Made by a program: the position numbers and the translations under genes | Part shown: in pieces, positions 1 through 64,000 of the stretch | How positions within the stretch are numbered: position 1 is the first letter of the stretch | Layout of the letters: each line of letters begins with the position of its first letter | Source: a virus | Strand: one strand, 5' to 3' | IMG/VR virus record: IMGVR_UViG_3300046810_000256 | Location: 1-64,000 of that record | DNA length: 64,000 bases | Notes under the pieces: model-generated | The model's input: the letters and a program-made list of their open reading frames with translations, nothing else | Told to the model about the DNA's origin: nothing | The model's database searches: none

Positions 1-262
1 CCACGGACTGGATCAACTGCCCCTTCAGATGCTCCTGATAGAACTGCCGCGCCTTCTCAAACGCGACTTGGCCAGCCTCCGCGTCTGGCTTCTGTGGCTG
101 GCCCAGCAGTGCGCGAATCGCCAGCCCGCGCGTGCTGGCGCGAATCTTCTCGATGGGCGACAGCGATTCACCGGTCAACCCGGCCCGGATCTGCAATAGC
201 TCAGCGCTCAGGCGTGCCCGCTCAATCGGCGACAGCACGCCCGGTTGGCTCAAGTCACTCAT
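1..262 (-). CDS. Partial virion-associated/polyvalent protein (runs off the left edge)
   Basis: ATG at 262 overlaps the stop of the 774-aa gene and the frame is open to position 1 (MSDLSQPGVLSPIERARLSAELLQIRAGLTG...). The N-terminus resembles that of the 774-aa protein. Confidence 0.75.
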   Translation of the reverse strand, partial: MSDLSQPGVLSPIERARLSAELLQIRAGLTGESLSPIEKIRASTRGLAIRALLGQPQKPDAEAGQVAFEKARQFYQEHLKGQLIQSV

Positions 263-2579
263 CAAAACCCCCAAAAATCGAATCCAGCAATGCGGTGTTG
301 GCCAGCGCCTTCTCAAAGGTCTTGCCGTCGCGCAGCGTCTTGAAAAGCGCGTCGAACGCGGCGCCGATGCGCGCGCGCTCTTCTCCCTCCGGATAAGGCT
401 TGAATGGCAGGCCTTGCTCGGGGAAGTAGTGGTGTTTGTTGTCAGCCAGGCAGCTTAGGTAATCGTTCTGGCGATCCATGGCCGTCAGCTTGTCTTCCAG
501 ATAGGACTGGAACGCCCGCGCCGCCATTTCAGGGGTCGATGACCAGTATTTGCCTTCCTTGGAGTTGTCCAGCAGTGCCGCTTCGGCCATGTAGCGGGAG
601 ACGCCTTTTCCGGTGTTCAGGCGAACTTCTGTGGTGCCTTCTGGCGAGAAATACGCGGCGGCGATGGTGCGCCAGTTCTTTTTGTACTTGAGCGACCGGG
701 CGTCATTGCGCTTGCCAAAATAGGCGTCGACCGCCAGCACAGCCGCTTCAGCATTTCCGGCAGCCTTGATGCGTTGGGCAATGTCATTGCGCGGGGTGTC
801 GACGTTCAAGCGGGCATTGCCGAACGTGCGGGGCGTGAACTTGATTGTCTCGGGTAGCCGGTGATCGCCTTCGGTCAGTGCCTGCTTGAGCCCAACAAAG
901 GCGTTTCGGATTGGCCCCTCCGGCAGCAGATCGGGCTTTTCGACTCCAAACTCATCAGCTGCGCCCGCCTCGCCGCGTAGCAAGCCCGGCAGGATGTTGT
1001 CCATCGCGTGGAAGTGCTCGTGACCCAAGCCACCGCCGCCGTTCATTTTGGTGATGTTGATCGCACGTAGCACCGGTTCGTACTGCGCAGTGGCGGCGCC
1101 CTTCCCGCCCTTGCCACGGGCGCCGAACGCCAGCCCCAGGCGCCCATCGAAACCCAGGTGCTTCTCGTCGATGCCGAGGACGTCGGCCATGTCCATCATG
1201 GCGCCCGCTGACTGCTCTACGTGCCATTTGGAGCTGTCGCGGTCATCCAGTACCCAGTTGCCAGACTGCACCGCCCGGAAGCCGCACAGCTGCTGCAACG
1301 AGCGCGTAGAGTTGACGGCCACCGGACGCCCGCCTTTGCGGTCGAACTTGTCCACCACCTTGAGCGCGAAGGTCTGGCGCTTTTTGGTCGGTGCCTTGGG
1401 CGCGCCCTCGATCACGTCGCCGCCCTTCTTGTCCGCCCACTCCCATTCCTTCGGGTCACCGGTCAGTGCGTTGGACACATGCCGGGCGAACGTCTCAGAA
1501 CCCGAACGGCTGCGGAACATCAGCGCTTTGACGAACTTATCGCCCATGGACATCCATGCGCGATTGACTGGCGAGTTCAGGTTGCGGGCCTTGGCCACGC
1601 CCATGATCTCGGCCCGCTCCTGATAGAGCGCGGTGCGCGCCGCCGTCAGCTGCTCAATGGCGGGCTTGTTCTTCTCCAGAAGAGCGGCCCACGCTTTCAT
1701 CGCCTCGTTGTAGGCTTTCTTGGCGTCACGCGCCGCTTGCTCGTGTTCCGGACGAATGCCCCAGCCACGGCTCACACGGTTTTCGAGGTCGCGCTGCGCC
1801 TTGTTGTTCTGGCTGCTCGCCGTGTACATGGCGGTTTGCAGAGTGTTCTGATCGGCTTCCAGCGTGCGGATCTGCTCCGTCATGCCTCGGGCGCGGTCAG
1901 TAACGTCGCCGTAGCGCTCCGCTTCGTCCGCATCCAGCTGCGAGCCCAGCAGCTCGTCGCGGATCTCGTCCAGGGTGGCCACAACCTCTTTCGGGGTCTG
2001 GCACAGCTCCAGGCGCGTGCGCAGCGTCTCCAGACCCAGCACGTAGGCACGGCGCGCCGCCGGGCTGTCTTCGGTCGGTTCCTTGGCAATGGCGGCGTAA
2101 ACACGATCCATCAGGAACGCGGCGGCGGGCTCGGTACCGCCTGCTTTCATCGCATCCCAGTCGACCACGCCGAACAGGTTGGACTTGACCACCAGCGCAC
2201 GCGCTTCGCGTGGCGTTTCTTCAATGGCGTCGAAGTCGATATCGGTAGCGCGCAGCATGCGGCCTTCGGCGCGGGCTTTGCGGATCGCGCCCGCGGCCTC
2301 TTCTTTGCGGCTACCGGGGATATAACCGACGTCGGCATAGCGGTAGTTGGGACTGTTGGGATCGTCGCTCAGGCCGTCGTCTGCGGCTTGCTCAGCGGCA
2401 GTCACCGGGTCGACTTCCGGCGCCGACACCGGCTTACCGGTCAGTTTGCTGCGGATGGCGAGCGCTTCGGCGCTGGCGCGGACTTTCTCAAGTGCCTTGA
2501 GCGCACCGCTGATCAACATCTGGCGCAGGGCCAGAAGCCGCGAACTCAGGCGGGCTTTCTCGATGGGGGAAATTTGCAT
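255..2579 (-). CDS. Large polyvalent protein with zincin-like HExxH motif and C-terminal LPD1 domain (DdrB-like, probably packaged)
   Basis: LGHEHFHAMDN metallopeptidase motif. YWSSTPEMAARAFQSYLEDKL...NDYLS...PYPEGEER..I..AFDALF matches the LPD1 pattern. Late promoter upstream. Confidence 0.7.
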   Translation of the reverse strand: MQISPIEKARLSSRLLALRQMLISGALKALEKVRASAEALAIRSKLTGKPVSAPEVDPVTAAEQAADDGLSDDPNSPNYRYADVGYIPGSRKEEAAGAIRKARAEGRMLRATDIDFDAIEETPREARALVVKSNLFGVVDWDAMKAGGTEPAAAFLMDRVYAAIAKEPTEDSPAARRAYVLGLETLRTRLELCQTPKEVVATLDEIRDELLGSQLDADEAERYGDVTDRARGMTEQIRTLEADQNTLQTAMYTASSQNNKAQRDLENRVSRGWGIRPEHEQAARDAKKAYNEAMKAWAALLEKNKPAIEQLTAARTALYQERAEIMGVAKARNLNSPVNRAWMSMGDKFVKALMFRSRSGSETFARHVSNALTGDPKEWEWADKKGGDVIEGAPKAPTKKRQTFALKVVDKFDRKGGRPVAVNSTRSLQQLCGFRAVQSGNWVLDDRDSSKWHVEQSAGAMMDMADVLGIDEKHLGFDGRLGLAFGARGKGGKGAATAQYEPVLRAINITKMNGGGGLGHEHFHAMDNILPGLLRGEAGAADEFGVEKPDLLPEGPIRNAFVGLKQALTEGDHRLPETIKFTPRTFGNARLNVDTPRNDIAQRIKAAGNAEAAVLAVDAYFGKRNDARSLKYKKNWRTIAAAYFSPEGTTEVRLNTGKGVSRYMAEAALLDNSKEGKYWSSTPEMAARAFQSYLEDKLTAMDRQNDYLSCLADNKHHYFPEQGLPFKPYPEGEERARIGAAFDALFKTLRDGKTFEKALANTALLDSIFGGFDE

Positions 2580-2610
2580 GGTGTACAGGCCTGATCATTT
2601 GCAGGCCCGT

Positions 2611-2651
2611 ATTTTGGGGCGCCAACGGTGGGCGCCCCGGAGGGTATTTGC
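2611..2651 (-). promoter_or_regulatory. Late promoter motif (GCAAATA-N28-CAAAAT)
   Basis: One of nine sites with identical 28-nt spacing. Confidence 0.6.
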
Positions 2652-2672
2652 GTGATTACGGGGTGTGGACGA

Positions 2673-3077
2673 TCAAACCTCACCAGCAACGAAATGCGGC
2701 GCGCCGTCGACGTCCTTGACCACGCCAGCCGCATACAGCACCAGCTCAATGCGGCGGGCGGCGGATCCTTGCACGAACGCAGCAATGGCGCTCATGTCGG
2801 CCCGGCCACCTTCAGGCAACACGGTTTTGTAGAAAGACTCCCAGGCCTTGGCCAGCGCCCCACGCACGTCCGAGTAGGTCGAAACAGCAAAGCGGCGCTT
2901 GAACACGCCCCCGCCGATATCGACCGTGTGCAGGTGCGTGTAGCCCTTCTGGCTTCCATCGTCATCCAGGCAACGGATGCAGCCGCACGGCCCGGCGACA
3001 AAAGCGCCCATCAGGCAGTCGGCGAAGGCCAGCACAGGCTTGAGGAATAGGCGCTTGTCATCTTCGAACAAATCCAC
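2673..3077 (-). CDS. Hypothetical protein
   Basis: 134-aa ORF directly after the par genes with GGAG RBS. Confidence 0.6.
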   Translation of the reverse strand: MDLFEDDKRLFLKPVLAFADCLMGAFVAGPCGCIRCLDDDGSQKGYTHLHTVDIGGGVFKRRFAVSTYSDVRGALAKAWESFYKTVLPEGGRADMSAIAAFVQGSAARRIELVLYAAGVVKDVDGAPHFVAGEV

Positions 3078-3080
3078 GGC

Positions 3081-3449
3081 TTACTCCTTGTTTTCGGCGG
3101 CCTTGGCTTCTTTCTCTTCGAGCGCATCCAGCGCATTGCCCAGCAGCTCGTGCAACACCTTAATGCCGCGCTCTTCTGCCATGCGGTAGTACCGATCATG
3201 CATCGGAATAGGGATCTTGATGTTCAGCTGCTTTTTCGGCTCCGCGGCGTTGAAACGCTTTGTTTTCGCGGTCTGCTCGGGCTTGGCTTCGCGGGAATGG
3301 AAGCCGTTATCTTTAGCTACCTGCGAGATATCTTGTTCTATCTCTTTGGTAACTACTGGCGCAGCAGTAGCGGATTTGGGCTTGAAGTCGTCGAGCATTG
3401 CAAAGGCATTCGCGGCCTCGGTTGGTTCTTTTGGTTGATCTCCGCTCAC
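3081..3449 (-). CDS. Ribbon-helix-helix centromere-binding partition protein (type Ib, ParG-like)
   Basis: C-terminal KQLNIKIPIPMHDRYYRMAEERGIKVLHELL RHH pattern after a flexible N-terminus; overlaps the parA stop. Confidence 0.75.
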   Translation of the reverse strand: MSGDQPKEPTEAANAFAMLDDFKPKSATAAPVVTKEIEQDISQVAKDNGFHSREAKPEQTAKTKRFNAAEPKKQLNIKIPIPMHDRYYRMAEERGIKVLHELLGNALDALEEKEAKAAENKE

Positions 3450-4150
3450 GATGCGGGCTCCTGAATAGATTTGAGTTTCATCAGCAGTTCAGCGGTTACG
3501 GCTTCAGCGTTGACGATTGCGGTTGCAACGCCTGGAACAAGCGCCGGATCCAGAGTTTCCAGCGGGCGCTGGTACTTGAACATCGACTTGAAAGCATCGC
3601 GATCTTTCATTTCTGTTTCGAACATCGGAATTTCAAGCTTTTGCAGATCCTCGCGCAGCCCTGCGGTATTGCGAGTTTCGTAGGCAGCGGAGGTACAGGT
3701 GAACAGGATGGAGTAAGGCAGGCTGTAGTTCGGTACGTGACGGCGAACTGCTTTTTCCTGATCCGTAACCAGCTTGATTGCCTTGCCTGCCTCTTTGGCA
3801 TCCAGATGCGAGCCACGCATAGGGATCAACACGTAATCCGCCTGTTGAAGCGCGTTGACCACGATCTTCGCCGCGGTGCCCTCCAGATCCACCAGAACGA
3901 ACGGCACTTTCTCCGCCGCCTCACGGATCTTGTCACCGATGTTGTCCTCGTTGACGTCCGGAATGATCAGCAGGTTGTCCGGGCAGTGGCCACCAGATGC
4001 AAAATCCTTGAGCGGGTTGTTTGGGTCAGCATCCAGCAAAGCCACTTGGGCGCCCTTCTTGGCCAGTTGCAGCGCCAAATTGAGCATGGTCGTTGTTTTC
4101 CCTGCGCCGCCCTTGGGGCTCACTGCAACTGTTGTAGGCATATCCGACAC
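3446..4150 (-). CDS. parA: ParA/ParF Walker-type partition ATPase
   Basis: Deviant Walker A SPKGGAGKTT, LLDADPN, VLVDLEG; short type Ib length. Confidence 0.92.
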   Translation of the reverse strand: MSDMPTTVAVSPKGGAGKTTTMLNLALQLAKKGAQVALLDADPNNPLKDFASGGHCPDNLLIIPDVNEDNIGDKIREAAEKVPFVLVDLEGTAAKIVVNALQQADYVLIPMRGSHLDAKEAGKAIKLVTDQEKAVRRHVPNYSLPYSILFTCTSAAYETRNTAGLREDLQKLEIPMFETEMKDRDAFKSMFKYQRPLETLDPALVPGVATAIVNAEAVTAELLMKLKSIQEPAS

Positions 4151-4220
4151 CTTAAATAGAAGAAGATAGAAAGAGTTATCTCTCGATACTGCGAGGTACG
4201 ACTGTATATCCCTACCAATC

Positions 4221-4377
4221 TGGTATCAATGGATATCTTTAGATATCCATAAATATTATTGGTTATATCTTGGTATCACTTGATTTCTTTTTTCTGCCTA
4301 CCTTGTGATATCAGTGGATATCTCTCGGTATCCGCTGCCCTGCAATGGCTGGATATCGCTTAGTACTAATTCGTATC
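4221..4377. repeat. Centromere-like (parS) array of G(A/G)TATC units in 10-bp phase upstream of parA
   Basis: tggtatc 4221, ggatatc 4231, agatatc 4241, tggtatc 4271, tgatttc 4281; tgatatc 4306, ggatatc 4316, cggtatc 4326, ggatatc 4351. Confidence 0.7.
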
Positions 4378-4393
4378 TTTTGTTAGCCCATGA

Positions 4394-4418
4394 AAAAGCC
4401 CGCACGCGGCGGGCCTTT
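4394..4418 (-). terminator. Intrinsic terminator
   Basis: aaaaagcccgc-acgcg-gcgggccttt hairpin; a nearly identical copy is at 48961. Confidence 0.7.
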
Positions 4419-4431
4419 GAGGGGAGGTCGG

Positions 4432-4659
4432 TCATTCAGCGTCAGCGAATGCTGCCAAGCACTCAAGCGCGTATTGCGCCGGGTATGACCATTGGTGCGT
4501 GCCTGCTATCCAGTTCTTGAGCGTGGCGTGCGACACGCCGACACGAGCAGCACAAGCGCGCTGACTCATGCCGGTACGCTTGATCACCTGGGAGACGTAA
4601 GCGGCGTCGGTGTTGTGCTGTGAGGCGTCTGGCGGATTGAGCTTGATTGTGCGTGCCAT
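4432..4659 (-). CDS. Small XRE-type HTH regulator
   Basis: GMSQRACAARVGVSHATLKNW HTH; last gene of the small-gene operon. Confidence 0.75.
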   Translation of the reverse strand: MARTIKLNPPDASQHNTDAAYVSQVIKRTGMSQRACAARVGVSHATLKNWIAGTHQWSYPAQYALECLAAFADAE

Positions 4660-4664
4660 GCTTC

Positions 4665-4880
4665 TCAATCGGCCTTCTTGATCTGGTCGGTAATATCCTT
4701 ATGGCATGACGCACAGTAGCGACGTTCGCCGCCGCGCACTCGCTCCATGTTCGATGCATCTACAGCGGTACCATCGACTTCGAACAGCTGAACGTACTTA
4801 CACACGCGCTTCTCATACCACCCGGACAGCTCGCCACATCGTGGACAGGGCTCAACCTGTTTCAACATTCGTAAATCCAT
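4665..4880 (-). CDS. Small zinc-ribbon protein
   Basis: CPRC...CASC; GGAG RBS before ATG 4880. Confidence 0.55.
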   Translation of the reverse strand: MDLRMLKQVEPCPRCGELSGWYEKRVCKYVQLFEVDGTAVDASNMERVRGGERRYCASCHKDITDQIKKAD

Positions 4881-4947
4881 CGCCTGAATGCTCCTTGGGT
4901 AATAACAGCCCAACCCCCAATCAAGGGGGTGGGAATATGAACCTCGT

Positions 4948-5199
4948 TTACGCGCCTACAGCTTCTTCTACAACAGGAGTGCAGTGGTCAAGGCTGACAC
5001 AGCCGCTCTTACCCTCCAGCCAGATGACAGCACTATGCCCACTGAGCACCTGCGCTTCGGACTTGGACTTGCCGCGGAAAGTCTCGCCATCACCGCGGAT
5101 CTCTTCATAGGACACGGTGGTACCGACGCCGTGGGAGGCGTTCCATTCGGCACATTGTTTTTCGAGCTGGGCAAGGGTAGGGCGTTTAGGTGCTGGCAT
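4948..5199 (-). CDS. Hypothetical phage protein
   Basis: 83-aa ORF with AGGAG RBS. Confidence 0.6.
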   Translation of the reverse strand: MPAPKRPTLAQLEKQCAEWNASHGVGTTVSYEEIRGDGETFRGKSKSEAQVLSGHSAVIWLEGKSGCVSLDHCTPVVEEAVGA

Positions 5200-5219
5200 G
5201 GGTGAATCTCCTTTTGGTG

Positions 5220-5987
5220 TTAGGCGGCCAATTCGACCAGGGGTATACGGCTCATGTGCATGGTGTAACCGGTGTGTTTCTCAAGCTCGACGTATTGGGC
5301 GAACAGCTCCGGGCGCTGCTCTCGTCCGTTCCGCAAGTCTCGTTTGTTGGCCATGATGCAGAACACACAGCTCAGGCGATCATTGCCGAGCGCGTAGGCG
5401 TAGTGCGGCTCCTGGCCAGCCTGCTCGATGATCCCAAAAATCTCAGCCGACGACAGGTCGTGAACCGGCAACCATTCGTACCATGTGTTGACGCTGTTCG
5501 AATCGCGCTCATTTAGCCGAAGCGGCACCCGCTTCGCCCGTCCTGGCGACTCCTGAGCGCGCAAGCCGAGGCAGTTCACAATGACTTTGTATCCGTTGGC
5601 CTTGGCGTAGCGGCGAACCTCACGCTGAATCGGGCCGCGTTTCAGGTCGCTGGTGCATTGGCGGGTAGACGCGGATGGCCAGCTTGGAACCTCGGGGCGC
5701 CCCTCGAAACGCCGCGTCACCATTTCCAGCAACGTCTTGCTTGCGGTCGCCACGATGAACGGAAGGCCAGCTGCTGCCGCTTGGTCGCGTGCCAGCTCCA
5801 TTGCGCCAGGCCACTCCATTGCGCCCAGCGAGGCATGCACGACAACCATTTGCGCAGCCGGTACCCGCTCAAGCAAGCGGATCAGCTGCGCCTGCGAATC
5901 CTTGCCGCCCGAGTGATTGGCAACGAATAGCGCGCCTTCGGCTATCAGGCGGTCAATCTGGCTTGCATCGGCTTGAGTGCTATTCAT
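5220..5987 (-). CDS. PAPS-reductase-family (PP-loop) protein
   Basis: NHSGGKDS PP-loop, CTSDLK, GLRAQESPGR, RLSCVFC. Confidence 0.85.
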   Translation of the reverse strand: MNSTQADASQIDRLIAEGALFVANHSGGKDSQAQLIRLLERVPAAQMVVVHASLGAMEWPGAMELARDQAAAAGLPFIVATASKTLLEMVTRRFEGRPEVPSWPSASTRQCTSDLKRGPIQREVRRYAKANGYKVIVNCLGLRAQESPGRAKRVPLRLNERDSNSVNTWYEWLPVHDLSSAEIFGIIEQAGQEPHYAYALGNDRLSCVFCIMANKRDLRNGREQRPELFAQYVELEKHTGYTMHMSRIPLVELAA

Positions 5988-6012
5988 TTGTGGCGTCTCT
6001 GACTGAGTTTCT

Positions 6013-6046
6013 GTACTGGCGAAGCCCCAGTGAAGGGGCTTGAGGT
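6013..6046. repeat. Intergenic hairpin repeat copy 1
   Basis: 30/34 identical to 6296-6329; aagcccc-6nt-ggggctt stem. Confidence 0.75.
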
Positions 6047-6059
6047 AGGGCAGTGGCGG

Positions 6060-6269
6060 TCAGATGAACCGACGGTCAATCTCGTCCACGGCTGCGCGGT
6101 GTGCGGTTGCCCAGCCCTGCCTGTCAGAACAGTCAGCCATCAAGCGCAGATCTCTATCAGTCACCTCTTTGAAGGTGTAGTTATGGCCGGCCTCGATTGC
6201 ATAAATCATGCGCTGAACTTTGCTGTCTGCTGGGCAGCGGTCAAAGGCGCGCTGTGCTGGTGTGGTCAT
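6060..6269 (-). CDS. Hypothetical protein
   Basis: AGGAG RBS before ATG 6269; flanked by the two repeats. Confidence 0.55.
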   Translation of the reverse strand: MTTPAQRAFDRCPADSKVQRMIYAIEAGHNYTFKEVTDRDLRLMADCSDRQGWATAHRAAVDEIDRRFI

Positions 6270-6295
6270 GCTGACGTGCTCCTGGCTGGTATCTG

Positions 6296-6329
6296 GTACT
6301 GCCAAAGCCCCAATTAAGGGGCTTGAGGT
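6296..6329. repeat. Intergenic hairpin repeat copy 2
   Basis: gtactgccaaagccccaattaaggggcttgaggt. Confidence 0.75.
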
Positions 6330-6341
6330 GGGTGAGGTTGG

Positions 6342-6536
6342 TTAGGCCTTTAATGCGGCTTCGACCTTCGCAATCAGCGGCTTGATGCCGGAAGCGTAAG
6401 CAGCGTTCTCCCATGGCGCCTTTTGGTTTTTGCGAGTCTGGTACAAGGTCGGCTTGTTGCCCTTGACTACACGGCTATTGCCGAACTGCCAGACCATTTC
6501 GCTGCCGTTGTTGATGCTGTAGGTGGATGCGCTCAC
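6342..6536 (-). CDS. Hypothetical protein
   Basis: GGAG RBS before GTG 6536; first gene after the sigma70 promoter. Confidence 0.55.
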   Translation of the reverse strand: MSASTYSINNGSEMVWQFGNSRVVKGNKPTLYQTRKNQKAPWENAAYASGIKPLIAKVEAALKA

Positions 6537-6570
6537 TTCGTCTTGCTCCGTTTCCCGTTCAGATGCGCCC

Positions 6571-6599
6571 ACTTTATGGGCTAGTTTCTAGCCCGTCAA
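6571..6599 (-). promoter_or_regulatory. Sigma70 promoter TTGACG-N17-TAAAGT with overlapping palindromic operator
   Basis: Perfect palindrome GGGCTAG-ttt-CTAGCCC (6578-6594) fills the spacer. Confidence 0.7.
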
Positions 6600-6660
6600 G
6601 CACTTTCTGACATAACATCATAACAACATCTCCAGCAGCCTCACCTGCCTTATCGCGGAC

Positions 6661-6687
6661 AAAAAAAAGCCCGCTCGCAGGCGGGCT
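6661..6687 (-). terminator. Intrinsic terminator of the darA transcript
   Basis: agcccgc-6nt-gcgggct followed by a T run on the minus strand. Confidence 0.75.
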
Positions 6688-6753
6688 CTACTACTTTCTA
6701 GAATGTTCTACCAAAAGATATCTAGTGATAGATCATTCTAGAATCTTACATCT

Positions 6754-6894
6754 CTAGGCTGGAAGGCAGCGATTTTGTGCCGCTTCCCCGGCGTGCGGCG
6801 CCATCGGATCACACGCCGCCATCGCCACCTGGCATTGCAGCACCATTGCCAGCAGCGCCCCCAGCATCATCCGCTTCATCAACTTCTGGTTCAT
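6754..6894 (-). CDS. 46-aa putative secreted peptide (below the ORF-track cutoff)
   Basis: MNQKLMKRMMLGALLAMVLQCQVAMA-ACDPMAPHAGEAAQNRCLPA; GGAGG RBS; starts 2 nt after the darA stop. Confidence 0.55.
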   Translation of the reverse strand: MNQKLMKRMMLGALLAMVLQCQVAMAACDPMAPHAGEAAQNRCLPA

Positions 6895-6896
6895 GG

Positions 6897-9800
6897 TTAG
6901 AAGGCCTCCGCCGTGGCTTTGAGTGCGTGCTGGCTGTACGCCTCGGCTGCATCGGCAAACAAGCCGCTCAGCTCGCCCTCACCGTAGGCCGCGTAGATAC
7001 GCTCCAGCTCTTTCATCACGCTGTCAGGGTCGCCCAGGTCGGCGGAACCATCAATGATGCTGTCAAGGTAGGCTTTGGCTTTCTGCAAGGCGGTGTCCTT
7101 TTCGTCGGTGGTCTGCTCAGCCGTCTGTGCCGGGGGCTGGCTGAAGAGGTCATTCTGCTCGATGGCGAACACACCTTCACCGAATTCCTTTTCAAGCTCG
7201 GTGTTGGCGGCCTTGACGATATCGGCAAAGGTGGCGGGCTCATCACCGAACAGACCGGCAGTCTGCTTGCGACGTGCTTCCGACTCCACGAACTGCGCCA
7301 TGGCCTTGAACGCGGCGCCGAGGCGCTTGGCGCTACGGTTGTTCTTGCTGATGAACATCGCCATTGCAGCCACGGACGGATCGACGTCACCGAACATATC
7401 GCTTTGGCGCAGGAACTCGTCCAGGCCCATCCCGCTGTCCTTGGCTTTACGCAACACGTTGGTGGCGTTGATGATCGCGTTTACCGCTTCCTGATCCAGC
7501 GACAGTTCCAGAGAGTCGGTCACCTTCTCGCCAGCGGCCTCGGCGCCTACCGCGTCCAGTTCCTTGGCGCGCATGAAGTCAGGCGCGGCCATGTTCAGCG
7601 CGCTGACGATGTTGGCAATCTCGGGCTTGCTGGAATCGGCGGTGAGCTCCAGCAGGCGGTCGTCGGAATAGGCGCCAGCAAAGAGCGCGGCCTGCACGCG
7701 GTTGACCAGACTGGCGGTCGGGCGCCCGTCGGTGGTCATGTACTGAGCCGCTTCAGCATCGCCCAGGCTTTGCAGGAACGCGCTGACAAAATCGCGGTTC
7801 GCGGCACTGGTGAGGTCGCCGTCGGCCAGCTTCGCCATCATGGCAGTGTCGAGGCGCTTGGCATCGCTGCGGGCCTTCTCAGTCGCAGTCATGGCCAGCT
7901 TGTCGTCTTGGTTGGCTTCTACGGCGAACTCAGCGCGATCCACGGCACTGACGCGCACACGCACCAGCACCGGGGCTTTCATGCTCTCGATTTTGCTGGC
8001 GCTGACTTTGAAGTAGTCGGCGTGCTCCAGCAGCCACTGGCGGTATTCGTCGGCCTGGCCAATGCGGTATGCCTCACGGATGGCCATGGCGCGACCGTTA
8101 CCGGATTCCACCACGCGGTCTTTACCGACGATAGGCGCGCCACTGTCGGCACGGTTGGTGCGCCCCAGGCTGTCCGGATCAAGATTGCGGGCCGTCTTCT
8201 GCACCCACGCCTGAGACGTCGCACGCGCACGGTCACGCGGTTGCAGCTCGCTCGGGTAGTCCGGGTTCGCGGTACCGTCGGATTCGTGGCTGATGATCAG
8301 GTTTTTAGCGTCAATCACCTTGAAGCCGGTGACAACCTTCGTCCCCTTGGCGGTTTTAACGGTGTTCTCGCGGCCTTCGGGTTCAATCTCGCCAGAGTCG
8401 TCGTTATTGGCAGGGTCAGATACACCAGACAGGTCAACAACCTCGCCAACCTTCGATTCGAAGTCATCGGTATTCAGCAGCTTCGTCATGTACTGCTTGC
8501 CGTCTTTGTCGAAGTACACGTTTTCGGCGCCGACACTCAGAACCGTTGCAGAACCTAATGCAGCAACGTCCTTGTAGTCCTCCAGAATCGTGCTGCTGGT
8601 CGACACTGCCGGGATTGTCTCCTGAGCCTTTTTCAGATCGCGCAGACCGAATCCGTCTACCTTGGCCTTGGCAGCGCTCACGAGGTCACGCCCGATACCG
8701 GCCAGAATTTCGTCTTTGGTGCCGCTGGCGCCCAAGCTGAAGCCAGCTTTCAGCACGAGCTCACGCAGCGCATCAACATCGTCGATTGCATCCAGCACAC
8801 CCAGCGCACCCATCGCGTTACCGGCGACCAGCGCCGCGGTCAGCTTCTCCAGATCGGTGCGGTTGTCCCGCAGGCTTGGGTCATCGCCGAGCATGTCCGG
8901 CTGCGCGTCAGGCTTCAGCGATGCCGCTTGCTCGCTGACTTCTGATGCTTCCGGCCCACGATACCCGGCGTCCCACAGCTGTTTCGCCATGTCGGCGATG
9001 TCTTTGACCAGATTCCCGTAATACGCATCGTCTGACGACATGTCGGCGAGTCTGGCGCGAGCACCCGCCAGCATTTCCAGCAAACGTGCGATCTTCTGCG
9101 CCTCAGGATCGTCGGCGCCGTTGCCATGGTCTTGATTGTCCAGGCCAGCGGTCTGTTGCGCTTCCAGCGTGCGCAGCATTTCGGAAACGTCCGCCAAGTA
9201 ATTGCTGGCGTTGATGGTGGCGAGAATGCCGCCGCTGTCGATGGCCGCCTGAGTCTCGGCGATAGTGGTGGTCAGCCAGGCAATGGCGTTTTTCTTGTTG
9301 CCACCCTTACCGACAATCGAACGCCCGGTTTTCTTGCCGGACTGGACGGCGACCAGATCCGCTTTGTGCTCTGCGAGCTTGGTGGTCAGTGTGTCGACGG
9401 TGAAGCCTTTCTGCTCGCCGCTCGCCACCTGCGCCATGAACTCTTCGCGAGTGAGTGGCGTGCCGCCCAGCGCTTTGATCTTCTCCGCGATGCCATCGGC
9501 TTGCGCCAGGTACTGCTCGGCGTATTCGGATGCCTTGGCCGCAATGCCTTCTGGCGTGGTTTCCGTGCTAGCGACCGGCGCGGGGAGCTTGTCGACTTTG
9601 GCTTGCAGATCCGCAACCTGCTCATCAAGGCTTTGCAGCTCGGCGACCTTGCTCTGCACCTGGCCCTTGAGTTCTTCGATTTTGGCGGCGCTCTCAGCAC
9701 TGGCGCCGCTGGCCTTGATGAACTTCGCGCTGTTCTTCTCCACCAGCGTCATGATGCGGCGGGCCACTTGCCGCGGGCTGATGTCCTGGCCGCGCTCGGG

Positions 9801-10787
9801 CGCCACTACAACGGTGATGTCTTTCTTGTTCAGCACCCACTTCCAGCTGATCAGTTCGTCCGTGGCCGTGAGCCGGTTGGGCGTGCTGTCTGGATTGTGA
9901 AAGAACACCGACACGGTCTGGCCGTCGCTCATCGTGAACAGCATAGCCACCTGAGTGGTGCCGCGATTCTTGAATGGCTGGCTGACTTCTACGGCGTCGA
10001 CCTTGACCGTGCTGGCCGCGGCCTTCATCACGCGCAGCAGCTGGTTTGCCTTGCGGTCAAACTGGGCGTACTCGATCACCATGGCATCGAGCATGTGCCC
10101 ATCACTCAGCAGCTCGGTGATGTCGGCCATCGTTGCGCTGTCGAGCAGCAGTTTGTCGGGATCGCTCCGGCGCAGGCCATACATCACCTCACCCAAGGTC
10201 ATGCCCGCGGGCAGATTGTCCTCGCCCCAGGCCACTACGGCGCCGGTCATAGGTGTCACCTCATCATCAATCAGGTCGGCGGCCTCAAGTGGCCGGGTTA
10301 GATCGCCTGACTTGAGCCAGGCCTTGAACTGTTTCACGGAGCACACCACGTAGCTGCCCATGCCCTGCCAGCCGCGCTCATAGCTATTGCTGTAGGCCGA
10401 GAGAGCGCCGTCGACGTCGTGAAAGCCCAGCACTGCCTTGTGCTCATCAAAGGTGCGGTCTTTCTTCACCTGATTCACAACGACCACCAGCGTACTTTCA
10501 GGGGTCGGCCCCACGTACACGTCAAACGCATCACCGTCGGCGCCGGTATAGCCGTTGAGGTAGCCGTAGTTCGCCATGCAGACAATCGACCACGGCTCGC
10601 CGTCAGCCTTGCCTGTGCGCGGGGTGAACATCGGGGTTTCAATGGTGAAGTTCATGCCGTGCAGGCGCACGCTGCCCTTCGGGTAGTTGCCCGCCCGGAC
10701 TTGTGCCGGGGTCGGCGCGCGTTTTACGCCAAGGCCGAACGCACCGCTATGCGCGGCGGCGTTCAACTTTGCATAGGGATCAGTCAT
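6897..10787 (-). CDS. darA: DarA-like antirestriction/polyvalent head protein (inorganic pyrophosphatase-like + DarA N-terminal + DdrB-type ParB domains)
   Basis: YGYLNGYTGADGDAFDVYVG...FDEHKAVLGF (InPase); SDGQTVSVFFHNPD...SWKWVLNKKDIT (DarA_N); LQPRDR...GAPIV...VESGNGR (ddrB-ParB). Confidence 0.8.
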   Translation of the reverse strand: MTDPYAKLNAAAHSGAFGLGVKRAPTPAQVRAGNYPKGSVRLHGMNFTIETPMFTPRTGKADGEPWSIVCMANYGYLNGYTGADGDAFDVYVGPTPESTLVVVVNQVKKDRTFDEHKAVLGFHDVDGALSAYSNSYERGWQGMGSYVVCSVKQFKAWLKSGDLTRPLEAADLIDDEVTPMTGAVVAWGEDNLPAGMTLGEVMYGLRRSDPDKLLLDSATMADITELLSDGHMLDAMVIEYAQFDRKANQLLRVMKAAASTVKVDAVEVSQPFKNRGTTQVAMLFTMSDGQTVSVFFHNPDSTPNRLTATDELISWKWVLNKKDITVVVAPERGQDISPRQVARRIMTLVEKNSAKFIKASGASAESAAKIEELKGQVQSKVAELQSLDEQVADLQAKVDKLPAPVASTETTPEGIAAKASEYAEQYLAQADGIAEKIKALGGTPLTREEFMAQVASGEQKGFTVDTLTTKLAEHKADLVAVQSGKKTGRSIVGKGGNKKNAIAWLTTTIAETQAAIDSGGILATINASNYLADVSEMLRTLEAQQTAGLDNQDHGNGADDPEAQKIARLLEMLAGARARLADMSSDDAYYGNLVKDIADMAKQLWDAGYRGPEASEVSEQAASLKPDAQPDMLGDDPSLRDNRTDLEKLTAALVAGNAMGALGVLDAIDDVDALRELVLKAGFSLGASGTKDEILAGIGRDLVSAAKAKVDGFGLRDLKKAQETIPAVSTSSTILEDYKDVAALGSATVLSVGAENVYFDKDGKQYMTKLLNTDDFESKVGEVVDLSGVSDPANNDDSGEIEPEGRENTVKTAKGTKVVTGFKVIDAKNLIISHESDGTANPDYPSELQPRDRARATSQAWVQKTARNLDPDSLGRTNRADSGAPIVGKDRVVESGNGRAMAIREAYRIGQADEYRQWLLEHADYFKVSASKIESMKAPVLVRVRVSAVDRAEFAVEANQDDKLAMTATEKARSDAKRLDTAMMAKLADGDLTSAANRDFVSAFLQSLGDAEAAQYMTTDGRPTASLVNRVQAALFAGAYSDDRLLELTADSSKPEIANIVSALNMAAPDFMRAKELDAVGAEAAGEKVTDSLELSLDQEAVNAIINATNVLRKAKDSGMGLDEFLRQSDMFGDVDPSVAAMAMFISKNNRSAKRLGAAFKAMAQFVESEARRKQTAGLFGDEPATFADIVKAANTELEKEFGEGVFAIEQNDLFSQPPAQTAEQTTDEKDTALQKAKAYLDSIIDGSADLGDPDSVMKELERIYAAYGEGELSGLFADAAEAYSQHALKATAEAF

Positions 10788-10812
10788 TTACGGGGCTCCG
10801 CTGGAAAGCCTC

Positions 10813-10853
10813 ACGATACCCCGGCATAAAACGACGGCTCGGCGCTGGTTTTC
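10813..10853 (-). promoter_or_regulatory. Late promoter motif (GAAAACC-N28-TATCGT)
   Basis: Conserved 28-nt spacing upstream of darA. Confidence 0.6.
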
Positions 10854-10867
10854 ACAATCTGCGGGCA

Positions 10868-10893
10868 CAAAAAAGGCGCCGCGGGGCGCCTTT
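10868..10893. terminator. Intrinsic terminator
   Basis: aaaaaaggcgcc-gcgg-ggcgccttt. Confidence 0.7.
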
Positions 10894-10908
10894 CGTACAG
10901 CTCGGGGA

Positions 10909-11325
10909 TCAGCCTGCTGTCATTTGCGGGTCAGGCGTTGGCGCCTGCTCCAAAAGGTCACTGGCGATCTTCGAATGCGGCACATGGGCTGCGAACGCCA
11001 TCGCCCGCACCTTATGGGCAAGTGCGGGCTCCATCCAGAGTGTCACCCGTTCCTTGTCGACGTTACTTTGATCGGCACGGGAATATTTGGGCGCCGATTC
11101 GTCAGTGCGTGCGCCTGGCTCTAGCTTCGGCACCGGCAGAGGACGAACCAAATCATTGAAAACAGCCGACTGAGGGGATTTCTTCTCAAACGCCAATGCA
11201 CGCAGCTTGAACGCCAGATTAGACGCGATATAGAACGTCATGCGCTCTTTCGGCTCAGCATTGGAGACAGGCCTGCCCATTTTCTTGCTGCGTTTAGGCG
11301 CCCGTTCTTGATCGGCTGCTGCCAT
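10909..11325 (-). CDS. Tandem ribbon-helix-helix DNA-binding protein
   Basis: Two internal repeats, KERMTFYIASNLAFKLRALAF and KERVTLWMEPALAHKVRAMAF. Confidence 0.7.
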   Translation of the reverse strand: MAAADQERAPKRSKKMGRPVSNAEPKERMTFYIASNLAFKLRALAFEKKSPQSAVFNDLVRPLPVPKLEPGARTDESAPKYSRADQSNVDKERVTLWMEPALAHKVRAMAFAAHVPHSKIASDLLEQAPTPDPQMTAG

Positions 11326-11483
11326 GTCTAGCCCTGCACTGTGGATATGGTGACATTATGATAAGGCACTTTGCCCACAAAACGAAATCGCCCAAAAAAT
11401 CAGAGAAAATGGTACGGGGATAGTTTTATATTTATCCAAAACGCACAAAACCCCGTTTTTCGGGGCTTTGTGAGGGTTTCGCG

Positions 11484-11708
11484 TCACAAGTTAGCGAGGT
11501 GTAGCCCAGGCTCTGCGTCGGGCGCCGGGCAGTTGAGCTCCGGTCGGGGCGGCCACAGTTTCTTCGCCGACATTTCACAATACCGCTCGGCGCTGGCGAT
11601 CTGTTCCTGATAGTCAGACTCGCCTACCCAGCCATAAGCACCAACAGCAGAAGCGATCAGCAAACCCGCCAGAAACGGCTTGGGCACACACTCGATAATC
11701 TTGCGCAT
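11484..11708 (-). CDS. Small membrane-anchored phage protein
   Basis: Hydrophobic FLAGLLIASAVGAYGWVG followed by DY...YC.M...WP. Confidence 0.6.
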   Translation of the reverse strand: MRKIIECVPKPFLAGLLIASAVGAYGWVGESDYQEQIASAERYCEMSAKKLWPPRPELNCPAPDAEPGLHLANL

Positions 11709-11749
11709 AACTTTTTCCCTTTCGTTTAGGCCGTAACCTTCGGCAAGAG

Positions 11750-11805
11750 AAACATTATAATTTTATTGTTTACTTCACAAGCAAAACATTAGCGTTTTAT
11801 TGTTT
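11750..11805. promoter_or_regulatory. Two palindromic operators AAACATTA-N6-TATTGTTT between divergent genes
   Basis: Copies at 11750-11771 and 11784-11805; a third at 18010-18031. Confidence 0.65.
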
Positions 11806-11818
11806 ATTTGAGGTTTCT

Positions 11819-12262
11819 ATGCAAATCATGGCTTCAGTCAGCGGGTACACCGGGGGAAGCGTCACGCTCGTGGGATTCATTGATCCTGCTACGGGAGTCC
11901 TGGCAATCGTCAAAAGCGTGAAGTTTCGGGAGGTGGCCGATGATGGATTCGCCTTCGTCACCAACACAAAGACAGAGGCCTACGATTGCCTCTTCACTGA
12001 AGAACACTGGGCCCAAGCGATTCGCGATTACATGATCGCCGAAGGAAGTCAGACGCTGGCTATCGCCGATGATGCTACGCGCTGGGCGCCCCGGCTTGAA
12101 ACGGATGGTGTCGATGAGAAGGGGCAGAAATATCGCCTGCCCGCGGACTTGCAGAATGGTGAGGTGGCTGTGCTGGCCATGGTGCATTTCCAGCAGCGCC
12201 AGAAAGCGCTAACCATCGCAGATGACGCGATGGATGAATGGTTTGACCTTGTGATGATTTAA
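11819..12262 (+). CDS. Hypothetical phage-plasmid protein, convergent with repA
   Basis: 147-aa ORF with GAGGT RBS; one of the few plus-strand genes. Confidence 0.7.
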   Translation: MQIMASVSGYTGGSVTLVGFIDPATGVLAIVKSVKFREVADDGFAFVTNTKTEAYDCLFTEEHWAQAIRDYMIAEGSQTLAIADDATRWAPRLETDGVDEKGQKYRLPADLQNGEVAVLAMVHFQQRQKALTIADDAMDEWFDLVMI

Positions 12263-13284
12263 GGCGCGGGGTCTTTCCACTTGTCGCCCTGGGAACGGTG
12301 AACCATCCGCAACATTGGCCCTTCTTTGCCGGGCTCTTCTGCAAGGGAATACTCCGGCAAGTCGTTATCCGTAATCAGCTCCCTGAGCAGCCGATTGAAT
12401 TCCTTGAGCGTGCCGTTGCTCCCGCTGCGCTCATATATCGTTTTGAACCCCCACAAAGCGGAATCTTTGCCCGCGGCCTTGCGCGCTAGCCGGTAGACAA
12501 AACGACCTATGCCTGACTCACGCAGGAAGTAGTCCGGATGCACTGTCAGTACGTCCGGTTTCGTCCCCTTTGTGATTTCGTCATACATCCAGTCGGCCAG
12601 CTTGATTTCGATATATTCGATTTTCTTGGTCTTGGCGTTACTGATAATTTTGCTCGGGCCTATCAGGTTCTCGCCTTCCGTCACCGTGCGCATTTCACCG
12701 CGCAACATGTTCGTGCGCTCGATGCCCACATACGTCGTCTGTAGCCGTTGGAGCGCTCCAGCAACGGCATCCTTCTGATTGCCACCGTTATCCTTGCGGC
12801 AAAACTTCAGCACGTCCCCAATATGAGGGCGGAAGATTTGCGAAGGCTTTTCACCTTTGCCGTCTCGATATCGGTTCATGGCTTCGGTTAAGTGCGATAC
12901 CGCCATCAGAACTATGTCGTAGTCCCATACCGAGGCCATGCCATACGGGCCGGAAGACACTTCGACAAAGCCGTCAGGGAGGTCATACCGGATGACTGAG
13001 TTTGCGCGCTTATCTTTCTTCGACAACCTGAACACCGCCACGTCCATGGTGCCGCGATTGTCGCGAGCGCCAACGTCGTACAGCAGAGGCGTGAAGAAGT
13101 CGCCTTGGACGGCGGGGATAGATTTCTTGCGCCGGTCAGGTTTGACAGGCTGACTCACTGGCTCCGCGGGGGGCGCGGGTGGGTAAATTACGGGATTCTG
13201 ATCATCGGACGGGAGCAGATCCGCCTGGGCCGCTCTGGCCTGCATATCCGCGATTTTCTGCGCAATTTTGTTCGGCGCGGCCAT
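12259..13284 (-). CDS. repA: Plasmid replication initiator (RPA/RepA family)
   Basis: MDVAVFRLSK...GMASVWDYDIV...RFVYRLARKAAG motifs; adjacent iterons. Confidence 0.85.
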   Translation of the reverse strand: MAAPNKIAQKIADMQARAAQADLLPSDDQNPVIYPPAPPAEPVSQPVKPDRRKKSIPAVQGDFFTPLLYDVGARDNRGTMDVAVFRLSKKDKRANSVIRYDLPDGFVEVSSGPYGMASVWDYDIVLMAVSHLTEAMNRYRDGKGEKPSQIFRPHIGDVLKFCRKDNGGNQKDAVAGALQRLQTTYVGIERTNMLRGEMRTVTEGENLIGPSKIISNAKTKKIEYIEIKLADWMYDEITKGTKPDVLTVHPDYFLRESGIGRFVYRLARKAAGKDSALWGFKTIYERSGSNGTLKEFNRLLRELITDNDLPEYSLAEEPGKEGPMLRMVHRSQGDKWKDPAP

Positions 13285-13354
13285 GAAATCCCCCGTCGTA
13301 GTCGATCCGTAGGGCGATAATACGGGTTTTGTGGAACGCTCGCCCTTCTGTTGT

Positions 13355-13634
13355 GGGTGGGTAAATTACGGGAATGATGCCCCTAAAGCGCTCGGGAGCC
13401 CCGAACGATAGGGACGGGCGGTGCAGTTGGTACGGTTGTCCACAGGCAAAACCCCTTAAAACCGTAATTTACCCACCCAACTGTACCGACCGCGTAATTC
13501 ACCCACCCAAAGCAGTAATTTACCCACCAACCCAAGTAATTCACCCACCCGATTCAGTAATTCACCCACCCGCCCACAAGTTTGTACACAGCCGCAAATA
13601 CAACTGGCACAAGGCCCAAGCCCGCTTATTCACA
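13355..13634. repeat. Plasmid origin: iterons GTAATT(T/C)ACCCACC and DnaA-box-like sites
   Basis: Direct copies at 13464, 13494, 13515, 13536, 13557 (the last four at 21-bp period); inverted copy at about 13356-13370; TTGTCCACA 13436, TTATTCACA 13626. Confidence 0.85.
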
Positions 13635-13697
13635 ATGCCCAAATCTTAAATTCAAAGCCGGTTAAAGCTCATAAATCCGGATGGAGCATTTTGAGTG

Positions 13698-13742
13698 ATG
13701 AGCTAGGGGTAGGTCATAGCTGTTGAGCTACCCCTAGCTCAT
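13698..13742. repeat. Perfect 15-bp inverted repeat beside the origin
   Basis: ATGAGCTAGGGGTAG-N15-CTACCCCTAGCTCAT. Confidence 0.8.
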
Positions 13743-13858
13743 TGGCTTGGAACGACCCGCGGCAGTGGTTGGCTTCGGTTTGAGTTCGGTCGGGCGACAA
13801 CGATAACAGGCGCAGCTGCCAACGCGCTGACCATTGGTGCGGCAGTAGACGGGTGCCT

Positions 13859-14257
13859 TCATTGTGCGGGGTTTTCCTTGTTGGGTGTCATTGGATAAGG
13901 GCAGTCGAACAATCCCAACCGCCCGTTGATGCTGAAGAACGGCAGCGGGCGCGGATCTCGCAGCACCATTGCTTTGTTGCCGTCCATGTACCAGGGCGAG
14001 CGGTGCTGTTCCACGCTGTCGACCACTTCAACTGACCCGATAACGCCACCGCGTAGCAGCTCAGCAGCTGGTGGCACAGTTACGCCAATGCTCTGCGCGA
14101 ACTCAGCAGCAAAGGCGTATTCCTGTTTCGTCATGCCTTTCGAAGCGTGAACCAACAACCGTCCGCGGAACTTGGTAAGCCAGCTGCGATTCTCGATATC
14201 CTTGCCGCCGTGGATGATCAGCCACGCCCACGGCTGGCGAATGCTCAGTGTTTTCAT
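13859..14257 (-). CDS. ASCH domain protein
   Basis: LSIRQPWAWLI.HGGKDIENRSW...RGRLLVHAS signature. Confidence 0.9.
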   Translation of the reverse strand: MKTLSIRQPWAWLIIHGGKDIENRSWLTKFRGRLLVHASKGMTKQEYAFAAEFAQSIGVTVPPAAELLRGGVIGSVEVVDSVEQHRSPWYMDGNKAMVLRDPRPLPFFSINGRLGLFDCPYPMTPNKENPAQ

Positions 14258-16002
14258 ACCAGCTCCAATTGCTTGCGAATGTGCGTTGCAGGTTCAGCGA
14301 CCGGCAGCACCACGTTGTTGTCCTTGAGGTATTTTTCAGCCAGCGATCTCAGGTGGTTCTCGCCCACGTCGAGGCGTTGCAGAAGATCGTCAGTAGGGTT
14401 GCGCACGCCCTCGATCTGCTCGCGCTTGATGCCCAGCACGTCAGACACAATCGGGTCGCTTCCTTCGTTGGAAAGCAGGTAGTACGCCATCACCCGGTCA
14501 ATCTGGCCATCACGGTGCAGGCGGCCCATGCACTGCTCATGCACTCCCGGTGACCAATCCAGCTCACCGAATACTGCTGAACTGCACCCATGCTGCAACC
14601 CGTCAACGCCAGCGCCAGCGCGCAGACTGATCAGCATCACACGGCTATTCCCACTGACAAATGCGTCTTTGGAGGCCTGTTTCTGGCTGGGTGACTCGCT
14701 ACCGGTGTACATAACCGGGTTGTACGCGGCCAGTTTCTCTTTCCAGATTTCGTAAACGTCGCGGTGCCATCCGAAAAGCAGAACGCGCTCTTCCGTCTCC
14801 AGCAGCAACTTCACGAACTCGGCAACGTAAGGCGCTTTGGCCACGCCGGTCGCATGACGTACCAGCAAGTCCAGCTCACCCGCCGCTTTCATCTTCTGGC
14901 CACGGTGCTGTTCGTTGGCGGCCATGATGGTTTTCGCCAGCGCTACAGCGTCCCCGGTGATGCTCTCCATCACCTTGGCGTCAAACTCGATCTCGTGGGC
15001 AATCTTCGACAGGGCTGGCAGCTCGCGGCCTACCTCGCGACGGGTACGGCGCAGCATCAGCCCTTCGCGGCGCAGGTATTCACCGAACGCTATGGAATCC
15101 TTGAGTCGAGGTTTTCCGTCATTCCCACGGTCACACCATTCGCGCAGGAATTCGTCCCAACCGCCCAACGCATCAGGGGTCAGCACGTTCACGACAAAGA
15201 AGAACTCGCCGCCGTAGTTATAGATCGGCGTGGCCGTGAGCCCCATTCTCAGATCGACCTTTTCAGCCAGGTACTTACACGCCGTATAGATTTCGCTGCC
15301 TGGGTTGCGCAGCTGCTGACACTCTTCGAATACGGCATATTGCGCGATCTCGCCCAGCACTTCCGCCCAGCCGCGCAGCTTGTGGTAACTGACCAGAATC
15401 ACGTCTGGCAGTGTGTCCCACAGGTCTTTTCGGCGTTGGCCAGACTTCTTGATCAGGTCATACGGCTTGCCGCTGTTGACGTGATGCACGCGCAGGTTTG
15501 GCAGGAACTCCGCCAGTTTCTCGGGCCAGTGGTTTGGGAGTGACGCCGGATACACGACAACGGCGGGCAAGTTGCCCTTGGCCGCCATCAGACACATGGC
15601 GGTGATGGTCTTGCCCAGTCCGAGGTCATCGGCCACCAGCAGCCCGCCGCGGATGCCTGTTTGAGCCGCTGCGAAGCGTTGGTATTCACGCGCAGGCTTT
15701 GCCAGTTCGAAGGGAGGCAGCTCTACGCGCCCAGCCAGCAGCTCGGCCAAGCTCGATTCCATGTTTACGTGCTCGGACGCCAGCTGATCCAACTTGTTGG
15801 CAGTCTCCGGCGGCATCGTCATTGGATAGCGCTGAAGAAACCACAGCAGCTCTCGGCTGTTTTCCGCGGTGGCCATCAACTTGATCGTCTCGGCAGCCTC
15901 TTGCGGGGCGCGCGGAAACACTCGCTTGAGTCGCGCCCGTACTTGCGGCTCACATTTGACATGCCAATAGCGCCCTTCGAAGGCTACTTGTCCGTAGCTC
16001 AT
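14254..16002 (-). CDS. SNF2-family helicase/ATPase
   Basis: DDLGLGKT, EECQ (variant motif II), LTATP, AGAGVDGLQ, QCMGRLHRDGQ. Confidence 0.88.
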   Translation of the reverse strand: MSYGQVAFEGRYWHVKCEPQVRARLKRVFPRAPQEAAETIKLMATAENSRELLWFLQRYPMTMPPETANKLDQLASEHVNMESSLAELLAGRVELPPFELAKPAREYQRFAAAQTGIRGGLLVADDLGLGKTITAMCLMAAKGNLPAVVVYPASLPNHWPEKLAEFLPNLRVHHVNSGKPYDLIKKSGQRRKDLWDTLPDVILVSYHKLRGWAEVLGEIAQYAVFEECQQLRNPGSEIYTACKYLAEKVDLRMGLTATPIYNYGGEFFFVVNVLTPDALGGWDEFLREWCDRGNDGKPRLKDSIAFGEYLRREGLMLRRTRREVGRELPALSKIAHEIEFDAKVMESITGDAVALAKTIMAANEQHRGQKMKAAGELDLLVRHATGVAKAPYVAEFVKLLLETEERVLLFGWHRDVYEIWKEKLAAYNPVMYTGSESPSQKQASKDAFVSGNSRVMLISLRAGAGVDGLQHGCSSAVFGELDWSPGVHEQCMGRLHRDGQIDRVMAYYLLSNEGSDPIVSDVLGIKREQIEGVRNPTDDLLQRLDVGENHLRSLAEKYLKDNNVVLPVAEPATHIRKQLELV

Positions 16003-16376
16003 AGGGATTGCCTCGCCAGCCTGAGCATCTGAAACGGCTTATCCAGCCATACCGGCGGCGACTGCAACTCTTCGCCAGCCCAGCGCGGCGTCCCGGCAAG
16101 GATCACGCCGGTCACGTCAGGCAACTTGATGTATCGCCCTACTTGGTGCAGCGCCTCGGACAGCCCACCCCCTACCTTGACCTCGATCACCAGGCCATCC
16201 AGCCAGAAGTCGGCACGATTGCGCGCATCCAGCACGCGCTCACGTTCGAACTCAATACCGTGCAGGGTCAGAACCTGTGCAATGCGCTCATGCAGCTGGA
16301 TCTCGTCGCTGTAGCGGTAGGCGTACCGGCTCAGGTGATTGGTCACCGCGCTCAGGATGAAAAGTGGATCAGCCAT
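15999..16376 (-). CDS. PD-(D/E)XK nuclease-like protein
   Basis: E...RADFWLDGLVIEVK...QVGRY. Confidence 0.7.
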   Translation of the reverse strand: MADPLFILSAVTNHLSRYAYRYSDEIQLHERIAQVLTLHGIEFERERVLDARNRADFWLDGLVIEVKVGGGLSEALHQVGRYIKLPDVTGVILAGTPRWAGEELQSPPVWLDKPFQMLRLARQSL

Positions 16377-16701
16377 GGCAGCCCTCAATCGTCAGCGGGG
16401 TGGTGTTCCACAGAGTTACGATGCGCCCGACAGACTTGCATTCGCTCTTGGCCAGCGGCACGTCTCGATTGCAAACCTTGCAGATCATCGTTTGCTGAAA
16501 AGTCCCGCGCACATTCTTCACGCCGTACTCCGTGGTGCCGTAGGTCGGGTCTTGGCCGCAGCCGCGGCACTCGCGCAGAAGGGAGAACAGCAGCTGCCGC
16601 TTACCCTCTGTCCCCAAGGCTTTTGCCACTTGGTCGACGTCTCGCTCAAACTCCGAATCGTTTTCGTAATTGGCGCGCATCAAAACCCGCTTCCGTTGCA
16701 T
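16369..16701 (-). CDS. Zinc-ribbon hypothetical (Lar-like C-terminus)
   Basis: CRGC...CKVC...WN. Confidence 0.55.
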   Translation of the reverse strand: MQRKRVLMRANYENDSEFERDVDQVAKALGTEGKRQLLFSLLRECRGCGQDPTYGTTEYGVKNVRGTFQQTMICKVCNRDVPLAKSECKSVGRIVTLWNTTPLTIEGCHG

Positions 16702-16861
16702 AAAACCCCCAAAAAACCGCCAAAAACGCGAAAACCACGGATAAATAACTATCCCCGGACATCATAGGCAAAGATTACCAGCTATTCGCTATTGTTTTGA
16801 GTGTTATTTGTAGGCCAGAAACACAAACGGCGCCGAGGGCGCCGTGTGTTTTGCGGGATGG

Positions 16862-17200
16862 TCATGCAGCCGCCAGAAGCTCGGTTACCGGCAGGCCGGA
16901 ATCGACGAAATACCAGTCGCTGTCTGTCAGGTTGTTGATCATGAACTGCGCCAGCTGCGCCTTGTTCATGCTCTGAAGCAAGCGCCGCATCTTGAGTGAA
17001 GGGCCGCGCCATTCAGGCTCTACGCCTGCCAGTTTGGCCGCAGCCAAGTTATGGTGCCCGTCGAGCATCACCCGGTACTTTGCGCCACGCAGCTCAATGG
17101 TCAGCGTGCTGACAATGAACTTCTTGAACGTCGAGGCCTTGCGCTGCACTTTCTTCGGGTTCAGGAAGCGCTGCGAGCTGATCAGGGGCGGCAAGGTCAC
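16862..17200 (-). CDS. Stand-alone ParB/Srx-like domain protein
   Basis: ISSQRFL...YRVMLDGHHNLAAA. Confidence 0.7.
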   Translation of the reverse strand: MTLPPLISSQRFLNPKKVQRKASTFKKFIVSTLTIELRGAKYRVMLDGHHNLAAAKLAGVEPEWRGPSLKMRRLLQSMNKAQLAQFMINNLTDSDWYFVDSGLPVTELLAAA

Positions 17201-17391
17201 GGGTTCACCTTCTCTTCAGGATCAAGTTGGAACTCTTTGCACATGGCGTAGGCGGCCATTGAGCCAAGGCCAAAAGCATCGCGCACCAGCGCCCACCGCA
17301 CGCGCACTGGTTGGTGCTTGGTTGGGCGAAGGTTGCGCAGCGCCTTTTCGAGCAGTGAGCGCTCGTCGAATTGCTGACCGGCCAGAATCAT
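17197..17391 (-). CDS. Hypothetical protein
   Basis: Coupled by 4-nt overlaps on both sides. Confidence 0.55.
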   Translation of the reverse strand: MILAGQQFDERSLLEKALRNLRPTKHQPVRVRWALVRDAFGLGSMAAYAMCKEFQLDPEEKVNP

Positions 17392-17978
17392 TGCACACCC
17401 CCATGGGCACCGGAACGCACCATTACGCCCTTGTGAGTGCTGGTGCCGTTTATGGCCATCACTGTGATGAAATACTGATTGCGCCGCCGACGGTAGATGA
17501 TTTCCTCACGGTCGGTACCGGGAAATAGAATCTCTTTGGCCTTCACGCATAGCGGCGTTCGGCCCACGGTGAAGCTCAGGTAGTCGCCAGGCTGAACTTG
17601 CCCAGGCGCAGCCAGTGCCGTCCATCCGCTGACCTTGGCCTGCTCGGCGTCGTGCAACGCCTGCACCAGACGCGGATGAAGCTCAAGAACATCGGAATCC
17701 GGCGCCAGCACAGCGCTACGTGGGTCGAACAGCTGGCGCATGCCCATCACCGCCCGGCCCACACTGCCCTTACTCGCCACGGCCAGCAGATGCCGCACCA
17801 CACGCTGACACTGAGCAGCGTCCTCAACGTCGAACGCTTCGCCGACTTCCTCCAAGCAGATTTCATCCGGAAGGAAACCACGCTCGATTGCCTCCATGGT
17901 GAAGGCGATCTGATCGGCACACTGCAAATCTTCCTCGCTGGCCTTGGCTGCGAGCATCAACCCTATTCTTCCCTGCAT
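17388..17978 (-). CDS. Hypothetical protein
   Basis: First gene after the AT-rich operator at 18010. Confidence 0.6.
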   Translation of the reverse strand: MQGRIGLMLAAKASEEDLQCADQIAFTMEAIERGFLPDEICLEEVGEAFDVEDAAQCQRVVRHLLAVASKGSVGRAVMGMRQLFDPRSAVLAPDSDVLELHPRLVQALHDAEQAKVSGWTALAAPGQVQPGDYLSFTVGRTPLCVKAKEILFPGTDREEIIYRRRRNQYFITVMAINGTSTHKGVMVRSGAHGGVQ

Positions 17979-18009
17979 AAAATAATCCCCGTACAAGACG
18001 AGGATTATT

Positions 18010-18031
18010 AAACATTAATTTTATAATGTTT
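18010..18031. promoter_or_regulatory. Palindromic operator AAACATTA-N6-TAATGTTT
   Basis: Same architecture as 11750 and 11784. Confidence 0.65.
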
Positions 18032-18061
18032 TGTAGCGCTAAATTGGATCAAATACGCCGG

Positions 18062-19258
18062 TTATTCGTTGAAGGGTTCGCCGTAAGCGTCCATGCCGTT
18101 GTCATTGAGGTGCTGGCGGCCCTTCTCAGACAGGAAGTAGATACCCTCGGCCACGTCGAGCATCGACTGCGCCAGCAGAGTGGCCAGCGCATCGTGGTCG
18201 GTGATTTCGTCCTCAGACGCTGCGTCCGCCTTTGCGATGGCCACCAACTGATCCAGCGCCTTGTCATCCATCTGGCGGTCTTTCGCGCTGTCGAGCAGCG
18301 CGATGGCCGTCCGGAAGGATTCGGCCATACGCATTTCGTGCAGTGCCTGCTCTACGTTGCCTTCTGCCAGGTTGATTGGGCCATTGTTCTCGACCACCTC
18401 AAGGCCGACTTGCAAGTGGGCGATTGCGCCAGCTGTAGCTGCGTCGTCGAGCATGGTGCCGCTAGCGGCGACAATTTCCCGCGCCGCCACGTAGGCGCTG
18501 GCCAGCGATAAACCCTTCGGCGCTTCTTCAGTCGCTTGGGGTGCCGCGTCGAGCATGGCAGCGCACGCGCGGCCTTTGTCGTTGAGTACGTTGGCGCCCT
18601 TGTTGGTGTAACGGTCGATCAAACCGAGATCGATAAGCGAGTCACGCCCGGCCTTGCTCGGCACGTCGCCATCTTCAAGCACCTGGCCTTCAGCTTTGGC
18701 CAACTTGGTCAGCACGTCGCGGGCCGCATCGTCCAGGCTGGCCAGCTCCGTCGGTACCGAATCGGTCATTGCGCCGCCCAGCTTCGATACCAGTTCAGCA
18801 ATAGTCGACTTGCGGGCGCTGATTTGAGTGTCGAGCTCACTCACCTGTTGCGCCAGTGCGTCGACCTGCTTGGGCTTTGGCGTGGACATACCACGAGGCA
18901 ACGCTACAGCCTTGCGGGCCTGAGCTTTCTGGAAGGGAACCTGATTCTTTTCAGCCATGGCAGCAATCTCGCCCACTGCCTTTTCAACGTCGGAATGTTC
19001 CTTGAGTGGCTTCACCGATCCATTGAGCAGCACCTGATAGATATCACCGGTACTGTTCACTCGCAGGGTGACGGTCTGGCCACTGGCAAGCATCAACATG
19101 GCTTCGCGGTAGGTCGTATCGGAACTGCGGCGAGGTTTCTGACTGAATTCAGACGAAACAACGGATTGTCCCGCACGCCCCATCTGCTGACTGATCAGTT
19201 TGATTGCCTTGTCAGCACCAGCGGGCGAAGAGAAGTCCAGGGTATTGGTTTTGGGCAT
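18062..19258 (-). CDS. hdf: Hdf-like (DarA-fragment homologue) head protein with C-terminal winged-helix-like repeats
   Basis: SGQTVTLRVNSTGDIYQVLLNG DarA_N-like domain and coiled coil. The likely start is ATG 19258, behind a late promoter. Confidence 0.65.
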   Translation of the reverse strand: MPKTNTLDFSSPAGADKAIKLISQQMGRAGQSVVSSEFSQKPRRSSDTTYREAMLMLASGQTVTLRVNSTGDIYQVLLNGSVKPLKEHSDVEKAVGEIAAMAEKNQVPFQKAQARKAVALPRGMSTPKPKQVDALAQQVSELDTQISARKSTIAELVSKLGGAMTDSVPTELASLDDAARDVLTKLAKAEGQVLEDGDVPSKAGRDSLIDLGLIDRYTNKGANVLNDKGRACAAMLDAAPQATEEAPKGLSLASAYVAAREIVAASGTMLDDAATAGAIAHLQVGLEVVENNGPINLAEGNVEQALHEMRMAESFRTAIALLDSAKDRQMDDKALDQLVAIAKADAASEDEITDHDALATLLAQSMLDVAEGIYFLSEKGRQHLNDNGMDAYGEPFNE

Positions 19259-19294
19259 GGGGCGAATACTCGGGAGTGTGTGGAAATACCCGAT

Positions 19295-19335
19295 ATTTTG
19301 AAGCGGAAAAGCGCGGGCGTAATGTGGCGCTTTGC
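19295..19335 (-). promoter_or_regulatory. Late promoter motif (GCAAAGC-N28-CAAAAT)
   Basis: Conserved spacing. Confidence 0.6.
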
Positions 19336-19384
19336 GCCGCAAACCCTCCCGCTTGCCTGTTCTTTCGCTGCGCTTCAGAACAGG

Positions 19385-19950
19385 CAAGCCCTCCCGGCCC
19401 CGTAAAGGTTTCGAGTGGTTCGCCTTGCTACTCACTTTTGGAAGAATCGGCGAGATTCCTGCCCCCATTGCCCGCTGAGTAGACACTTCATAGACCTGCT
19501 GCATTACCGGATCTTGTCCTGTGGGACGATCCCCGCGGCGTTTTTAACGTGGTGCCGGTCTATTCCCCTTGCCCACATGGTAATGCCCCCAGGTTGCGAG
19601 CCTGGGAAGGCGTGAAGCGCGTCGCACGGTCGGCCCTGTGCAATGAATCCCCATTGGGCCGTACAGTCGCAAAGACGGGTAACAATCGCTTGATATCCAA
19701 CCCCATCTATCGCATACGCTTACGTCCATTTCGGGCGCACGAAAACAACTCGGGCGCGCGAAAAAGCGCGACTGCTCGATGAGTGAGGGGGCGAATCTGT
19801 AGACAAGGACGCGAGATCGCGCCAGAATTGACCTACAGAGTCGAGTTCCCCCGCCGCCAAAGCAAAGGATTCCCCTCGACTCAAGGCTAAAGGAGTTTGC
19901 ACCTCCGCATTAGCCCTTCAAGACCCGCTTATAGCGGGTCTTGTCGTATC
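19385..19950 (+). ncRNA. Candidate large structured non-coding RNA (~560 nt)
   Basis: More than 12 stems, crossing helices and G-U pairs favouring the plus strand; 3' hairpin 19919-19943; no credible ORF in 850 bp. Confidence 0.55.
19919..19950 (+). terminator. Terminator-like hairpin
   Basis: CAAGACCCGCT-tat-AGCGGGTCTTG followed by tcgtatct. Confidence 0.6.
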
Positions 19951-20106
19951 TGGCGCGCAGAATAACCGCGAGAATCATCAATACGCCATAGTGGCCATTT
20001 GTACAGCCTGTATAAAAACACAAGTCTATCCCCGTTTATCCCCGGACAAACGGGGGCGCTGAAGCCCCCTATCTGCGCCGTCTCCCGACGAACGGTCGTC
20101 CTCTCC

Positions 20107-20637
20107 TTAACTCGGCAATGGCTCACTGGTAGGCGCGTTCAAGCTGTCCTTGTGCGTATGGCGCTGCACGCTGATCCCGTCGCTGGTGATGTCTCCGCCG
20201 GTCTGCGTTACCGGCCCTTTGATGCTCAATGCGGTTGCAATGGCTGCTATTGACTCAGGTGTCAGCACCAGACTGGTACCGCCGACGACAAGCGCAATTT
20301 TCTCGCCCGCGTTGATGGTGAATACCTTGTCGGCGTTGAATTCGAAGTTATCGTGGTTCCAGCGCCGGGTTGATTGCTCGTTGCCGGTGTTCACCGGGCG
20401 GTGTCCCACGATGATCGGGTAACGCTGATCACCGTTGCGGAACGCCACCCACACCGGCATGCCAACAACCACGCGGATTTCCGTGTTGGTTGAGTCGCAG
20501 CCAATCGGGTAGCACATTTCGGCGAGCGGGAACGTCGAGGCGCCGTCGGTGTAGGGCGGGATCTCCACGCGGATCTCCCGGCGTTCACGGTTGGCGTCCA
20601 CTGAGCGAACAAAGCCCGGCGCGTAATTAGGTAGCAT
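20107..20637 (-). CDS. Baseplate central spike (P1 gp5/GpV-like)
   Basis: OB-fold VWVAFRNGDQRYPII, beta-helix repeats, terminal HTH (His-x-His) metal motif; likely start ATG 20637. Confidence 0.8.
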   Translation of the reverse strand: MLPNYAPGFVRSVDANRERREIRVEIPPYTDGASTFPLAEMCYPIGCDSTNTEIRVVVGMPVWVAFRNGDQRYPIIVGHRPVNTGNEQSTRRWNHDNFEFNADKVFTINAGEKIALVVGGTSLVLTPESIAAIATALSIKGPVTQTGGDITSDGISVQRHTHKDSLNAPTSEPLPS

Positions 20638-21526
20638 TGACCAGTTTCCCCATCCACAGGCGGCTGGTGCTCTCCATCGCGCCGGTTTTCTGCATAGCCG
20701 CGTGTGCGGCGGTGATGACCACAAGATTCTCCCCGCCTACCGACAGCACACTACCGGCCTGAATCTGCTGGCACTGCTGGGAGTCGACGGTCTTGGTACG
20801 CACGAGCACGCACGAGGCGTTGCGCAGCTGGCGCTGATCGCCGCGCGGCATCAGATTGATTACCCTCGACTCGCCCATCTGCCCGGTGACGATAGCCCCG
20901 GTGTCGCCCACGCTGTAGAAGCTCGGGACTTGCTGAAGCTCAAGAAACTCGCTGTCCACCTTTGCACTTGAGTCCACCTGGCCGATATCGTCCATCGGTG
21001 CCTGCTTGGCGAGGTCGGTCAAGCGCACAACCTGCAACTTGCCACCGACCAGCACCAGCGCGGCGCCTTCTTCTTGCAGCACCCTGGCCACTCCGTAACT
21101 CGGTTGAGTGCCACGAAAGCAGCTGAAGCGCGGTACCGAAAAGTCGCTACCAATGCGCAGATAGGCGCCGCAACTGCGCAGGATGGCGGAGAATGCCGCG
21201 TCCTCCATCACCACGGCCTGCGCCAGCGGTTCGGCCAACGGTGCGCAGCTGGCCAGCAACGCGATAACACTCATTGCTTGCTGCTGGTCTTTGCCCTGCA
21301 CTTCACCCAACGGCGGCGCCTTCTGAGTTTTGACGATCTTGTAAGCCAGATTCTCCCGGCCAGACCAGACAGTGACGCCCCGCTTCAGCTTGGCTTCCAA
21401 GCCGTCGATCAGCTTCACTGTGAACTCCAGGCTGCGTGGGATCGGCGTCAAGTCCGACCGGCTCACCCACCGAATAACCACGTCGGTGGGCAGCTGGTCG
21501 CCGCTCTCACTTAAGTAGACGTTCAT
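20627..21526 (-). CDS. Baseplate hub protein
   Basis: Position before the spike; RSDLTPIPRSLEF motif; likely start ATG 21526. Confidence 0.65.
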   Translation of the reverse strand: MNVYLSESGDQLPTDVVIRWVSRSDLTPIPRSLEFTVKLIDGLEAKLKRGVTVWSGRENLAYKIVKTQKAPPLGEVQGKDQQQAMSVIALLASCAPLAEPLAQAVVMEDAAFSAILRSCGAYLRIGSDFSVPRFSCFRGTQPSYGVARVLQEEGAALVLVGGKLQVVRLTDLAKQAPMDDIGQVDSSAKVDSEFLELQQVPSFYSVGDTGAIVTGQMGESRVINLMPRGDQRQLRNASCVLVRTKTVDSQQCQQIQAGSVLSVGGENLVVITAAHAAMQKTGAMESTSRLWMGKLVNAT

Positions 21527-22268
21527 TGCCGTCCACCATGTGTTCGAAGTCGTGGCCAATGCGCTGACGCATGTTCACCGTCTGAATGGTTGGGTAGCCT
21601 GGCGGTACGTTGGTGCTGCCGTCGTTTGGCTCGCCTTCAGCTGGCGCCCGGAAGATCGGTACAACGCACTTGAGCGCGACGTCGGCGGCCAGGATCTTGA
21701 TGTTCTTCTGATCGACGTCCACCTTCATCCAGTCGATACGCTTCGTCTCCAGCTGCATCGGCGCCGGAACTTCGTATTGGCCGAACTTGTATTTGGCATC
21801 CATGTAGCGGCGATGCGGTTCCTGCATGAAAGCGCTCAGCTGCGCCGCCAGCGACTTGGCCGAGTCGCCGTCGCTGGCGACGATCACAAGCTGAATACGT
21901 CGGTCGTGCATGTCTTGCCGGTAGTCGTACCACGAACCGCCTTCAAGGATCTGCACGCGCTCAAAGCCGGTGTGGTGGCCGCCCCAATCGGCGCCGGTAC
22001 CCAAAAAATCATCATCGGTGGCCAGCAGCAGCACCGGCAGTTTCGTCGTCGCGCCTGGCGGGCCGTTTTCGTTCTTGCGGTACTGCGCCAGCATGGCTTC
22101 AACCTTGTCCAGCATCCGCCCGGACGCCCATTGCATGGCTTGAGCCGGGCGGCGCTCTTTGAAGTCCCTGACTGCCGAAGTATCCGCGTAAATCGCCTTA
22201 AACCAGTCGAGCAGGTACCAGCCAAACGCCTCCTTTTGCTGGATAAAGCTGCCGTTCATTTCGTTCAT
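21507..22268 (-). CDS. Tail completion/terminator-like structural protein
   Basis: GAGG RBS before ATG 22268; within the tail operon. Confidence 0.5.
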   Translation of the reverse strand: MNEMNGSFIQQKEAFGWYLLDWFKAIYADTSAVRDFKERRPAQAMQWASGRMLDKVEAMLAQYRKNENGPPGATTKLPVLLLATDDDFLGTGADWGGHHTGFERVQILEGGSWYDYRQDMHDRRIQLVIVASDGDSAKSLAAQLSAFMQEPHRRYMDAKYKFGQYEVPAPMQLETKRIDWMKVDVDQKNIKILAADVALKCVVPIFRAPAEGEPNDGSTNVPPGYPTIQTVNMRQRIGHDFEHMVDGNERLLK

Positions 22269-22279
22269 TGCGAACCTCG

Positions 22280-22762
22280 TTAAGCCACGTCGAGCAGCGT
22301 GATGGGATGGCCGGACGTCTGCGCAGCGCCTGGCAGCATCCAAAGGTGCTGGGGCGTGATGCGCGCCCCCAGCTCAGACCGTAACAACGGTGTGCCGCCT
22401 TCGTTGAACGCCCAGGCCACGAACTCGGAACAGAAGAATCGATCTTTCGATTGCAGGCGCTTGGAGTGCAGGAGGATCCCCAACAGCCCCAGGTAGTCGT
22501 AACCGGCGCCGATCTTGCTCAGGGCGGCGTCTTTGACTGCCTGAGCGCTGGCACAGGGCATGTTGACCCGAGCGGCGTAGCTGGACTTTGCCAGCCGTTC
22601 CTTGAGCGGTGTCAGCGTCACGCCGCCGAACATGTTGGCGCCAATGACCTGATCGCCAAGAACAATTTCGACATGGCTGAACGCCGACCATGTAACACCA
22701 CGAATCAGCAGACTGCCGATCAAGCTGCGCCGGGTGAACAGCACCTGCACCGTTTGCGTCAT
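22280..22762 (-). CDS. Permuted papain-like (YiiX/YaeF, NlpC/P60) enzyme
   Basis: FSHVEI...YDYLG...FFCSEFVA with His before Cys. Confidence 0.8.
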   Translation of the reverse strand: MTQTVQVLFTRRSLIGSLLIRGVTWSAFSHVEIVLGDQVIGANMFGGVTLTPLKERLAKSSYAARVNMPCASAQAVKDAALSKIGAGYDYLGLLGILLHSKRLQSKDRFFCSEFVAWAFNEGGTPLLRSELGARITPQHLWMLPGAAQTSGHPITLLDVA

Positions 22763-23601
22763 TGAGCACCTTCCTCTGTAGGTTCCGGCTCAGTGTCTGG
22801 TACTGGCTCGGGCGGAGGAATTATCTCAGGCGTCTCGGCCTCGCTTTGCGCCCACTCTGCATAGGTTTGTGGCCAGCCGGTGGCGTAGTCGTAGGCGGCT
22901 GGATCGTCGACGACACGCATGGCGCGGTTGTGCGCCTCGGCGACTGTGTAAATGGCCATATCGGAGCGAGTGACCGCGGCCACCACGTCGAATGCCAGCT
23001 GCGCCGTTACCGGAGTAAATGAGCCATCCAGCATTTTCCACACAATGGGTTTGTCTTCACTGTCACGCAGCGCGGTGGCCATCGTGCCGCCAGCCGCCAG
23101 TGCGTCACGGGCGTTGTCTTTCAGACCGAGCCACTGGCTTCGGCTGAACAGATCGGAATGCACCCACTCTGTACCGACGTGAAACCCCGCCAGCACGCGC
23201 TGATCGCGCTCGGCCTTGATCCGCTCCCACGCGAGGTTCTGCGCGTCCTTGTGCAGCTTGGCCACCAGTACCGGGTCAAGCTGCCATGCGCCGTCAGTCC
23301 AGCTATGTCCAAGCGATGGGCGCGGTTCGCTGGTGAAACCGTCAGGGAGTTCGCCCAACGCAATATGCTCTTGAGGCTCGCCGGTCGCGGTGCTGTAGAT
23401 CTTGCCGCGGTAGTCGACCAACTGGCCGGGCGCGCCGTCAACGAGCGCCCACACCTTGCCTTCGTCGGGCGGCAGTAACTTCCCAGGCAACTCAATGGCA
23501 TCGCTGGGCAGCTGGGGGCCCACTCCCGGCACTACAGGGAAACTCACAGGGCCAGACAATGCGCCGCAATCGGTGATTAGATAAATCGCAGTCATAGACA
23601 C
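22759..23601 (-). CDS. Tail fibre assembly protein (DUF4376-like)
   Basis: DYRGKIYSTATG...LGELP and WERIKAERD...WKMLDGSF motifs. Confidence 0.7.
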   Translation of the reverse strand: MSMTAIYLITDCGALSGPVSFPVVPGVGPQLPSDAIELPGKLLPPDEGKVWALVDGAPGQLVDYRGKIYSTATGEPQEHIALGELPDGFTSEPRPSLGHSWTDGAWQLDPVLVAKLHKDAQNLAWERIKAERDQRVLAGFHVGTEWVHSDLFSRSQWLGLKDNARDALAAGGTMATALRDSEDKPIVWKMLDGSFTPVTAQLAFDVVAAVTRSDMAIYTVAEAHNRAMRVVDDPAAYDYATGWPQTYAEWAQSEAETPEIIPPPEPVPDTEPEPTEEGAQ

Positions 23602-23602
23602 C

Positions 23603-24487
23603 TCAGATCAGTTTCAGTCGGCCAGGGTAGGCAATGTTTTTTGGGCGAGTATCGCTGGCCGGGGTGATTACTTGGGACAGCAAGTAGCTGTTAACCATCG
23701 TGCCCGCGGCAGCCCCAGTGGCGGTAAGCGTGCCATTCAGAACCGAACCGCCTAGCGAGGTCGTTGTTTGCGGGCCACCGTTATTAACCGCTAGTAGCGC
23801 CATCTTGATGTCGCCCACACCGTCAGACTGATAGCTACCCGCCGTTCGCGAGGCGTCTAAGCCACGGGCTTCATCAAGAATTCGGATAAACACGCCTCGC
23901 CCTTCTGGCGCTCGGAAAGTCGTCGCACCATCACCGGATGTCCAGCAGCCCTCTTTACCGGCGCGTGCCGCTTCGGTAGTGAGCAATCCAGATTGCTGTG
24001 CGTGATCCCATACCCAAGGCCATTCAGATCGCACATACAAAAGGCCTGTATGTGCAACCCAGCCGCCTGGCGAAAACGCCATGGTGGTTTCGAACACCGG
24101 GCGCCCCAGCGGCGTGGCGTCCATGCGATCAATCACCCGCCAGTTGCCATTACCGTCACTGCGCAGATGCCAGAAGTCCCCGGCGCCCATCAGAACGAAG
24201 AATGGATAACCCTCGGGGCGCAGATGGGTGTGGAACAGCACTTTTTCGGCGCCAGCTGCTTGTACCACCAGACGGTTACCGCTGTTGTCCACCCGCTGCA
24301 CCCGGATATCCATCGAGCGGGTCGCGGGCGGCAACGTGAGCGTAAAACCCGCCGCTGTAGCATCCACCAGCAGGAAACCCGTCTCGCTGTCTGTGAGCGC
24401 CTTGGCGGCGGTGATTACTGCATTGTTCATCCCGCGCATGGCGAGCAGGCCGCTTTCGATATCGGCCAAATCATCAGAACGGCTCAT
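23603..24487 (-). CDS. Second tail fibre/tail-collar protein
   Basis: TTFRAPEGRGVFIRILDEARGLD...RPKNIAYP collar domain; likely start ATG 24487. Confidence 0.75.
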   Translation of the reverse strand: MSRSDDLADIESGLLAMRGMNNAVITAAKALTDSETGFLLVDATAAGFTLTLPPATRSMDIRVQRVDNSGNRLVVQAAGAEKVLFHTHLRPEGYPFFVLMGAGDFWHLRSDGNGNWRVIDRMDATPLGRPVFETTMAFSPGGWVAHTGLLYVRSEWPWVWDHAQQSGLLTTEAARAGKEGCWTSGDGATTFRAPEGRGVFIRILDEARGLDASRTAGSYQSDGVGDIKMALLAVNNGGPQTTTSLGGSVLNGTLTATGAAAGTMVNSYLLSQVITPASDTRPKNIAYPGRLKLI

Positions 24488-24927
24488 TGAGCATTTTCCT
24501 GTGCGATGGAGAGCCATTGCGGAGCGACTGGGCGCTCTTCTTCGGCGGGGAACGTCGACGATTGAGGCCAATCACGCAGCGCTTTGATATACGCCAACAG
24601 TTCGACGTATTGCTCTGTGGTGATTGTGGTTTCAGCGGACATTTCGAGTTCGTCCCGGTGCCGGTCGCGCAACCACGCAATACGCGCAATCTCAGCATCA
24701 CGCCATGCGCGGGCATCCGCGTCGGGAAACACTAGGGCTTCGGGCAGTGGCTGCTTGACTAGCTCACCGTCAACCAATCGCCAAACGCCATCCGTATCAT
24801 TCAGCGTTGAATTCCAAAGCGTTTCTGTGATGCGGATTGCGCCCTTAGGAATGACTGCGTGAAAGCTTGAGTCAAACCGCCCAATGATTTCCCCTGCATC
24901 GTTAACGACTACGTATTTCATGCTCAC
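24484..24927 (-). CDS. Tail fibre assembly chaperone
   Basis: RAWRD...WLRDRHRDE...Y.KALRDWPQ...FP...RP.AP.W. Confidence 0.8.
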   Translation of the reverse strand: MSMKYVVVNDAGEIIGRFDSSFHAVIPKGAIRITETLWNSTLNDTDGVWRLVDGELVKQPLPEALVFPDADARAWRDAEIARIAWLRDRHRDELEMSAETTITTEQYVELLAYIKALRDWPQSSTFPAEEERPVAPQWLSIAQENAQ

Positions 24928-24928
24928 C

Positions 24929-26935
24929 TCAGCGACCGATGGCCAGATAGACGAACGGAATGGCTAGACTTCCCGAAGAACGCACATGCACTACCGACCA
25001 GTTGAGGACGTTCGCCGCAAAAAAATGATCGGTTGTAATGCTGTTGCTGTTCTGCAATTCGGAACTCCGGTAACCCAAAATTCGGAAAACTTGATTTGGA
25101 AAGGCCATCGGGAATGCGTAGGTATTGGTCACAATCGTCGTGCCCACCTGCGCCGTCTGCTGCCCCCACTGGATAATCACGCCGCCCAGCCACGACGGCA
25201 GTGCAAGCCAGCCGTTGACGCCGAAGTTCCAAGACACACCCATGCGTAGCTTTTTCGGCGTAACGATGGTGGCGTCATCAGCACCTGCATCTGTTAGAGA
25301 TTGAGTTGCGATTTTTGCGGTGCCTTGATTTTGTTCAGAGGCTTGCGCTGCGAGATACGCCAATGCTGCGATATCAATCTGCCCCTGATTGACCGGCGCG
25401 TTCCAGGCCTTGATGCACCACATCACCGCCAAGTTGCGCGGGCGCACAGTTCGCCAATATGCCGTGCCAAAGGAACCGGACTGCATCCCTGTCGCCGTGT
25501 AGTTGATATCCGCAGCGAATCCCGGCGCAGGATCAGCATCAATCTGCGCAACGTTGGCAATTCCTTGAACCGTTGGGCCGACACCGTCGTCACCTTGAAC
25601 TTTAGTGCCGACTTGATAACTGCCAACCGCACGTCCGGCATCAACCCCGCGCCCATGATCCCAGCCACGCAGGAACTCGGCGCGCGATTCTGGCAGGCGA
25701 AAGTTACCTGCGCCCTCATCGCCCTTGTTGAAGATCATGCCCAGGTACGCAGCCAAATCCGGATATGCCGCAATGCTTTGCACGCTGCCATCCACCTCCA
25801 AATAGCCCGGCGGAACGGTGGCGTTCGGCATTGGAAGCATGCTGCCTACTGGCAAGCCAGAAGAGGTTTTAAGCAATTCCAACACTTCGGCTTTGGTGTA
25901 GCTGTCTGCCACCTTGAACGACTTGAACGCGAGGAATTCCATGCGGTCATCGACGTTGCAAGGAATCGCCAACGTGACCTTTGAGCCGTCGGCAGCCGAT
26001 GCGAAGTCGTAAACCTCCCGACCGTTACGCAGCGCGATGATGCTGCCGGGAACGTGCGGGAAGGTGAACACTGACTGAGCAACTGCCGCCGTGAAGGAAA
26101 ACCGCTCGAAAGCCTTGCCGCTGCCCACGCCGCCGCCCAGCTGGAACACTGCGCCGTCGTAGTTGAGGTCGTACAGCGATCCGGCTTTGATATCGCCCGC
26201 ATCCAGATCCACTAGGCCGGTATCACCGCCCCGCTTCACTGCCTTGACGCCAAGCCCTTCGATGTTGACGGTTACCGGCGTTGTGTTGGTGCTGGCGGCC
26301 ACGAACTGGAAGCGCTGGAATTTCGCCAGCGTAGGCAAAGCCGACTCGGGCGCGTCCAGCTCCAGCAGCAGCGCATTCGCCGCACTACCAGCAGAATGCT
26401 TCAGCCCCATCAGCGGGCCTGCATCCTTCGCCACGTCTGCACGCAACAGGTATTGCGGGTGCGCGTTCGCGGCCCCCTCATGTTCGGACAGGGCTGCCAG
26501 CGCCGCACTTTGGTCGGGATCGATGACGATGGTAATGCTGTTCGCCGGTACCTGTGCAAAGGCCAGATCCGCGAACATGACGTAGGCCACGCCATTGGTT
26601 TTGTAGGACGCGATTTGTCCGTTGGCTTTCGACCAGACAAACGCAAGGGTATCGCCAGCCCAGAATGCAATCTCGCCAATCGGAACGTCGCCTACGTCCT
26701 CTTTCCATGCGGCGCTGATCCGCAGCTGGTAAGGCGTAGGGCGGCTACCGCCAGCAAAGGGAACACGGCTACCCACTGGACTGACCAACGCCACCTCGGT
26801 GCCGTCAGGGTCGTAGTGGGCCAAGCCGAACGAAACGCTGTCTACGATGAGTTCAATCCTGGTATTGCTGGCGTTGAACGCCGCAGCCTGACCGGCGAGC
26901 GTCAGCGTGGGATTGAGAATTAAAGGATCTGCCAT
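24929..26935 (-). CDS. Main tail fibre with collar domain
   Basis: HPQY, FRLPESRAEFLRGWDHGRGVD, RPRNLAVMWCIKAW, GVIIQWG C-terminal domain. Confidence 0.88.
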   Translation of the reverse strand: MADPLILNPTLTLAGQAAAFNASNTRIELIVDSVSFGLAHYDPDGTEVALVSPVGSRVPFAGGSRPTPYQLRISAAWKEDVGDVPIGEIAFWAGDTLAFVWSKANGQIASYKTNGVAYVMFADLAFAQVPANSITIVIDPDQSAALAALSEHEGAANAHPQYLLRADVAKDAGPLMGLKHSAGSAANALLLELDAPESALPTLAKFQRFQFVAASTNTTPVTVNIEGLGVKAVKRGGDTGLVDLDAGDIKAGSLYDLNYDGAVFQLGGGVGSGKAFERFSFTAAVAQSVFTFPHVPGSIIALRNGREVYDFASAADGSKVTLAIPCNVDDRMEFLAFKSFKVADSYTKAEVLELLKTSSGLPVGSMLPMPNATVPPGYLEVDGSVQSIAAYPDLAAYLGMIFNKGDEGAGNFRLPESRAEFLRGWDHGRGVDAGRAVGSYQVGTKVQGDDGVGPTVQGIANVAQIDADPAPGFAADINYTATGMQSGSFGTAYWRTVRPRNLAVMWCIKAWNAPVNQGQIDIAALAYLAAQASEQNQGTAKIATQSLTDAGADDATIVTPKKLRMGVSWNFGVNGWLALPSWLGGVIIQWGQQTAQVGTTIVTNTYAFPMAFPNQVFRILGYRSSELQNSNSITTDHFFAANVLNWSVVHVRSSGSLAIPFVYLAIGR

Positions 26936-26962
26936 AAAGCCCCCGGCGGTTATTTATGGCAA

Positions 26963-27003
26963 AGCGTAAGGCCGAAAAACGGCCCTACTTGGTGAAGGTT
27001 TGC
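26963..27003 (-). promoter_or_regulatory. Late promoter motif (GCAAACC-N28-TACGCT)
   Basis: Conserved spacing; upstream of the tail fibre. Confidence 0.7.
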
Positions 27004-27710
27004 ATGTCCAAGCGGTCGCGCGAACTGAACAGCAGGTTCGAACCGCCGACCTTGATGCCTGGACCAATGCGGGTATAGGCGCCGACGTCGCGCGGGTGAA
27101 ATTGCGACGTCCCGGAAATGCGGCCTACGTTGAAGCCATAGGCGATACACGCAATCGGGATTGCCAAAGCTGCCCGGCGGGCGGCGCGCAGATCCAGCAC
27201 GAACCGCGCAGCCACTGCTGTACGGGCGGCGGTCAGAATCCGCTCCGGAACGATTTCCGTCTCGATGTCCACGCGCAAGCGGCTGGTGAGGAAGTAGTCG
27301 GTCAGCTCCAGCCCGGCCAGCTCAATCTCATGTTCCGTCATCAGGTCGACCGGGTACACGCCCTCCTTTTCAGGCTTCAGGCACCACATCTGATCAATGG
27401 TGAAGACGTCGCCGAACAGCGCCCGCAGGTAGAATTTCAGGAAGTGCGTGCCACGCTGGGGATTGAGATAGCGCCAGGCCTTGAACAGCATGCGGGTCTT
27501 GTCGCTGGTGGTGTCGTTGAGCAGCGCCAGCCCGTCGTTGTTCAGCCCGCGACTGATAAAGGCGTCCGGCCCAAGGTGCGGCATCCCGAGGGTGTTGGCG
27601 TCAATGACGTCGCCCGCCAGATTTTTGCGGTAGAGGCTGACAAACAGCGCCTTGAACTCGGATTCAATGGCGTCATATTCGGCGCTGCGCAGTAATGGCT
27701 TGAGTTCCAT
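26985..27710 (-). CDS. Baseplate wedge subunit (GpI-like)
   Basis: QRGTHFLKFYLRALFG motif; follows the BplA-like gene. Confidence 0.65.
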   Translation of the reverse strand: MELKPLLRSAEYDAIESEFKALFVSLYRKNLAGDVIDANTLGMPHLGPDAFISRGLNNDGLALLNDTTSDKTRMLFKAWRYLNPQRGTHFLKFYLRALFGDVFTIDQMWCLKPEKEGVYPVDLMTEHEIELAGLELTDYFLTSRLRVDIETEIVPERILTAARTAVAARFVLDLRAARRAALAIPIACIAYGFNVGRISGTSQFHPRDVGAYTRIGPGIKVGGSNLLFSSRDRLDMQTFTK

Positions 27711-29095
27711 CAGTTCGCTGTCTCCGTGACGACTTCCAGGCTCTCTTCAGTCACGTACCGGAAGTGTTCGGGTAAGTCCGCCGTGTCGTCGCCGATCATG
27801 TCGACAGAGATATCAGCAACGCGCTGTGTCAGCGCCGGAATGTTCTTGCGCAGCAGGTCGTAGATGTCTTTCTTAAGCATCTTCGCTTCGCCGCGCTTGG
27901 CCCAGTCAGATTCGCGCCCGTAATTCTCAAGGATCAGCGCTCGCACGGCCTGCATCGTTGCCGCAGAGTCATATGTCGAGGGAACGTAGAGGGTGAGCTT
28001 GAGCGGTACCGCCTTCTCAATCGCGTCCACGAACTTGATGCGGTAGCTGTTATCGGCAGTGGTGATGATCAGCCTGATTTCGCTTTGCAGCGCGCTCGGG
28101 GTTACGCCGTTCTTCAACACGGACACGAACAGCTTGTTCATGTTCTCGACGCTGGCGGGCCGCACCGATTCCTCTTTCAGCTCGTTCCACACGTTGAGGA
28201 ACGTGACAGCGCCAAGCTTTTTGCGCACCAGAAAGTCGAAGTTGGCCCGGTAAACGGCGTTCTCGCTGTAGATGCCCGGAAACGAGCAGATTTCCCGCAT
28301 GGTCGTGACGCTCATGGGCGCCTCACCCGCCTGGCTCACGTCAGACAGCACCATGGTCGCCTTCTCCGTGGCATCGGTGTATTCGAAGTAAAACGCCATG
28401 CCCACGCTCGGGCTGATTTCGCCCTCGGTGTCATAGATGGAGATATTGAGCTTTGTGCCTGTGGCTGGCTGTGTCCCGGCCAGACCGGTAACGCCGAACA
28501 CCAGACTGAGCACCTGATTTTCATCGGTCTGAATGTGATAGACCAGATCGCCATCCAGCACGTTGCAGAACTCGGGGGCGTACTCCCAACCGGTCACAGT
28601 TACTTCAGCGATATAGCCAATATCAGGCTCTGCCAGTTCGACAGGATAAAACGGCTGATTCTGCGCCACCGCATGCGTCACGGTTCGCAGCTCCACCTGG
28701 CGGGCGACGATGGTGCCAGTGCCACCAGCTGCTACTTGGGCGCCGGTCGTAACCCGCCACATACGCCCATTCTGATCGCGCAGCACGCGCCCGCCGAGGA
28801 TCTTCAGCAGTTTCGTGCCGCCGTTCGTGACGGTAATGGCGGCGATGCACGGGCGACCGAATGGCAGAACACCCTTTACCGAGGCGTCCGCCAGCACTGT
28901 CACGTCGCGCGCCTTCAGGTAAGTCTCACCCGCTGTTACCTCCACCTGATTGGCCACGTCGGCGAGCATGGCCGCCATGGACGCCAGCCCTTGCGTAATC
29001 AGCGGATCACCGATCTGGAAGCGCTTGGTCAAGGTCGGGTAATTGGTGATTTCGTCTACGGCGCTCTGTAGGAACTGGTCTTTAGTAATTGCCAC
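27710..29095 (-). CDS. bplA: Baseplate wedge protein (BplA/GpJ-like)
   Basis: Size, position and NAVYRANFDFLVR motif. Confidence 0.7.
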   Translation of the reverse strand: MAITKDQFLQSAVDEITNYPTLTKRFQIGDPLITQGLASMAAMLADVANQVEVTAGETYLKARDVTVLADASVKGVLPFGRPCIAAITVTNGGTKLLKILGGRVLRDQNGRMWRVTTGAQVAAGGTGTIVARQVELRTVTHAVAQNQPFYPVELAEPDIGYIAEVTVTGWEYAPEFCNVLDGDLVYHIQTDENQVLSLVFGVTGLAGTQPATGTKLNISIYDTEGEISPSVGMAFYFEYTDATEKATMVLSDVSQAGEAPMSVTTMREICSFPGIYSENAVYRANFDFLVRKKLGAVTFLNVWNELKEESVRPASVENMNKLFVSVLKNGVTPSALQSEIRLIITTADNSYRIKFVDAIEKAVPLKLTLYVPSTYDSAATMQAVRALILENYGRESDWAKRGEAKMLKKDIYDLLRKNIPALTQRVADISVDMIGDDTADLPEHFRYVTEESLEVVTETAN

Positions 29096-29399
29096 GGGAT
29101 ACCTCTGACAAGTCGGAAAGGCTCAGCATCTGCCCGGCCACTTCGATATGAACGTTTTTGATCTCGATGCCCTCGGACGTGGCATACAGGTTGATCGTCC
29201 CCGGCGGGAACGCGCCCAACACAGGAATGTCTTTGAGCAGCTTGGCCAGGAACCAATCGGCCAACGGCGAGTTGAGCGGCTTTTGCAGCATTTCCTCGAC
29301 GGGGTTGCCGTAGGTGCTGCCGTAGTAGGTGTTCGGCTTGGTCGCCCACCAGTGCGCGATCATGCGAAAAATCAGGTCAGTGTTTAACGTTTCGGCCAT
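29082..29399 (-). CDS. Baseplate protein (P1 gp26/gp25-like)
   Basis: HWWATKPNTYYGSTYGNP...FLAKLLKDIP; likely start ATG 29399. Confidence 0.65.
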   Translation of the reverse strand: MAETLNTDLIFRMIAHWWATKPNTYYGSTYGNPVEEMLQKPLNSPLADWFLAKLLKDIPVLGAFPPGTINLYATSEGIEIKNVHIEVAGQMLSLSDLSEVSRGNY

Positions 29400-29427
29400 G
29401 ACGGGCGCGCTCAGAATGCTTTGCGGC

Positions 29428-29468
29428 ATCTTGGCAAAGAAAACCGCCACCTTTCGGCAGCGGTTTGC
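29428..29468 (-). promoter_or_regulatory. Late promoter motif (GCAAACC-N28-CAAGAT)
   Basis: Conserved spacing. Confidence 0.7.
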
Positions 29469-29471
29469 GGG

Positions 29472-32069
29472 TTACAACTGCATGCCAATCCCGCCAGCGG
29501 AGACGTGAGCAATGCTCCTATCCTGTACGTTTTGCGATAGCGGCGTTTCAAGGTTCACCGTCGTAGGGCCTTCTTTGCCCCCACCAGATCCCGGCGGTGG
29601 CGCTTTCACCTCGGCCATGCTTGGAATCTTCACTTGGCTGGCGTCTGCCGCTGCTGGCGCATAGCTCGCCACTTTGGGGGCCGCCAGCGTTGCCGGTATC
29701 GCGTTGTTTGCCACGGACACCGGGCGAACCTGTGAGGGGGCCATGATGCCGATTGGCGTAGCGGCCTGGGCCCCGGCAAGGCTTTTGGGTGACGCCACCG
29801 CCGCCATGGTGCTGGCCACCGCCGTGCCGACTGCCGCGGGCGCCGCTACCTTCATTTCGTCCGCGCGCCGGGTAGGCGTCAGATCGCCCGCCTTGGCTTG
29901 CGCCAGATAGGTTTCTTCGTACTTCTTCTGCACGTCGGCCAGGCCGTTGGTGCCGCCGTTCGTGAGCTTGCGCGCCTTGACCATGTCCCCGGCCTGAGCC
30001 GCCTTGTCGGCGCCGGAGCTTTTCCAGTGCTGCACCGCGATCTGCGCCGAATACTTCGGATCCGCCGCCAGCTCAGGGTTGTTCACAAGGTCTACGCCCA
30101 GCTTCTTGCCCATTTCCTCATACTGGGCGCGCCCGGTCAGCTGCAACGCCCCACGCCCGCGAAACTTGTAGCCGTCGCCGGGATCCTTGTTCCCCATACG
30201 CCCGCCATAGACCTTGTTGGCGATAGCCTCGGGGTTGTTGGCGTCGGCGCGGGCTGACTCGGCATCCTTGTAGTATTTGGGGAAAACCTCCTGCAAGCGC
30301 TTGGCGCTGTAGTTCAGGTTCTCTTCTTTCTTCGTGAAACCGCCCGACTCGTGGTCAACGTTGGCCATCAGCATGGCCTTGGATTTAGGGTCTGTAATGC
30401 CGCCCGCGTCCATGGCCTGAATCAGCTGATCCTTGGCGGCGTTGGAACTGCTCGATCCAAACTTCCCGCCCGTTGCCTTGTAGAGCATGTTTGAACCGGC
30501 GTCAGCGACACTGCTCGCCTTGTCGGCCACGTAATCCTTGCCGTCCTGCACCTTGTCCATCACGGTGTCTTTAACGCCCAGCACCGCATCGGTGGCCTTG
30601 TTCCAGGCGTCTTTGATCCACTGTCCAACAGCGGTGAAGGCTTTGGCCTGTACATCAAGGAAGCCCTTGAAGCCATCCGATACAAAGTTGAATGCAGCGG
30701 TGGCCGCTTCAAGTGCGCCATCCTTCAAGCTGTTGAAGGCATCACCGATCTTGCCCGGGATTGCATCCAAGTCCACGGTCGACAGCCACTCGCCGACCAA
30801 ACCGCCCAAGGCATCACCGATAATGCCGCCAGCGATGACGCCAGCAGGGCCGCCGAGCATGCCCACGAGGCCACCAACGATGCCGCCGACACCACTGCCG
30901 ACGTTGCCCCACTTGTTTTTCTTGTTCTCCTCGGGAGACAGGTTTGGATCGTCATCTGCCATCGCGTCGGACGCGAGCATTGCGCCACCGAACAAGGCGC
31001 CGATAAAGGGGATCTTTTTCAGCAGCCCCTTGCCCAACTTCGCCGCACCGCCACCCATACTTTTCAGCAGCCCCTTAAGGCCGCCGCCTTTCGTTGCGGA
31101 TGCGGCTTTGGCTGCGTTTTTTGCGTCTTTCGCAGCCGCCGCGGCAGCTTTCCCCTTGCCATCAATTGGTGAGCCGTCTGCGCTCAAGGCATTACGGGAG
31201 TGGGAGTTGTCCCGCCCTCGCCCACTGCGCCCACCGACATCCCCACCACGAGAAGAGCGACGGGAGCGACGGCCCGGCAGGAGGCTGCTGGCAGCCTTCA
31301 ATAGCCGAGAAGCACCCAAGAGCCGCCCCAGCGCTTTGAACGGCGCCAGCACAGCGCCAACGAGCGCCAGCAGCATCCCGAGCATGCCGCCCATCCCACC
31401 ACGGCCCTTACCCTTGTTCGCGTCTTCCTGGCCTCGCCAGATGCGGCGCAGCCAGGTGACGTTCTCCCGGTGCTCTTTGGTTTGCTTGGCGTCCTTGTCG
31501 CGCCCGAACAGGCGCCCCAGCGGCTTGAACAGTGACAGGGCTGGCGACAGCAGGCTGCTCACCTCTTTGGCCGCCTGAATAGCCGGGTCAACATTGTCGA
31601 CGTCGGCGGTCAGCTTGCTGCTCATGTCCTTGGCTGCGTCGACAATCGAACTGCCGATTGCCTGGGCGGCGCCTGGGCCCATTGATCCGTCTGCGCTGGC
31701 GCCCCTTGCCGAGCTGCTGCCACCCGTGAAGCGTCCGGAAGCGTCTCGTGTTCCCGCCTGGCGCGGTGTGGCCGCCATGCGCTCAGACACAGGACGGCCC
31801 GAACTCCCGCCACCGGAACGCGAAGGCGAACGCGGTGAGGCTGGATCGTTGGCGGCGGCGCTGGTGCTGATCGATGCGCGGCGAGCGCCAGCAGGTTCGG
31901 GCTGCACTGCCGGACGTCGCTGGCTCAGGCCGCCCAGGTGCTTGACGATAGCGCTGGTGTTGCTCTCGATCTGGCGCAGCAGCTTCAGCTCTTGCGCCAG
32001 CTGCTCAACCTCATCAGCAATACTCTCGCCGCGCAGAAAGCCGGTCGACGAATCATGTTCGATGGCCAT
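29472..32069 (-). CDS. Tape measure protein (Sit-like) with GH19 muramidase domain
   Basis: Gly/Ala-rich hydrophobic segments; HESGGF...ENLNYS...GDGYKFRGRGALQLTGR...TNGGTNGL. Confidence 0.85.
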   Translation of the reverse strand: MAIEHDSSTGFLRGESIADEVEQLAQELKLLRQIESNTSAIVKHLGGLSQRRPAVQPEPAGARRASISTSAAANDPASPRSPSRSGGGSSGRPVSERMAATPRQAGTRDASGRFTGGSSSARGASADGSMGPGAAQAIGSSIVDAAKDMSSKLTADVDNVDPAIQAAKEVSSLLSPALSLFKPLGRLFGRDKDAKQTKEHRENVTWLRRIWRGQEDANKGKGRGGMGGMLGMLLALVGAVLAPFKALGRLLGASRLLKAASSLLPGRRSRRSSRGGDVGGRSGRGRDNSHSRNALSADGSPIDGKGKAAAAAAKDAKNAAKAASATKGGGLKGLLKSMGGGAAKLGKGLLKKIPFIGALFGGAMLASDAMADDDPNLSPEENKKNKWGNVGSGVGGIVGGLVGMLGGPAGVIAGGIIGDALGGLVGEWLSTVDLDAIPGKIGDAFNSLKDGALEAATAAFNFVSDGFKGFLDVQAKAFTAVGQWIKDAWNKATDAVLGVKDTVMDKVQDGKDYVADKASSVADAGSNMLYKATGGKFGSSSSNAAKDQLIQAMDAGGITDPKSKAMLMANVDHESGGFTKKEENLNYSAKRLQEVFPKYYKDAESARADANNPEAIANKVYGGRMGNKDPGDGYKFRGRGALQLTGRAQYEEMGKKLGVDLVNNPELAADPKYSAQIAVQHWKSSGADKAAQAGDMVKARKLTNGGTNGLADVQKKYEETYLAQAKAGDLTPTRRADEMKVAAPAAVGTAVASTMAAVASPKSLAGAQAATPIGIMAPSQVRPVSVANNAIPATLAAPKVASYAPAAADASQVKIPSMAEVKAPPPGSGGGKEGPTTVNLETPLSQNVQDRSIAHVSAGGIGMQL

Positions 32070-32072
32070 GGC

Positions 32073-32984
32073 TTACTGCCCACCGAGGACGGAACCAACA
32101 ACCGACAGGACTTTCTTGACGCCGCTGGTAACGGTGGCCATGGCGCCCTTGTCGTCTTCCTTCTCCGGCTCAGGCTGGTAGCCGGGCAGCTCAGTGCGGG
32201 CCATGAATCGGTTCGCGCTGTCGAGCATTGCGGTGCCCGGATCCATGTTGATACCGCGCTCCATCACCGCCGGTGCGCTGTCGAGCATGGGCGCCTCGAT
32301 CTTCGCCTGGCGCAGACGTTCCAGCAGCCTGGCGTTGTACTCAGTCAGTTCATCGTTGATTTTGTATTGCTTCAAGATGTCGTTACTGAGCCCTTCGGCG
32401 AAGGCGTCAGACTCTTTGATCATGTTGTCGACCGAATCCAGCAGCGCGGCGCTTTCCGTTGGGAAGGTGTCGACCGGCGCGAATACGCCCGGCGTCACAC
32501 TGTCCAGCATCACCGCATAGCCGCGGTTGTTGTCGTAGTTCGGCGCACGCACCAGATCCATGCCGAAATACCCCTTGGGCACGCGCAGGCCGTTCTCTTC
32601 AGGCGCGTAGATTGCCGAACTGAAGCCATAGGCCTTGCTGTCCCACAGACGCGCGCCAACACGCCCCGGCGCGGTATCAAGAAACTCTTGCTCGTGCTCC
32701 ACGTCACCATTTGGGTAGCACTTGAGGTAGAGCGTGCGGCACGTCGGCTCAAGCACTACAGGCACGTTGTCCACCATGACGGTTTCCGGAACGTCCAGCC
32801 CGTATTTCTCCCGGTACTGGTGGCCGATAAAGCCATAGATGTCACCCTTGCGGATCGACTCCTGAAGCGCCGCACCGTTGAACAAGCGCATGGCGGCATC
32901 AATGTCGATTGCGCGCTTCTGCCCGGTGAAGCTGCGCTTGATGTCGTTCAGGTTGTAGCGGATCACGCCCGTGCGCTTACTCAT
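32073..32984 (-). CDS. pro: Prohead processing protease (P1 Pro-like)
   Basis: YGFIGHQYR, VEHEQEFLDT, GFSSA, GMDLVRAPNY; directly after the portal. Confidence 0.75.
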   Translation of the reverse strand: MSKRTGVIRYNLNDIKRSFTGQKRAIDIDAAMRLFNGAALQESIRKGDIYGFIGHQYREKYGLDVPETVMVDNVPVVLEPTCRTLYLKCYPNGDVEHEQEFLDTAPGRVGARLWDSKAYGFSSAIYAPEENGLRVPKGYFGMDLVRAPNYDNNRGYAVMLDSVTPGVFAPVDTFPTESAALLDSVDNMIKESDAFAEGLSNDILKQYKINDELTEYNARLLERLRQAKIEAPMLDSAPAVMERGINMDPGTAMLDSANRFMARTELPGYQPEPEKEDDKGAMATVTSGVKKVLSVVGSVLGGQ

Positions 32985-34602
32985 CTAGATTGTCCTCGTT
33001 GTCTTTGTTGCCGCCAGCGTTCGCGCCTGGTGGTAGATCCATGTCGAAGTCGCCGCCACCGCCTGGCTGTACCGGTGGTTTCGCGTTGGCCAGCCCCTTG
33101 GCGAACATTTCCGCGCCCTCTGTGTCCATTTCCGCGACCTTGGCCAGCATGTACACCACGACGTCTTCCGGCAGACCCAGCTCACGCAGCTGCGCAAGGA
33201 TCTGCACGAGAATCGCGGCCTTGTTCATCGCTTTTTCGGAGCTCGACTGTTTCTCGGCCTCAAGCGCCGCGATACCGCCGTAGAAATTGATCGTGTAAGG
33301 GCGTTCGGTGTCCGGCCAGCACTTGCCGTACTTGGCCATCATGTGGCGGTCGATGGTGTCGTTGCAGGTCTTGGTGTAGCTGGTGCGCATCATCCGAGCG
33401 CGTTCGGCGCCCATGGCGCTGGTGCGGTTCGATCCGCCGTCGCCCAGGCCGCCCGACAACTGATCAGCGAAACCCATTTGGGAAATATCGGTACCGAGCG
33501 TGCCCGCCAGCTTCTTGGCGTGAAACATCACGTCTTCAATGCCGAGGTTCTGGCCGTTGGCGCCGGAAGCAATGCTGCTCACTTGGGTCAGCTGCTTGTT
33601 GTTGGAAACCGGAATAACGTTGAAATTACGGGACGTCGAATAAACGCCTTCCTGAATCTGCTTGTGCGCCCGCTCTTTCATGGCGGTGAGCATTTTGGTC
33701 AGGTTCTCGATGGTCTTGGCGCGCTGTTCCTTGGTGGTGTCGGCCAGGTCAATCGTCAGCAGAACCTCTTCGATAGAGCTAGCGATACGCTGCCCCACCA
33801 GACCGCGCAGCGCCGAATACAGGTTGTCAAAGTCCTGCTCAGCGGCCTCCAGCAACGAACCGCCCACCAACCCCGGGAGCGGCATGACATCGCGCAGGTT
33901 GACGGCTTCAAGATTGATCTTCTGCGCGTTCTCAATGATTTTCGTCTGAGGCAGCACCAGCATGCGCGGCATTTTCCAGCGCACGATATCCATGTGGCTG
34001 AGCTTGCTCTGCATCTTCTCGCCCAAGCTCACTACATAACCAACTGTGCGGCCCAGTTCTTCATAGGGCTGCACCAGCGGTGTCCAGAGCGTTTCATGGT
34101 CGAACGCCACAAGCCCTTCGCCCTTGATGGTGTACGCGCGAGCGTAGGAGTCGCCAAACCCGGCAGCGTTGAAACCCATGGAGTGGCAGCTGTCGTTCAG
34201 CATCTTGATGACTGGCGCCAGCTCGTCGACCATCTTCTGATCAGCACGACTGATATGCGGCTTCGCCTCAAGGAAAACGGTTTCCCCGGTGGTTTCGTGC
34301 CCGCCAAGTGCCATCTGGACGTTGTTGCGCAGGGCCGTGGAGATAAGCCCTTCCTGCATCATGAAATGGTATTTCATGTAAATCTGCGAGCGGGTGCGCA
34401 CCGGCTTGCCGGAGTTGCCCAGCAACATCTCGACGCCGACATAATCCGCATCGAAGGTGTCCACTTGATCCAGTCGCCGCATCGCGTGCTGATTGGCTTC
34501 GCTGGCGCTCATGTCGGAGAGTTGGCCGCCCATGATCAGGTCACGGGCGCCACCAATGAATCGCGACACCAGCCCTTTTTGGGGTTCAGTTGAATTAGCC
34601 AT
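32977..34602 (-). CDS. prt: Portal protein (P1 Prt-like)
   Basis: 541 aa; GFGDSYAR, GFADQLSGGLGDGG..RTS motifs. Confidence 0.8.
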   Translation of the reverse strand: MANSTEPQKGLVSRFIGGARDLIMGGQLSDMSASEANQHAMRRLDQVDTFDADYVGVEMLLGNSGKPVRTRSQIYMKYHFMMQEGLISTALRNNVQMALGGHETTGETVFLEAKPHISRADQKMVDELAPVIKMLNDSCHSMGFNAAGFGDSYARAYTIKGEGLVAFDHETLWTPLVQPYEELGRTVGYVVSLGEKMQSKLSHMDIVRWKMPRMLVLPQTKIIENAQKINLEAVNLRDVMPLPGLVGGSLLEAAEQDFDNLYSALRGLVGQRIASSIEEVLLTIDLADTTKEQRAKTIENLTKMLTAMKERAHKQIQEGVYSTSRNFNVIPVSNNKQLTQVSSIASGANGQNLGIEDVMFHAKKLAGTLGTDISQMGFADQLSGGLGDGGSNRTSAMGAERARMMRTSYTKTCNDTIDRHMMAKYGKCWPDTERPYTINFYGGIAALEAEKQSSSEKAMNKAAILVQILAQLRELGLPEDVVVYMLAKVAEMDTEGAEMFAKGLANAKPPVQPGGGGDFDMDLPPGANAGGNKDNEDNLDE

Positions 34603-34634
34603 TCACGTACACACTGAGGCTTGAATTAACCCCC

Positions 34635-34675
34635 AGCGTACAGGCGCAAAAACGCCTTCCCCGGCGCCGGTTTGC
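34635..34675 (-). promoter_or_regulatory. Late promoter motif (GCAAACC-N28-TACGCT)
   Basis: Conserved spacing upstream of the portal. Confidence 0.7.
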
Positions 34676-34746
34676 GCGTCAATCGGACACAAAAAAGCCC
34701 CGGCGCAATGGCGTCGAGGCTTATCGATTTTGCATTGGTCGGCGGT

Positions 34747-35160
34747 CTATCGGGCGCCCTTGCTGTGCTTCTGCCAAGCCTGTAGCGGTGTGGTCACGCC
34801 TTCATGCGTGGTCAACCACTGGTACCGCTCTTGCTCGCTCAGGTCTTGCCACCATTCCGCCGCTTCATCACCGCCTTCCATGGTCAGGTCAATGATCGTC
34901 TCTAAGGTGGGTTCGCCCGGCTCGCGGTGCTCGTTGTACATTTCAAACAACACTTCCGGCGTCATCGGCTTGCGCGGCAGGTTGTCGACAACCTCATAGG
35001 TGTAACTGCCTTTCCCGCCCAGCAGTGTGCCATTGCCACGCGCGGAACCAAACTTGATGGCATCGACGGCGTTGTCGATCATGTCGCCGATATCCTTTGT
35101 CTCGATGGCCTCAATCTCAATAACGATCTTCACCTTGAGGCGTTCTTGTTCCGGGGGCAT
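34747..35160 (-). CDS. Hypothetical protein
   Basis: GGAG RBS before ATG 35160; followed by a terminator-like hairpin near 34691-34722. Confidence 0.55.
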   Translation of the reverse strand: MPPEQERLKVKIVIEIEAIETKDIGDMIDNAVDAIKFGSARGNGTLLGGKGSYTYEVVDNLPRKPMTPEVLFEMYNEHREPGEPTLETIIDLTMEGGDEAAEWWQDLSEQERYQWLTTHEGVTTPLQAWQKHSKGAR

Positions 35161-35213
35161 GGGGCGCTCTCCAATGAGCCACAATAATGCGCCCACCATG
35201 CCACCGGCTGGCT

Positions 35214-35723
35214 TTACTCGTCTAGATCCTCGCTCGCCTCTTCGTCTGGCCGAGGGTTCAGCAGGTATTTGCGGGTGTATGGAAAAATGTTCACGTTGCC
35301 GGTGACGTCGACAATCTCAAAGTTGACGATCACCCCGCCCCCCATCAGCACTGATACCAGCATGCGCTTACCGGGCTGCACATAACCTTCGGTACCGGGA
35401 TCCGCCAGCGGCTCAATAGACGCCTCAAGGATGCCATCCGCGTAATCCATCCGGCTATTGTCGTCGGAGGTGTTACCCAAGGGCGCGGCGTACCCTTGGG
35501 AAAAGTGAATCATCGCCTCGCCCGTCTCAACCCACTCGTAAGCCGTTTCGTCCTCATCGCTCATCACGCCCAGCGGGCCGATGGTTGGATAGCCGTCTGC
35601 GGTCGCGTCGTCGCTGGTACGGGTCACCTTCTTGTCGAAGAGCACGCAGGGGATGGCATTGGGTTCGCGCAGCGTGCGCTGGCGGTTTGCCCGGTTGATT
35701 TGAATGGCCACGTTATGAAGCAT
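35214..35723 (-). CDS. Putative head-tail/neck structural protein
   Basis: Position in the late operon; beta-rich. Confidence 0.5.
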   Translation of the reverse strand: MLHNVAIQINRANRQRTLREPNAIPCVLFDKKVTRTSDDATADGYPTIGPLGVMSDEDETAYEWVETGEAMIHFSQGYAAPLGNTSDDNSRMDYADGILEASIEPLADPGTEGYVQPGKRMLVSVLMGGGVIVNFEIVDVTGNVNIFPYTRKYLLNPRPDEEASEDLDE

Positions 35724-35732
35724 GTTTTACCC

Positions 35733-36836
35733 CTAAGTCTTTTCTACGGCGCTGAGCGCTGCGGCGATCTGTTTCGCGCTGAAGCCTTGAGCCTTCATGG
35801 CCGCGGTCAGTGCCTGGTGCTGGACGGCTGAAACCTTCCTGTTCACCTTGTCGGGCTTGCTGGCACGTAACTTGTCATTGGCAGCCTTCACCCTGCGCGC
35901 TTCCTGCTGGCGCTGGTACGACGGCTGCGCCTGGCGCTGGGCCTTCTTCTCTTCAGACGTGCGGATCACTGAGCCGCGCTTACCCTTTTTGACGTCCTTC
36001 AGGGCCTGCTCAACGAACTGTTGCTGCTCGGCCACGGTGACCAGCGACTTCTTGTTGCTGAGTGTCCGGCGCCCGCGCTCGATCATCGACTTGGCGTAAA
36101 GGTTGAAGGTCGCCCCGGCGGTGATGGTCGCCATCACACGAATGACGTGCTTGCAGGCGATACCCTTCATTGTCGGGTTTCGGATGCGCGGAAAACCGTC
36201 CTCGGGCCGCCCGTAGTTGAAGTTGCCGATGCTCGCGATATAGCGGTACCAGTAGGTGTGACGGCCACAGTCACAGTCAAACTTCAGTTTGCCCGCCAGC
36301 ATTCGGCGCGCAGCCTCAAGCGCGTTGTTGCCGTCGGCCAGCACCATGTCGTAGTCGAGGAACTGCACATAGACGTGGTGCCTGGCCACGTCGGACTTTG
36401 CGCTGGCGTTGGTCTGGATATGCACCACGCCGCCGCTGTTGCTGACGGGAATGATTCGGTGAATCTCGCGGGTGGCGCGCGCCCGGTCGTCTGGCGATGA
36501 CAGGTTGATCACTTGCTTGGCCAGGATGCCGCCGCTGGCGCCAGACACCGGCACGTTGCCTTTGCGCTGACCGTGACGGCGCTGAATGTCGTGTACTGCC
36601 GCCCGGAATGCGATCAGGTCGTCAACGGTCAGCGGCCTGAACTCACCGCCGAGTGTGGTGAACAGCCCCCGCTTGTGGTCGTACAGCCCCGCCATGTCGT
36701 CGGCGGACAGAATCGCGCTCTGATCACCGATCCGCTGCTTGCGGTCAGCCTCAAAGCTTTTGCGCGCCTCGGCACTCAACTTGTTCGCTGCTACCACCAG
36801 CGGGTCGCGGGCGCTCGGCCCCTTCTTGGCAGCCAT
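35733..36836 (-). CDS. SWIM zinc-finger morphogenesis protein (PmgB-like)
   Basis: FDCDCGRHTYWYRY...PRIRNP...ACKHV. Confidence 0.7.
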   Translation of the reverse strand: MAAKKGPSARDPLVVAANKLSAEARKSFEADRKQRIGDQSAILSADDMAGLYDHKRGLFTTLGGEFRPLTVDDLIAFRAAVHDIQRRHGQRKGNVPVSGASGGILAKQVINLSSPDDRARATREIHRIIPVSNSGGVVHIQTNASAKSDVARHHVYVQFLDYDMVLADGNNALEAARRMLAGKLKFDCDCGRHTYWYRYIASIGNFNYGRPEDGFPRIRNPTMKGIACKHVIRVMATITAGATFNLYAKSMIERGRRTLSNKKSLVTVAEQQQFVEQALKDVKKGKRGSVIRTSEEKKAQRQAQPSYQRQQEARRVKAANDKLRASKPDKVNRKVSAVQHQALTAAMKAQGFSAKQIAAALSAVEKT

Positions 36837-37132
36837 CAGCGCACCGACCTTGTAGCGGTAACGATGCCGCATTTCTGCTTGAGGTAGGCCAAGTGCTCTC
36901 TGGTAGGCAGCACCACGTCTTTTTCGATCAGCTCAGAGTCAACCGTCGACAGCCCGGCTGCCGCCATGATCGCCAGCGTCTCAGTGGCGTCACCGTACAC
37001 GCGCAGCGCCATCATGGGCAGGTGATAGCGCTCGCTCGGGAAACTGCGCACCACTTGGCGACGGGATGAATACGACGGCTCAGTCAGTGCGAACTTGCGC
37101 ACCTCCAGATAAAACCGGGCTTCGGGGATCAT
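36836..37132 (-). CDS. Baseplate LysM-like protein (PmgA/T4 gp53-like)
   Basis: PSERYHLPMMALRVYG...AAAGL...LPT pattern. Confidence 0.65.
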   Translation of the reverse strand: MIPEARFYLEVRKFALTEPSYSSRRQVVRSFPSERYHLPMMALRVYGDATETLAIMAAAGLSTVDSELIEKDVVLPTREHLAYLKQKCGIVTATRSVR

Positions 37133-37569
37133 GGGATTTCAACTGCCTGTGATGCTAACGCTTTGGTTCGATCCTTAGCGCCCACCGCGACCTCAACCCG
37201 CTCAGCGCTATCCCAGCGCAACCGCGCCGTCACAGTCATCAATGCCGAAGTGTCCCCCCAGTCATAGAACGCGCCAGGCTCACTAATAACAACCCCGCTG
37301 AGCGTGTACAAGACAATGCCTTTTGCGCCCGAAACGATCTTCGCCGTGAGCTTCTTCCCGTGGACGGCCTCAAGGAATTTCCACGCGTGCCCGGCTTCCG
37401 TTTCATACATGGCGAACGGCCCGCTATTGCTACCCGGCATCGGAATAGGCGCCTTGAAGCAAAGCAAGCCGATATCTTCGAAGCCATCAATAACAATCAT
37501 CATGTCCACCGCTACATGCCGAGGCCTGCAATTGCATTTCAATCCAGTCATTACACGGGGCTCCATCAA
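37129..37569 (-). CDS. Tail-tube-like/BplB-like protein
   Basis: KAPIP...MYETEAGHA motif; first gene behind a late promoter. Confidence 0.45.
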   Translation of the reverse strand: MMEPRVMTGLKCNCRPRHVAVDMMIVIDGFEDIGLLCFKAPIPMPGSNSGPFAMYETEAGHAWKFLEAVHGKKLTAKIVSGAKGIVLYTLSGVVISEPGAFYDWGDTSALMTVTARLRWDSAERVEVAVGAKDRTKALASQAVEIP

Positions 37570-37579
37570 TTGATGGCGG

Positions 37580-37620
37580 ATTATCGCGGCGCCAGCGCTG
37601 GCGCTTACGGGGCACTTTGC
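37580..37620 (-). promoter_or_regulatory. Late promoter motif (GCAAAGT-N28-GATAAT)
   Basis: Conserved spacing. Confidence 0.65.
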
Positions 37621-37636
37621 ATGCTCCGGACAAAAT

Positions 37637-37660
37637 AAACCCCGCTCGGGGGCGGGGTTA
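37637..37660. terminator. Intrinsic terminator
   Basis: aaccccgc-tcgggg-gcggggtt. Confidence 0.65.
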
Positions 37661-37676
37661 CTGGTTGCTGGTGATT

Positions 37677-38492
37677 CTAGAAATTTCCGTACGTGCCGGG
37701 CCGGAAATAGGTGTCGCGCGGAAAACCTAAACGTTCATCTTCTTCATCAGCGCTCAGCAGACATATGGCTTCAAGCTCTCGCTCCACTCGTGGGTTCTTT
37801 GCTGCGAGCTCTACAAGGCCTTCGCTATCAACACTCATGTTCAGTGTTGAAACCTGAGACAGCCCTTCCATAGACGGACATTTGATGTCTTTGGTGATAA
37901 TCCCCTGCTTGTATCGGTCGATGTATGGTGCGTAGCAGTCCCGATACGTCGCACGCAACAACTCACAGGCGGGACGTGTCTGAAGACAGATTTTACTAAA
38001 AAGCATGCTTGAGCCCATTTTCCGGAACTCACGCGGCAAAGCGCAGTTAAACGAATGATCTAGGATCATGATCCGAGGGGAGCCCAGCTCGCTGGCGTAC
38101 GCTTCAAGGCGCTGCGCGTACTCTCTTTCCTTTCCATGATCGGTGCTGCCGTGAAGTGTGCGCTCACTCAACAGAATTGCCCGACGCCGCCCGCCAGCTT
38201 GCCGAGAGGCGGCGACGATGAAGTGATAGGTGTGGAATCGGTAGTTGTCGCAAACAACCGCCAGAAAGTGTTCAAACGCCTCGCCGTGCTTAATCGGGCC
38301 ATCACCAGCCAGCGCATTCTCAACCAACTGAGGGATTTCACTTGCCTTGAGTGAGGCACCGGGATGGCGGATTTTAGTGTTGCCAGAATTCCAAATCTTC
38401 ACCGTGGATACGGAATAAGCTGCTTTGCTCAGCTGCCCCATCCGCGCACGGTATTCAAGATTCTCATCGTGACGACTGCGCTTGATAGTCAT
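37677..38492 (-). CDS. Hypothetical accessory protein (lower GC)
   Basis: 271-aa ORF coupled to the LytTR gene by an ATGA overlap. Confidence 0.6.
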   Translation of the reverse strand: MTIKRSRHDENLEYRARMGQLSKAAYSVSTVKIWNSGNTKIRHPGASLKASEIPQLVENALAGDGPIKHGEAFEHFLAVVCDNYRFHTYHFIVAASRQAGGRRRAILLSERTLHGSTDHGKEREYAQRLEAYASELGSPRIMILDHSFNCALPREFRKMGSSMLFSKICLQTRPACELLRATYRDCYAPYIDRYKQGIITKDIKCPSMEGLSQVSTLNMSVDSEGLVELAAKNPRVERELEAICLLSADEEDERLGFPRDTYFRPGTYGNF

Positions 38493-38887
38493 GCTGCCAC
38501 CGCAGACGGCAGTTCTTGCTGGCCGAGGTAGGCGGCATAGCGCGGGTAGATGTCGATTTTCCCTCGGCGGGAGACGGAGAACTCGCGCCCGCCTACCAGA
38601 CAGAAGTGGTCACGGGTGAAGGACGATTGATTCTTGCGCCGCTCATTACGGGATGTCAGCCCCTCAACCGCTTCAACCCGCACCAGGCTGGCGCGATGGA
38701 TACGCACAAGGCCCGAATCACCGGCCTCGATATCTTTGAGCGTGTGCTTTCCGGTCAGCAGCCACTCAACGCCGTCGGCATCCAGCGCCGACACAAACTT
38801 CTGATCAGCCCAAAACGCAACGAACACAGATGAGTCGACTTTCTCAGGGCGGCGGTGCCAGTTCTTTCTGTAGCGGCGCAGTTGCAT
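38489..38887 (-). CDS. Stand-alone LytTR DNA-binding protein
   Basis: TLKDIE...LVRIHRASLV...SVSRR. Confidence 0.75.
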   Translation of the reverse strand: MQLRRYRKNWHRRPEKVDSSVFVAFWADQKFVSALDADGVEWLLTGKHTLKDIEAGDSGLVRIHRASLVRVEAVEGLTSRNERRKNQSSFTRDHFCLVGGREFSVSRRGKIDIYPRYAAYLGQQELPSAVAA

Positions 38888-39011
38888 AGCATTACCTCAA
38901 TCTATCCCCGGACAATAAAAGGCGCTTTTGTGCGCATAAATGGCCGAAAACACGGGGTTTGTTCTCTGCTTTCCGCAGAATATACAACAACAAACAATAA
39001 AATGTATGTTT

Positions 39012-40562
39012 TTAAGCGACGTCGGCGAGAAGGTCAGCTGCTTTGCTTAGAGTCGCCTGGGCCCGCGAAGACTGAGCCGCCTCGGTTTCTTCACTGCACG
39101 CGATGTAGTTGACGTCCTCAAGGAAGACCATGCAGATGGTGTCAAACAAGTCCGGGGATGACAGGCCATCGGCGGCCATGCTCTCTTTGCTGGCGATCTT
39201 GTAGCGCCCCAGCTCATCGAACGAATACGGCAGTCGTGAGCCTTGGTCGATCAGGTCGCGCTTGTGCTTCTTGCCCAGCTTGACCACGCCGTCTTTGATT
39301 GCCTCGGTGGCATGCACGGTGCATTGCGCGCGCTGGTTGATGAATCGCTTGCGGTTCTCGTTGGAATGCGGCTTGGCGCCCCACAGAACGCCCTGAATGA
39401 TCATGCTGCCCTCTTGCAGCTCTTCCAGTCGGCGCTGGAACTGCTTACCCATGGCCGAGACGTCGATAACGATGGTGACGTTTGGCAGGCGCATGGCGTA
39501 ATCGCGCAGCTTGACCGCCAGCGGCGTCCAGTCCTCAGTTGCGCTGTAGATCGGCACGTCGACCACCTCCACCCGGCGGCGGCGCTCGTTCGCCATCCGG
39601 TCGCCCTTGCCGGTGACGCGGAAGTGGGTGGCCACGGTCTTGTCTCGCCCAACGCCAGCCGCGACGTCGACAACGATAATGTGGCCCCACTCTTCGCCTG
39701 GCAGGATCGGGCTCGCCTGCTCTATCGCCCGTTCGATCAGCACCGAACTCAGCAGGTATTTGCTGAGGTTGGTCGGGAACATGCCCCGCACCTTGATCTG
39801 ATATTCCGGCTCCATCGTGCCGCCGTACTGGAGCCGCTTTTCCTTGATGAACTTGAGGCTGACAATCGGGCTTTCTTCGGAGTTGAATACCAGCGGTACC
39901 CAGCCACCGCCGCGGTAGATGGACTGGCCGTGGTGCGTCTCCCAAAAGAAACCGGTAGAGCGCGTCGGCTGGCTGGCCATGATGAAGCGGTTGCGCTCGT
40001 CGGTCAGTGCGCCACCGATTACGCCAAAGTTCTCGTCTGGAATGCCGGACGCTTCGTCCGCCAGCCATAGCAGGTACTCGCCGTGGGTACCGGCCAAGTT
40101 CTCAGGCGAGCCGCGTGGAGCGGTACGGGTGGTGACGTACCATGTGGCGCTGTTACCGACCACATAGACTTTCTCAGCTTGGATAACCACGTAGTCAGCG
40201 ATCCACGCATGCGGCCCTTTGCGGATCTCCGCCAGCATGGTGGTGATTTCCTTCCACACACCCTCTCGCACCGTCTTGAGCTTCGGCGCGGTTACATAGG
40301 TGTTGGAATTGAGATAGCACAGCAGGTGCCAGAGGCAGATGACCCCGAAGCTGCGGGTTTTACCAGTACCGTGGCCAGACGATACCGACACCCGACAGCC
40401 GTAGACTGAGGATTCATCAAAGAGCTCTTGTTGTTGCGGTGTGACATCCATCAAACACGCTTCAACCGCAAAGGCGTACAGGTTGAAGGCGTAGCGTTCG
40501 ATGAAAGCGGGCCACCTCGGGTCTGTTTCTAAGCGCAGACGCTGGGCTTTCGGCTTGGCCAT
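39012..40562 (-). CDS. pacB: Terminase large subunit
   Basis: Walker A SGHGTGKT, Walker B WLADEASG, SQPTR motif III, RNase H domain IVVDVAAG...SPDLFD. Confidence 0.92.
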   Translation of the reverse strand: MAKPKAQRLRLETDPRWPAFIERYAFNLYAFAVEACLMDVTPQQQELFDESSVYGCRVSVSSGHGTGKTRSFGVICLWHLLCYLNSNTYVTAPKLKTVREGVWKEITTMLAEIRKGPHAWIADYVVIQAEKVYVVGNSATWYVTTRTAPRGSPENLAGTHGEYLLWLADEASGIPDENFGVIGGALTDERNRFIMASQPTRSTGFFWETHHGQSIYRGGGWVPLVFNSEESPIVSLKFIKEKRLQYGGTMEPEYQIKVRGMFPTNLSKYLLSSVLIERAIEQASPILPGEEWGHIIVVDVAAGVGRDKTVATHFRVTGKGDRMANERRRRVEVVDVPIYSATEDWTPLAVKLRDYAMRLPNVTIVIDVSAMGKQFQRRLEELQEGSMIIQGVLWGAKPHSNENRKRFINQRAQCTVHATEAIKDGVVKLGKKHKRDLIDQGSRLPYSFDELGRYKIASKESMAADGLSSPDLFDTICMVFLEDVNYIACSEETEAAQSSRAQATLSKAADLLADVA

Positions 40563-40604
40563 ATGATCCTTAAACACAAAGGGGCCAGTTCCCCGGCCCC
40601 TGTC

Positions 40605-40645
40605 ACTCTACGTCTACGCCGTTCGCACTTTCAGAGACGGTTTGC
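40605..40645 (-). promoter_or_regulatory. Late promoter motif dedicated to pacB (GCAAACC-N28-TAGAGT)
   Basis: Conserved spacing; overlaps the 3' end of the upstream gene. Confidence 0.65.
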
Positions 40646-41333
40646 GGTCTTGCGTGGCGTTCAGAACGAACGCTTTCCAGCTGCTGCCAGACGCCCAGCA
40701 GCTCAACGTGGTTTGTGTCGCCCGGAAAAATCCTTTGCGTCGACCTTGGCCAGAGTGCAACACCATGCCGCCACCGCTGCGGGCAAGCCCTTCACGCGCC
40801 ACCTGAAAGCTCACCTCCGGCATGGTGCTGGCGTCCTCCATCAACCACATGGGATCGCGCCCACCGAAACCGGCCATGTGTTCCGGGGAATGCGCGCTGG
40901 CGGCCAGAAAGAGCACGCCACAGCCTGAATACTCTGCCTGCTGGCGAAGTCTGATGCTTCTGATGGTGATTCGCAGGTAACCGACCAACCATGCGTGCTC
41001 GCCCTCAATACGCTTGACCAACTTGCTGTATTGCTCACAGCAGCGAAGCATGTCGCCGAAGGGCACGGCCACCATAGTCATCGACTCGGGGCGGCACAGC
41101 AGGCGCCAGAACGCGATAGGCGCCAGCGGGCTGATCATTCCCCGCTCCATCGGATTCATGTCTGACGCCATCGACACCTGGCAGTCAGGCAGCTGCACAC
41201 TTTCGAAGGCTCGCGCCAGTTGATCGTCCACTACCATCCCGCACACCTCACGCGCGAACGCGGCCAGGTCGTTGGCGTAGCGCCGGACGAAAGCGGGCCA
41301 GCGCTCGTCATCTTGAATCAGGCTCGTGCTCAT
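40614..41333 (-). CDS. Inactive paralogue of the PacB ATPase domain
   Basis: Colinear similarity to about PacB residues 10-240; Walker A lost, Walker B altered; ATGA-coupled start at 41333. Confidence 0.8.
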   Translation of the reverse strand: MSTSLIQDDERWPAFVRRYANDLAAFAREVCGMVVDDQLARAFESVQLPDCQVSMASDMNPMERGMISPLAPIAFWRLLCRPESMTMVAVPFGDMLRCCEQYSKLVKRIEGEHAWLVGYLRITIRSIRLRQQAEYSGCGVLFLAASAHSPEHMAGFGGRDPMWLMEDASTMPEVSFQVAREGLARSGGGMVLHSGQGRRKGFFRATQTTLSCWASGSSWKAFVLNATQDRKPSLKVRTA

Positions 41334-41929
41334 GCTGCGGCCTCGCTGGCCAGCTGCGCCAACTCGCGCTCGTGTTCGGCGATCAGCAGCGCGCCAGCCT
41401 TCTCGATGGCGCGAAGTCGTGACTCTTGTTTCATGGGGGCGTGAGGCCATGGCCAGACGGTTGGCGCGAAGTCCGGCACCAGCAGCTGAAGCAAGTAACC
41501 CGCCGCCGCGCGCAGCAGCTCGTCATCGCGATAGCGCAGGTCGCGTTCCGGGTGATACCCCTTCACCAGCAGCTGGCGCTGGCGCTCGCTCAGAATGGCG
41601 TTCTCGCTCGGGCCGGTGATTGGCATGGATGACCACAGCGCCAGCGGCTGCTCCCATCCATTGGCGGCCTTCTGCGCCCATTCAGTTGTGGTCATGCGCG
41701 CATATGGCCGCGTCACGGAAATACCCTGATCACGCCCACGGCGCACCAGAAGCCACGCTTTTGGCTGCTGAGTGGCGTGGCGAGACTGCGCCAGCGATTC
41801 CCACACCAGAAACGTCTTCTGTGTGTGGGCGTTCACGTACTCGCCCGTCTCGGTGTTGAATGCCAGGTCACTGATACCCGCATGCCGACACGAGCGCTCA
41901 AAATGTTCGCGACTGAAAAAGAGGGTCAT
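41330..41929 (-). CDS. Conserved phage hypothetical protein
   Basis: ERQRQ...GY...D...EL.RAAAGY...WPW...KAGALLIAE motif common in phage early genes; likely start ATG 41929. Confidence 0.6.
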   Translation of the reverse strand: MTLFFSREHFERSCRHAGISDLAFNTETGEYVNAHTQKTFLVWESLAQSRHATQQPKAWLLVRRGRDQGISVTRPYARMTTTEWAQKAANGWEQPLALWSSMPITGPSENAILSERQRQLLVKGYHPERDLRYRDDELLRAAAGYLLQLLVPDFAPTVWPWPHAPMKQESRLRAIEKAGALLIAEHERELAQLASEAAA

Positions 41930-42186
41930 GGTGTTGTTCCCGCCGCTGCTGGCTTGAATTGAAAGAGTTCGACAGGCGCCGCCGGTAAGTCGAATACGGC
42001 GGCGAGCCATGGGTGGATAGCATCCGGATCGCTGGCGCCGTCGAAGCGCCAGCGTTCTGCCGGGAAGTGTTCGCGCAGTGCGTGCTCGATCTCGCCCGCG
42101 CCATTGCGCAACCACAACTCATTCCCGCACTCACGCTCAACTGACAGCGTTTCGCCGGTCACAAGGTTCGTCACGGTCTGGCTCAC
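41926..42186 (-). CDS. Hypothetical protein
   Basis: Coupled overlaps on both sides. Confidence 0.5.
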   Translation of the reverse strand: MSQTVTNLVTGETLSVERECGNELWLRNGAGEIEHALREHFPAERWRFDGASDPDAIHPWLAAVFDLPAAPVELFQFKPAAAGTTP

Positions 42187-42674
42187 TTCATTTCCCCGGT
42201 CTTGCGGTTGATCTCGGTTGGCTTGGTGAAAGCGCGGGAGAATCGGAATTCAGCAATGACCTGATTGAAACTGTGTTCTACCCGGTCGAAATACTGATTC
42301 CCTTCGGCCATCAACGCCTGCGCCAGCCACGCGGCGGGGACGCTGCGCCCCTCTTCCACGTAGGTGGCCAGGCTCCGCACCAGCCGCTGCTCGGCGTAGG
42401 TACCGCTGAAGCCCGGCAGCAAGCGGCCCTTGCCGCGAACCGTCGTCGCCAGATCCACCGGGCGAGCGTCCGCGGTCGGCAGCACCAGATAGAACCCGCC
42501 GAGGCGCTTGGGCTCCAGGCGTGCAACACGGTCTTTTCTGCCAAAGATGCGCAACCCCGCCAGCGCCAGCGAATTGAAAATCAGGTTCGCGGTGTCCAGT
42601 CGGTGCTGCTGGCGCTCAGTCAGCGCGATTGCCGCGGGCGGTGTCAGTTGCACGGGTGCTGCTTGCATATCCAT
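42183..42674 (-). CDS. Hypothetical protein
   Basis: 163-aa ORF in a coupled chain. Confidence 0.55.
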   Translation of the reverse strand: MDMQAAPVQLTPPAAIALTERQQHRLDTANLIFNSLALAGLRIFGRKDRVARLEPKRLGGFYLVLPTADARPVDLATTVRGKGRLLPGFSGTYAEQRLVRSLATYVEEGRSVPAAWLAQALMAEGNQYFDRVEHSFNQVIAEFRFSRAFTKPTEINRKTGEMK

Positions 42675-42677
42675 CCC

Positions 42678-42848
42678 CTAAATCTTGAGCCGCATCTGTG
42701 CGCGGTCACATTCGTTTTCACCGTGCGGGAGCTTGTGGGCCAAGGCTTCACAGTTCCTGCGCCCACAATCACGGCAGTAGGTGTAGGCGGGGGCGCTTCG
42801 TGGCCTCCGCCAGATGACGCGATTGCTTTCGCAAAAACGGCAGTTCAT
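42678..42848 (-). CDS. 56-aa zinc-ribbon protein (below the ORF-track cutoff)
   Basis: MNCRFCESNRVIW...YCRDCGRRNC; AGGA RBS. Confidence 0.5.
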   Translation of the reverse strand: MNCRFCESNRVIWRRPRSAPAYTYCRDCGRRNCEALAHKLPHGENECDRAQMRLKI

Positions 42849-42874
42849 CAGTCCTGTCCCGGTCTATCCCCGGA

Positions 42875-44161
42875 CTAGGCGGGACGCGCTTCGATCATCG
42901 CCTGCGCGTACACCCATCGGCGATTAGCAAAGGCGGCCATGCTTTCGTCTGATTTTTGCTTCAGCGGGCAGTTGATGGCGAAGTCATCGCGCAGCTCTGT
43001 CAGGTACAGACCCAGCTTCTTCTCTGGCGCTTTCGGCGCGGTGGCCGGGTCGGCGTAGGCTGGCACGGGTTTTTCGACCGCCAGCGGCAGTTCAACGCTG
43101 TGATACGCCATGCAGAAGGCATCAAACAGGTCGGCGGCTGGGAGTTGGGCGGCTGCGATGTGCGAAGGCTTGGCCACGAGATAGCGATTCTCGGCGCTCA
43201 ACTCATAAGGGATCTTTGAGCCCAACAGCACCAGCGGATCACTCAAGCCGCAATCGGATGGCAGCAGCAGCTTCAGGTTTTTATTCCGAATCGCCTCGGC
43301 AGTCAGAACACTGCATTCAGTGCGGCGGTTCACGAAACGCTTGCCGTTGCCACCTTTTGGCAGCGCTTGACCCATCGTCATTCCGTAACACCTGACATGG
43401 GGACTCACAACGTCTTGAAGGTACTTGAGCAACTGCACGCCATCGCCGAAGGCATCCACGAGAATCGTCGTAGGGGCTGATAGCGCATTGACGTGCCGCA
43501 GCAACGCATCGCCGTAGGACTTCAGATCACCGCCGTCTGTGAGGATTGGATAGCTGGCCACCTCGACCAGTCGGCGGGCGTCAGGGCTGTCATACACGCG
43601 CATGTGGGCGGCAACAGTCATTCCTCCACGACCAGCACCGCCGAGACGGACACCGATTACATGCTTCGCCTCGACACCCTCGGGAATCGGGCTTTCGATG
43701 GTCAGCGCCAGGGCGATATCGGCGTCACTGAGCAGGTAGCCGCGACGATCCTGATTCTGCGCCCGAAGAATCGCGGGGACTTCGTTGTTCGAAGCCATCA
43801 ATGCAGGCTGTACCTTGCCTTTGACCACCACTTGCAGCTGGCCAGATGAATTAGGACGAACGATGTCTTTGATGGCCGTCGCCACCGGGGAGGCCAGGTA
43901 ACTGGTCAGCAGCGGGCGCAGGCGGTAGTGGGTTTGTGCGAATCGCTGTTTACGGCCAAAGCCTTCCTGAACCGACACGGGCTTACAGTTCGGAACATCT
44001 ACCCAGTAATGCACACCACGGGCGGCATTAGCGCGATCCGGCGCCGATACCTTGTAACCTTGGGTGATGAGCCATTGCTTGAAGGACGTCACGTTGCACG
44101 CCAACAGCAGATCGGTGTCGTGCGATTGTCCTTTCGGTTTTACTGCGGGGTTCGACATCAT
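42875..44161 (-). CDS. Protein containing a degenerate paralogue of the PacB nuclease (RNase H) domain
   Basis: About 43103-43739 aligns with the PacB C-terminal half (YLLS...KRFVNRR...ADLFDAFCM); first catalytic Asp replaced by Arg. Confidence 0.8.
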   Translation of the reverse strand: MMSNPAVKPKGQSHDTDLLLACNVTSFKQWLITQGYKVSAPDRANAARGVHYWVDVPNCKPVSVQEGFGRKQRFAQTHYRLRPLLTSYLASPVATAIKDIVRPNSSGQLQVVVKGKVQPALMASNNEVPAILRAQNQDRRGYLLSDADIALALTIESPIPEGVEAKHVIGVRLGGAGRGGMTVAAHMRVYDSPDARRLVEVASYPILTDGGDLKSYGDALLRHVNALSAPTTILVDAFGDGVQLLKYLQDVVSPHVRCYGMTMGQALPKGGNGKRFVNRRTECSVLTAEAIRNKNLKLLLPSDCGLSDPLVLLGSKIPYELSAENRYLVAKPSHIAAAQLPAADLFDAFCMAYHSVELPLAVEKPVPAYADPATAPKAPEKKLGLYLTELRDDFAINCPLKQKSDESMAAFANRRWVYAQAMIEARPA

Positions 44162-44448
44162 TCAGCTCCTAGCGGGTTGGCCGTGAACGGCCTCAGATTT
44201 TTTGTGTTCCCGCGGCGGATGGCCGAGGGACGTTTTTCAACAACAGGCTTGATCCACAGCTGCCCTGTTTTGAACAGGAACAGCTCCCACAGCCCAAGCT
44301 TGATTTTGGTGTCACCCTTCTCGTACAGACGCCACGATTCGCGGCTCACGTAGATCAGCTCCCCCGCAGCGGTTTCGCTCAGGCTCGCGTTCTTGCGGGC
44401 TTGCCGGATGTTTTTTGGGGTCGGTTCGCGGTCGGCGGGGAGCGTCAT
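44158..44448 (-). CDS. XRE-type HTH protein
   Basis: IRQARKNASLSETAAGELIYVSRESWRLYEKG. Confidence 0.75.
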   Translation of the reverse strand: MTLPADREPTPKNIRQARKNASLSETAAGELIYVSRESWRLYEKGDTKIKLGLWELFLFKTGQLWIKPVVEKRPSAIRRGNTKNLRPFTANPLGAE

Positions 44449-45572
44449 GCGTCACCGCCGTTATCATCCAGCCCGGCGATATCGGCCATACGCTGGGCCA
44501 TCGCGTCTCTCTGCGCTTGTGTGGCCTGCATGCCTTTCGCGTAGGCGTCATTCAGCGCAACCGTATCTACAACGGCCACAGGCGCCTGCGCCGGTTCGAT
44601 ATTCATGTTGAAGATGCGGCCCAGCATTTCGAGGTAAGGGCGGGCGTCGTGGATCTTCATTTCCAGCCCATCTTTGGTTTCCTTCACGCCGCCGTACAGA
44701 GCCAGCGCGCCAGGCGAAAGGTGCCGGGTGTCTTTGAGCACGAGCTGGCCAATGCCATTGCCATTGCACTCAGGGCATTCCGGGTTAGGGTCGAGGTTGG
44801 CGTCGAAGCCCAGGCCGCCCAGCTCGTCGAGCACCGGTAACGGCTTGCGCTTCGCGGCCTTGGCTTCGGCCAGCGCCTCAGCATGGCGCGCCTTGCGCTC
44901 TTCCAGCTGACGCGGGGTCATCTGGTACCGGAAATCTTTGCCGTGGCAGCACCGGCAGCAGCGGTAAACGTATTCGACCAACTCCCGAGGGTCTGCCATC
45001 GCCGCGCCGTAGATGCGCTGAATGACTCGCCCGGTGATTTCCTCAGTCTTGGCAAACAGCTCCGCACGCTTGGCCAGCGTGTATGGGTGTTCCTTAACCT
45101 TCTTTAACAGGCGACTGGCTGCTGCTGCCGCCACTGCATCGGATTTGCACTCGTAGCCTGCATCGAGATAGGACTGAGTGCCGTTTTGTGTGACCAGCCA
45201 AAGGTCGACAAACTTCGCCTGACGGGCGTCGAGATCGTGCAGACTCCCGGCCTGCAAGGCTTCCAGCTCTTTCGGTTTCAGCTTGACCGCTTTCTTCACT
45301 CGGGTGCTGCCGCCTGTTCCGCGAGGCGTTTTTGCTTGCGCCGGAGCACCCGGTACCGCCGCAGCAGGTTTTGCAGCACGGGGCTTTCGGGCTAAAGTAG
45401 CAGGCTTTTTAGGTGTCTTTGGAGAGGTGGCTTTTTGAACGCGGCCAGCACTCACCTTAACTTCTGGCTTTTTAGGGGGTGCAAACACAGGTTTGCCAGC
45501 CTTGTCCGGGGATTGATTATCCTCGGCTGGCTTAGCGCGCTCTTCGATACCCTCGATCTTTTTCCGTGCCAC
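44445..45572 (-). CDS. pacA: Terminase small subunit
   Basis: RQAKFVDLW...NGTQSYLDAGY...AASRLL; CRCCHG...PNPECPECNG insert; GVKETKDGLEMK. Confidence 0.85.
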   Translation of the reverse strand: MARKKIEGIEERAKPAEDNQSPDKAGKPVFAPPKKPEVKVSAGRVQKATSPKTPKKPATLARKPRAAKPAAAVPGAPAQAKTPRGTGGSTRVKKAVKLKPKELEALQAGSLHDLDARQAKFVDLWLVTQNGTQSYLDAGYECKSDAVAAAAASRLLKKVKEHPYTLAKRAELFAKTEEITGRVIQRIYGAAMADPRELVEYVYRCCRCCHGKDFRYQMTPRQLEERKARHAEALAEAKAAKRKPLPVLDELGGLGFDANLDPNPECPECNGNGIGQLVLKDTRHLSPGALALYGGVKETKDGLEMKIHDARPYLEMLGRIFNMNIEPAQAPVAVVDTVALNDAYAKGMQATQAQRDAMAQRMADIAGLDDNGGDA

Positions 45573-45634
45573 TGGTCATCAACCTTAAATGCAAAGTCTT
45601 TTGGCTATCGGCCACGTAAAAAACGCCAACTTTC

Positions 45635-45926
45635 TGCGCGTTCGGCGCAAAAAAACCCGCAACTGCGGGCCGGATCCTGAAAGGACTAGCCCGCCGAAAC
45701 GGGCTCCCCAATACCGTACAGGGGCCGCCACGGCTGGCGCTGCAATGGTGTCGAGACCATTTCCCCAATTTTGACCGTTATCCAACTCCGAATGCCTGAT
45801 GGTGGCTCCCTGTCAGAAGCCCCCAATAACGGCGGAACCGTGTGAACAGCCCCCTCCGCCCAGCACCTAGCGCACGACAGCCCGGCATGGCCACCCTATG
45901 CCGGGTGGCTGGCTTACAAGCCGGTG
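45635..45926. other. Tandem array of about 11 short hairpins, including a minus-strand terminator at 45649-45669
   Basis: Back-to-back stems across a ~350-bp non-coding gap. Confidence 0.5.
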
Positions 45927-46676
45927 TTAAAACAGGGCGTGTTGTACCGCTTCTCTCACCTGCTGCACCGTGCAGACAGGATGCTCGAATTCAATCAGGG
46001 CAGATTCGCGATGTTTGCGCGAAATGTGGTCTTTCATCACCACCGAAAACTCAGAAATAAGGCGCTCAAGACCTGCTCCGCCACGCAACCCCTCAAAAAC
46101 AGCGCCGTGATGCTTGCGGATGACCCCCAGCGAATCGCTCAGCTCAATGGAGAGGCCTGCCAACTTACCCAGCAGCACCCGATCCATGCTCGCGCCTTCG
46201 ACGCTCACGGCCATCACCTGGGCCAAGCCTTCCATATAACGCTGGTTGTATTTGGTGAGCACACCCGTGAGCACGCCGGTGATCAGCGCCTGATTACCCT
46301 CTTCAGGCGCAAGGCCGAGATCGTCAGTGCGGCCCAGCAGGTAGTCAGTGGTGACGCTGTAAAGGTCGGCCAGGATCTGAAGGTTCTTCAGACTTGGCGA
46401 GCGGTGACCGTTTTCAAAGAGGCTGATCATGGTCAGATTGGAATGACCGAGGCGCATAGCTACTTCAAGATCCTTGAGGCCCGCGGCGCGGCGGGCTTTC
46501 ACAAGGCGAGCCGCAACGACATCACGCAGCGCTTGCTCTTCTTCCTTGGAACGGCTGGCCGGGCTCATGCCCTCCCCGCATTCCTCAGAATCGAACATCA
46601 GCATGCTTTCAGGCGCCGCTGCTTGCGCACCTTCCACCGGCATTACCGCGTTTTCGTTATCACCGATATCAGACAC
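45927..46676 (-). CDS. XRE-family HTH regulator (candidate late activator or repressor)
   Basis: RLVKARRAAGL...ISLFENGHRSPS...TTDYLLGR; sits upstream of pacA. Confidence 0.75.
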   Translation of the reverse strand: MSDIGDNENAVMPVEGAQAAAPESMLMFDSEECGEGMSPASRSKEEEQALRDVVAARLVKARRAAGLKDLEVAMRLGHSNLTMISLFENGHRSPSLKNLQILADLYSVTTDYLLGRTDDLGLAPEEGNQALITGVLTGVLTKYNQRYMEGLAQVMAVSVEGASMDRVLLGKLAGLSIELSDSLGVIRKHHGAVFEGLRGGAGLERLISEFSVVMKDHISRKHRESALIEFEHPVCTVQQVREAVQHALF

Positions 46677-46924
46677 TTTGACGTCACCCTTACGACCACT
46701 GCTGTCAGAGCGCCATTAGATTGTATCCCCGTACCATTCGCAACCCCGGAACGCCCAAAAAGTTCCCAGTCACCCACGCGAAAATTGCCAACTTCTGGAT
46801 TATTGGCCTGAACTGTTTTGGGAATTAACCGCCTTTTTAACGATGTTTCCGCGTGGATCCAATCAAATAGCACCTAATGACCGTCTGTCAGCACATCGGC
46901 GCACAATTCAGCATGTAACCGGTT

Positions 46925-47209
46925 TTATGCCGCATTTTCAGCGCTCTCCAGCGATTGAGCGCGCTCGTGAATCGCCAGCATTACGACCTTTAGCGCCTCA
47001 CAGCGTGCGCGGTTAACCGTTTCCAGGCGTGCAAGGTAGGTACGCCGGGCGTGAAGGTCTTGGCTCATCAGGTACTGGCCGACATACTGGTCATGTAACC
47101 CCAAGCCATTCCAACAATAGCGATTTGTTGGCGGATAGCATGAACCGCAACGAAGTACGTGATTCATGTATCCCTCATGCGCTTGAAACGTGGCGTCGTC
47201 GAGCTGCAC
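46925..47209 (-). CDS. Hypothetical Cys/His zinc-binding protein
   Basis: H..RCGSC...RYC. Confidence 0.55.
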   Translation of the reverse strand: MQLDDATFQAHEGYMNHVLRCGSCYPPTNRYCWNGLGLHDQYVGQYLMSQDLHARRTYLARLETVNRARCEALKVVMLAIHERAQSLESAENAA

Positions 47210-47713
47210 TTAGAATTCCTCCACGCTCCACGTAGGATCCCGGCCTTTGCTACCGGCCACCTTCTTCACAGCGATGAACTTGAATACCGGGAACATCCGC
47301 GCGGCCACCTTGATTTTCACCCGAGCGTCATCCATCCAGACGCCCTTTACCTCATGCACCTCCAAGTGCCCACTGGCGAGCTGTACGAGGAAATCCGGTG
47401 CATATGTGGTCTTTTCTGCCAACGTCAGACGGAACGGTTCAAACTGGTACCAAACAATCTCACCAGCCATACGGCGCACTTCAAGGTGCGCCCGATAAGC
47501 CTCTTCGGTCTTGTTCAGCTCGCCTTTCTCCAGGCGCCCCAACGCCTGCATAGCCTTCATGCCCCCGCCACGGGCTGGCTTCTTCGCCTCATCGCCCGCC
47601 ATGCGCAAGTGCTCCGGAACCGACTTGCTCCCGGTCTGCTTGCCCAGCGCCCGGCGCGTCATGTCCGGTGGCAGCCTGGCCAGATCCTCTTCTGAGAAAA
47701 TGCGCTTGCTCAT
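47210..47713 (-). CDS. PD-(D/E)XK endonuclease (DUF1064-like)
   Basis: NKTE..Y...YAPDFLV...HEVKG...KIK. Confidence 0.8.
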   Translation of the reverse strand: MSKRIFSEEDLARLPPDMTRRALGKQTGSKSVPEHLRMAGDEAKKPARGGGMKAMQALGRLEKGELNKTEEAYRAHLEVRRMAGEIVWYQFEPFRLTLAEKTTYAPDFLVQLASGHLEVHEVKGVWMDDARVKIKVAARMFPVFKFIAVKKVAGSKGRDPTWSVEEF

Positions 47714-47913
47714 CAGGCCACCGCACCGCTACAGCAATGACAGGAACGCACAGAGCCACGCGCCCGCAGCCAGATCATGTATTCGCGCTGCACCCGTTCA
47801 TCCATGTAGTCGTCGAGGTCGCGCCCCATCGGGCCTTTCTTGCGTTCAAACGGGCCTTCGTTGTCACTCTCAAAATCACTGCGAGCCTCATCGGCCACTT
47901 CAAACACGCTCAC
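47713..47913 (-). CDS. Hypothetical protein
   Basis: GGAGG RBS; behind a late promoter. Confidence 0.5.
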   Translation of the reverse strand: MSVFEVADEARSDFESDNEGPFERKKGPMGRDLDDYMDERVQREYMIWLRARGSVRSCHCCSGAVA

Positions 47914-47971
47914 TGCACAGCCTCCAGATGATCAAACGGGGTACGGAACTGGCCCCTGAATGGCGTCAGCC

Positions 47972-48012
47972 AATGTAATGGCGCGCACGGCGGCGCCACC
48001 CGCAGGGTTTGC
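47972..48012 (-). promoter_or_regulatory. Late promoter motif (GCAAACC-N28-TACATT)
   Basis: Conserved spacing. Confidence 0.65.
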
Positions 48013-48045
48013 AGGTGTTCGCATCAATCAGGGAGAGATTCCGGG

Positions 48046-48846
48046 TCAGGCTTGCAGCTGCTGCTCGGGCTGCTTGTCTACTTGACGGCGCAGGTAGAGC
48101 GCGGCCAGATCCATTGGGTACAAGGATCGCTCACCGGCCTGAATCGCGGTGTCGAGCGTCCACTGGCTGGTGCTCGCATTCAGGCGGTGCCAACCGGTGT
48201 TTGGGAAGTAGCCGAAGTAGGAAAGCTCTTCAGTGGCTTCGCACAGCAGGAAGTGAGTCGCCATCGACTCCGCGCCCATCATTTGCTGAATCTCGTCCAA
48301 GTGGTGCGGACGCAACGCGCCGGGCAGTGCATGGCCGTTGTAGTCGATTGGACGCTCCAGTCCCATGGATTCGCTGCGCTCCAGATGAAACGCCAGTGAC
48401 CGCACCGGGCCTGCATCATCGTTTACGGCGAATGCTGCATGCTTGAACAGACGTCGCGCCCGCGGCAAACGCTCTTCTGTCGGCTCTTCTACCGGAACCC
48501 GTGGCCTTGCCACCAGTTTCGGGTGAAACACGCCAGCAGCGGCATCAGAGGGGCTTTGCGCAGGATCGCCAGCAGTTGACGCAGGTGCTTGCCGTGCTCT
48601 GGATGGCTTCAGCAGCTCGGGACGCTCACGCAGCGGCAGAAACTCGTCTTCGCCGACGATCACACTCCCCACCACACGCCCGAGGTCGACTTGATCCAGT
48701 ACGAACTCAACCAGCGCCAGCCCGCGCGCCAGCAACAGATTCAAGTTCTGATGCCCGCAACGCTTCAGCAGACTCTCGACCCGCGCCAAGCTGTTTGGCG
48801 TCATAGAAAACGTAATGTCGTGCCGCTGTAGTGCCTGACCGGTCAT
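48046..48846 (-). CDS. Hypothetical protein with RHH-like N-terminus
   Basis: GAGGT RBS before ATG 48846; first gene behind a repeated early promoter. Confidence 0.55.
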   Translation of the reverse strand: MTGQALQRHDITFSMTPNSLARVESLLKRCGHQNLNLLLARGLALVEFVLDQVDLGRVVGSVIVGEDEFLPLRERPELLKPSRARQAPASTAGDPAQSPSDAAAGVFHPKLVARPRVPVEEPTEERLPRARRLFKHAAFAVNDDAGPVRSLAFHLERSESMGLERPIDYNGHALPGALRPHHLDEIQQMMGAESMATHFLLCEATEELSYFGYFPNTGWHRLNASTSQWTLDTAIQAGERSLYPMDLAALYLRRQVDKQPEQQLQA

Positions 48847-48876
48847 AGAAACCTCTGAACGTGTTGAATTGATATG

Positions 48877-48923
48877 CGACATAATGACATAAAGGCACTG
48901 TATCACAATAGCGTTTCTGTGTT
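48877..48923 (-). promoter_or_regulatory. Repeated early promoter/operator copy 1
   Basis: cgacataatgaca-N16-caatagcg, also at 52984 and 62306. Confidence 0.7.
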
Positions 48924-48959
48924 TTTGTGCTGTTTGCGCTCTCCCGGTAGCCAGACACG

Positions 48960-48985
48960 AAAAAGCCCGCACGCGGCGGGCTCTT
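48960..48985 (-). terminator. Intrinsic terminator
   Basis: aaaagcccgc-acgcg-gcgggctctt. Confidence 0.7.
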
Positions 48986-49004
48986 CAGCGGACGGTATAG
49001 CGGC

Positions 49005-50805
49005 CTACCCTGCTGCGGCTTCTTCGGCCTCAGCGTCCAGTACCAGCTTGTTCACGCCCCCGATCAACTCACCCACGGCGGTGTTGTAGGCCTGCTCAGC
49101 CTGGGCGCACTCGCGCAGCACCTTGTTGCGCTGCCGGGTTGTCATGCTGGTCAGCTGCTCCAGTGGCTTCATGGCCTTGCGGTGCTCGGCGCTGGCGTCG
49201 TTCACCGGGTTGATGAATTGGCGCAGGGCCACAGTGTCAATCTTTGCCATGTCGGGTTTGTCCTGGCTCATCGAATTTGTGGGTTTGCACGTACCGGGCA
49301 AGATCGATGCAGGCCGGACAGTCCACCAACGCATCCGTGGGCAGCCCCTGCTCGATGTCGCCATGCTTCACGCCGCACAGCGTCACGTATCCCTTGCGGC
49401 CAACGTAATGCGTCTGGTCACGCTCAGGGTGATAGGTCTTTTCAGCCAACGGCAATTGCTTGGCCATCTGTCTCTACCTGTCATGTCATTAACTACGATA
49501 ACGGCGCGGTCAGTACGCCCCGCCGCCTGCCTTGTGCCAATAGGCGCCATTCGCATCGGGCACCATCGGGTGCCGATCCATACTTGATGGCCAGCTTGCA
49601 TACAGTGCTGGGTTACCGTCCTCAAGGAACACCACTGCATCCGGATGGCCACCTTCGTGCAGCTCGTTGATCAGGTCGGCCATGTCCTGACAGATGCTCT
49701 CAAAGCGCCTGATTTGCTTGGCGGTCAGTTTCTTTGCCATGGTGGGTATTCCTTTCAGTTGCGGCTCACGGCGCGGTACGCCTCATAGGCTTCGAATTGC
49801 TCGTTGAAAGCGTCGGCCAGATCACATTCGGCGGAGACGGGCGCCATGACGTGCTGCACTGCTCGGGCAAAAGTGTCGCCCAGCTCCCGACGAGCCTCGC
49901 GGGCCTCTTTCTTCTCTGGCTGGCCGTTGGCCGGGTGCATCGCTTTGGCATCGGCGCGCAACCAGTCGGCCAGGATGTCCACCACGTAGCCGGGCAGCTC
50001 AATCGGGAACGGGTTGTTCTTGGCGTCGGTCATCGTGGGATTCCTTTTCTACTCAAAGCCCAATGGGACGGTTTCAATTTCGAAGCGGTTGGCAGATCCA
50101 TGACCTGGCGCCGGGTGCTTGTCCTCCCACTGGCGTAAAAGGCTTTCCCAATCGTCAACCACGTCATCAGCCAGGGTCAGCACGCTTGGCCGCGTGCGGT
50201 GATGCGCCTCTACCACGGCCAGATACGCCTTGGCCTGTTCTGGCGTAGTAAAGGCCCGCACCGGGTCGCGACCTTCATAGTCAACCACCGCCATCACCAG
50301 ATGAATCAGCATGGTGTGCATTCCTTTCAGTGCCGCACAGGCGCTGGAATGCCGCCTATGTTCTGCGCCAGCGCGTCGACGCTTTCCAGCGTTTCTTTGA
50401 TGGCGGCCAGCACCTTTGCCTTGGCCTCGCTTTCGCGCACGCCCGGTTTCGTTGGGGCTAGCTCAAGCAGCGCCAGTGTGTTTTCTAAGCGCCTTCTGAC
50501 TAAGGCCAGATCCTCGCGCGCCTCATCAAGCCCGTCACCATTCATTGCGGCTCTCCAGGGGTTGTCGACTTTGGTGGGTGCCGGACACAGAACGGACATA
50601 CCCAACCGGCGCGCTTTTTCAGCCATCCGCCATCGCGGGCGTCCTGCTCCAGAGAGCGCATTAACTCCAGCAGGTCAGCCCGGTTGTCGTCGGCCATTCC
50701 CATCGGCCCGGCGTTGTCCGCTGTAAAGCAGCGCTCACCAATATTGCCGACTCCCTCGACTTCATCGCTGCGCTCTTCACAACGCAATTCAACCCATGTG
50801 CCCAT
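49005..50805 (-). other. Chain of small early hypothetical genes (49005-49271, 49237-49467, 49510-49740, 49755-50033, 50049-50321, 50327-50545, 50542-50805)
   Basis: Tightly packed minus-strand ORFs with RBS or overlaps; no recognisable families. Confidence 0.55.
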
Positions 50806-50863
50806 TCTTGATTCCTTACTGGTGGGCTGCGCAGATTGGCAATCTCAGCCGCTCGCCAGCATA

Positions 50864-50879
50864 CTGGTTATACATACAG
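50864..50879 (+). promoter_or_regulatory. LexA (SOS) box
   Basis: CTGGTTATACATACAG = CTG-N10-CAG with AT-rich core. Confidence 0.75.
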
Positions 50880-50896
50880 CTTTAAGGCATTCATCC

Positions 50897-51145
50897 ATGC
50901 CCCAGGTACTACCACCGTTCATTCCGGTGACCCAAGACGAATTGCGCACTCTGTGGGTCAAGTATCCCGCCCCCGAGGTTCGCCGGTTGGCGCTTGAGGT
51001 TGCCCGGTACCGCAACGTGCTGGCCGAGATCGATCGGCTTTACAGAATCACCCATCAAGCTTGGCGGGACACGCAGGGCGGCAACCTCACGGCTCTGCAC
51101 GAGCTCCAAGCGCTTATGTATGCAGAGCGCGAGCGGCTTCCTTGA
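50897..51145 (+). CDS. 82-aa putatively SOS-regulated protein
   Basis: MPQVLPPFIPVTQDELRTLW...; lone plus-strand gene directly behind the LexA box. Confidence 0.65.
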   Translation: MPQVLPPFIPVTQDELRTLWVKYPAPEVRRLALEVARYRNVLAEIDRLYRITHQAWRDTQGGNLTALHELQALMYAERERLP

Positions 51146-51148
51146 GCC

Positions 51149-52956
51149 TCAGCCGTCAGGACGATCAGTCAGCACTAGATGGCCAAGTTCGATCTGTACG
51201 AGGTTCCGACTGCGCAGACTGTCAAAATCTTTGCGGCGGGCAGGATTTGGAAGCCGTTCCGGAACCCAGCCATTGCGCCCCCAATAAACACCAATGGGCT
51301 GAGCCTCAAGGCGTTTCAGTATCGCCTTTTCGCCATCAGACAGCGGCGCTTCCCCAGCGCTTGCGGTGCGCGTCACTGGTGCGCTTCCCACTGCGGGCGG
51401 CGCAGCCAAACGAATTCATGGCAGAACGTCACGAACTGCTGAAGCTCGCCATCTTGCTGGGCGGCCAGCACTTCGTCATAGCCGGTGGCCTTGTCGATCA
51501 TGGCGTCAAACGGGCTGCGCGCCAGCTTCTCGCCGAGGTGGCAGCCGGTCAGACGGTTGAAGCCCTGCACAAACTCAGGCATGCCAGCGCACGCCAGGAG
51601 GCAATCGTAGAAAGTCATGTCAGCTTCCGATTTGTTGGGTTGATTTCAGGCAGGTCGTCGACCTCGCTGCCGTGTACGTGGCCAAGGCCGACATCGACGC
51701 GCAGATCCAGAGCGCTGCCGGAATACCAGATTTCACTGCCTTGCACCCTCACCGAACGCTGGCGCAGCCAACGGTAGCGATCAGCGAACAGGCGCAGCTC
51801 CGCCAGTTCGTCCGCTGTCGGCAGTTCAGGCGCCAGCTCAATGGGTTTTTTCACTTTCGGCCTTCCGTGCTTCATCTGCTCGGGCCAACCATTTGCGGGC
51901 CTCTTTCTTCAGCCACTCAGACATCACCCGCCCTTCAGCGAATTCGCTGGGAACATTCGTCCAGCCCATCAGTAGGTGTTCTGCCGCTTCGTTCAAAGCC
52001 TCATAGCGGCCATCCATCTGTCTGGCGGTCAGCTTCTTGGCCATGGCTACGCTTCCCCGGCGCATTTAAACGCCTTCGCATGCCCTACGCACACCTTCGT
52101 CGGGTTACCTCTGTCATCCGTCTCCGCGTGACACATGAACCCTTTCTGATCGAATGACATGTAAGCGGCGTCACTGGTGGCCATCGGCGATTGGTTCGCC
52201 ATTGAGCCGAGCCGGTAAGCGCAGCCTTCGCAGGCGCCAGCAGGATCACACTGGGCAGCAAGTGCCACACCCTGACACGCGCCCAATATTGTCGGCAGGT
52301 TCACGCTGTCGAACTTATCCGGATGCATTCCCAGCTCACTGATGAGCACCAAATCGGTCATGTCCCGGCAGTTGTCCGCGACAGAGTTCGCCATCCCAAT
52401 GAACTGGGCGAATAGCTCAACAAGGCTTTCAGCCCCGTACTGTTCCAGATAGTCACTCAGCCCGGAGATTCGCCCGGCCAGCGGCAGGTTGACCAGCGCG
52501 GCAACATCCTCAGCCTGGCGCGGGGTCATCGTGTAATCCGTGTGCCCGCTCATGCGCCACCACTGTCGAGATAGATGCCGTAACTTTTCACAGTGTCGGT
52601 GTCTTCGTGGCCAGTGTTGGCGCGCTCAAGAATAGCTTCACAGCTCGACCGGCGGCGGATTTCGTCTTGAAGTGAATCATCTGCAACGGTGACATGCAGG
52701 TTGCTATCAATGCCTACCAGTACCAGACCCGCCCGCTTGCAGCTCAGTAGCGCGGCTTCCAGCTTCTTGATTGCGGCCAACTGATTCTTCTTCATCGCTA
52801 CTTCACTTCGTCGAAGTGCCACTGCACGCAGTCGAAGGCCGCTTGCTTAGCCTCTTCGTCAATCTGTTCTTGGGTCGCATCGTCCGGCACTTCAAACTCA
52901 AACTCTACTTCTGAGCCCTGGACGTCGGTTTTGATCGTGCCCTGAAAAGTACGCAT
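51149..52956 (-). other. Chain of small early hypothetical genes (51149-51376, 51373-51618, 51615-51875, 51838-52044, 52047-52553, 52550-52795, 52798-52956)
   Basis: Coupled minus-strand ORFs downstream of the early promoter at 52984. Confidence 0.55.
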
Positions 52957-52983
52957 CGAATCGCTTCCTGTGAAAATCATTAA

Positions 52984-53030
52984 CGACATAATGACACAAA
53001 AGCACTGCAACACAATAGCGCTTTTGTGTT
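52984..53030 (-). promoter_or_regulatory. Repeated early promoter/operator copy 2
   Basis: Contains the perfect inverted repeat acacaaaagc-N16-gcttttgtgt. Confidence 0.7.
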
Positions 53031-53047
53031 TGTCTGCCGGGCACTGA

Positions 53048-53698
53048 TCAGAACGATTCTTCAGCCTGAGCCGTCGCACCTGCATAGGTCACGTTCGGCG
53101 CTTCGAAGCGCACAATCAGATCCGTCGACTTGCCGTCATTGAACAGCCTCACTGACGCGCGCCGGACGTCTTCCTGCGCAGCCTTGAGAATGGCGTCGAT
53201 ATCGGCATACCCGAGGGTTTCAGGCACTTCAAGGTAGGTGTAGGTGATGTCACCGGTGGCAAGGGCAGCACTTTCGAAGGCCGCGAACTTCTGCACGTAC
53301 TCGTCTTGGCTCTTGGCTGTGTTGCGCAGCGTCACCATGTCGATAAACGACTTCGTGTTTTCCATCGAAATGATGTTGAAGGACTTCGACAGCGCGTCGG
53401 TAACACGCTGGTACATGGCTTGCTGGTACGGCGCGATCAGCGCAACGGCGTCCAGCTTGTTCTCACGGAAGAACAGCGCCACGGTGAATTTCTGGCCGAC
53501 GAACTCAAAGTTGTCAGTGCAGCGCCCGGTGTGCTCGGGGTTCGAACAGTCGTAATAGCCCGCCGAGCGCGTGTATTTATCGATGGGCGTGCCGTAGGTG
53601 TAGTCCTTGAAAAGACTCACGCCCGCCGATGCACTTGGAATGCCGGTGAGCAGGCCGAGGCCGGTGGTTAGCGCAAGCGCGATGAGCTTTTTAGACAT
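53048..53698 (-). CDS. Exported (signal-peptide) protein
   Basis: MSKKLIALALTTGLGLLTGIPSASA Sec signal; likely start ATG 53698. Confidence 0.65.
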   Translation of the reverse strand: MSKKLIALALTTGLGLLTGIPSASAGVSLFKDYTYGTPIDKYTRSAGYYDCSNPEHTGRCTDNFEFVGQKFTVALFFRENKLDAVALIAPYQQAMYQRVTDALSKSFNIISMENTKSFIDMVTLRNTAKSQDEYVQKFAAFESAALATGDITYTYLEVPETLGYADIDAILKAAQEDVRRASVRLFNDGKSTDLIVRFEAPNVTYAGATAQAEESF

Positions 53699-53772
53699 CA
53701 AGAAAGTCCCTTTCGGTATCAGTGTTGGCGGTATATCGCCGAACGATACTATGAAAGGGACAGGGCCGGTTA

Positions 53773-54138
53773 TCAGGCGCCTGCGGTGGGCCTGGGCTTC
53801 TTGGCGGTCTTGAGCCGGTAGTTTCGGCAGCAGCTGGTGCAGAACACACGCATGGCACCGGACCGGGTTTGCTTGAGCAGGCCGCCGCACTCGCACCGGT
53901 TAGTTTCCAGATACTTGGACACCGCGACGTTGATCGCGGCACCGTTGTTTCGCCTCGGGCGGGTAAGCCCCAGCGCCTTGCAAACCCGCCGGTAATCCTG
54001 CGCTATCCACTCTTCACCTGGCTCGTGGCCAAGGCCGTCGCCAAGCATGTCGCCCAGTTTGATCAGCTGGTCATACAGGTACTTATTTGGATCTTCCGGG
54101 GGCGTAGGCTTGTGCTCTTCAAACAGGTCTGACTGCAT
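53773..54138 (-). CDS. Hypothetical zinc-ribbon protein
   Basis: LIKLGDMLGDGL...CECGG...CTSC. Confidence 0.6.
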   Translation of the reverse strand: MQSDLFEEHKPTPPEDPNKYLYDQLIKLGDMLGDGLGHEPGEEWIAQDYRRVCKALGLTRPRRNNGAAINVAVSKYLETNRCECGGLLKQTRSGAMRVFCTSCCRNYRLKTAKKPRPTAGA

Positions 54139-54538
54139 GGGCGGTCACCTCTTCCGGCGTCACCAGCACTGCCGGTACCAGCACTACGTCGCCACGGTGC
54201 AGCCTCACCAGCGCCCGGCAGAACGCTTGCAGGAGCGTGGAACCACCGGCAATTCGACAAAACCCCTCGGGGCTGTTTCTCTTGGCAAAGACGCGAAACT
54301 CAGCAGGATCGCTGTCGGTAACCATGCCGAAGCACTTCGCATACTTGTCCATCAACGGCCCGCCCTGATTCCAGTCCATCCAAGGCCGGAATGCGTAGCC
54401 GGTCGACGCTAGGGCAACACGCCAGTAGGTGCCGTTGTGCGGGGGCGACAACTTCACTTCAACCCCCAACACCTGCGCCACCGCCCAGCCTAGCGCCCAC
54501 CCTTCCAAGTCGCGCAGCGCCACCTCGACCATGTTCAT
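54119..54538 (-). CDS. NinX-like (DUF2591) protein
   Basis: L.G.AL.WAVA...F.P..DW.QGGPL...L.A.CRA.V. Confidence 0.7.
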   Translation of the reverse strand: MNMVEVALRDLEGWALGWAVAQVLGVEVKLSPPHNGTYWRVALASTGYAFRPWMDWNQGGPLMDKYAKCFGMVTDSDPAEFRVFAKRNSPEGFCRIAGGSTLLQAFCRALVRLHRGDVVLVPAVLVTPEEVTAHAVRPV

Positions 54539-55852
54539 GATTGGTCACCGGGTGCGCTGTAGTCCTTGATAACCGGCCATTGCGGTTCGCGGTACAGACC
54601 GTGCCCCTTGTAGAACTCAATTTCAGCCGGGGTTAGACGGTTGGCGTCACGTCCCATCATCGACACGATGCCTTCCAGCGCGGCGCGGGTTTGGTCAATA
54701 GCATCCGGCGCCGCAACCGCTGTACCAACCTGCCCCATCACTACCCAACCGCGTATCCAGTCCATCAACGTGTAAGGAATGGCGAAAGTTTTGCCCCCGT
54801 ATGAGAGCAGCGCTACCGGCTCGTGCTTTGGCTGCATTGGCGCTTTCCAAAGCAACACCGGCTTGACGTTACACTTTTCTACGGGGGCAGGCAGCTTGCG
54901 ATCTTCAGGCACCGGGGGGTGCGTGAAGGGCGTGAACAACTCGCTGTCCGACAGAGCGATTTGTATGTCCTTCACAAGATCATCCATGTTGCTGTATTCG
55001 TCCCGCATGCCGTCGCTTTCGTCGATGGCTCTTTGCAGCAGGATATCCCGCTCCGCGATCTTGGTAAGCAACTGCTTACGATCCAGCCATGGTGTCGGGC
55101 ACTCGCCAGGCGGGCGCGTTCCAAGCGCTCCGGACGCCTTGCACCCGAAGCATATGTGCCAACCGCCGTCATCCATCTCAACCACTTCCATGTGATGCTT
55201 GTCTGGCCCGTTCATTCGTTTGCACCCTCTGGCATCGTCTCCACCACAATCACGCCGTATTGCCTCAGCGCCTCGAATAGATCGCTCACATACGCTCCGC
55301 CATTGAATTCCGGCCCGCCGTCAACGTCCTCAAACGTCTCGTGGTACTTCGGATCATTCCGAGACGGCACGCGGACGTAGCGCAGGTAGGTGTCTGCTGG
55401 CCGGGCGTACAGCGGTGCTCCATCTGGCAACGCTCGCCCAGCAGTGTTGAGATAAGCCCGCACAGGTAGAGGATCGTGATAAACGCGCCCCACTGTCTGA
55501 TCAGGCACCAGCGCCAGCTTGCTCAGCGGCCCAGTACCGTCGCGTGCGGCGGTCATGACTTCACCTTCTTGTCTTGCGCACACTTCGGGCACCCGCCATC
55601 CGCTACAAAATCAAGAAAAGTGTGTGTGCAGTCAGACGCCAGCCAATCAGGAATAGTCAGTTCCGGCGTTCGCAGGTCAGGTGACGCAGGTATTTTCCCC
55701 GTCCCGTTGCAAGGGTCGCAAATAGTTGTAGGTGATTCTTCAATGCCGGTGCCGACCGTTCCGTAACCGCCGCAGCGTTTGCACAGAATATCCTTGCTCA
55801 TACATTGCTCCATGGGTACAGGCGAGATCCGCTTATTGTCGGTCATCGTCAA
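54535..55852 (-). other. Early hypothetical genes (54535-55215, 55212-55556, 55553-55852)
   Basis: ATGA-coupled ORFs; the last has a CxxCxGxG zinc finger. Confidence 0.55.
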
Positions 55853-56703
55853 ACATCCCCCTTGCCCTTGTTCGCTGATACGGCGGCGCTTATCAGATCG
55901 CGTAGATGCTCTATCAGTGGCTTGTGTTTACCCGGTCGCCAGTCGATTGCCCACTCGTTAATGGTGCCTCCGTTGTGCAGCATCCACTCACTGCGCGCGC
56001 GCTCCTTGGTCAGTTGTTCATGCAGATCGTCAATCAGGTGGAAGTCCGGCGCAGCGCCAACTGGCGGCTTCCACAGTTCGGCGCCGTTGTAGGTGTACCC
56101 CTTGGCCTCCAGCGTCCGGACGGCGGCCAGTGCCGCAGTAAATGTTTCGAGGGTATAGACCGGTGTTTTTTTGCACATGCGGTCAGTTATCTTTTCCGCC
56201 AAGTCGCGATCAAACACAGCCTTGCCGCCGCCACAAGCGGCGTAGTCGCCGATCCAGGCGAAAGGCTCTATGGCAGCAGCTCCACCAGAAACTGCTGCAT
56301 GGAATGCGGAGCTAACACACGCTGCCTCGGGGTCAATGATTTTCAATAGCTGTGAGTATTGAGCTTGGGTGATTGTCGCGTCTGCCGCCGAGCGCCCGTC
56401 TTTCCACAACACGTTCAGTTGGCAAAGCCCGGTACCGTGCTCGAGTTTTTTTCGCAGCTGCTGCACGTCGTCATCGTCGTTCGCAGCCGCTTGCATAGCC
56501 TCGACCAGCGCCAGCCCGGCATCCGTGAATTCGTAGCGACCGAAGCCGAGCGAGCGAACAAGGCCTACACGCGCCAGCGACTTCATACGCGCTTTGGGCA
56601 CGTCGTAGCCTTGGTCGTCTTCACAGGTTTCGTGGAACCGAAGGACGTCGGTACGCTGCTGCTCAGTGATCGCCAGCGGCAATTCGATTGTTTGCTCAGT
56701 CAT
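55849..56703 (-). CDS. Mosaic early protein
   Basis: Modules RFHETCEDDQGYDV and LEAKGYTYNGAELWKPP typical of phage early mosaic genes. Confidence 0.6.
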   Translation of the reverse strand: MTEQTIELPLAITEQQRTDVLRFHETCEDDQGYDVPKARMKSLARVGLVRSLGFGRYEFTDAGLALVEAMQAAANDDDDVQQLRKKLEHGTGLCQLNVLWKDGRSAADATITQAQYSQLLKIIDPEAACVSSAFHAAVSGGAAAIEPFAWIGDYAACGGGKAVFDRDLAEKITDRMCKKTPVYTLETFTAALAAVRTLEAKGYTYNGAELWKPPVGAAPDFHLIDDLHEQLTKERARSEWMLHNGGTINEWAIDWRPGKHKPLIEHLRDLISAAVSANKGKGDV

Positions 56704-57407
56704 ACCGCGCTCCCCGCGGACTGACCAACGTCGGCATCCGCAACCAGTTCAAATTCGTCGCCGTGCTCGTCGCAGCGGCATTCAACCTCATTCGTTTCGC
56801 CAACCGGCTCACACTCGCAAAACTGGGAAACCAGCTTTTCAAACAAGGTGTCCGCCATGTCTTCGGCAACTTCGGCTCTTGTCACACAGACGCTGCGCAG
56901 CTCGTTGGTAGATCGATGACGAAATTGGAAGGTCAGCGGGTCAGCGTGTGTTTTGAGGCGAAGGCCTTCTACCGCCTTGCTGTAAATGAACTTGATCTGA
57001 TCCCAGGAAATTGTGTGGCTCTGGCTGTACTCGCCTTCACCGTCGCAAATCTCGCAATACTGGTTCGGCTCATCAAGCTCGCCGCAGTCGGGGCATTCTT
57101 TGGTTGCCGTCACCTTGAATTCCCCCAGCAGCAGCGCTTTCGCTCCATTCTCAGCGGTCAGCCTTCTAGGCATGATGCAGTAGCCTTCAGGTATCGCGAC
57201 CGGATCTTGCCGGGCGGGCACAGGCGCATCGAGAAGAGCGCGCAGCTCCCGCGCAGTCGGGTCACCCGCCATCATGTATTCGGGCGTATCACTCTGGCCG
57301 CCCGCTTCTAGGATTCGGTCATAGCCCGCCTGATAAATTCGTTTCATGGCGAGCAGCGCTTGCTCAAGAGCATTCCGCGAAACACCGTCAATCGTTGGGT
57401 TATTCAT
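56700..57407 (-). CDS. EaA/DUF551-like mosaic early protein
   Basis: GYCIMPRRLTAENGAKALL.GEF...CPDC...CEIC...ISWDQIK.IY. Confidence 0.6.
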   Translation of the reverse strand: MNNPTIDGVSRNALEQALLAMKRIYQAGYDRILEAGGQSDTPEYMMAGDPTARELRALLDAPVPARQDPVAIPEGYCIMPRRLTAENGAKALLLGEFKVTATKECPDCGELDEPNQYCEICDGEGEYSQSHTISWDQIKFIYSKAVEGLRLKTHADPLTFQFRHRSTNELRSVCVTRAEVAEDMADTLFEKLVSQFCECEPVGETNEVECRCDEHGDEFELVADADVGQSAGSAV

Positions 57408-58377
57408 CAAGCTCACCATCCTGTTCGGGCGCTACGAACTCGCAGGAATCGCAGTGCCATGCGTAGTTGTTCTCTTTCAGGTTTCCGGCGTCGCAATTGG
57501 GGCACTTGTGGCCATCCGGCTTTTGAATAGACGCGGGCAACGCTTTCAGCCAGTTGCGCAGCGACTGATATTCCGCGTTCCGAAAGCTGCCGAATGCGTA
57601 GATGAATGGCTTAGTGTGGTTGTGGCCGTCACGAGCCAGGAAGTCGATACAGCCTTGCTCGGTAAAGCAGGCGGTTACGAACACGTCGATATCCTTCATC
57701 GCGTAGCGCTCCCAGTGGCTGGGATAGTCTTCGCTGGATTGATATTTCTGCTCCAGCGTTTTCGCGTATGACGGTGACGCCTTGTTGTAGTCTCCAGATT
57801 GCGTTTCGACCCACACAATGCGGTCATGGTCGTGCGTGTCCAATGTGACGAATTCGCGCTTTTCCATCACTGCGAACAAAGGCTGATCGGTGCCGCGGTT
57901 GTCTTGGGTGTTGATCAGTCGGCCAATCCCCGCAGGCAAGGCCAGCTGTGCGCGGAGGCTTTCACTCTCATCGCGCGCTGCGCTCACCCGGTTAACCGCA
58001 CGATCATACTCGCCCGTTGCTTGGCCAAGCTCGGCCCGCAGTCGCTCCACTTCGCTGGCTTCGGCGTAGGTGTAAAGCTTCCGGACTTCGTACTCAGCCG
58101 GATCTGCCTGACAGAGCTCAAGACTTTCGCCGCTGACCTCTTCCCAGCAGCTGGAGCCATGGGTGCGAACCATGTACACCGGCTGCGCATCAACTTGCGA
58201 TTTTGCGCAAGCTGCCATTTCCTCTTGGCTCTTCAGCAGCGCGCGGATTTCATCAGCAGCAACCTTATGACGCTGGATTGCTGCGCCATTGGCCAGCGTA
58301 TCCAAGTCTTGAGTGATAGCACGCAGGGCAGTGGTTAGGGTGTCTCGCGACAGGTTGCCGATCATTGAATTATTCAT
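57400..58377 (-). CDS. Ead/Ea22-like early protein
   Basis: TQDNR.TDQPLF...FVTACFTEQGC..FL..DGHN..KPFIY. Confidence 0.65.
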   Translation of the reverse strand: MNNSMIGNLSRDTLTTALRAITQDLDTLANGAAIQRHKVAADEIRALLKSQEEMAACAKSQVDAQPVYMVRTHGSSCWEEVSGESLELCQADPAEYEVRKLYTYAEASEVERLRAELGQATGEYDRAVNRVSAARDESESLRAQLALPAGIGRLINTQDNRGTDQPLFAVMEKREFVTLDTHDHDRIVWVETQSGDYNKASPSYAKTLEQKYQSSEDYPSHWERYAMKDIDVFVTACFTEQGCIDFLARDGHNHTKPFIYAFGSFRNAEYQSLRNWLKALPASIQKPDGHKCPNCDAGNLKENNYAWHCDSCEFVAPEQDGELDE

Positions 58378-59425
58378 GGCGGCCACTTCCCGCGGGTGCG
58401 TTGCTGAACTGGATAGGCGCATTACACGGGCAGCGGATCTCTTCGTGCATGATCGACATGCAGAAGCCTTCCCCGTGGCAGTCGTTGCACGGGCTTTGGG
58501 TGGACAGGGGATTCTTCAGCGCCTCGATCACTGCCTGTACGACCATCACGCCGCTGTCGCCGGTTGAGTCTGCGGAGAACCCCGCCAGCGCGTAATGAAC
58601 GCCGGGCTTATTGGCGATCCGCTGGAAGTCTTCCCACTGGAAGCCGGTGCCGTTACCAGACAACGCGTCGGCCATCGCAGCAGCTGCGAACTCGGCAATG
58701 GGCAATGTCACTGGCACCTGTCGGGCGGCGATTGTTTCCATGTCGGCAAGTAGTCGGTGATGACGGGCTTGAAGCTCAGCCAACGCGGTTTCGACCTCAC
58801 TGGCGACCGGTGCCACCGGCTGTTCGCCAACCTGCGCCAGCGAGTCGATAGCCTGGCGCCAAGTCCCGAAGGTCTGGCCGTCGTGTTGATCATGGTCTGC
58901 CGGTGGGATAAACCATTGGCCCACGCTGTCGTCGAAGTACGGCACCAGCGCGAATTCCTGCATGTGCAGGCGTTCGTACAAATCCACTCGGGCGGTGTCG
59001 ATCAAACCAATGGCCTTGATATCCACCCCCGGCGCTTCCGGGTTGTTGATGTAGTGGCTGGCCAGCAGATGCCAGCCCGACGTTTTTCCGTCTTGGCCAT
59101 CCATCAGGCGCCACGCTTCACGAATCAGCTCATCGGCCAGGTGCAGACGCCCCTGCAACTCATCGTTGTAGAGAGTGACCTGTGTGGTGTTCTTGTAATG
59201 CTCCGTGCGTGCCGTCTCGGCAGCGCCGCCAAATACCTTGGCCCGGATTTGCTCAAGCTGGCTAATCAGGAAGGCCAGGGATTGCAGGCCGACCAGCTTG
59301 GAGCGCTTGCCATTCAGGTGTACCCACAAAGCGCCGTCGCTGTGCTCGATCTTGTCCAACGTGCCGACGGCTTCAGGGTAGGCGTCGAGCGCGTCGATTG
59401 CGTAAAACTCTGGTTTCTGGCTCAT
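58370..59425 (-). CDS. Mosaic early hypothetical protein
   Basis: 351-aa coupled ORF. Confidence 0.6.
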   Translation of the reverse strand: MSQKPEFYAIDALDAYPEAVGTLDKIEHSDGALWVHLNGKRSKLVGLQSLAFLISQLEQIRAKVFGGAAETARTEHYKNTTQVTLYNDELQGRLHLADELIREAWRLMDGQDGKTSGWHLLASHYINNPEAPGVDIKAIGLIDTARVDLYERLHMQEFALVPYFDDSVGQWFIPPADHDQHDGQTFGTWRQAIDSLAQVGEQPVAPVASEVETALAELQARHHRLLADMETIAARQVPVTLPIAEFAAAAMADALSGNGTGFQWEDFQRIANKPGVHYALAGFSADSTGDSGVMVVQAVIEALKNPLSTQSPCNDCHGEGFCMSIMHEEIRCPCNAPIQFSNAPAGSGRHE

Positions 59426-59631
59426 AGGTGCAATCTTCCTTTGATCTCGGTGTACTGGTCGGCGCTGAGCTTGTTGTGGTGAATTGCGTCACGCAGCAGG
59501 GTTTGTGCTGCATCGACATGGGCAGCGGTCTGGCCTGCTGAGAGCTTTTCGACTGTCTGCTCAAGGTGGACGCGACTGGTGAAGACGATCCCGTGCGCCT
59601 TCCACGGGAATTTCTGTTGGCCGGTGCTCAC
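59422..59631 (-). CDS. Hypothetical protein
   Basis: Coupled ORF. Confidence 0.5.
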   Translation of the reverse strand: MSTGQQKFPWKAHGIVFTSRVHLEQTVEKLSAGQTAAHVDAAQTLLRDAIHHNKLSADQYTEIKGRLHL

Positions 59632-60020
59632 TGGTCACCGCCTTGGCCTTGATTTGCGACGAGGAACGCGGCGACCGCGGGCGCAAGGGCGTCATTTGGG
59701 CGATCCAGACGCAGCAGGCACTTTTCCAGCAAGCGCAGAGCCTGGGCCAGCTCCGAATCATCATTGGCCGCTCGCTCCACCACTTGCGGAGTGTGGTGCG
59801 GCTTGCCGTATGCCAGCCCTTGAGCTTGGACGCAGCGCAGCGCCTCACGCACCGGCATGCGGCTGGTGCCGTAGTGATTGGCGATAGCCTGCTGATTCAG
59901 CTTGGTGCCGACCGGCAGTGTTCCGTCATTGATGACTTGGGCGAGTTGTGCAGCGATAAACAATCCATCTACAGGGCCATCCGGACGCGGCCCCAGCGCT
60001 TTCAGCAGAACTTCACACAT
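59628..60020 (-). CDS. GntR-type winged-helix protein
   Basis: I.DGTLPVGTKLNQQAIANHYGTSRMPVREAL. Confidence 0.75.
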   Translation of the reverse strand: MCEVLLKALGPRPDGPVDGLFIAAQLAQVINDGTLPVGTKLNQQAIANHYGTSRMPVREALRCVQAQGLAYGKPHHTPQVVERAANDDSELAQALRLLEKCLLRLDRPNDALAPAVAAFLVANQGQGGDQ

Positions 60021-60067
60021 ACAACCTCCGTGTTGGCGCCGCCACCGTGCAGGCGGCGCCGCAATGA

Positions 60068-61075
60068 TCAGGCCTTGGCCCGCTTCAGTTGATCCAGCAA
60101 CACCGTCGGCAGACCTTTCAGGGTCAGCGTGCCGCTCTCTTCATCGAATTCGATCTTGGTGCCGAGCAGGTGCGCTTCGAAGCTGATCGACAGCCCCTCA
60201 GTGCGCCCGGTGAAGCGACGGAATTGATTGAGGGTGCGCTTGTCGGCGGGGATCTCAGGCGACAGGCCGTAAGCAGCGGCGCGGGCGAAGTCGGCGAAGG
60301 CCTTCGGGTTTTCTTCGTCGATCACCTCGGAAAGCTCGTCCAGCGTCACCAGCCCGCCGATCTTGGCTTGACTGCTGGCGTAGTCGAGCAGCGTGAGGGT
60401 CTTTTCCCTCACGCTTTCCTTGGGCAGATCCTCTTCTTTCACAAAGTCGGAAAACGCCTTGAGCAAGGTGCGGGTTTCGCCGGGGCCGTCGACGCCTTCC
60501 TGACAACCGATGAAGTCGCGGAAATAGTCCGTCGCCTTGCGCCCGTTCTTGCCCTTGATGAAGGAAATGTACTGCCTGGAATTCGGGTTGCTCTGCCACT
60601 CGGAAATATTGATCCGCGCCGCCAGGTGCAACTGGCCGAGGTCGAGGTGGCGCGATGGGGTTACGTCCAGTTCGTCGGTGACCGACACGCCGTCGCTGTG
60701 ATGCAGCAACGCGATGGCCAGATAGTCGGTCATGCCTTGCTGGTAGTGCGCGAACAGGGCGTGGCCACCCACGGACAGATTCGATTCTTCCATCAGTCGC
60801 GTTAAGTGCTCTACGGCGTCCCGAGAGAAGTCGACAAACCCATAACCGCCAGACAGGTAGCGTTTCAGCCAGCCACTGAACGGAAAGGCGCCAGACTCAG
60901 CATGGAACAACCCCCACGCCTTGCCCTGCTTGCCGTTGTAGGCCTCGTTCAAGTCGCCCAGCAGGTTCTCAGTGGCATCCGATACAACCAGCTCAGTGTC
61001 GCGCGTGTGCAGCATGGCCGGGGAGCCGTCCGGCTTCTTGTCGATGTGGTAAACGATGGCGTGGCGCAGTGGCAT
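60068..61075 (-). CDS. ndpA: Nucleoid-associated protein NdpA/YejK
   Basis: [17 protein letters not shown]...[18 protein letters not shown]...[12 protein letters not shown]. Confidence 0.9.
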
Positions 61076-61123
61076 ATTCAGATTCCTTGATGGATGGCGC
61101 ACCTACAGCGGTGCGCCAGCGGC

Positions 61124-61897
61124 TCAGTGGCCGTAGGTGTGGTCGCCTTCACGGCAGTCGATGATCAGTTTCGCGGCGCCGAAATACATGGCTGCGATGT
61201 ACCGTTTCCACTTCGATGTCATGCCGAAGTGGCGACCGATTGGCTCGCCTTCCAGCAGAGCGGCGAACACCTCGCCGTACTCAAAGCCGCGGTCTGTGTG
61301 GCCGGTGATGCGGACGCTGATGCGGTTGGCATAGTCAAAATCTGAGCGCGGGCGCTCTTTCAGGCCATGCGCGGCTCGATAGCTGGTTTCTGGCTCGGCA
61401 TCGAAAAGGATGTGGATGTAGCGCTGACGAGTGCCGTCGCCTTCGGTGATGGTGATGTGGGGAACGTGCCAGCCCTTTTCGGTGGCCTTCTCCTGATTCA
61501 CTTCGACGAACGCATCCAGCAGCTGATTGAGGCTGATGAACTCCGGAATCATGTCGTCGTGCAGAACCTCATTAATCGCCTGCTCTGCGCGCCGAAGCAT
61601 GTCGCCGGTCACGCCTGCATCCATCCAGCGGTCTTTGAGCGCTGTAATGATTAGGTCGTTGTAACGCGGCAGCTCGATCACGCTGGCAATATTCGCCGGC
61701 AACGCATGGGCGATTTCTTCGCGCACTTTGCTGCTGAAGGAGCCGTGTGGGGCAAAAGCGTCTTTCAACACCTCAGTAAACAACCGCTCTACACACGACT
61801 GGATGATCTCGCCCGGGCGGTCGCTGGTAGCAAAGGCCGTGACATGTTCTGTCAGCACCTCTTCAAGCGTCTTTTTCTTCTTCACTGCTGCACACAT
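61124..61897 (-). CDS. Hypothetical phage protein
   Basis: 257-aa ORF with GGAG RBS. Confidence 0.6.
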   Translation of the reverse strand: MCAAVKKKKTLEEVLTEHVTAFATSDRPGEIIQSCVERLFTEVLKDAFAPHGSFSSKVREEIAHALPANIASVIELPRYNDLIITALKDRWMDAGVTGDMLRRAEQAINEVLHDDMIPEFISLNQLLDAFVEVNQEKATEKGWHVPHITITEGDGTRQRYIHILFDAEPETSYRAAHGLKERPRSDFDYANRISVRITGHTDRGFEYGEVFAALLEGEPIGRHFGMTSKWKRYIAAMYFGAAKLIIDCREGDHTYGH

Positions 61898-61928
61898 AGT
61901 GCTACTCCCTACTTCACACTTGTGAAAA

Positions 61929-62276
61929 TCAGTCGGCGGCGTGGGCGATGTCGAGCATCACCCGGCGCCCTATGAACGGTTCCAGACGGCGCGCCAGCAG
62001 CGTGGCCAATTCCTGCCACCCCGCCTTTGTGCCGATCCGGCTGCCCTCCAGCGCCTCAACAAGAATCACCGTGTTGATTCGATCCATTTCCACCGCCAGA
62101 CCGCCTTCCAACCGCTGCGCAAGATCGGCAGCAGCGCACGCCCAAACATCAGCGCAAAACACCGGCTCTTCAGCCGCTTGAAAGGTTTCGAGCATCACCT
62201 GAGCGGTGGCCAAGAACCGAAGCCGGTCGAGCAGGACACCCGCTGCGACTCGGCTGATAAGCATTGGTGAATTCAT
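61929..62276 (-). CDS. Hypothetical protein
   Basis: First gene behind early promoter copy 3. Confidence 0.5.
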   Translation of the reverse strand: MNSPMLISRVAAGVLLDRLRFLATAQVMLETFQAAEEPVFCADVWACAAADLAQRLEGGLAVEMDRINTVILVEALEGSRIGTKAGWQELATLLARRLEPFIGRRVMLDIAHAAD

Positions 62277-62305
62277 CGTCAAAGCCCTGAATGGCTAACC
62301 GTCGA

Positions 62306-62350
62306 CGACATAATGACACAACATCACAATAACTCAATAGCGTTTTTATG
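62306..62350 (-). promoter_or_regulatory. Repeated early promoter/operator copy 3
   Basis: cgacataatgaca-N16-caatagcg. Confidence 0.65.
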
Positions 62351-62375
62351 GTGTTGTGCGCCGACTACTGCGCAG

Positions 62376-62795
62376 TCAGGCCGCGCCCCGGTTCTCATGG
62401 CCCTGATACTGTTGGCTGGCGTACCACTTGCTCAGCAGCGCCCGAACTTCGCCAGGCACTTCCCGGCCCGCCACCTCAACCATCTGCACGCACGACTCCA
62501 GCAGCACAATCTCCCGGTCGTACTCGGCGATAAAGTCCGCCTTGTTGCCGTGAACCGCTTTCATCGACTTCAGTGGGCCGGTACCGGGCTGGTGATGACC
62601 GGCACAGAGCGGCAGCACGTACCAGTGCGCGTGCTTCTTCGTGCGTCCGTCACAGTGATGGATCGACACATACGCCTGTTCTTCGTAGTTGCGCGGCCTG
62701 CCGTCCAAGATGCAGCAGATACAGCCACACACGTCCGCCACGGTGTCATGCCACCGCTGTTCGCCCTTCGTCTTGCTTCTTCCGTCCATTGCCAT
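62376..62795 (-). CDS. ref: Ref-like RecA-dependent HNH nuclease
   Basis: GCICC...IHHCDGRTK...VLPLCAGHHQ. Confidence 0.8.
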   Translation of the reverse strand: MAMDGRSKTKGEQRWHDTVADVCGCICCILDGRPRNYEEQAYVSIHHCDGRTKKHAHWYVLPLCAGHHQPGTGPLKSMKAVHGNKADFIAEYDREIVLLESCVQMVEVAGREVPGEVRALLSKWYASQQYQGHENRGAA

Positions 62796-62807
62796 GTCTC
62801 ACCACCC

Positions 62808-63899
62808 CTACGCGGTCAGTCGCTCTTTCATCGGGCCGCCAACGAGTTTCCCGAGCAATACTCTGGCCTCTTTGGCAGCGTTGGTAATTTCGGGCTTGGC
62901 GCCAGTCTTTGGAGCGGGCGCGACAGGTTTGGGCGCGGCCTTGGCGGCGGCTTCCACAACTCGTTCGGCCTCTGCTCGGCGTGTGCGCTGCTTTTCCTGC
63001 GCCTGCGCTTTCACCACGTAGGATTCGCAGTGGCGAAGCAATGAGCTGACGGGATGGCAAGTGTCGACAATGGCGTGATGCGTCACAGCCTCGACGTAGT
63101 AGCGGACGGTGATGGGGGCGATGTCTTGCCCGATGCGCTCGACCACCTTGGCCATCTGGCCGCCGACGGTGGCGTTGTAGATCGGCCACTGGTGGTATTT
63201 GGCGTTGAATGCCATGGCGTAGGCCAGCCAGGTGCGGAATGTCTTGCTGGCTGGGTTTTGCGGGTAGTTGTCCGGCGCCAGCGACAAGGCTTTGCGCTCT
63301 ACGTCGCTCAGCGTAGCGGTCGCTCCCACAGGGTCACCCAATGGGGCCGGGGCGCTGGCCACCGAATGCGCAGGCTTCGCTCCCGCAGGATCGTCTGTGA
63401 GATTTTTAACTGCTCTTTGAATGCTAACTGCTTGTTTATTATTAACTAAAGCGTCGGGCTTTGCCGGATCCGGCTTAGCCGTATGCGGTGAATCCGTCCC
63501 CGGCGCCACCGTTTCCGGATTTGCCGTAAACGGTTTCTCTTTGTCCTTTTTCTGGCTGGCGATGAAGGCCGAGCCAGCGTCTAGATCAGGGGTTTCCGAC
63601 ACTTCGTAAGTCATGCCTTTGAATGAACCGCCCACGCGGTCGTACTGGCGCACCACGTAACCGGCCATTTGCAGCTCTTTGAGGATGCCGTAGACCTTGT
63701 CACGGCCCGAGCGCTTGCCCAGGCAATTGCGAGTGCGCGCCAGCAAATCCTCTACACGGACTTCCCAATGGTCGGGCTTGCTCAGCAGGTACACGAGCAT
63801 GCCGCGCGCCTCCCAACTCAGCCGGTTGTCTTCGATTGTTGTGGTCGGCAGGACGTAGAACTGGGTTTTGCGGACGGCGCGAATGATGCTCACAGGCAT
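62808..63899 (-). CDS. Lytic replication initiator (winged-helix, O/RepL-like)
   Basis: DNRLSWEARGMLVYLLSKPDHW N-terminal wHTH; internal iterons. Confidence 0.75.
   Translation of the reverse strand: MPVSIIRAVRKTQFYVLPTTTIEDNRLSWEARGMLVYLLSKPDHWEVRVEDLLARTRNCLGKRSGRDKVYGILKELQMAGYVVRQYDRVGGSFKGMTYEVSETPDLDAGSAFIASQKKDKEKPFTANPETVAPGTDSPHTAKPDPAKPDALVNNKQAVSIQRAVKNLTDDPAGAKPAHSVASAPAPLGDPVGATATLSDVERKALSLAPDNYPQNPASKTFRTWLAYAMAFNAKYHQWPIYNATVGGQMAKVVERIGQDIAPITVRYYVEAVTHHAIVDTCHPVSSLLRHCESYVVKAQAQEKQRTRRAEAERVVEAAAKAAPKPVAPAPKTGAKPEITNAAKEARVLLGKLVGGPMKERLTA
63400..63533. repeat. Putative lytic origin inside the initiator gene
   Basis: Five CCG-N4-CGG palindromes at an exact 15-bp period (63464, 63479, 63494, 63509, 63524) next to an AT-rich tract at 63400-63450. 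Confidence 0.7.
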
Positions 63900-64000
63900 C
63901 CCCCGAATTGGCAGGTTGCATGGGCAATAGGCGAGCTGATTGCGTCGATCCGGCGCGAACGCCTCTCAAAAATCGCAAAAAGAAGGATTGCAAAGCACAG

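Follow-up and report, generated by a model that had tools for sequence, protein, structure and literature searches.

An 848-bp gap between a baseplate-spike gene (stop codon at 20107) and a DarA_N/Hdf-like gene (start codon at 19258) was analyzed in an 83-kb element that looks like a Pseudomonas-type phage-plasmid, and this gap is probably a functional ColE1-type (theta, RNA-primed) replication origin of the element. It displayed homology to the origins of ColE1-type plasmids, a common layout of parts, a conserved RNA structure, and purifying selection. The kind of origin is known and its carrier is unusual: ColE1-type origins have rarely been reported in phage-plasmids.

The gap and its plasmid homologs

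The window, i.e., the whole stretch of DNA analyzed, comprised the first 64 kb of an 83,006-bp IMG/VR virus record, a circular-type element with a 127-bp terminal repeat. The element looked like a phage-plasmid because it carried tail-fiber genes, an SNF2 helicase gene, and a plasmid RepA gene (PF10134); nearly all of its genes lay on the minus strand. The plus-strand GC skew was negative almost everywhere from 1 to 83006 of the genome, and its cumulative curve fell steadily with no turning point; this was not diagnostic, since one-directional replication (minus strand leading) and the one-sided gene orientation would fit it equally. A LexA-box-like palindrome CTGTTCTTTTGAACAG was present at 64310-64325 of the genome, just beyond the 64-kb window.

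As the initial annotation had described, no credible ORF was found over about 850 bp: the gap contained only short ORFs, which one-base indels among relatives would break. Searches for PAAR and RepL pointed to no alternative function of the gap; RepL (PF05732) was not found in the 83-kb genome, Rop (PF01815) had no match there at E<=1, and neither rop nor mob genes of mini-plasmids were present near the gap. The gap, its parts, and its neighbors are listed in Table 1.

Table 1. Features of the predicted origin and neighboring genes, with positions in the window
Feature	Position	Strand	Basis or remark
Plasmid RepA-type initiator gene	12259-13284	-	PF10134
DarA_N/Hdf-like anti-restriction gene	18062..19258	-	PF18788, E 1.1e-13; phrog_1620, E 2.5e-32; downstream neighbor
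Conserved non-coding stretch, oriV to DarA-like start codon	19259..19350	-	mean pairwise identity 0.83-0.94 among relatives
13-bp inverted repeat around loop GAAGCGCAGCGAA	19351..19389	.	predicted RNA-to-DNA transition (oriV) at 19373/19372
Predicted RNA II pre-primer, ~580 nt	19373..19951	-	MAFFT collinearity, nhmmer, and covariation; ends inferred by alignment
G-rich tract GGGAGGG	19389..19396	-	17-24 nt upstream of predicted oriV; ColE1 counterpart GGGGGGCGG
Hairpin GGCCC...GGGCC with GGGG in loop	19632..19660	-	corresponds to the G-rich loop at 'position -265' in ColE1
RNA I promoter-like site TAGACA-17 nt-CAGAAT	19800..19828	+	consensus scan
RNA II 5' module: short leader plus stem-loops I, II, and III; RNA I target	19829..19952	-	three-hairpin fold, z -5.44
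Predicted antisense RNA I, ~113 nt: short 5' tail plus three stem-loops	19835..19947	+	fold -46.2 kcal/mol, z -6.80
RNA II -10-like hexamer TATTCT	19959..19964	-	aligns with TAATCT of ColE1 and TAATCT/TAAGCT of Oceanimonas/Aeromonas
Conserved block upstream of RNA II -10	19985..20014	-	palindrome TACAGGCTGTA; candidate regulator-binding site
Baseplate-spike gene, gpV-like OB-fold	20107..20724	-	PF04717 and phrog_11; upstream neighbor

When the gap was searched with sensitive blastn settings against the 72,556 plasmids of PLSDB, the hits were (i) a P. fluorescens plasmid matching the gap at 91% over its full length and (ii) unannotated regions of 3-6-kb plasmids from Zymobacter, Oceanimonas, and Aeromonas matching window positions 19355-19704 at 67-72%, with E 2e-21 for Zymobacter pZB5060 and E 3e-13 for Oceanimonas pOCEGK02 (accession number NC_016747); the phage collection gave no blastn match. 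In pZB5060, a Rop gene lay beside the match and convergent with it, as in ColE1. Plasmid pOCEGK02 had no annotated rep gene, its origin matched >1,200 plasmid records (chiefly small plasmids of Enterobacterales), and it is entered as 'ColE1-only' in the supplement to Ares-Arroyo et al. 2021 (PMC8683028). When six small plasmids alone, with no phage-plasmid sequence, were used to build an nhmmer profile, it had a single strong match in the 83-kb genome (19710-19342, minus strand; E 1.6e-41) and a weak second match, collinear with the first, at the promoter and stem-loop I.

The RNAI family of Rfam (RF00106) scored 73.8 bits in ColE1, 57.2 bits in the Oceanimonas plasmid (above the cut-off), and 45.5 bits in the Aeromonas plasmid (cut-off 47), and the plasmid RNAI lay on the equivalent of the window plus strand, ~110-210 nt to the right of the conserved core. 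A three-hairpin module of the window sits at this very position, and RNA II is therefore placed on the window minus strand. No RF00106 match was found in the window at the gathering score or E<=10, and such a match was also missing from the Rop-encoding Zymobacter plasmid; together with the sub-cut-off score in Aeromonas, the latter indicates that RF00106 misses divergent members of the family. More generally, the Rfam search suggested by the initial annotation returned nothing meaningful in the window at either the gathering or a permissive threshold. Direct sequence similarity to ColE1 itself was weak, the local (Smith-Waterman) match falling on the G-loop hairpin at a collinear offset with z 4.0.

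Anatomy, strand, and predicted operation

The sequence comparison by MAFFT was applied to the window together with ColE1 and the ColE1-type origins of Zymobacter, Oceanimonas, and Aeromonas, and these were collinear throughout, with an alignment-inferred distance from promoter to oriV of ~580 nt in the window vs 555 nt in ColE1. The -10-like hexamer TATTCT of RNA II was invariant across the five phage-plasmid relatives, and no -35 was recognizable at 16-18 nt from it. The block at 19985-20014 was nearly invariant in the five relatives despite variable flanking sequence, and its 11-bp palindrome TACAGGCTGTA (20002-20012) was centered ~56 nt upstream of the inferred RNA II start. Two exact copies of this palindrome were present in the 83 kb, the second at 74216-74226 of the genome (outside the window) inside a gene of 385 aa; a repeated operator or late-promoter element was thus unsupported, the sole other exact copy being within coding sequence.

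The GGGG loop of the G-loop hairpin was located at -276 to -279, ~277 nt upstream of the predicted oriV; the hairpin aligned with the ColE1 hairpin GGGCT GAACGGGGGG...AGCCC, and its stem covaried (helices 3 and 4). The G-rich tract took the form (A/G)GGAGGGC in 11/11 aligned sequences. The region of the 13-bp repeat aligned with the ColE1 ori GCCTATGGAAAAACGCC in the MAFFT alignment, ColE1 oriV GCCTATGGAAAAA/CGCC falling on GCCTGTTCTGAAG/CGCAGCG of the window, and the switch from RNA to DNA would accordingly lie near 19373/19372, within the loop of the repeat. This loop motif, AGCGCAGCG, was invariant in the 11/11 sequences, the first position of the loop being G in one relative, and the hairpin arms changed by compensation across genera (CTTGCCTGTTCT, CGAGCCTATCTT, and CTCTCCTATCTT) with folding kept. 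Another candidate for the ColE1 oriV, AAAAACGCC at 19546-19538 on the minus strand, was ruled out; the multiple alignment puts the ColE1 oriV at 19373, a position that gives the expected RNA II length.

The predicted start of RNA I, 19835, lay seven bases past the -10 hexamer of its promoter-like site, whose hexamers were kept in relatives (CAGAAT or CAAAAT in the -10) around a spacer of variable sequence. The last stem-loop of RNA I (19920-19942) is a predicted terminator hairpin with a weak U tract. In layout, and likewise in position and strand relative to the conserved origin core, RNA I matched the RNAI that Rfam detects in ColE1 and in the Oceanimonas and Aeromonas plasmids. A covariance model (R1) of the 5' module, built from six phage-plasmid copies only, recovered (i) the module of phage G405 (see below) with 67 bits and E ~1e-16 and (ii) positions 1051-1158 (minus strand) of the Aeromonas plasmid L003 with 24.4 bits and E 6e-5, exactly antisense to the Rfam RNAI match there. 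Among nine diverse copies of the module, 21/40 pairs were changed on both sides vs 1-4 with slid partners, in an alignment fitted to the model and thereby favoring the structure.

For the origin-proximal half, 11 sequences (five phage-plasmid copies plus six small plasmids) were aligned, and an RNAalifold consensus of 75 pairs was obtained. In this half, 96.5% of cells were paired vs 84.0% in shuffles (0/500 shuffles reached the observed value), and 29/75 pairs were changed on both sides vs 5-10 when the 3' partners were slid by 1-3 columns; the covariation alignments include related sequences. Pairing was 96.5% when read on the minus strand and ~84% on the plus strand, and compensatory stem changes also occurred within the phage clade. 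The G-U asymmetry (113 G-U cells of the covarying structure on the minus strand vs 8 on the plus strand) together with the covariation favors the minus strand for the conserved long RNA.

These results support the initial annotation in part. All nine helices named in it were found, eight fully Watson-Crick paired and one (19413-18/19428-33) with five of six Watson-Crick pairs plus one plus-strand G-U; pairing was exact in both the 13-bp inverted repeat (19351-63/19377-89) and the 11-bp hairpin (19920-42); folding was better than that of dinucleotide shuffles on both strands, with -232.1 kcal/mol (z -4.08) on the plus strand and -254.7 kcal/mol (z -5.44) on the minus strand. A long structured non-coding RNA locus, now ~580 nt in length, was supported by its conserved and covarying helices, the covariation among homologs that it had proposed to look for being present in both halves. 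The main RNA, which it had placed on the plus strand, is assigned to the opposite strand, and its 5' and 3' ends were consequently wrongly placed; of the listed stems, said to include several with plus-only G-U pairs, just one had such a pair. The supposed 3' terminator-like hairpin corresponds to stem-loop I of RNA II and also to the last hairpin of the antisense RNA I, the supposed 5'-end 13-bp repeat encloses the predicted oriV instead, and the single plus-strand RNA gives way to two overlapping antisense RNAs predicted at the locus. The plus-strand GCAAACC at 19339 is present, but nothing supported a role for it. The proposal of crossing helices or alternative conformers fits the known behavior of RNA II, and the crossing helix GCATTACC/GGTAATGC covaried (helix 9); the other, ATAGACC/GGTCTAT, was absent from the consensus structure and had one pair lost in one relative. 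What had been taken for an RNA of the virion gene cluster appears to be a replication element placed amid virion genes and not virion-related.

Contigs assembled from RNA libraries covered 19552-19704 (X19), 19345-19652 (X20), and 19458-19783 (X16); they carry neither strand nor end information, may stem from relatives or DNA carry-over, and were not counted as evidence of transcription.

The operation proposed for the origin, including the transcript ends, the RNase H and DNA polymerase I steps, and its firing in this element, is carried over from the well-studied ColE1. Minus-strand transcription of RNA II would begin near 19951, the three stem-loops would form at the 5' end of the RNA, and the downstream hairpin would display the GGGG loop ~277 nt ahead of the origin. 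An R-loop would persist near the origin, the G-rich RNA remaining hybridized to the C-rich template; host RNase H would cut RNA II at ~19373, and DNA polymerase I would extend the cut RNA toward the DarA-like gene, i.e., in the direction of nearly all genes. RNA I, the exact complement of the RNA II 5' end, would pair with the three loops by 'kissing', alter the fold of RNA II, and block primer formation, thereby setting copy number and incompatibility; this control would work without a Rop helper, none being encoded. Points against a functional origin are the missing RF00106 match, the -10 without a -35, the weak U tract of RNA I, the narrow host range ascribed to classical ColE1 replicons (PMC8683028), and the presence of RepA; the origin may be dispensable, since the element also has this RepA initiator.

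Relatives, an unrelated phage, and competing explanations

The closest relatives of the element were an 81-kb P. fluorescens plasmid and an 82.7-kb P. azerbaijanoccidentalis contig. The origin was found in P. fluorescens DR133 plasmid CP048608, the P. azerbaijanoccidentalis contig, and the IMG/VR contigs L010, L012, and L029, with ~90% identity over the whole module and likewise between the spike and DarA-like genes. Across five relatives, mean pairwise identity was 0.86-0.97 in the gap vs 0.58-0.87 in the flanking genes, the gap being the best-conserved 700 bp in a 5-kb comparison. The identity minimum within the gap coincided with the overlap of RNA I and RNA II, as expected for an incompatibility determinant. 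Outside the gap, identity among relatives fell to 0.58-0.64 at the 3' end of the spike gene (window 20100-20300) and to 0.27 in a segment of the DarA-like gene (18500-18600), where the contig of one relative had 384 additional bases; these two segments may be variable or host-interaction regions.

Carriers of the RepA gene (PF10134) were this element, the P. azerbaijanoccidentalis copy, and L008, which has no origin; two origin-bearing relatives, namely the complete 81-kb plasmid CP048608 and a 94%-complete viral contig, lacked the gene, an indirect hint that replication may proceed independently of a plasmid-encoded initiator. At the RepA spot, CP048608 encoded an HTH protein of 186 aa whose RepL-like match was below threshold, and this plasmid may therefore have another initiator. 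In L008, a more distant relative, the place of the origin between spike and DarA-like genes was taken by a PAAR-motif gene (2664-2926, plus strand); searches of the 83-kb genome (G000), CP048608, and G003 detected no PAAR gene. Among 401 Pseudomonas species genomes searched, the origin was detected in one, which was the relative already known.

A complete origin of the same type was also identified in G405 (L036-L038), a 43,280-bp terminally repeated siphovirus-like temperate phage with 66% GC and with integrase, terminase, major head, and tape-measure genes; this phage is unrelated to the phage-plasmid and carries the origin type independently. Its origin (L035:1300-1930, minus strand) adjoined the integrase gene (2033-3244) and had no dar gene downstream. 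G405 and the phage-plasmid shared the identical leader CCAGATACGACAA, the RNA I promoter hexamers, and the same core, with stems compensated, and the RNA II promoter of G405 was the better one (TTGCCA-18-TAATCT). A metagenome scan for the motif of leader plus stem-loop I returned 74 loci, of which only L069, L086, and L078 (the last being the G405 contig) were true members; the scan yielded no small circular plasmid carrying exactly this type of origin. L086, a 1.8-kb metagenome contig, had at 144-266 (plus strand) a very similar RNA I/RNA II 5' module (85 bits) followed by unrelated downstream sequence, and it may represent a recombinant or an origin of another type.

This distribution bears on the possibility that a ColE1-type mini-plasmid once recombined into the phage-plasmid and survives in the gap as an inactive remnant, with RepA performing all replication. 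The element's own RepA (PF10134) initiator, the RNA II promoter lacking a -35, an RNA I that Rfam does not recognize, and the absence of rop, mob, or other mini-plasmid genes nearby would suit a remnant, but such a history appears improbable given that conservation across five relatives is higher in the region than in the protein genes on either side, that promoter hexamers, G-loop, G tract, and oriV loop are invariant or compensated, that stems changed in a compensatory way inside the phage clade, that RepA is missing from two origin-bearing relatives, and that the unrelated phage G405 keeps the same complete module.

An RNA pair with a role other than replication, RNA II being the regulated leader of a DarA-like operon or RNA I a weapon against competing ColE1-type plasmids, is slightly less probable again. 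RNA II would run into the DarA-like gene with no clear terminator between, the locus is within the late-gene region and on the same strand, and incompatibility in ColE1 systems requires nothing beyond RNA I; nevertheless, the most invariant features are those that serve priming only (the G tract, the oriV loop in its compensated hairpin, and the G-loop hairpin), and the G405 module adjoins an integrase gene and has no dar gene downstream. A new class of large plus-strand phage RNA in the manner of GOLLD and ROOL, as the initial annotation had envisaged from the long, highly structured region without a credible ORF and in keeping with zero matched Rfam families, is very improbable in view of the significant homology and collinearity with ColE1-type origins, of the G-U pairs and covariation that put the long RNA on the minus strand, and of a predicted plus-strand product that is a short RNAI-like antisense RNA.

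Known systems and meaning of the probable origin

A ColE1-type origin thus remains the favored reading, and the region was compared with several known systems. It shared with ColE1/pMB1 the order and spacing of parts: a -10-like hexamer for RNA II, three 5' stem-loops lying under a ~110-nt antisense RNA with its own promoter, a G-rich loop ~270 nt and a G tract ~20 nt before oriV, and ~555-580 nt from RNA II start to oriV. It differed from ColE1 in that (i) RNA I of the phage-plasmid was undetected by RF00106, Rop was lacking, and the RNA II promoter had no -35; (ii) oriV of the phage-plasmid lay in the loop of a 13-bp hairpin, while ColE1 forms none obviously; and (iii) the carrier was a phage-plasmid of 83 kb and not, as for ColE1, a small plasmid in multiple copies. 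Rop is absent from many accepted ColE1-type plasmids too, Rop/Rom being optional in the family.

The mini-plasmids of Aeromonadaceae and Halomonadaceae shared 67-72% identity with the phage-plasmid over the origin-proximal 150-400 nt, the oriV hairpin with loop motif AGCGCAGCG, and common helices with compensatory changes. Their 5' RNA I/RNA II module was unalignable by sequence, as expected between incompatibility groups, the Aeromonas copy (24.4 bits) being the exception, and they differed further in being 3-6 kb in size and carrying mob, toxin-antitoxin, or rop genes. P1 is likewise a phage-plasmid with more than one replication system (oriR/RepA for the plasmid and oriL/RepL for the lytic state), and the DarA/Hdf-like gene of the element shows kinship with P1-like phages; however, both P1 origins need a protein initiator, whereas the element had no RepL (PF05732) and a RepA of another family (PF10134). 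The likeness to GOLLD and ROOL is confined to a large, structured, and phage-borne RNA, this region having no Rfam match and being homologous to plasmid origins.

Classical ColE1 replicons are regarded as narrow-host-range and mostly as belonging to Enterobacterales, and the largest ColE1 survey holds a single Pseudomonas entry, a 1,350-bp record (PMC8683028). Phage-plasmid surveys recognize plasmid functions by replicase and partition proteins, and the terms ColE1 and RNAI do not appear anywhere in the main one (Pfeifer et al. 2021, PMC7969092); an RNA-only origin would therefore be invisible to them and left as an annotation gap. Judging by titles and abstract openings, none of the papers searched that name phage-plasmids together with ColE1 or ColRNAI reports such an origin in a phage-plasmid, and no paper among those searched combined Pseudomonas phage-plasmid replication with RNA II.

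A broader proposal is tentative and, on balance, rather unlikely: temperate phages of Pseudomonas-type hosts might have taken over ColE1-type RNA-primed origins as their own replicons, with the origin, not RepA, as the shared core replicon of this lineage and with regulator-dependent firing as a plasmid-to-lytic switch. Loss of the -35 from the RNA II promoter and gain of the conserved palindrome ~56 nt upstream would make firing dependent on a phage or host regulator, the origin could serve as the switch from a low-copy plasmid state to lytic amplification, and read-through from the late tail operon may provide a second input to it. If true, a genus in which ColE1 replicons are considered non-functional would harbor a phage origin that is primed by RNA and controlled by an antisense RNA.

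If the origin were inactive, the gap would be an ordinary captured plasmid fragment. If it is active, the range of ColE1-type replication would come to include large phage-plasmids and Pseudomonas-type hosts, replication and incompatibility modules would have a common exchange route between phages and mini-plasmids, the persistence of relatives with no RepA gene could be explained, and a compact protein-free origin, potentially useful for Pseudomonas vectors, would be at hand.

Follow-up and report, generated by a model that had tools for sequence, protein, structure and literature searches.

Intact large-terminase paralogues lacking catalytic residues in the packaging operon of a P1-type Pseudomonas phage(-plasmid)

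The window analyzed here, 64,000 nucleotides of IMG/VR record IMGVR_UViG_3300046810_000256, derives from an 83-kb P1-type Pseudomonas phage(-plasmid); by the criterion of an 80-95 kb element occurring as a plasmid, its relatives exist as complete Pseudomonas plasmids that are circular and non-mobilizable. The packaging operon, in which all genes lie on the minus strand, combines a normal small terminase (TerS) and a normal PacB-type large terminase (TerL) with three intact, apparently dead single-domain paralogues of TerL. TerS, a PacA-like protein of 375 residues (44445-45572; Pfam Terminase_2, 1e-13; phrog_51, 3e-18), has a Lys/Pro/Ala-rich tail at the N terminus and a Cys-rich insert within the core. 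TerL (39012-40577, with the true start probably the ATG at 40562) was identified by phrog_2 (3e-32), by the family alignment and by homology to P1 PacB, to which it is 35% identical over 92% of the length (E 1e-76). These family matches and the identity to P1 PacB make pacA and pacB acceptable as family names, and the sharing of one late operon by a PacA-like TerS and a PacB-like TerL marks the locus as a P1-type packaging module. The profile identifications bear out an earlier sequence-only reading that placed the two genes about 3.9 kb apart. That reading also stated that the terminase genes are adjacent in P1, which is correct and holds equally for Xanthomonas phage Rb1, pBVIE05 and pEuc3; indeed, in P1 and PacB-type elements outside the present family nothing lies between pacA and pacB.

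The interval had been described as holding two ORFs, but it contains seven genes, all co-oriented. Next to TerS is a 96-residue HTH protein (44158-44448; weak HTH_31 and MqsA-type HTH matches and synteny), found in all relatives examined and with a 4-nt overlap between its start and the stop of TerS. It is followed by the 428-residue protein X (42875-44161), which comprises an N-domain (residues 12-100), a nuclease-like region (residues 142-353) and a tail (residues 384-428). The nuclease-like region, encoded at 43103-43738, is the nuclease-domain paralogue, hereafter Nuc′. In the supposed gap beyond X lies a 56-residue CxxC...CxxC zinc-ribbon protein (42678-42848), which is 55-91% identical in all loci, including those without dead domains. 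The next genes are o163 (42183-42674; synteny), which was seen only where the locus also carries the Nuc′ domain and had no family match in Pfam, phrog, NCBIfam and PADLOC profile searches; the small protein o86 (41926-42186; synteny), which overlaps its neighbors by 4 nt at both ends; and o199 (41330-41929; phrog_9763, 1.5e-15; synteny), which is kept in all relatives and has a C-terminal domain that matches several PHROGs without assigned function. The interval closes with the 239-residue ATPase-domain paralogue, ATP′ (40614-41333), whose start overlaps the o199 stop (ATGA) and whose homologues begin at the same Met. By coordinates, 4-nt overlaps thus join TerS/HTH/X and o163/o86/o199/ATP′. 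The two paralogous ORFs had been described as intact and translationally coupled; they are intact, but each overlaps its own upstream neighbor by 4 nt and they are not coupled to each other. Apart from the weak HTH matches, the insert proteins gave no match in Pfam, NCBIfam and PADLOC.

Downstream of TerL, outside the TerS-TerL interval, lies the third paralogue, o271 (37677-38492), beside o132 (38489-38887), which has weak transcription-regulator-like matches only.

The sequence GTCCGGGGATAGA is found upstream of the zinc-ribbon gene (42863-42875), with a second exact copy upstream of o132 (38901-38913). It has seven matches in the window compared with 0.84 expected, and its core, GTCCGGGGA, is kept upstream of the zinc-ribbon gene in 7 of 7 relatives compared; GTCCGGGGATAGA is a candidate late-promoter or activator site. 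The earlier claim that pacB has its own late promoter was not confirmed; a sigma-70 scan returned no promoter ahead of TerL. Instead, the intergenic stretch that separates ATP′ from TerL (40580-40610) harbors a conserved TA(G/C)AGT box, a 9-bp GC-rich hairpin and then TTTGTGTTT. The hairpin (40580-40601) is the top terminator-like match in the scan and, with the box, is kept in 10 relatives; across them 85% of hairpin cells are paired, with weak covariation. This element may act as a leaky terminator; alternatively, it may combine a −10 element with a 5′ stem-loop. The only other terminator-like site in the operon is the hairpin at 37638-37659, which closes the o132-o271 unit.

In the resident TerL, the family alignment shows that Walker A, Walker B and the nuclease acidic residues (D304, D372 and D476/D479) are all intact. 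The three copies, by contrast, each correspond to one domain only rather than to a two-domain chain. ATP′, proposed earlier as an ATPase-domain paralogue, indeed matches TerL residues 16-242 with 30% identity by BLASTP (E 9e-28) and 99.8% by hhalign (E 3e-29). The P-loop SGHGTGK[ST] is invariant across PacB-type TerLs, whereas the Walker A sequence SGHGTGKT is replaced in every ATP′ examined by newly conserved motifs of the SDMNPMERG type; the Walker A motif is missing in 42 of 55 short representatives. Walker B is likewise altered, from LADEAS to LMEDAS, with DE becoming ED, EG or HD and the second position among relatives being D, E, N or G. ATP′ keeps the TerL N-terminal helix motif DxRWPAFxxRYxxxLxxFAxEVxG. 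Few alignment columns stay invariant when the highly divergent ATP′ alleles are compared, and the residues of this motif are among them; D19 and R21 of the motif are also invariant in PacB-type TerLs. This helix may be a TerS-docking element, a role that we presume by analogy with lambda gpA. In the ATPase-domain tree all ATP′ alleles but one fall outside all PacB-type TerLs, on long branches. The AlphaFold2 model of ATP′ was poor (pLDDT 55).

The second proposed paralogue was also upheld: Nuc′ matches TerL residues 274-485 with 34% identity (BLASTP, E 5e-25) and 99.9% by hhalign (E 4e-36), so that the two halves in the interval do stand in reverse order relative to TerL, as had been noted. 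The AlphaFold2 model of X was poor (pLDDT 51), with the nuclease-like part alone usable in a fold search; the best structural matches of this low-confidence model were TerL nuclease domains, including that of E217 TerL (Z 10.4, rmsd 6.3, 175 aligned). PDB sequence searches with profiles of TerL, X and ATP′ gave no match, and an ESM Atlas search gave sub-threshold leads only. The loss of catalytic residues claimed for both halves was found in Nuc′ at the first nuclease Asp, which is invariant in TerL (VVDV) and at which 19 of 19 Nuc′ homologues carry Arg (R172) instead. Other acidic positions, D236 and D344/D348, are retained, as are the non-catalytic TerL surface motifs RFxNxRxxC, GSxxPY and DLF[DE]. 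The Nuc′ domain is placed between the conserved N-domain and C-tail of X, and relatives carry the N-domain and/or tail without a detectable nuclease-like domain. The third copy, o271, is homologous to the same part of TerL (approximately residues 270-487) and is more degenerate than Nuc′, with 24% identity over 189 residues by BLASTP (E 1e-4) and 96% to the TerL profile by hhalign (E 1e-9, 192 columns). In o271, the first catalytic Asp of TerL aligns to Val.

Comparison among relatives shows that the copies are accessory rather than core and that recombination swaps their divergent alleles between elements with TerLs 84-99% identical. TerL identity within the set of relatives is 82-99%, whereas identities as low as 25-40% are seen between ATP′ alleles and 33-61% between Nuc′ alleles; clustering at 50% identity divides the Walker-less short copies into at least 40 groups, compared with about one for this TerL family. 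ATP′ is present without Nuc′ in loci L002 and L010, the latter also without o163 and o86, and both are absent from L003. Loci L009 and L011 have ATP′ proteins that are 96% identical and nuclease copies that are 49-57% identical, an allele swap in X; a swap of ATP′ separates L008 from L009. In addition, L008 differs from L009/L011 at two non-adjacent genes, TerS (69%) and ATP′ (39%), in a backbone that is otherwise 79-94% identical, a discordance that amounts to a single event. A Spearman test on the gene identity matrices found no partner-specific signal beyond shared phylogeny. The presence patterns and alleles of ATP′ and Nuc′ are independent, which removes both the suggestion that they reproduce one TerL as two matching halves and the idea that the halves cooperate. 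The HTH protein, the X N-domain/tail, the zinc ribbon and o199, in contrast, form a core found in every family locus and not in P1, Rb1, pBVIE05, pEuc3 or a Pseudomonas relative with a TerL 56% identical. It is among these family-specific small proteins, inserted between the two terminase genes, that the copies sit.

The copies nevertheless evolve as selected proteins. Disruption in relatives was looked for, and the ORFs are intact wherever present, in 11 protein clusters (90% identity) for ATP′, in 19 for Nuc′ and in every examined locus that has them. For ATP′, dN/dS was 0.11 in a comparison with unsaturated dS (0.16) and 0.16-0.26 in other pairs; for Nuc′ it was 0.11-0.31, with most comparisons saturated in dS; and for o271 it was 0.09-0.24, including 0.09 at dS 0.20. 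No value approached 1, in agreement with the earlier view that these are selected rather than decaying genes.

Collectively, the alignments indicate that all three copies lack residues invariant in active PacB-type enzymes, and the substitution patterns show purifying selection maintaining each of them. Because the residues lost would leave them unable to hydrolyze ATP and almost certainly unable to cut DNA, the copies probably act by binding. The reading that we favor, at a probability of about 0.4, takes them for inert mimics of the TerL surface that dock on TerL partners and tune terminase assembly or cutting. In this model the copies would be produced alongside the terminase subunits from the late operon, would dock onto TerS, the TerL ring, the portal or pac DNA, and would then adjust assembly or cutting non-enzymatically. 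However, proteins that bind the conserved TerL would be expected to show more allele conservation than is seen. Indeed, the divergence, the allele swaps and the 40 or more clusters appear to suit a role in conflict at least as well as a housekeeping role.

Non-enzymatic terminase binding, as proposed here, has a counterpart in SaPI Ppi and PICI Rpp, small non-enzymatic proteins that bind a terminase subunit and alter what is packaged. These are satellite-encoded, target TerS and are not TerL-derived, whereas the present copies are phage-encoded and TerL-derived. Dead TerL paralogues were not described in any paper found in the literature searched, the nearest published case being T4 vs.8, a stand-alone homologue of the T4 terminase ATPase domain confined to one phage lineage, the function of which is unknown and for which its authors raise an anti-defense role as a possibility (PMC13601566). 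Like the copies here, vs.8 is a stand-alone, phage-encoded paralogue of the TerL ATPase domain. It differs in that it keeps Walker A and B, both lost in ATP′, and activates EcAvs2 on co-expression; moreover, the present copies belong to the lineage of PacB, not that of gp17, and, unlike vs.8, lie within the packaging operon beside nuclease-domain copies. The small phage proteins Ksap1 and Ksap2, which act on KpAvs2 as triggers (PMC11564622, PMC13601566), are similarly lineage-restricted and dispensable, and a terminase-ATPase-like fold that fits the sensor pocket is reported for them; however, they are without detectable TerL sequence homology, are far smaller and serve to set the sensor off. 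Three dead TerL copies with dozens of alleles would point to an undescribed form of packaging-motor regulation, or to an equally undescribed interaction with terminase-sensing immunity or with competitors.

TerL ranks among the most conserved tailed-phage proteins and is targeted by several bacterial immune sensors. An unlikely but still credible alternative is that the copies counter Avs1-3 and Upx, the dead domains occupying the sensors without activating them (decoys) or covering monomeric TerL up to its assembly (shields). Their optional, very divergent and recombination-swapped alleles, set against a conserved TerL, would fit an arms race, and co-expression with TerL is implied by the operon position. 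Published work is also suggestive: TerL-ATPase-like phage proteins engage Avs2 and may be anti-defense proteins (PMC13601566), Avs sensors appear to target monomers (PMC13581612), and it has been postulated that some factor keeps the terminase from being recognized during infection (PMC11564622). However, EcAvs2 reads ATP in the terminase active site via a bridging ATP (PMC13601566), and a copy without Walker A, being unlikely to bind ATP, could not present it to this sensor. T4 vs.8, moreover, activates EcAvs2 rather than silencing it, and the ATPase domain alone triggers Upx, mostly also as a catalytic mutant (PMC13601566), such that an extra ATPase-fold protein is as likely to be a liability as a decoy. 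Short-term evolution is also purifying, not diversifying (pairwise dN/dS 0.1-0.3). No PADLOC defense-protein family matched, which counts weakly since PADLOC models defense and not anti-defense. The Avs-decoy idea is possible but weakened by the published Avs2 and Upx data. Slightly less likely again is the broader version, in which the copies form a hypervariable counter-immunity layer that intercepts or masks what Avs1-3 and Upx recognize; were it true, the nucleotide site would have been lost as an adaptation that keeps the sensors from being activated, and the allelic variety would follow the range of sensors present in Pseudomonas populations.

It is more doubtful that the copies are weapons between elements, dominant-negative mimics of TerL directed against the terminase of a co-resident related phage-plasmid or satellite, which they would poison, while the home terminase is allele-matched. 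The numerous allelic types, exchanged between close relatives, would suit such a role, and the joint divergence of TerS and ATP′ in L008 hints at allele matching, although it rests on one event. Against this, the TerL that such weapons would have to spare or poison hardly varies within the family, neither a satellite nor a second element was seen, and the genes belong to a late operon, acting only in the element's own lytic growth.

The weakest reading, that the copies are functionless, decaying remnants of terminase duplications, could appeal to their 24-34% identity to TerL and their absence from some relatives, but is close to refuted by zero stops or frameshifts in any locus or cluster, dN/dS of 0.09-0.31 with unsaturated pairs included, the conserved motifs that replace Walker A and the preserved translational coupling; pseudogenes were rejected on the same intact ORFs and ratios. 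A silent cassette reservoir for TerL gene conversion was also rejected, as proteins this diverged from TerL are too distant for exchange.

This TerL type is present in 3 of 401 Pseudomonas species genomes in a sample of the genus, and a metagenome scan for the locus yielded a single 1.1-kb fragment. Complete plasmid relatives reside in the cultured strains P. fluorescens DR133 and P. putida KF715, which makes the system experimentally tractable.

The late packaging operon of the element is predicted to encode, in addition to its two terminase subunits, three noncatalytic, selected, single-domain paralogues of the large terminase. TerL, the large terminase (39012-40577), shares 35% identity with P1 PacB across 92% of its length (E 1e-76) and 36.5% with the Xanthomonas phage Rb1 TerL, and TerS, the small terminase (44445-45572), matches Pfam Terminase_2, so the labels pacA and pacB are usable as family names. 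TerS, TerL and the copies all lie on the minus strand. ATP', the ATPase-domain copy, is a 239-aa protein (40614-41333) that aligns to TerL residues 16-242 with 30% identity (E 9e-28); a longer form of its ORF, reaching 41450, is not used in relatives. Nuc', the nuclease-domain copy, occupies residues 142-353 of X, a 428-aa protein (42875-44161), and aligns with TerL residues 274-485 (34% identity, E 5e-25). Profile-profile comparison with TerL gave 99.8% (E 3e-29) for ATP' and 99.9% (E 4e-36) for Nuc'. The AlphaFold2 models were poor (pLDDT 51 for X and 55 for ATP'); from the pLDDT 51 model, the best structural matches of the nuclease-like segment of X are TerL nuclease domains (E217, Z 10.4; RB49 gp17, Z 9.6; T4 gp17, Z 9.3). 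Together, the BLASTP-level E values, profile comparisons and structural matches put the homology far beyond chance and bear out the sequence-only reading in its placement of the two paralogues.

TerL used as a query against the whole record found exactly two extra places, ATP' and Nuc'. The third copy, o271 (271 aa, 37677-38492), is encoded by the second gene downstream of TerL and is colinear with TerL residues 280-464 (24% identity, E 1e-4); its family profile aligns with that of TerL over 192 columns (hhalign 96%, E 1e-9). TerL similarity was absent by hhalign from the other operon proteins tested, which were TerS, the helix-turn-helix (HTH) protein, o163, o86, o199 and o132. Each of the three copies covers just one TerL domain.

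Among the PacB-type TerLs of this family, P1, Rb1, pBVIE05, pPRS08 and pEuc3, Walker A (SGxGTGK[ST]), Walker B (DEA) and the nuclease residues D304, D372 and D476/D479 are invariant. All ATPase copies examined carry unrelated sequence in place of the P-loop, kept within an ATP' allele group (SDLNPMERG...), and their Walker B DE has become ED, EG or HD. The first nuclease aspartate is an invariant arginine in 19 of 19 X homologues, with both later acidic positions retained, and a valine is aligned at this position in o271. The loss of catalytic residues noted in both halves by the sequence-only reading thus stands. Judged from these residues, ATP' is clearly catalytically dead. One of three metal ligands is gone from Nuc', a loss expected to inactivate a TerL nuclease, and this domain is very probably dead as well.

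The terS-terL interval had been taken to hold two ORFs translationally coupled to one another, but it comprises seven genes, the operon reading, in order of transcription on the minus strand, TerS, HTH (96 aa), X, zinc ribbon (56 aa), o163, o86, o199, ATP' and TerL. The zinc-ribbon ORF (CxxC...CxxC; 42678-42848, minus strand) occupies what had seemed a 200-bp gap separating X from o163 and is 55-91% identical across 10 of 10 related loci, even those without dead terminase domains. Overlaps of 4 nt join TerS, HTH and X and, separately, o163, o86, o199 and ATP'; the dead copies are therefore coupled, as had been proposed, but each to its own neighbors and not to the other. The C-terminal ~80 residues of o199 (41330-41929, minus strand) match eight PHROGs without assigned function, in proteins of 186-685 aa, and are a widespread unannotated phage domain.

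The window holds seven occurrences of GTCCGGGGATAGA, where 0.84 would be expected. With at most two mismatches, GTCCGGGGATAG(A/T) gives seven sites (11412, 16748, 20035, 38901, 42863, 45504 and 46722; 0.84 expected), and is a candidate late-promoter or activator site. Several of these sites fall in apparently intergenic sequence. Exact copies of GTCCGGGGATAGA stand upstream of the zinc-ribbon gene, where the core GTCCGGGGA is kept in relatives, and upstream of o132. Between ATP' and TerL, at 40580-40610 (minus strand), a TA(G/C)AGT box is combined with a GC-rich hairpin and a T-rich run, forming the top terminator-like site of the region. The site is conserved in ten relatives with the box nearly invariant, and the hairpin forms in every relative, with weak covariation. 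Two readings suit this site, a leaky terminator and a −10 element with a 5' stem-loop. The separate late promoter proposed for TerL was not confirmed; GTCCGGGGATAGA is not present before TerL.

The source record (IMG/VR) measures 83,006 bp, has direct terminal repeats and is judged complete. Myovirus-type genes for portal (32977-34602), baseplate, tail and tail fibers surround the packaging operon, and a Holliday-junction resolvase and an HTH regulator are located upstream of it. The closest DNA relatives are complete, nonmobilizable Pseudomonas plasmids of 80-95 kb, which argues that the element belongs to a P1-type phage-plasmid lineage. Relatives in cultured strains include the 81-kb plasmid of P. 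fluorescens DR133 (CP048608) and pKF715C of P. putida KF715. As the sequence-only reading held, pacA and pacB are adjacent in P1; terS also adjoins terL in Rb1, pBVIE05 and pEuc3, all outside the family, and the insert genes are absent from a Pseudomonas relative with a 56% identical TerL.

In the nine loci compared (L001/L007, L002, L003 and L008-L013), the ORFs are intact wherever found, and all nine carry a core set of HTH, the X N-domain and/or C-tail, zinc ribbon and o199. Three loci have no detectable Nuc': L002 (X of 272 aa, N-domain and tail retained), L003 (X of 197 aa, tail retained) and L010 (X of 196 aa, N-domain and tail retained); o163 occurs only in loci with Nuc'. In the protein database, short X forms lacking Nuc' make up 2 clusters versus 19 with it, and mean pairwise identity within X is 72-75% for the N-domain and tail and 57% for Nuc'. 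Because X exists without Nuc' but with one or both of its conserved ends, Nuc' either has been added to this protein or is an optional part of it. ATP' is lacking in L003, whose TerL bears an intein at the P-loop. L003 is the P. atacamensis plasmid NZ_CP070504.1; the intein interrupting its TerL (2907-5183) is annotated as a Hint-domain homing endonuclease.

Pairwise Nei-Gojobori dN/dS was 0.04-0.16 for TerL, 0.11-0.26 for ATP' within an allele group (0.11 at dS 0.16), 0.17-0.31 for X, 0.11-0.31 for Nuc' alone (dS mostly saturated) and 0.09-0.24 for o271. Thus, ATP', Nuc' and o271 are under purifying selection. Their alleles are nonetheless extremely divergent compared with TerL: across eight loci, identity is 82-99% for TerL, 25-96% for ATP' and 33-61% for Nuc'. 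Every gene other than X (N-domain 74%, Nuc' 49%, tail 76%) is at least 93% identical between L009 and L011, a mosaic pattern with sharp boundaries in which the whole X gene is swapped between loci otherwise 93-99% identical. Between L008 and L009 the backbone is 79-94% identical, ATP' 39% and TerS 69%, ATP' and the nonadjacent TerS both being discordant.

A profile searched against 1.84 billion representatives, clustered at 50% identity, returned 627 matches. The top 150 include 55 proteins under 300 aa, of which 42 lack the P-loop; the named ones all come from Pseudomonas and lie on contigs of 78-88 kb. The TerLs of the family correspond to about one representative at 50% identity, and long matches of 640-870 aa without Walker A are probably other intein-bearing TerLs. 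In an ATPase-domain tree with long branches, all but one of the ATP' alleles form a clade outside every PacB-type TerL. ATP' also matched two places by tblastn in CP018759.1, a 114-kb P. psychrotolerans plasmid, so this plasmid may have a further TerL-like copy of its own at another site.

How might such proteins act? ATP' retains an N-terminal helix motif common to all PacB-type TerLs, and Nuc' several noncatalytic TerL motifs, which favors a role as inert TerL mimics. The paralogues would act through binding, docking onto TerL partners and thereby tuning how the terminase assembles or cuts. They would be accessory members of a module, specific to the family, that has been inserted between terS and terL. 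We hold this reading tentatively, at a probability of roughly 0.4.

Counter-defense against terminase sensors is unlikely by comparison. Allele divergence, optional presence and allele exchange would fit a conflict role, and some factor may stop terminase recognition during infection (PMC11564622). However, EcAvs2 recognizes the terminase ATPase domain partly via a bridging ATP in contact with the magnesium shell of the active site and with the ATP bound to the terminase (PMC13601566), so a copy without Walker motifs, unlikely to bind ATP, would compete poorly for Avs2. Instead of a decoy, a further protein with the ATPase fold may be a trigger: T4 vs.8, a stand-alone terminase ATPase-domain homologue whose Walker motifs are intact, is toxic when combined with EcAvs2, and the ATPase domain alone activates Upx homologues, as do catalytic mutants in most cases. 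The authors speculate that such nonterminase activators might be anti-defense proteins (PMC13601566). A decoy for sensors with other recognition modes is conceivable, as is a shield masking monomeric TerL, the form that Avs sensors appear to bind (PMC13581612). Interference with competing elements, which the same allele divergence, optional presence and exchange would fit, is more doubtful still. Decay without function is highly improbable, the view that these proteins are selected being upheld by intact ORFs and dN/dS values of 0.09-0.31, where the sequence-only reading had named a value near 1 as refuting it. The remaining probability falls to roles not thought of.

Our literature search found no published description of dead TerL paralogues. 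The closest published case is vs.8, which, unlike ATP', keeps its Walker motifs. As far as searched, the copies are a real and apparently unpublished pseudoenzyme variant of a known protein kind.

TerS itself carries a Lys/Pro/Ala-rich N-terminal tail of ~95 aa and a Cys-rich insert (CCRxC...CPEC) that interrupts its Terminase_2 core, and its residues ~270-310 occur as two allelic types across relatives. Immediately downstream of o271, a 146-aa protein (37129-37569, minus strand) has a weak tail-tube match (phrog_1120, E 2e-5).

Follow-up and report, generated by a model that had tools for sequence, protein, structure and literature searches.

A putative pseudoenzyme derived from the terminase motor domain is encoded beside the PacB-type large terminase of a P1-like Pseudomonas phage

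A gene located next to the large terminase gene of a P1-like Pseudomonas phage was identified as a catalytically dead paralogue of the terminase ATPase domain, as judged from its sequence. The gene, here called ATPp, encodes 239 aa and was found on the minus strand at 40614..41333 of the window, which is the whole stretch of 64 kb that was analysed from an 83,006-bp IMG/VR record with direct terminal repeats. ATPp is best regarded as a pseudoenzyme that is maintained by selection and probably originated from an old duplicate of the ATPase domain of a PacB-type large terminase (TerL). The duplicate would have kept its fold and its N-terminal helical arm and lost every nucleotide-binding and catalytic motif.

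The packaging genes were arranged on the minus strand in the order TerS, a small HTH gene, a 428-aa gene, several small ORFs, a 199-aa gene, ATPp and TerL. The head of the row, in the PacA position, was occupied by the small terminase subunit TerS (44445..45572, minus strand), which matched PF03592 Terminase_2 (1.1e-13) and phrog_51 (2.7e-18). TerL, the PacB-type large terminase, was listed as an ORF of 521 aa at 39012..40577 on the minus strand and matched phrog_2 (3.4e-32). Its Walker A, Walker B and nuclease Asp residues were intact, and it showed 35% identity to P1 PacB over 92% of the length. The start of TerL is probably ATG 40562 (MAKPK..., 516 aa, AAGGA upstream) and not the listed GTG 40577; in CP048608, the annotated TerL orthologue begins at the codon that corresponds to ATG 40562. 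The packaging row also contained an ORF of 56 aa (42678-42848, minus strand) with two CxxC pairs resembling a zinc ribbon, for which only sub-threshold Pfam hints were obtained (Lar restriction alleviation, E 0.027). Another ORF of 146 aa (37129-37569, minus strand) showed a weak match to a tail-tube family (phrog_1120, 2.4e-5).

ATPp adjoined the TerL gene on its upstream side and on the same strand. It starts with ATG 41333 and ends with the stop codon at 40616-40614. The start codon overlapped the stop of the upstream 199-aa gene (41330..41929, minus strand) as ATGA, and GAGG was present 8 nt upstream. The close homologues of ATPp were 236-240 aa in length, which supports the 239-aa form as the likely gene, not the 278-aa frame. 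The stop codon was situated at the boundary between the ATPase and nuclease domains, corresponding to about TerL residue 242, and the nuclease domain was absent; the claim in the initial annotation that the protein ends about where the ATPase domain ends was therefore correct. ATPp is a separate gene for the ATPase-like domain only, with its own start and stop. Read-through of the ATPp stop into TerL was considered, as ATPp is in frame with GTG 40577, but was rejected because two in-frame TAG codons lie between them.

The neighbouring 199-aa gene was conserved, with 23 homologues at 47-92% identity, and always immediately preceded ATPp, or TerL in elements without ATPp. The last ~80 residues of its product matched the ends of several PHROG families (phrog_9763, 6628, 11504 and others), and a protein atlas search with the 199-aa protein gave no lead. 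The overlap between the 199-aa gene and ATPp was also present in related elements, as 4 bp between annotated genes in L006 and L007 and as overlapping frames in L014. The order TerS, HTH gene, 428-aa-gene position, 199-aa gene, ATPp and TerL was kept where TerL was only 66-67% identical; L007 and L014 were at this distance and retained the 199-aa gene, ATPp and TerL in this order.

Using BLASTP, ATPp showed 71 identities in 233 positions (30%, E 3e-28) to the adjacent TerL and was colinear with TerL residues 16-242. A search of the window's own genome with ATPp returned the same TerL match. Comparison of the ATPp family profile with the PacB-type TerL profile by hhalign gave a probability of 100% and an E value of 3.2e-44 over 232 columns, and we regard this profile-profile comparison as decisive for the predicted kinship of ATPp to PacB-type TerLs. 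The profile similarity to PacB on which the initial annotation had staked its reading was thus present. The name PacB held for the window's own PacB-family TerL, but P1 PacB itself showed no significant pairwise similarity to ATPp (E 0.39). No family was found for ATPp, TerL or NucP (the 428-aa protein described below) in Pfam and NCBIfam, and the PDB sequence searches found nothing.

The AlphaFold2 model of ATPp, built from 15 sequences, had a pLDDT of 81 and a pTM of 0.84 and displayed a core of alternating strands and helices. All 13 PDB matches of the model at E <= 0.001 in Foldseek were large-terminase ATPase domains, including those of P74-26, Sf6, T4 gp17 and HK97, and T4 gp17 gave a TM score of 0.66. 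Structure prediction, which had been proposed as a check, therefore placed the TerL ATPase domains first. The initial annotation had described ATPp as a Walker-less paralogue of the PacB-type ATPase domain, and the homology, the fold, the extent and the loss of both Walker motifs were all borne out. Every colinear motif pair that it quoted was present in the BLASTP alignment of ATPp with TerL. In the same alignment, Walker A was changed from SGHGTGKT to ASDMNPMERG and Walker B from LADEAS to LMEDAS.

To compare the whole family, 17 columns conserved in at least 85% of 66 PacB-type TerL N-domains were used as reference for the 30-member ATPp clade. Only two of these 17 near-invariant columns were retained, namely the Gly of 'LAG' (kept in 90% of the clade) and the Ala after Walker B (83%). 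The Walker A Lys was present in 100% of the 66 TerLs and in 3% of the 30 clade members, and the Ser/Gly/Gly/Gly of Walker A were kept in 3-27%. The Gln of the Q motif, which binds adenine and lies upstream of Walker A, was found in 98% of the TerLs and in 20% of the ATPp clade. The Walker B Asp was kept in 3% of the clade, with Glu in 25 of the 30 members, and the catalytic Glu was kept in 0%, being replaced by Asp, Gly, Ala or Asn. The His after 'LAG' was kept in 7%. The former P-loop varied in length and sequence between subclades, and the subclades displayed their own conserved motifs at this place, for example 'ISPLAPIALW'. Since the losses are common to the whole ATPp family, they are of long standing and fixed, not damage of recent date. 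Because the defining enzymatic features of TerL are missing, the ATPp family is predicted not to be a terminase.

The ATPp clade had conserved positions of its own in four places, which were the arm, the helix after the P-loop, Trp115, and 'PE.LAG' together with Trp163. The conserved arm residues were Asp9, Phe15, Arg18, Tyr19, Phe26, Ala27, Val30 and Gly32, and several arm positions were better conserved in ATPp than in TerLs. Across six elements, the ATPp arm (residues 6-34) showed 41-66% identity to any TerL arm, compared with 18-30% for residues 35-200. Similarity specific to the cognate TerL was not detected in this comparison, and gene conversion between ATPp and its cognate TerL was ruled out on this basis. 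The absence of cognate similarity fits an old duplication that would have proceeded without ongoing gene conversion.

A promoter-like element, GCAAACC-N28-TAGAGT, was located at 40605..40645 on the minus strand, inside the last ATPp codons and directly upstream of TerL. The pattern G[CA]AAA..-N28-TAnnnT occurred six times on the minus strand of the window and 0 times on the plus strand, compared with 0.44 expected from shuffles; the other minus-strand matches were at 10813-10853, 26963-27003, 34635-34675, 47972-48012 and 48897-48937. The exact spacing of the element before TerL was kept in six lineages, including L008, which is without ATPp. The C-terminal tail of ATPp, which is otherwise disordered, keeps 'RKPS' or 'QTP' because the promoter-like box is embedded there. 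A scan for terminator-like sequences identified a GC-rich hairpin with a 9-bp stem, followed by the T-rich TTTGTGTTT, at 40580..40601 on the minus strand. This hairpin, located past the TAGAGT hexamer and ahead of the TerL start, was conserved in L004, L005 and L009, and an analogous hairpin was found before TerL in L008 and L014. It could terminate transcription of the upstream row or form a stem-loop in the 5' leader of the TerL mRNA. TerL thus appears to have its own promoter-like element, and the upstream row appears to end with ATPp.

Among 5.8 billion proteins searched, 13 homologues of ATPp were detected, 12 at 54-95% identity and one at 34%, none with a Pfam family. The homologues were intact, with lengths of 219-262 aa, and several of the 13 were located on Pseudomonas contigs of 80-82 kb. 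The relatives carrying ATPp were Pseudomonas phage-plasmids of about 80 kb. Related elements included plasmid CP048608 of P. fluorescens DR133 (80,993 bp), pKF715C of P. putida (94,696 bp) and a P. azerbaijanoccidentalis contig of 82.7 kb that was found by a scan of genome contigs; further ones were present among IMG/VR contigs. Elements with ATPp are rare, as a match was obtained in 2 of the 301 Pseudomonas species genomes searched. Scans of viral contigs with the queries P0026, P0082 and P0086 found no loci.

ATPp is optional, and some relatives were without a copy. In L008, the P. atacamensis SM1 plasmid NZ_CP070504, no ATPp was found upstream of TerL and the 199-aa homologue directly preceded TerL. 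The TerL of this plasmid (L008:2407-4683) was interrupted near residue 70, at the Walker A P-loop, by an intein that comprised a Hint domain and a homing endonuclease. Of 14 annotated genes around TerL in pPRS08-11306, none resembled ATPp, and a second match was located elsewhere in this record. The Burkholderia G4 and Ideonella plasmids gave a single match each, which is probably TerL.

When 1.84 billion cluster representatives were searched with a profile, 348 matches were obtained, about 44 of which were short (180-300 aa) and without Walker A; these ~44 short Walker-less relatives are clusters at 50% identity. The cluster members were found on contigs of 77-87 kb. Of the short proteins, 30-31 fell into one group of a maximum-likelihood tree, the group that contains ATPp (SH-aLRT 82), and an inner group of 26 had an SH-aLRT of 98. 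Two smaller Walker-less groups were placed among full-length TerLs in the same tree, and the tree of short Walker-less proteins requires at least three changes. However, a single clade for all Walker-less proteins was not rejected by the AU test (p 0.436). A repeated origin of dead ATPase copies is thus suggested by the tree.

One of the two smaller groups contained a second apparently dead copy of the TerL ATPase domain, a protein of 263 aa with degenerate Walker motifs encoded at L020:3998-4789 on NZ_CP114569, a P1-like plasmid of Citrobacter freundii. This gene overlapped the end of ref by 4 bp and was located upstream of the maturation-control gene, far from pacB. Its product keeps the linker 'GGRDS..YR' after the ATPase domain. 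Because the Citrobacter copy sits after ref and far from the pac genes, the linkage of dead ATPase copies to the packaging operon is not universal. Using tblastn with the Citrobacter copy as query, only PacB was found in P1, P7 and D6.

The 428-aa gene of the packaging row (42875..44161, minus strand), here called NucP, encoded a counterpart of the other TerL domain. Residues 142-353 of NucP were a paralogue of the TerL nuclease domain, with 34% identity to TerL 274-485 (BLASTP, E 2e-21). The first catalytic Asp was replaced by Arg (Arg172), which was invariant in 19 of 19 orthologues, and the later acidic residues remained. The nuclease-like insert was flanked by an N-terminal domain and a C-terminal 'LRDDFA...RRWxYA' motif. 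The shorter proteins of L007 and L008 contained both flanks without the insert, and the L014 counterpart of 290 aa matched the C-terminal motif only, the insert appearing to be absent. It follows that the dead domains of ATPp and NucP arose in separate events, ATPp being independent of the nuclease copy. The AlphaFold2 model of NucP was poor (pLDDT 51).

Selection was estimated by the Nei-Gojobori method using the window and two relatives. The dN/dS of ATPp was 0.18-0.26 at a dS of 0.59-0.71, while that of TerL was 0.08, that of TerS 0.15-0.17 and that of NucP 0.17-0.29. ATPp is under purifying selection that is two- to three-fold weaker than that on TerL, and this analysis shows ATPp to be a working gene. 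A pseudogene was rejected, as the frame was intact in all relatives examined and dN/dS was in the above range. ATPp diverged faster than the neighbouring 199-aa gene, with family identities of 22-95% and 47-92%, respectively. On one contig, the 199-aa gene was 69% identical to that of the window and its ATPp about 22-27%.

With regard to function, we tentatively favour ATPp as a binding-only terminase mimic or packaging accessory that modulates the assembly of the holoenzyme, and we consider this reading almost as likely to be right as wrong. ATPp is predicted to be unable to burn ATP, so we infer that it must act by binding. It would be made from the gene row running from TerS to ATPp. A dominant-negative effect of ATPp, for which the initial annotation proposed a test on burst size, would be one candidate explanation of several. 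The best-conserved surface of ATPp is the arm that it has in common with TerL, so its likeliest partners would be those of the TerL N-domain; this TerL-like surface, and especially the arm, may engage TerS or TerL itself. Such binding would tune the assembly of the terminase holoenzyme or the cleavage at pac, with TerL having in addition its own promoter-like element. In lambda, gpA contacts the small subunit through its N-terminal segment. By analogy, the arm of ATPp may be likened to this segment, which would support a role in packaging. A complex prediction with the 199-aa neighbour, TerL 1-250 and ATPp, run without controls, gave a score of 0.00, which carries no weight for or against binding.

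The main rival to the packaging modulator is a role in immunity, in which ATPp and NucP would be TerL-shaped proteins that interfere with sensors of TerL which the hosts may carry (Avs1-3, Upx). They might occupy a sensor without activating it or otherwise mask TerL. The ATPase domain of the terminase suffices to activate Avs2 and Upx (PMC13601566), and a protein of the same fold without the active site is a ligand that might bind without triggering. The dead nuclease-domain copy in the same operon points in the same direction. Conflict genes typically show a patchy presence and, as may be the case in P1-type elements, repeated origins; the fast divergence of ATPp fits them as well, although a single origin is not rejected by the AU test (p 0.44). 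Avs2 is also reported to read the ATP that the terminase has bound, and Avs3 to read both this ATP and residues of the active site (PMC13601566), so that a copy of the fold with no active site might evade or antagonise them. However, as recognition by these sensors depends on the active site and on ATP, a domain without Walker motifs may not be bound by them at all. Furthermore, ATPp is located inside the packaging gene row and not in an early or anti-defence region. Overall we consider a role of this kind unlikely, and the narrower proposal that ATPp and NucP are an immune-silent structural mimic of TerL antagonising host receptors for the TerL ATPase domain (Avs2, Upx) quite unlikely. If true, such a mimic would be the first case of an anti-defence protein that arose from the very viral protein being sensed.

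The remaining explanations are less likely than both the packaging modulator and the immune role. ATPp could be a weapon between elements, acting as a dominant-negative subunit that poisons the terminase of superinfecting PacA/PacB-type phages or satellites. Inactive subunits can poison ring ATPases such as the ASCE motors, satellites target packaging proteins, and the equal similarity of the ATPp arm to cognate and non-cognate TerL arms makes a cross-reaction conceivable. This very lack of discrimination between cognate and non-cognate arms means that the element's own TerL would be poisoned equally, and ATPp lies in a packaging row headed by TerS, so that we regard a weapon as improbable. 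A decaying, functionless duplicate of the 5' half of terL would agree with the loss of the catalytic motifs and with the relatives without ATPp, but it is already disfavoured and highly improbable given the intact frame in every relative examined at identities down to about 25-30%, the dN/dS of 0.18-0.26 at dS 0.6-0.7, the conserved start overlap and RBS, the family-specific motifs such as 'ISPLAPIALW' that replace the P-loop, and the confident AlphaFold2 model. Binding or hydrolysis of nucleotide by ATPp through non-canonical residues may be imagined from the acidic residue that persists in place of the Walker B Asp (a Glu in 25 of 30 members) and from the core beta-sheet preserved in the model, yet it is just as remote, as the former P-loop contains no conserved pattern of Lys, Ser or Thr and differs in length between subclades, and the Q motif, the catalytic Glu and the His after 'LAG' were all lost.

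Among known systems, the PacB-type TerLs, including P1 PacB, have the same N-terminal ATPase-domain fold and ancestry as ATPp, colinear over about 230 residues, with the arm, the core strands and the 'PE.LAG' motif in common, and ATPp is encoded beside the real enzyme. They differ in being about 516 aa in length, while ATPp has 239 aa and is without Walker A, the Walker B Asp-Glu, the Q motif and the nuclease domain. In phage P1, pacA abuts pacB with nothing between them, whereas the window contains ATPp upstream of TerL. Small non-enzymatic satellite proteins such as SaPI Ppi and PICI Rpp act on terminase subunits by binding; unlike ATPp, they are unrelated to TerL in sequence and fold, are encoded by satellites and target TerS. 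The clamp-loader delta-prime is an inactive paralogue within an ASCE/AAA+ assembly, which uses its ATPase fold for binding or architecture beside active paralogues. It is a parallel in the way of working only, as its family is unrelated to ATPp. T4 vs.8 is an independent protein with homology to the ATPase domain of the terminase (PMC13601566) and, by description, the nearest described counterpart of ATPp, as both are separate phage genes for a TerL-ATPase-like domain only. In contrast to ATPp, which has lost both motifs, vs.8 is reported to keep Walker A and Walker B and to activate EcAvs2 (PMC13601566). No description of Walker-less terminase-domain paralogues was found in the published literature.

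Few phage enzymes are as conserved or as well studied as the large terminases, which are now recognised as prime targets of the innate immune sensors of bacteria. A terminase-like match is not always a terminase, which is a warning for annotation, and one NucP orthologue already carries the label 'terminase protein' in a public record. ATPp is a natural probe, an ATPase fold without ATP, for the contacts of the TerL N-domain. A sizeable family of dead motor domains in the packaging operon of P1-like phage-plasmids would indicate that the control of packaging, or the conflict between phage and host, has a layer not described before.

Follow-up and report, generated by a model that had tools for sequence, protein, structure and literature searches.

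The window, the whole 64,000-nucleotide stretch of viral DNA analysed here, comes from a Pseudomonas P1-like phage that is kin to Pseudomonas phage-plasmids. The gene of interest lies in its packaging operon, of which all features described below are on the minus strand. terS encodes a PacA-like small terminase (44445..45572; Pfam Terminase_2, E 1e-13; phrog_51) and is followed by a 96-aa HTH gene (44158..44448), which has a weak HTH_31 match, was identified from its sequence and is kept in all related loci. The target gene (P0001; 44161..42875) comes next as an intact open reading frame with an ATG at 44161 and a TAG stop at 42875-42877, its 428-aa product being taken from the open reading frame list and its translation. 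ATGA overlaps couple the HTH gene translationally to terS upstream and to the target downstream, so the three genes should be co-expressed. A search of sequencing runs with the target listed no RNA run and carries no information on expression; the one run that contains the target in full is probably the rhizosphere metagenome from which the window came. Three plus-strand open reading frames (42078..42878, 42956..43219 and 43493..43849) were rejected, since none has homologues and the strand facing them carries a conserved gene under selection. Beyond the target are o163 (P0100; 42183..42674), a basic protein of 163 aa from no known family, then a dead paralogue of the terminase ATPase half (40614..41333) and the resident PacB-type TerL (39012..40577).

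The resident TerL belongs to the family from which part of the target protein derives, and is assigned by phrog_2 (E 3e-32). It was called at 521 aa, while translation probably begins at the ATG at 40562, which yields 516 aa and matches its relatives. It aligns with P1 PacB at 35% identity over 92% of its length (E 1e-76), has all four acidic active-site residues and is, on sequence grounds, a true PacB homologue. It matched nothing in Pfam and NCBIfam and no solved relative among PDB sequences. The neighbouring ATPase-half paralogue (phrog_5902; start codon checked) aligns with TerL residues 16-242 (BLASTP, 30% identity, E 7e-28) and has lost its Walker A motif. Its copies share 27-76% identity in phages with TerLs that are 84-91% identical.

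The target is a packaging-operon protein of three parts: an N domain, an inserted middle (M) domain and a C-terminal motif. Family libraries gave little guidance to this architecture, with zero matches for the target in Pfam, NCBIfam and PADLOC and, in PHROG, a single weak match to phrog_20565, whose function is unknown. The curated terminase models of Pfam, NCBIfam and the PHROG terminase families do not match it, and megablast and tblastn searches of a phage collection with the target returned no match. Near-length homologues are found in Pseudomonas (n=19, 48-85% identity). The N domain (residues 10-104; 43850..44134) is a conserved, basic (pI 9.9) mixed alpha/beta block modelled at pLDDT above 90, and is homologous to the N termini of 169-293-aa proteins that have no M domain. 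The ESM Atlas places it close in structure to DUF1257 and to small viral proteins without an assigned function (TM 0.55-0.59), which we regard as a lead only. The C-terminal two-helix motif (residues 383-427; 42881..43015; L-x-D-LRDDFA-x-x-CPL ... FA-x-RRW-x-YAQAM-x-x-R) has its modelled helices at residues 385-396 and 408-424. It is the most widely conserved part of this scaffold family, with 12 invariant columns across 50 members; 21 of the 50 have a weak phrog_20565 match, and a Pfam scan of them all found no consistent match.

An earlier note, made from the sequence alone, had held that a PacB nuclease-like domain is flanked here by unrelated N- and C-terminal segments. This is borne out by BLASTP, in which residues 1-140 and 358-428 have no TerL similarity, and by a whole-genome search that matched the nuclease-like region only. 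The flanks are in fact a separate protein in their own right, since homologues with the N domain and C motif and without the nuclease-like domain occupy the same locus position. The search for homologues with and without the domain that the note had proposed was run against 1.84 billion proteins, and about half of the scaffold family proved to be domain-less. Domain-less scaffolds at the same position include those of pKF715C (WP_096427223.1, 272 aa), a Pseudomonas atacamensis SM1 plasmid (WP_206422306.1, 197 aa) and a viral contig (L011). They share the terS-HTH-scaffold order, N domain and C motif with the target, as pKF715C, P. atacamensis SM1 and the 196-aa P0026 illustrate, but have a short linker of low conservation where the target has a 217-residue nuclease-like domain, and their loci also have no o163. 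A scaffold gene follows terS and the HTH gene and precedes terL in 13/13 distinct related Pseudomonas P1-like phage-plasmid loci (L001/L008, L002, L003, L009-L014 and L016-L019).

The M domain (residues 141-357; 43091..43741) has a TerL PacB-type nuclease fold with a broken metal site, as BLASTP, structure matching and a tree all indicate. The similarity to the PacB C-terminus that had been proposed for about residues 141-353 is recovered by BLASTP, in which target residues 142-353 pair with 274-485 of the resident TerL (34% identity, E 2e-21). Every motif pair quoted in its support lies within this alignment (target/TerL): YLLSDADIALA/YLLSSVLIERA, RRLVEVASYPI/RRRVEVVDVPI, KRFVNRRTECSV/KRFINQRAQCTV, GSKIPY/GSRLPY and ADLFDAFCM/PDLFDTICM. 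A phmmer search from the target also matches TerLs of 507-526 aa. When searched for a packaging ATPase (Walker A/B), the target yielded none, residues 1-140 resembling neither TerL nor any family, and the sole ATPase-like copy nearby is the separate gene at 41333..40614.

Comparison of the predicted model with solved structures identifies the M domain as a terminase RNase H-like fold. The AlphaFold (AF2) model has a pLDDT of 86.6 overall and above 90 across residues 141-357; it was built from a 94-row alignment, a 19-sequence alignment having given a pLDDT of 51 and been discarded. VIA matches the M domain to the E217 TerL nuclease (8dkr) with Z 19.8 and rmsd 2.9 over 201 residues, followed by Sf6 gp2 (4idh, 5c12; Z 19.5), T4 gp17 (3cpe; Z 15.8) and SPP1 G2P (2wc9; Z 12.3). 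Terminases fill the top 14 places among the VIA matches, ahead of the next fold at Z 8.4, and Foldseek gave E 3e-8. The Avs3-TerL complex (8dgc) appears among the fold matches solely through its TerL chain. With these solved nucleases of E217, Sf6, T4 and SPP1 the fold is shared but sequence identity is just 10-13%, and sequence searches of the PDB with the target alone and with two profiles matched no chain. Residues conserved across TerLs are kept, including an RF-x-N-x-R motif and the GS-x-x-PY hairpin region.

The active site itself is broken. The two changes described in the earlier note, IVVD to IGVR and GRDKT to GRGGMT, are both present: TerL reads IVVD(304)VAAGVGRD(312)KT where the target reads IGVR(172)LGGAGRGGMT. 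The Arg172 codon (43646..43648; checked against the alignments) thus occupies the position of the TerL beta1 catalytic residue Asp304, which in the alignment is Arg in 25/25 paralogues and Asp in 13/13 full-length TerLs. The second Asp (TerL D312) is Gly in the target and lost in most paralogues, a few of which keep a nearby Asp. Retained are Asp236 (codon 43454..43456, checked), which corresponds to TerL Asp372 at the end of beta4 and is invariant in the alignment, and Asp344-x-x-Asp347 (codons 43121..43132, checked in the alignments), which correspond to TerL Asp476 and Asp479 at the start of the C-terminal helix; most paralogues have Glu at position 347. The complete metal-binding carboxylate set (beta1 Asp, beta4 Asp/Glu and C-terminal helix Asp) is not found in the M domain. 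In SPP1 gp2, substitution of the equivalent Asp266 (D266N) abolishes both nuclease activity and pac cleavage (PMC3592435), from which we infer that nuclease activity has been lost here. Since the metal-bridging Asp is now an invariant Arg and the second Asp is lost, the M domain should be incapable of two-metal DNA cutting and would have to act by binding. Judged from its sequence it is almost certainly non-cutting, and the locus very probably encodes a scaffold protein with an inserted TerL nuclease domain that is dead, under selection and limited to binding.

The history of the M domain can be read from its phylogeny. The M domains group together in a single clade (SH-aLRT 99) that lies inside the PacB-type TerL group of Pseudomonas, which points to a single origin. 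In a tree built from the N domain and C motif, the forms without the M domain branch among those that have it. A single clade of domain-bearing forms is rejected by the AU test (p 0.004), and P0026, compared with its relative P0016, is missing precisely residues 127-376; together these observations argue for secondary loss. The trees indicate that the domain was acquired once from a PacB-type TerL, by duplication within the phage group, and was then lost at least once. The M domain is under purifying selection, with a dN/dS of 0.12-0.51 and a reading frame that is intact in 25/25 sequences at divergences down to ~30% identity. The recruitment to a new function suggested by the earlier note fits this selection and the invariant residues.

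The domain also behaves as an allelic cassette, of which divergent alleles are exchanged between otherwise near-identical phages. Between loci L010 and L012 the surrounding ~12 kb is mostly 86-100% identical at the DNA level (200-bp windows) and the TerL protein is 97-100% identical, whereas DNA identity falls to 56-76% in the target gene and protein identity to 50% in the M domain. This allele swap is unmatched by changes in TerL, TerS, o163 or the dead ATPase copy. The M domain is thus optional and allelically hypervariable, while TerL is 84-100% identical among those phages. As dS is saturated within the cassette, its divergence stems from swapping of old alleles rather than from evolution shown to be rapid.

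Presence of o163 tracks the M domain. It is found in 7/7 M-domain loci (the window, L008, L009, L010, L012, L013 and L014) and is absent in 3/3 compared loci without the domain (L002, L003 and L011). By hhalign it is unrelated to a TerL profile, and complex prediction of the M domain with o163 scored 0.00, a result bearing neither for nor against binding. Further dead nuclease copies, with the beta1 Asp replaced by Val, stand alone directly after terL in L016-L018 (P0050, P0038 and relatives). Neither P0038 nor P0045, the latter from a second short clade with P0051 and P0058, gave a match in scans of viral contigs. In plasmids, tblastn with P0050 and P0045 returned true TerLs only, and a P. 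psychrotolerans plasmid locus holds TerL only.

Taken as a whole, these observations are best explained by a non-catalytic mimic of the TerL nuclease that works by binding, a reading to which, taken with the role proposed next, we assign a probability of roughly 0.45. A presumably dead copy of the nuclease sits in the linker of the scaffold, its fold kept, and would be made together with the terminase subunits to engage a variable partner outside the packaging operon. The likeliest partner would be a factor of the host by which the terminase is recognised or attacked, implying a counter-defence or conflict role. It is because the M domain is optional and strongly different between near-identical phages that we consider a binding mimic in some conflict probable, and conflict or anti-immunity is favoured over packaging control; stated as a specific role, conflict or mimicry is a tentative prediction, held at somewhat less than even odds. 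Large terminases, which rank with the most conserved proteins of phages, are sensed as infection signatures by bacterial STAND/Avs receptors (PMC13581612). More speculatively, and with considerable doubt, the hypervariable mimic may intercept a host immune sensor, of Avs/STAND type or similar, that recognises the TerL fold, or else some other factor targeting TerL. In that case parallel solutions could be seen in the dead ATPase half and in the dead nuclease genes that stand alone in sister phages. A search of defence and anti-defence families with the target matched none, and nothing links the protein to any particular host system. A pure mimic would have no need to keep three of the TerL site's four acidic residues, as the M domain does. 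Searches of the literature for a terminase decoy, a dead terminase paralogue or a terminase-mimic inhibitor found no such arrangement or inhibitor described.

The packaging-operon position and the scaffold in every relative fit a role in packaging equally well. The dead domain might bind pac DNA, TerL, TerS or the portal and so tune when and where the active PacB-type enzyme cuts, or aid assembly, by analogy with catalytically dead paralogues that regulate an active partner. We consider such a regulator possible though rather unlikely. Several features speak for it: the gene is located between terS and terL, its translation is coupled to that of terS and the HTH gene, every related locus carries the scaffold, the N domain, with a pI of 9.9, is basic, and the M domain keeps the TerL-wide RF-x-N-x-R and GS-x-x-PY regions; a precedent is also at hand in the vestigial DNA-binding nuclease within the phi29 motor, the gp16 C-terminal domain (PMC7672431). 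However, L011, L002, L003 and L016-L019 have complete packaging operons without an M domain, which is therefore dispensable in nature, and M alleles change without corresponding changes in TerL, TerS or the dead ATPase copy (in L010 and L012, TerL is 97-100% and M 50% identical). P1 and Xanthomonas phage Rb1, moreover, have terS adjoining terL with nothing between. The same lack of co-variation bears on an improbable reading in which the dead nuclease domain and dead ATPase half poison the terminase of related phage-plasmids, whether co-resident or superinfecting, as a dominant-negative subunit, own packaging being spared. Such interference would suit an optional, allelically diverse domain that mimics a subunit oligomerising on the portal, and co-infection is plausible given how common this group's phage-plasmids are in soil and rhizosphere Pseudomonas. 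Self-sparing, however, predicts that M alleles co-vary with TerL, and the genes lie in a late packaging operon rather than among prophage-expressed genes.

Two further readings concern whether the domain is dead and whether it is selected at all. In one, a non-canonical site, for example a one-metal site, is built from Asp236, Asp344 and Asp347 (or Glu) together with further residues, making the protein an additional endonuclease with a different target. The family does conserve three acidic residues of the TerL site, and SPP1 gp2 D321N and D403N retain partial activity (PMC3592435), but the lost Asp alone binds both metals and its substitution by itself kills SPP1 gp2 activity (PMC3592435). 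With a positively charged Arg in 25/25 paralogues and the second Asp gone in the target and most paralogues, we regard an active nuclease as highly unlikely. We hold an equally low opinion of a decaying, functionless duplicate carried along by the scaffold gene; the optional M domain does evolve much faster than TerL (dN 0.3-0.7 versus 0.04-0.16), yet its frame is intact in 25/25 sequences, residues including Arg172 and Asp236 are invariant, dN/dS is 0.12-0.51 and the fold is predicted confidently (pLDDT above 90).

Our results describe a phage group that repeatedly keeps intact, selected, catalytically dead single-domain copies of its terminase beside the real gene. Should these copies be conflict mimics, whether between host and phage or between phages, they would represent a new counter-defence principle, and if the favoured binding mimic proves to target an immune sensor, a new class of counter-defence built from dead copies of a host-sensed protein. 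Should they instead regulate packaging, they would form a pseudoenzyme layer in a P1-type pacase, of which we know of no described example. Under either reading, the natural alleles with and without the domain provide a ready-made experiment, and cultivable carriers exist in P. fluorescens DR133 (plasmid CP048608) and P. azerbaijanoccidentalis SWRI74.

Among known systems, the M domain is homologous to the nuclease of P1 PacB and the resident TerL, with the beta4 Asp and the D-x-x-D helix motif kept. It differs from TerL in having no attached ATPase and in sitting between an unrelated N domain and C motif. The stand-alone copies of sister phages are likewise PacB-type nuclease copies from the same phage group, with the beta1 Asp replaced and the real terL alongside, but they are separate 211-304-aa genes with their own C-terminal tail, and the domain tree places them in separate clades. 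For a terminase nuclease domain that only binds, the best precedent, likened here by description, is phi29 gp16, in whose C-terminal domain a terminase-derived nuclease fold has lost catalysis and kept DNA binding (PMC7672431). The dead domain of phi29 is part of the packaging ATPase and essential to the motor, whereas the M domain is a second copy beside an intact TerL, carried in another protein, optional and variable.

The central (M) domain of P0001, a 428-aa protein encoded on the minus strand as a single intact ORF (ATG at 44161, stop at 42875-42877), is a probable pseudoenzyme derived from a terminase nuclease. As the earlier note had proposed, part of P0001 matches the C-terminus of the resident PacB-type large terminase, TerL. 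Residues 142-353 align with TerL 274-485 at 34% identity (BLASTP, E 2e-21), and every motif pair previously quoted is found in this alignment. Sequence methods found no relative of solved structure for either P0001 or TerL, so that the predicted fold was a real test. AlphaFold performed poorly with 19 sequences (pLDDT 51); with an alignment of 94 rows that combined paralogues, TerLs and domain-less relatives it reached a pLDDT of 86.6, and above 90 across the M domain. Residues 141-357 of this model match the TerL nuclease domain of Pseudomonas phage E217 (Z 19.8, rmsd 2.9, 201 residues), and also those of Sf6 gp2 (Z 19.5) and T4 gp17 (Z 15.8), with G20c, D6E, HK97, HCMV, SPP1 and P22 ranked next. 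The best non-terminase match has a Z of only 8.4. Foldseek concurs on the TerL nuclease fold (E 3e-8) and a BFVD search returned terminases only. Structure prediction therefore yielded the terminase RNase H-like fold that had been expected, and by fold and homology the M domain belongs to the terminase nuclease fold family.

The active site was compared across 25 paralogue domains, 13 full-length TerLs and 10 short proteins. All aligned TerLs carry an Asp ending β1, an R-D before β2, an Asp ending β4 and a D-x-x-D starting the C-terminal helix. The β1 Asp is the residue that contacts both metals in TerL nucleases. Its position is Arg in 25 of 25 paralogues (Arg172 in P0001), and the loss of this first RNase H acidic residue had been correctly read from IVVD304 in TerL against IGVR172, as had the correspondence of TerL GRD312KT to GRGGMT. 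The second acidic position is non-acidic in most paralogues, including the window's protein, while the β4 Asp (Asp236) is invariant and the helix pair is kept as Asp344 with Asp or Glu at position 347. Because the metal-bridging β1 Asp is replaced, and the equivalent D266N substitution in SPP1 gp2 alone abolishes both nuclease activity and pac cleavage (PMC3592435), we strongly infer from the alignment that the M domain would be incapable of two-metal catalysis. The catalytic residues expected of a terminase nuclease are thus incomplete in the M domain, and P0001 has no ATPase domain and is therefore not a large terminase.

The segments flanking the M domain had been described as unrelated to the nuclease, and they prove to constitute a separate family, the scaffold, composed of an N domain (residues 10-104) and a C motif (residues 383-427). 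Four classes emerged from 1.84 billion representative proteins when the matches were sorted by region: N domain, M domain and C motif together (393-448 aa); N domain and C motif without M (169-293 aa); the C motif with a more diverged N terminus; and TerLs with short nuclease-only proteins. Homologues with and without the inserted domain therefore both exist, and M-less scaffolds of 272, 197 and 196 aa occupy the same locus position in, for example, pKF715C, the P. atacamensis SM1 plasmid and the viral contig L011, respectively; the L011 protein is identical to P0026. When nuclease-type domains are placed on a tree, all the M domains group together in a single clade (SH-aLRT 99), nested among the Pseudomonas PacB-type TerLs and apart from the P1 and Xanthomonas TerLs. 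The M domain therefore probably arose once, from a large terminase within this phage group. In the tree of N domain plus C motif, domain-bearing proteins fall inside one 27-row clade (support 98) that also holds the domain-less P0026/L011 and P0027, with 14 other domain-less proteins outside. A single domain-bearing clade was rejected by an AU test (p 0.004) on a group chosen after viewing the tree. P0026 aligns with its relative P0016 at residues 1-126 and 377-421, and 25 residues replace P0016 127-376. The simplest history, with polarity inferred and the root not fixed, would be a domain-less scaffold that received one TerL nuclease insertion in its linker, followed by at least one later loss. 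ESM Atlas neighbours of the N domain (43850-44134, minus strand) are small viral proteins of unknown function (~125 aa) and DUF1257, at a TM of 0.55-0.59 by query, and provide a lead only.

The source record is an 83,006-bp IMG/VR virus genome whose direct terminal repeats identify it as a complete phage genome. Its relatives are circular Pseudomonas plasmids and contigs of ~80 kb, and together they form one P1-like phage-plasmid group. In the minus-strand direction, the small terminase gene terS (45572..44445; Pfam Terminase_2), a 96-aa HTH gene (44448..44158; weak HTH_31 match) and the P0001 gene are joined by ATGA overlaps and so are translationally coupled. They are followed by o163 (42674..42183; 163 aa, no family), a ~199-aa gene (41929..41330; PHROGs of unknown function), a dead copy of the TerL ATPase half (41333..40614; recognised by similarity to TerL) and TerL itself (40577..39012; phrog_2). 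P1 PacB is 35% identical to the resident TerL over 92% of TerL length, and in both P1 and Xanthomonas phage Rb1 terS directly adjoins terL with no gene between. The TerL ORF as listed begins with GTG, and an in-frame ATG at 40562 fits the 516 aa of relatives; a terminator-like hairpin lies just upstream at 40601-40580. In several TerLs of the group (758-869 aa) the ATPase domain contains an intein (Pfam PF05203 Hint, in some cases with PF14528), at L003:5468-7744, at L019 about 7444-9744 and in proteins P0076, P0089, P0095, P0052 and P0067; the window's TerL has none. The ~199-aa gene, found between scaffold gene and terL in every related locus, corresponds to a 261-aa ORF whose start is probably the ATG at 41929, giving the shorter length seen in relatives. 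The C-terminal 80 residues of its product match eight PHROG families without assigned function (E down to 1.5e-15), found in proteins that differ widely in length. One copy of a dispersed 10-mer, ATCCCCGGAC (GTCCGGGGAT on the strand of the P0001 gene), lies at 42866-42875, starting on the last base of the stop codon and heading a 200-bp gap before o163.

Exactly two dead TerL pieces are present in the window's own genome. The ATPase copy shares 30% identity with TerL residues 16-242, and its Walker A has changed from SGHGTGKT to ASDMNPME. Its identity is only 27-76% between phages with TerLs 84-91% identical, and some loci (L003, L017 and L018) lack it. The loci L016-L018, a sister lineage, encode a scaffold without the domain and carry a stand-alone dead nuclease-domain gene immediately 3' of terL (L016:9001-9717; L017:9001-9819; L018:7113-7808). 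These genes have Val in place of the β1 Asp, a Met of their own at the domain boundary and a tail that is distinct. They look like a tandem duplicate of the 3' half of terL.

The o163 product is basic, matches no family and shows no relation to TerL. Its gene occurs in all seven distinct loci with the M domain, including the distant L013 and L014 (P0001 counterparts only ~40% identical), and is absent from the three compared M-less loci (L002, L003 and L011), a sample that is small and phylogenetically non-independent. No o163 match was found in L016-L019 either, metagenome loci that likewise lack the M domain. Although its scaffold belongs to the domain-bearing clade, L011 lacks both M domain and o163; the C-motif coding region separates the two positions, implying two separate losses.

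Across seven loci, pairwise dN/dS is 0.12-0.51 for the M domain, with dS mostly saturated, and 0.05-0.27 for the TerL nuclease domain. The M domain is thus kept under purifying selection. Amino-acid divergence of the M domain is far above that of TerL: the window and L008, for example, share 51% identity in the M domain against 90% in the TerL nuclease domain. Over the ~12 kb surrounding the gene, L010 and L012 mostly share 86-100% DNA identity per 200-bp window, and their TerLs are 97-100% identical in protein, whereas DNA identity in the scaffold gene is 56-76%, dropping within the N domain and recovering just before the C motif. As dS is high in the same stretch, the difference is a swap for an old, divergent allele, not local fast mutation. 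The exchange leaves terS, the HTH gene, o163, the dead ATPase copy and TerL unchanged, and o163 shows no covariation with M alleles in this pair. A variable surface on one of their products is an unlikely target of the M domain.

The M domain would no longer cut DNA and probably acts by binding instead. Our tentative reading, with a probability of roughly 0.35-0.4, is that it serves in conflict as an optional, allelically diverse and catalytically dead mimic of TerL; these properties fit conflict better than an integral role in packaging. Host STAND/Avs receptors recognise terminase by its fold (PMC13581612). Packaging control, although somewhat less probable, fits both the location of the gene inside the packaging operon and the precedent of phi29 gp16; against an integral packaging role, natural packaging operons can be complete without the M domain, whose alleles vary independently of the terminase subunits. 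Interference with competitors appears improbable. Residual nuclease activity, in a domain that keeps Asp236 and Asp344 with Arg at the β1 position, is very improbable, and the absence of any function equally so.

No account of terminase-domain decoys, or of a catalytically dead TerL nuclease copy placed inside a different protein, turned up in literature searches. For the window and its relatives we document a putative gain and then loss on two trees, the presence/absence boundary between P0026 and P0016, the L010/L012 cassette, the co-occurrence of o163 with the M domain, and the location of the stand-alone dead nuclease genes just behind terL. The C-terminal domain of phi29 gp16 provides the precedent for a vestigial terminase nuclease that can still bind DNA (PMC7672431).
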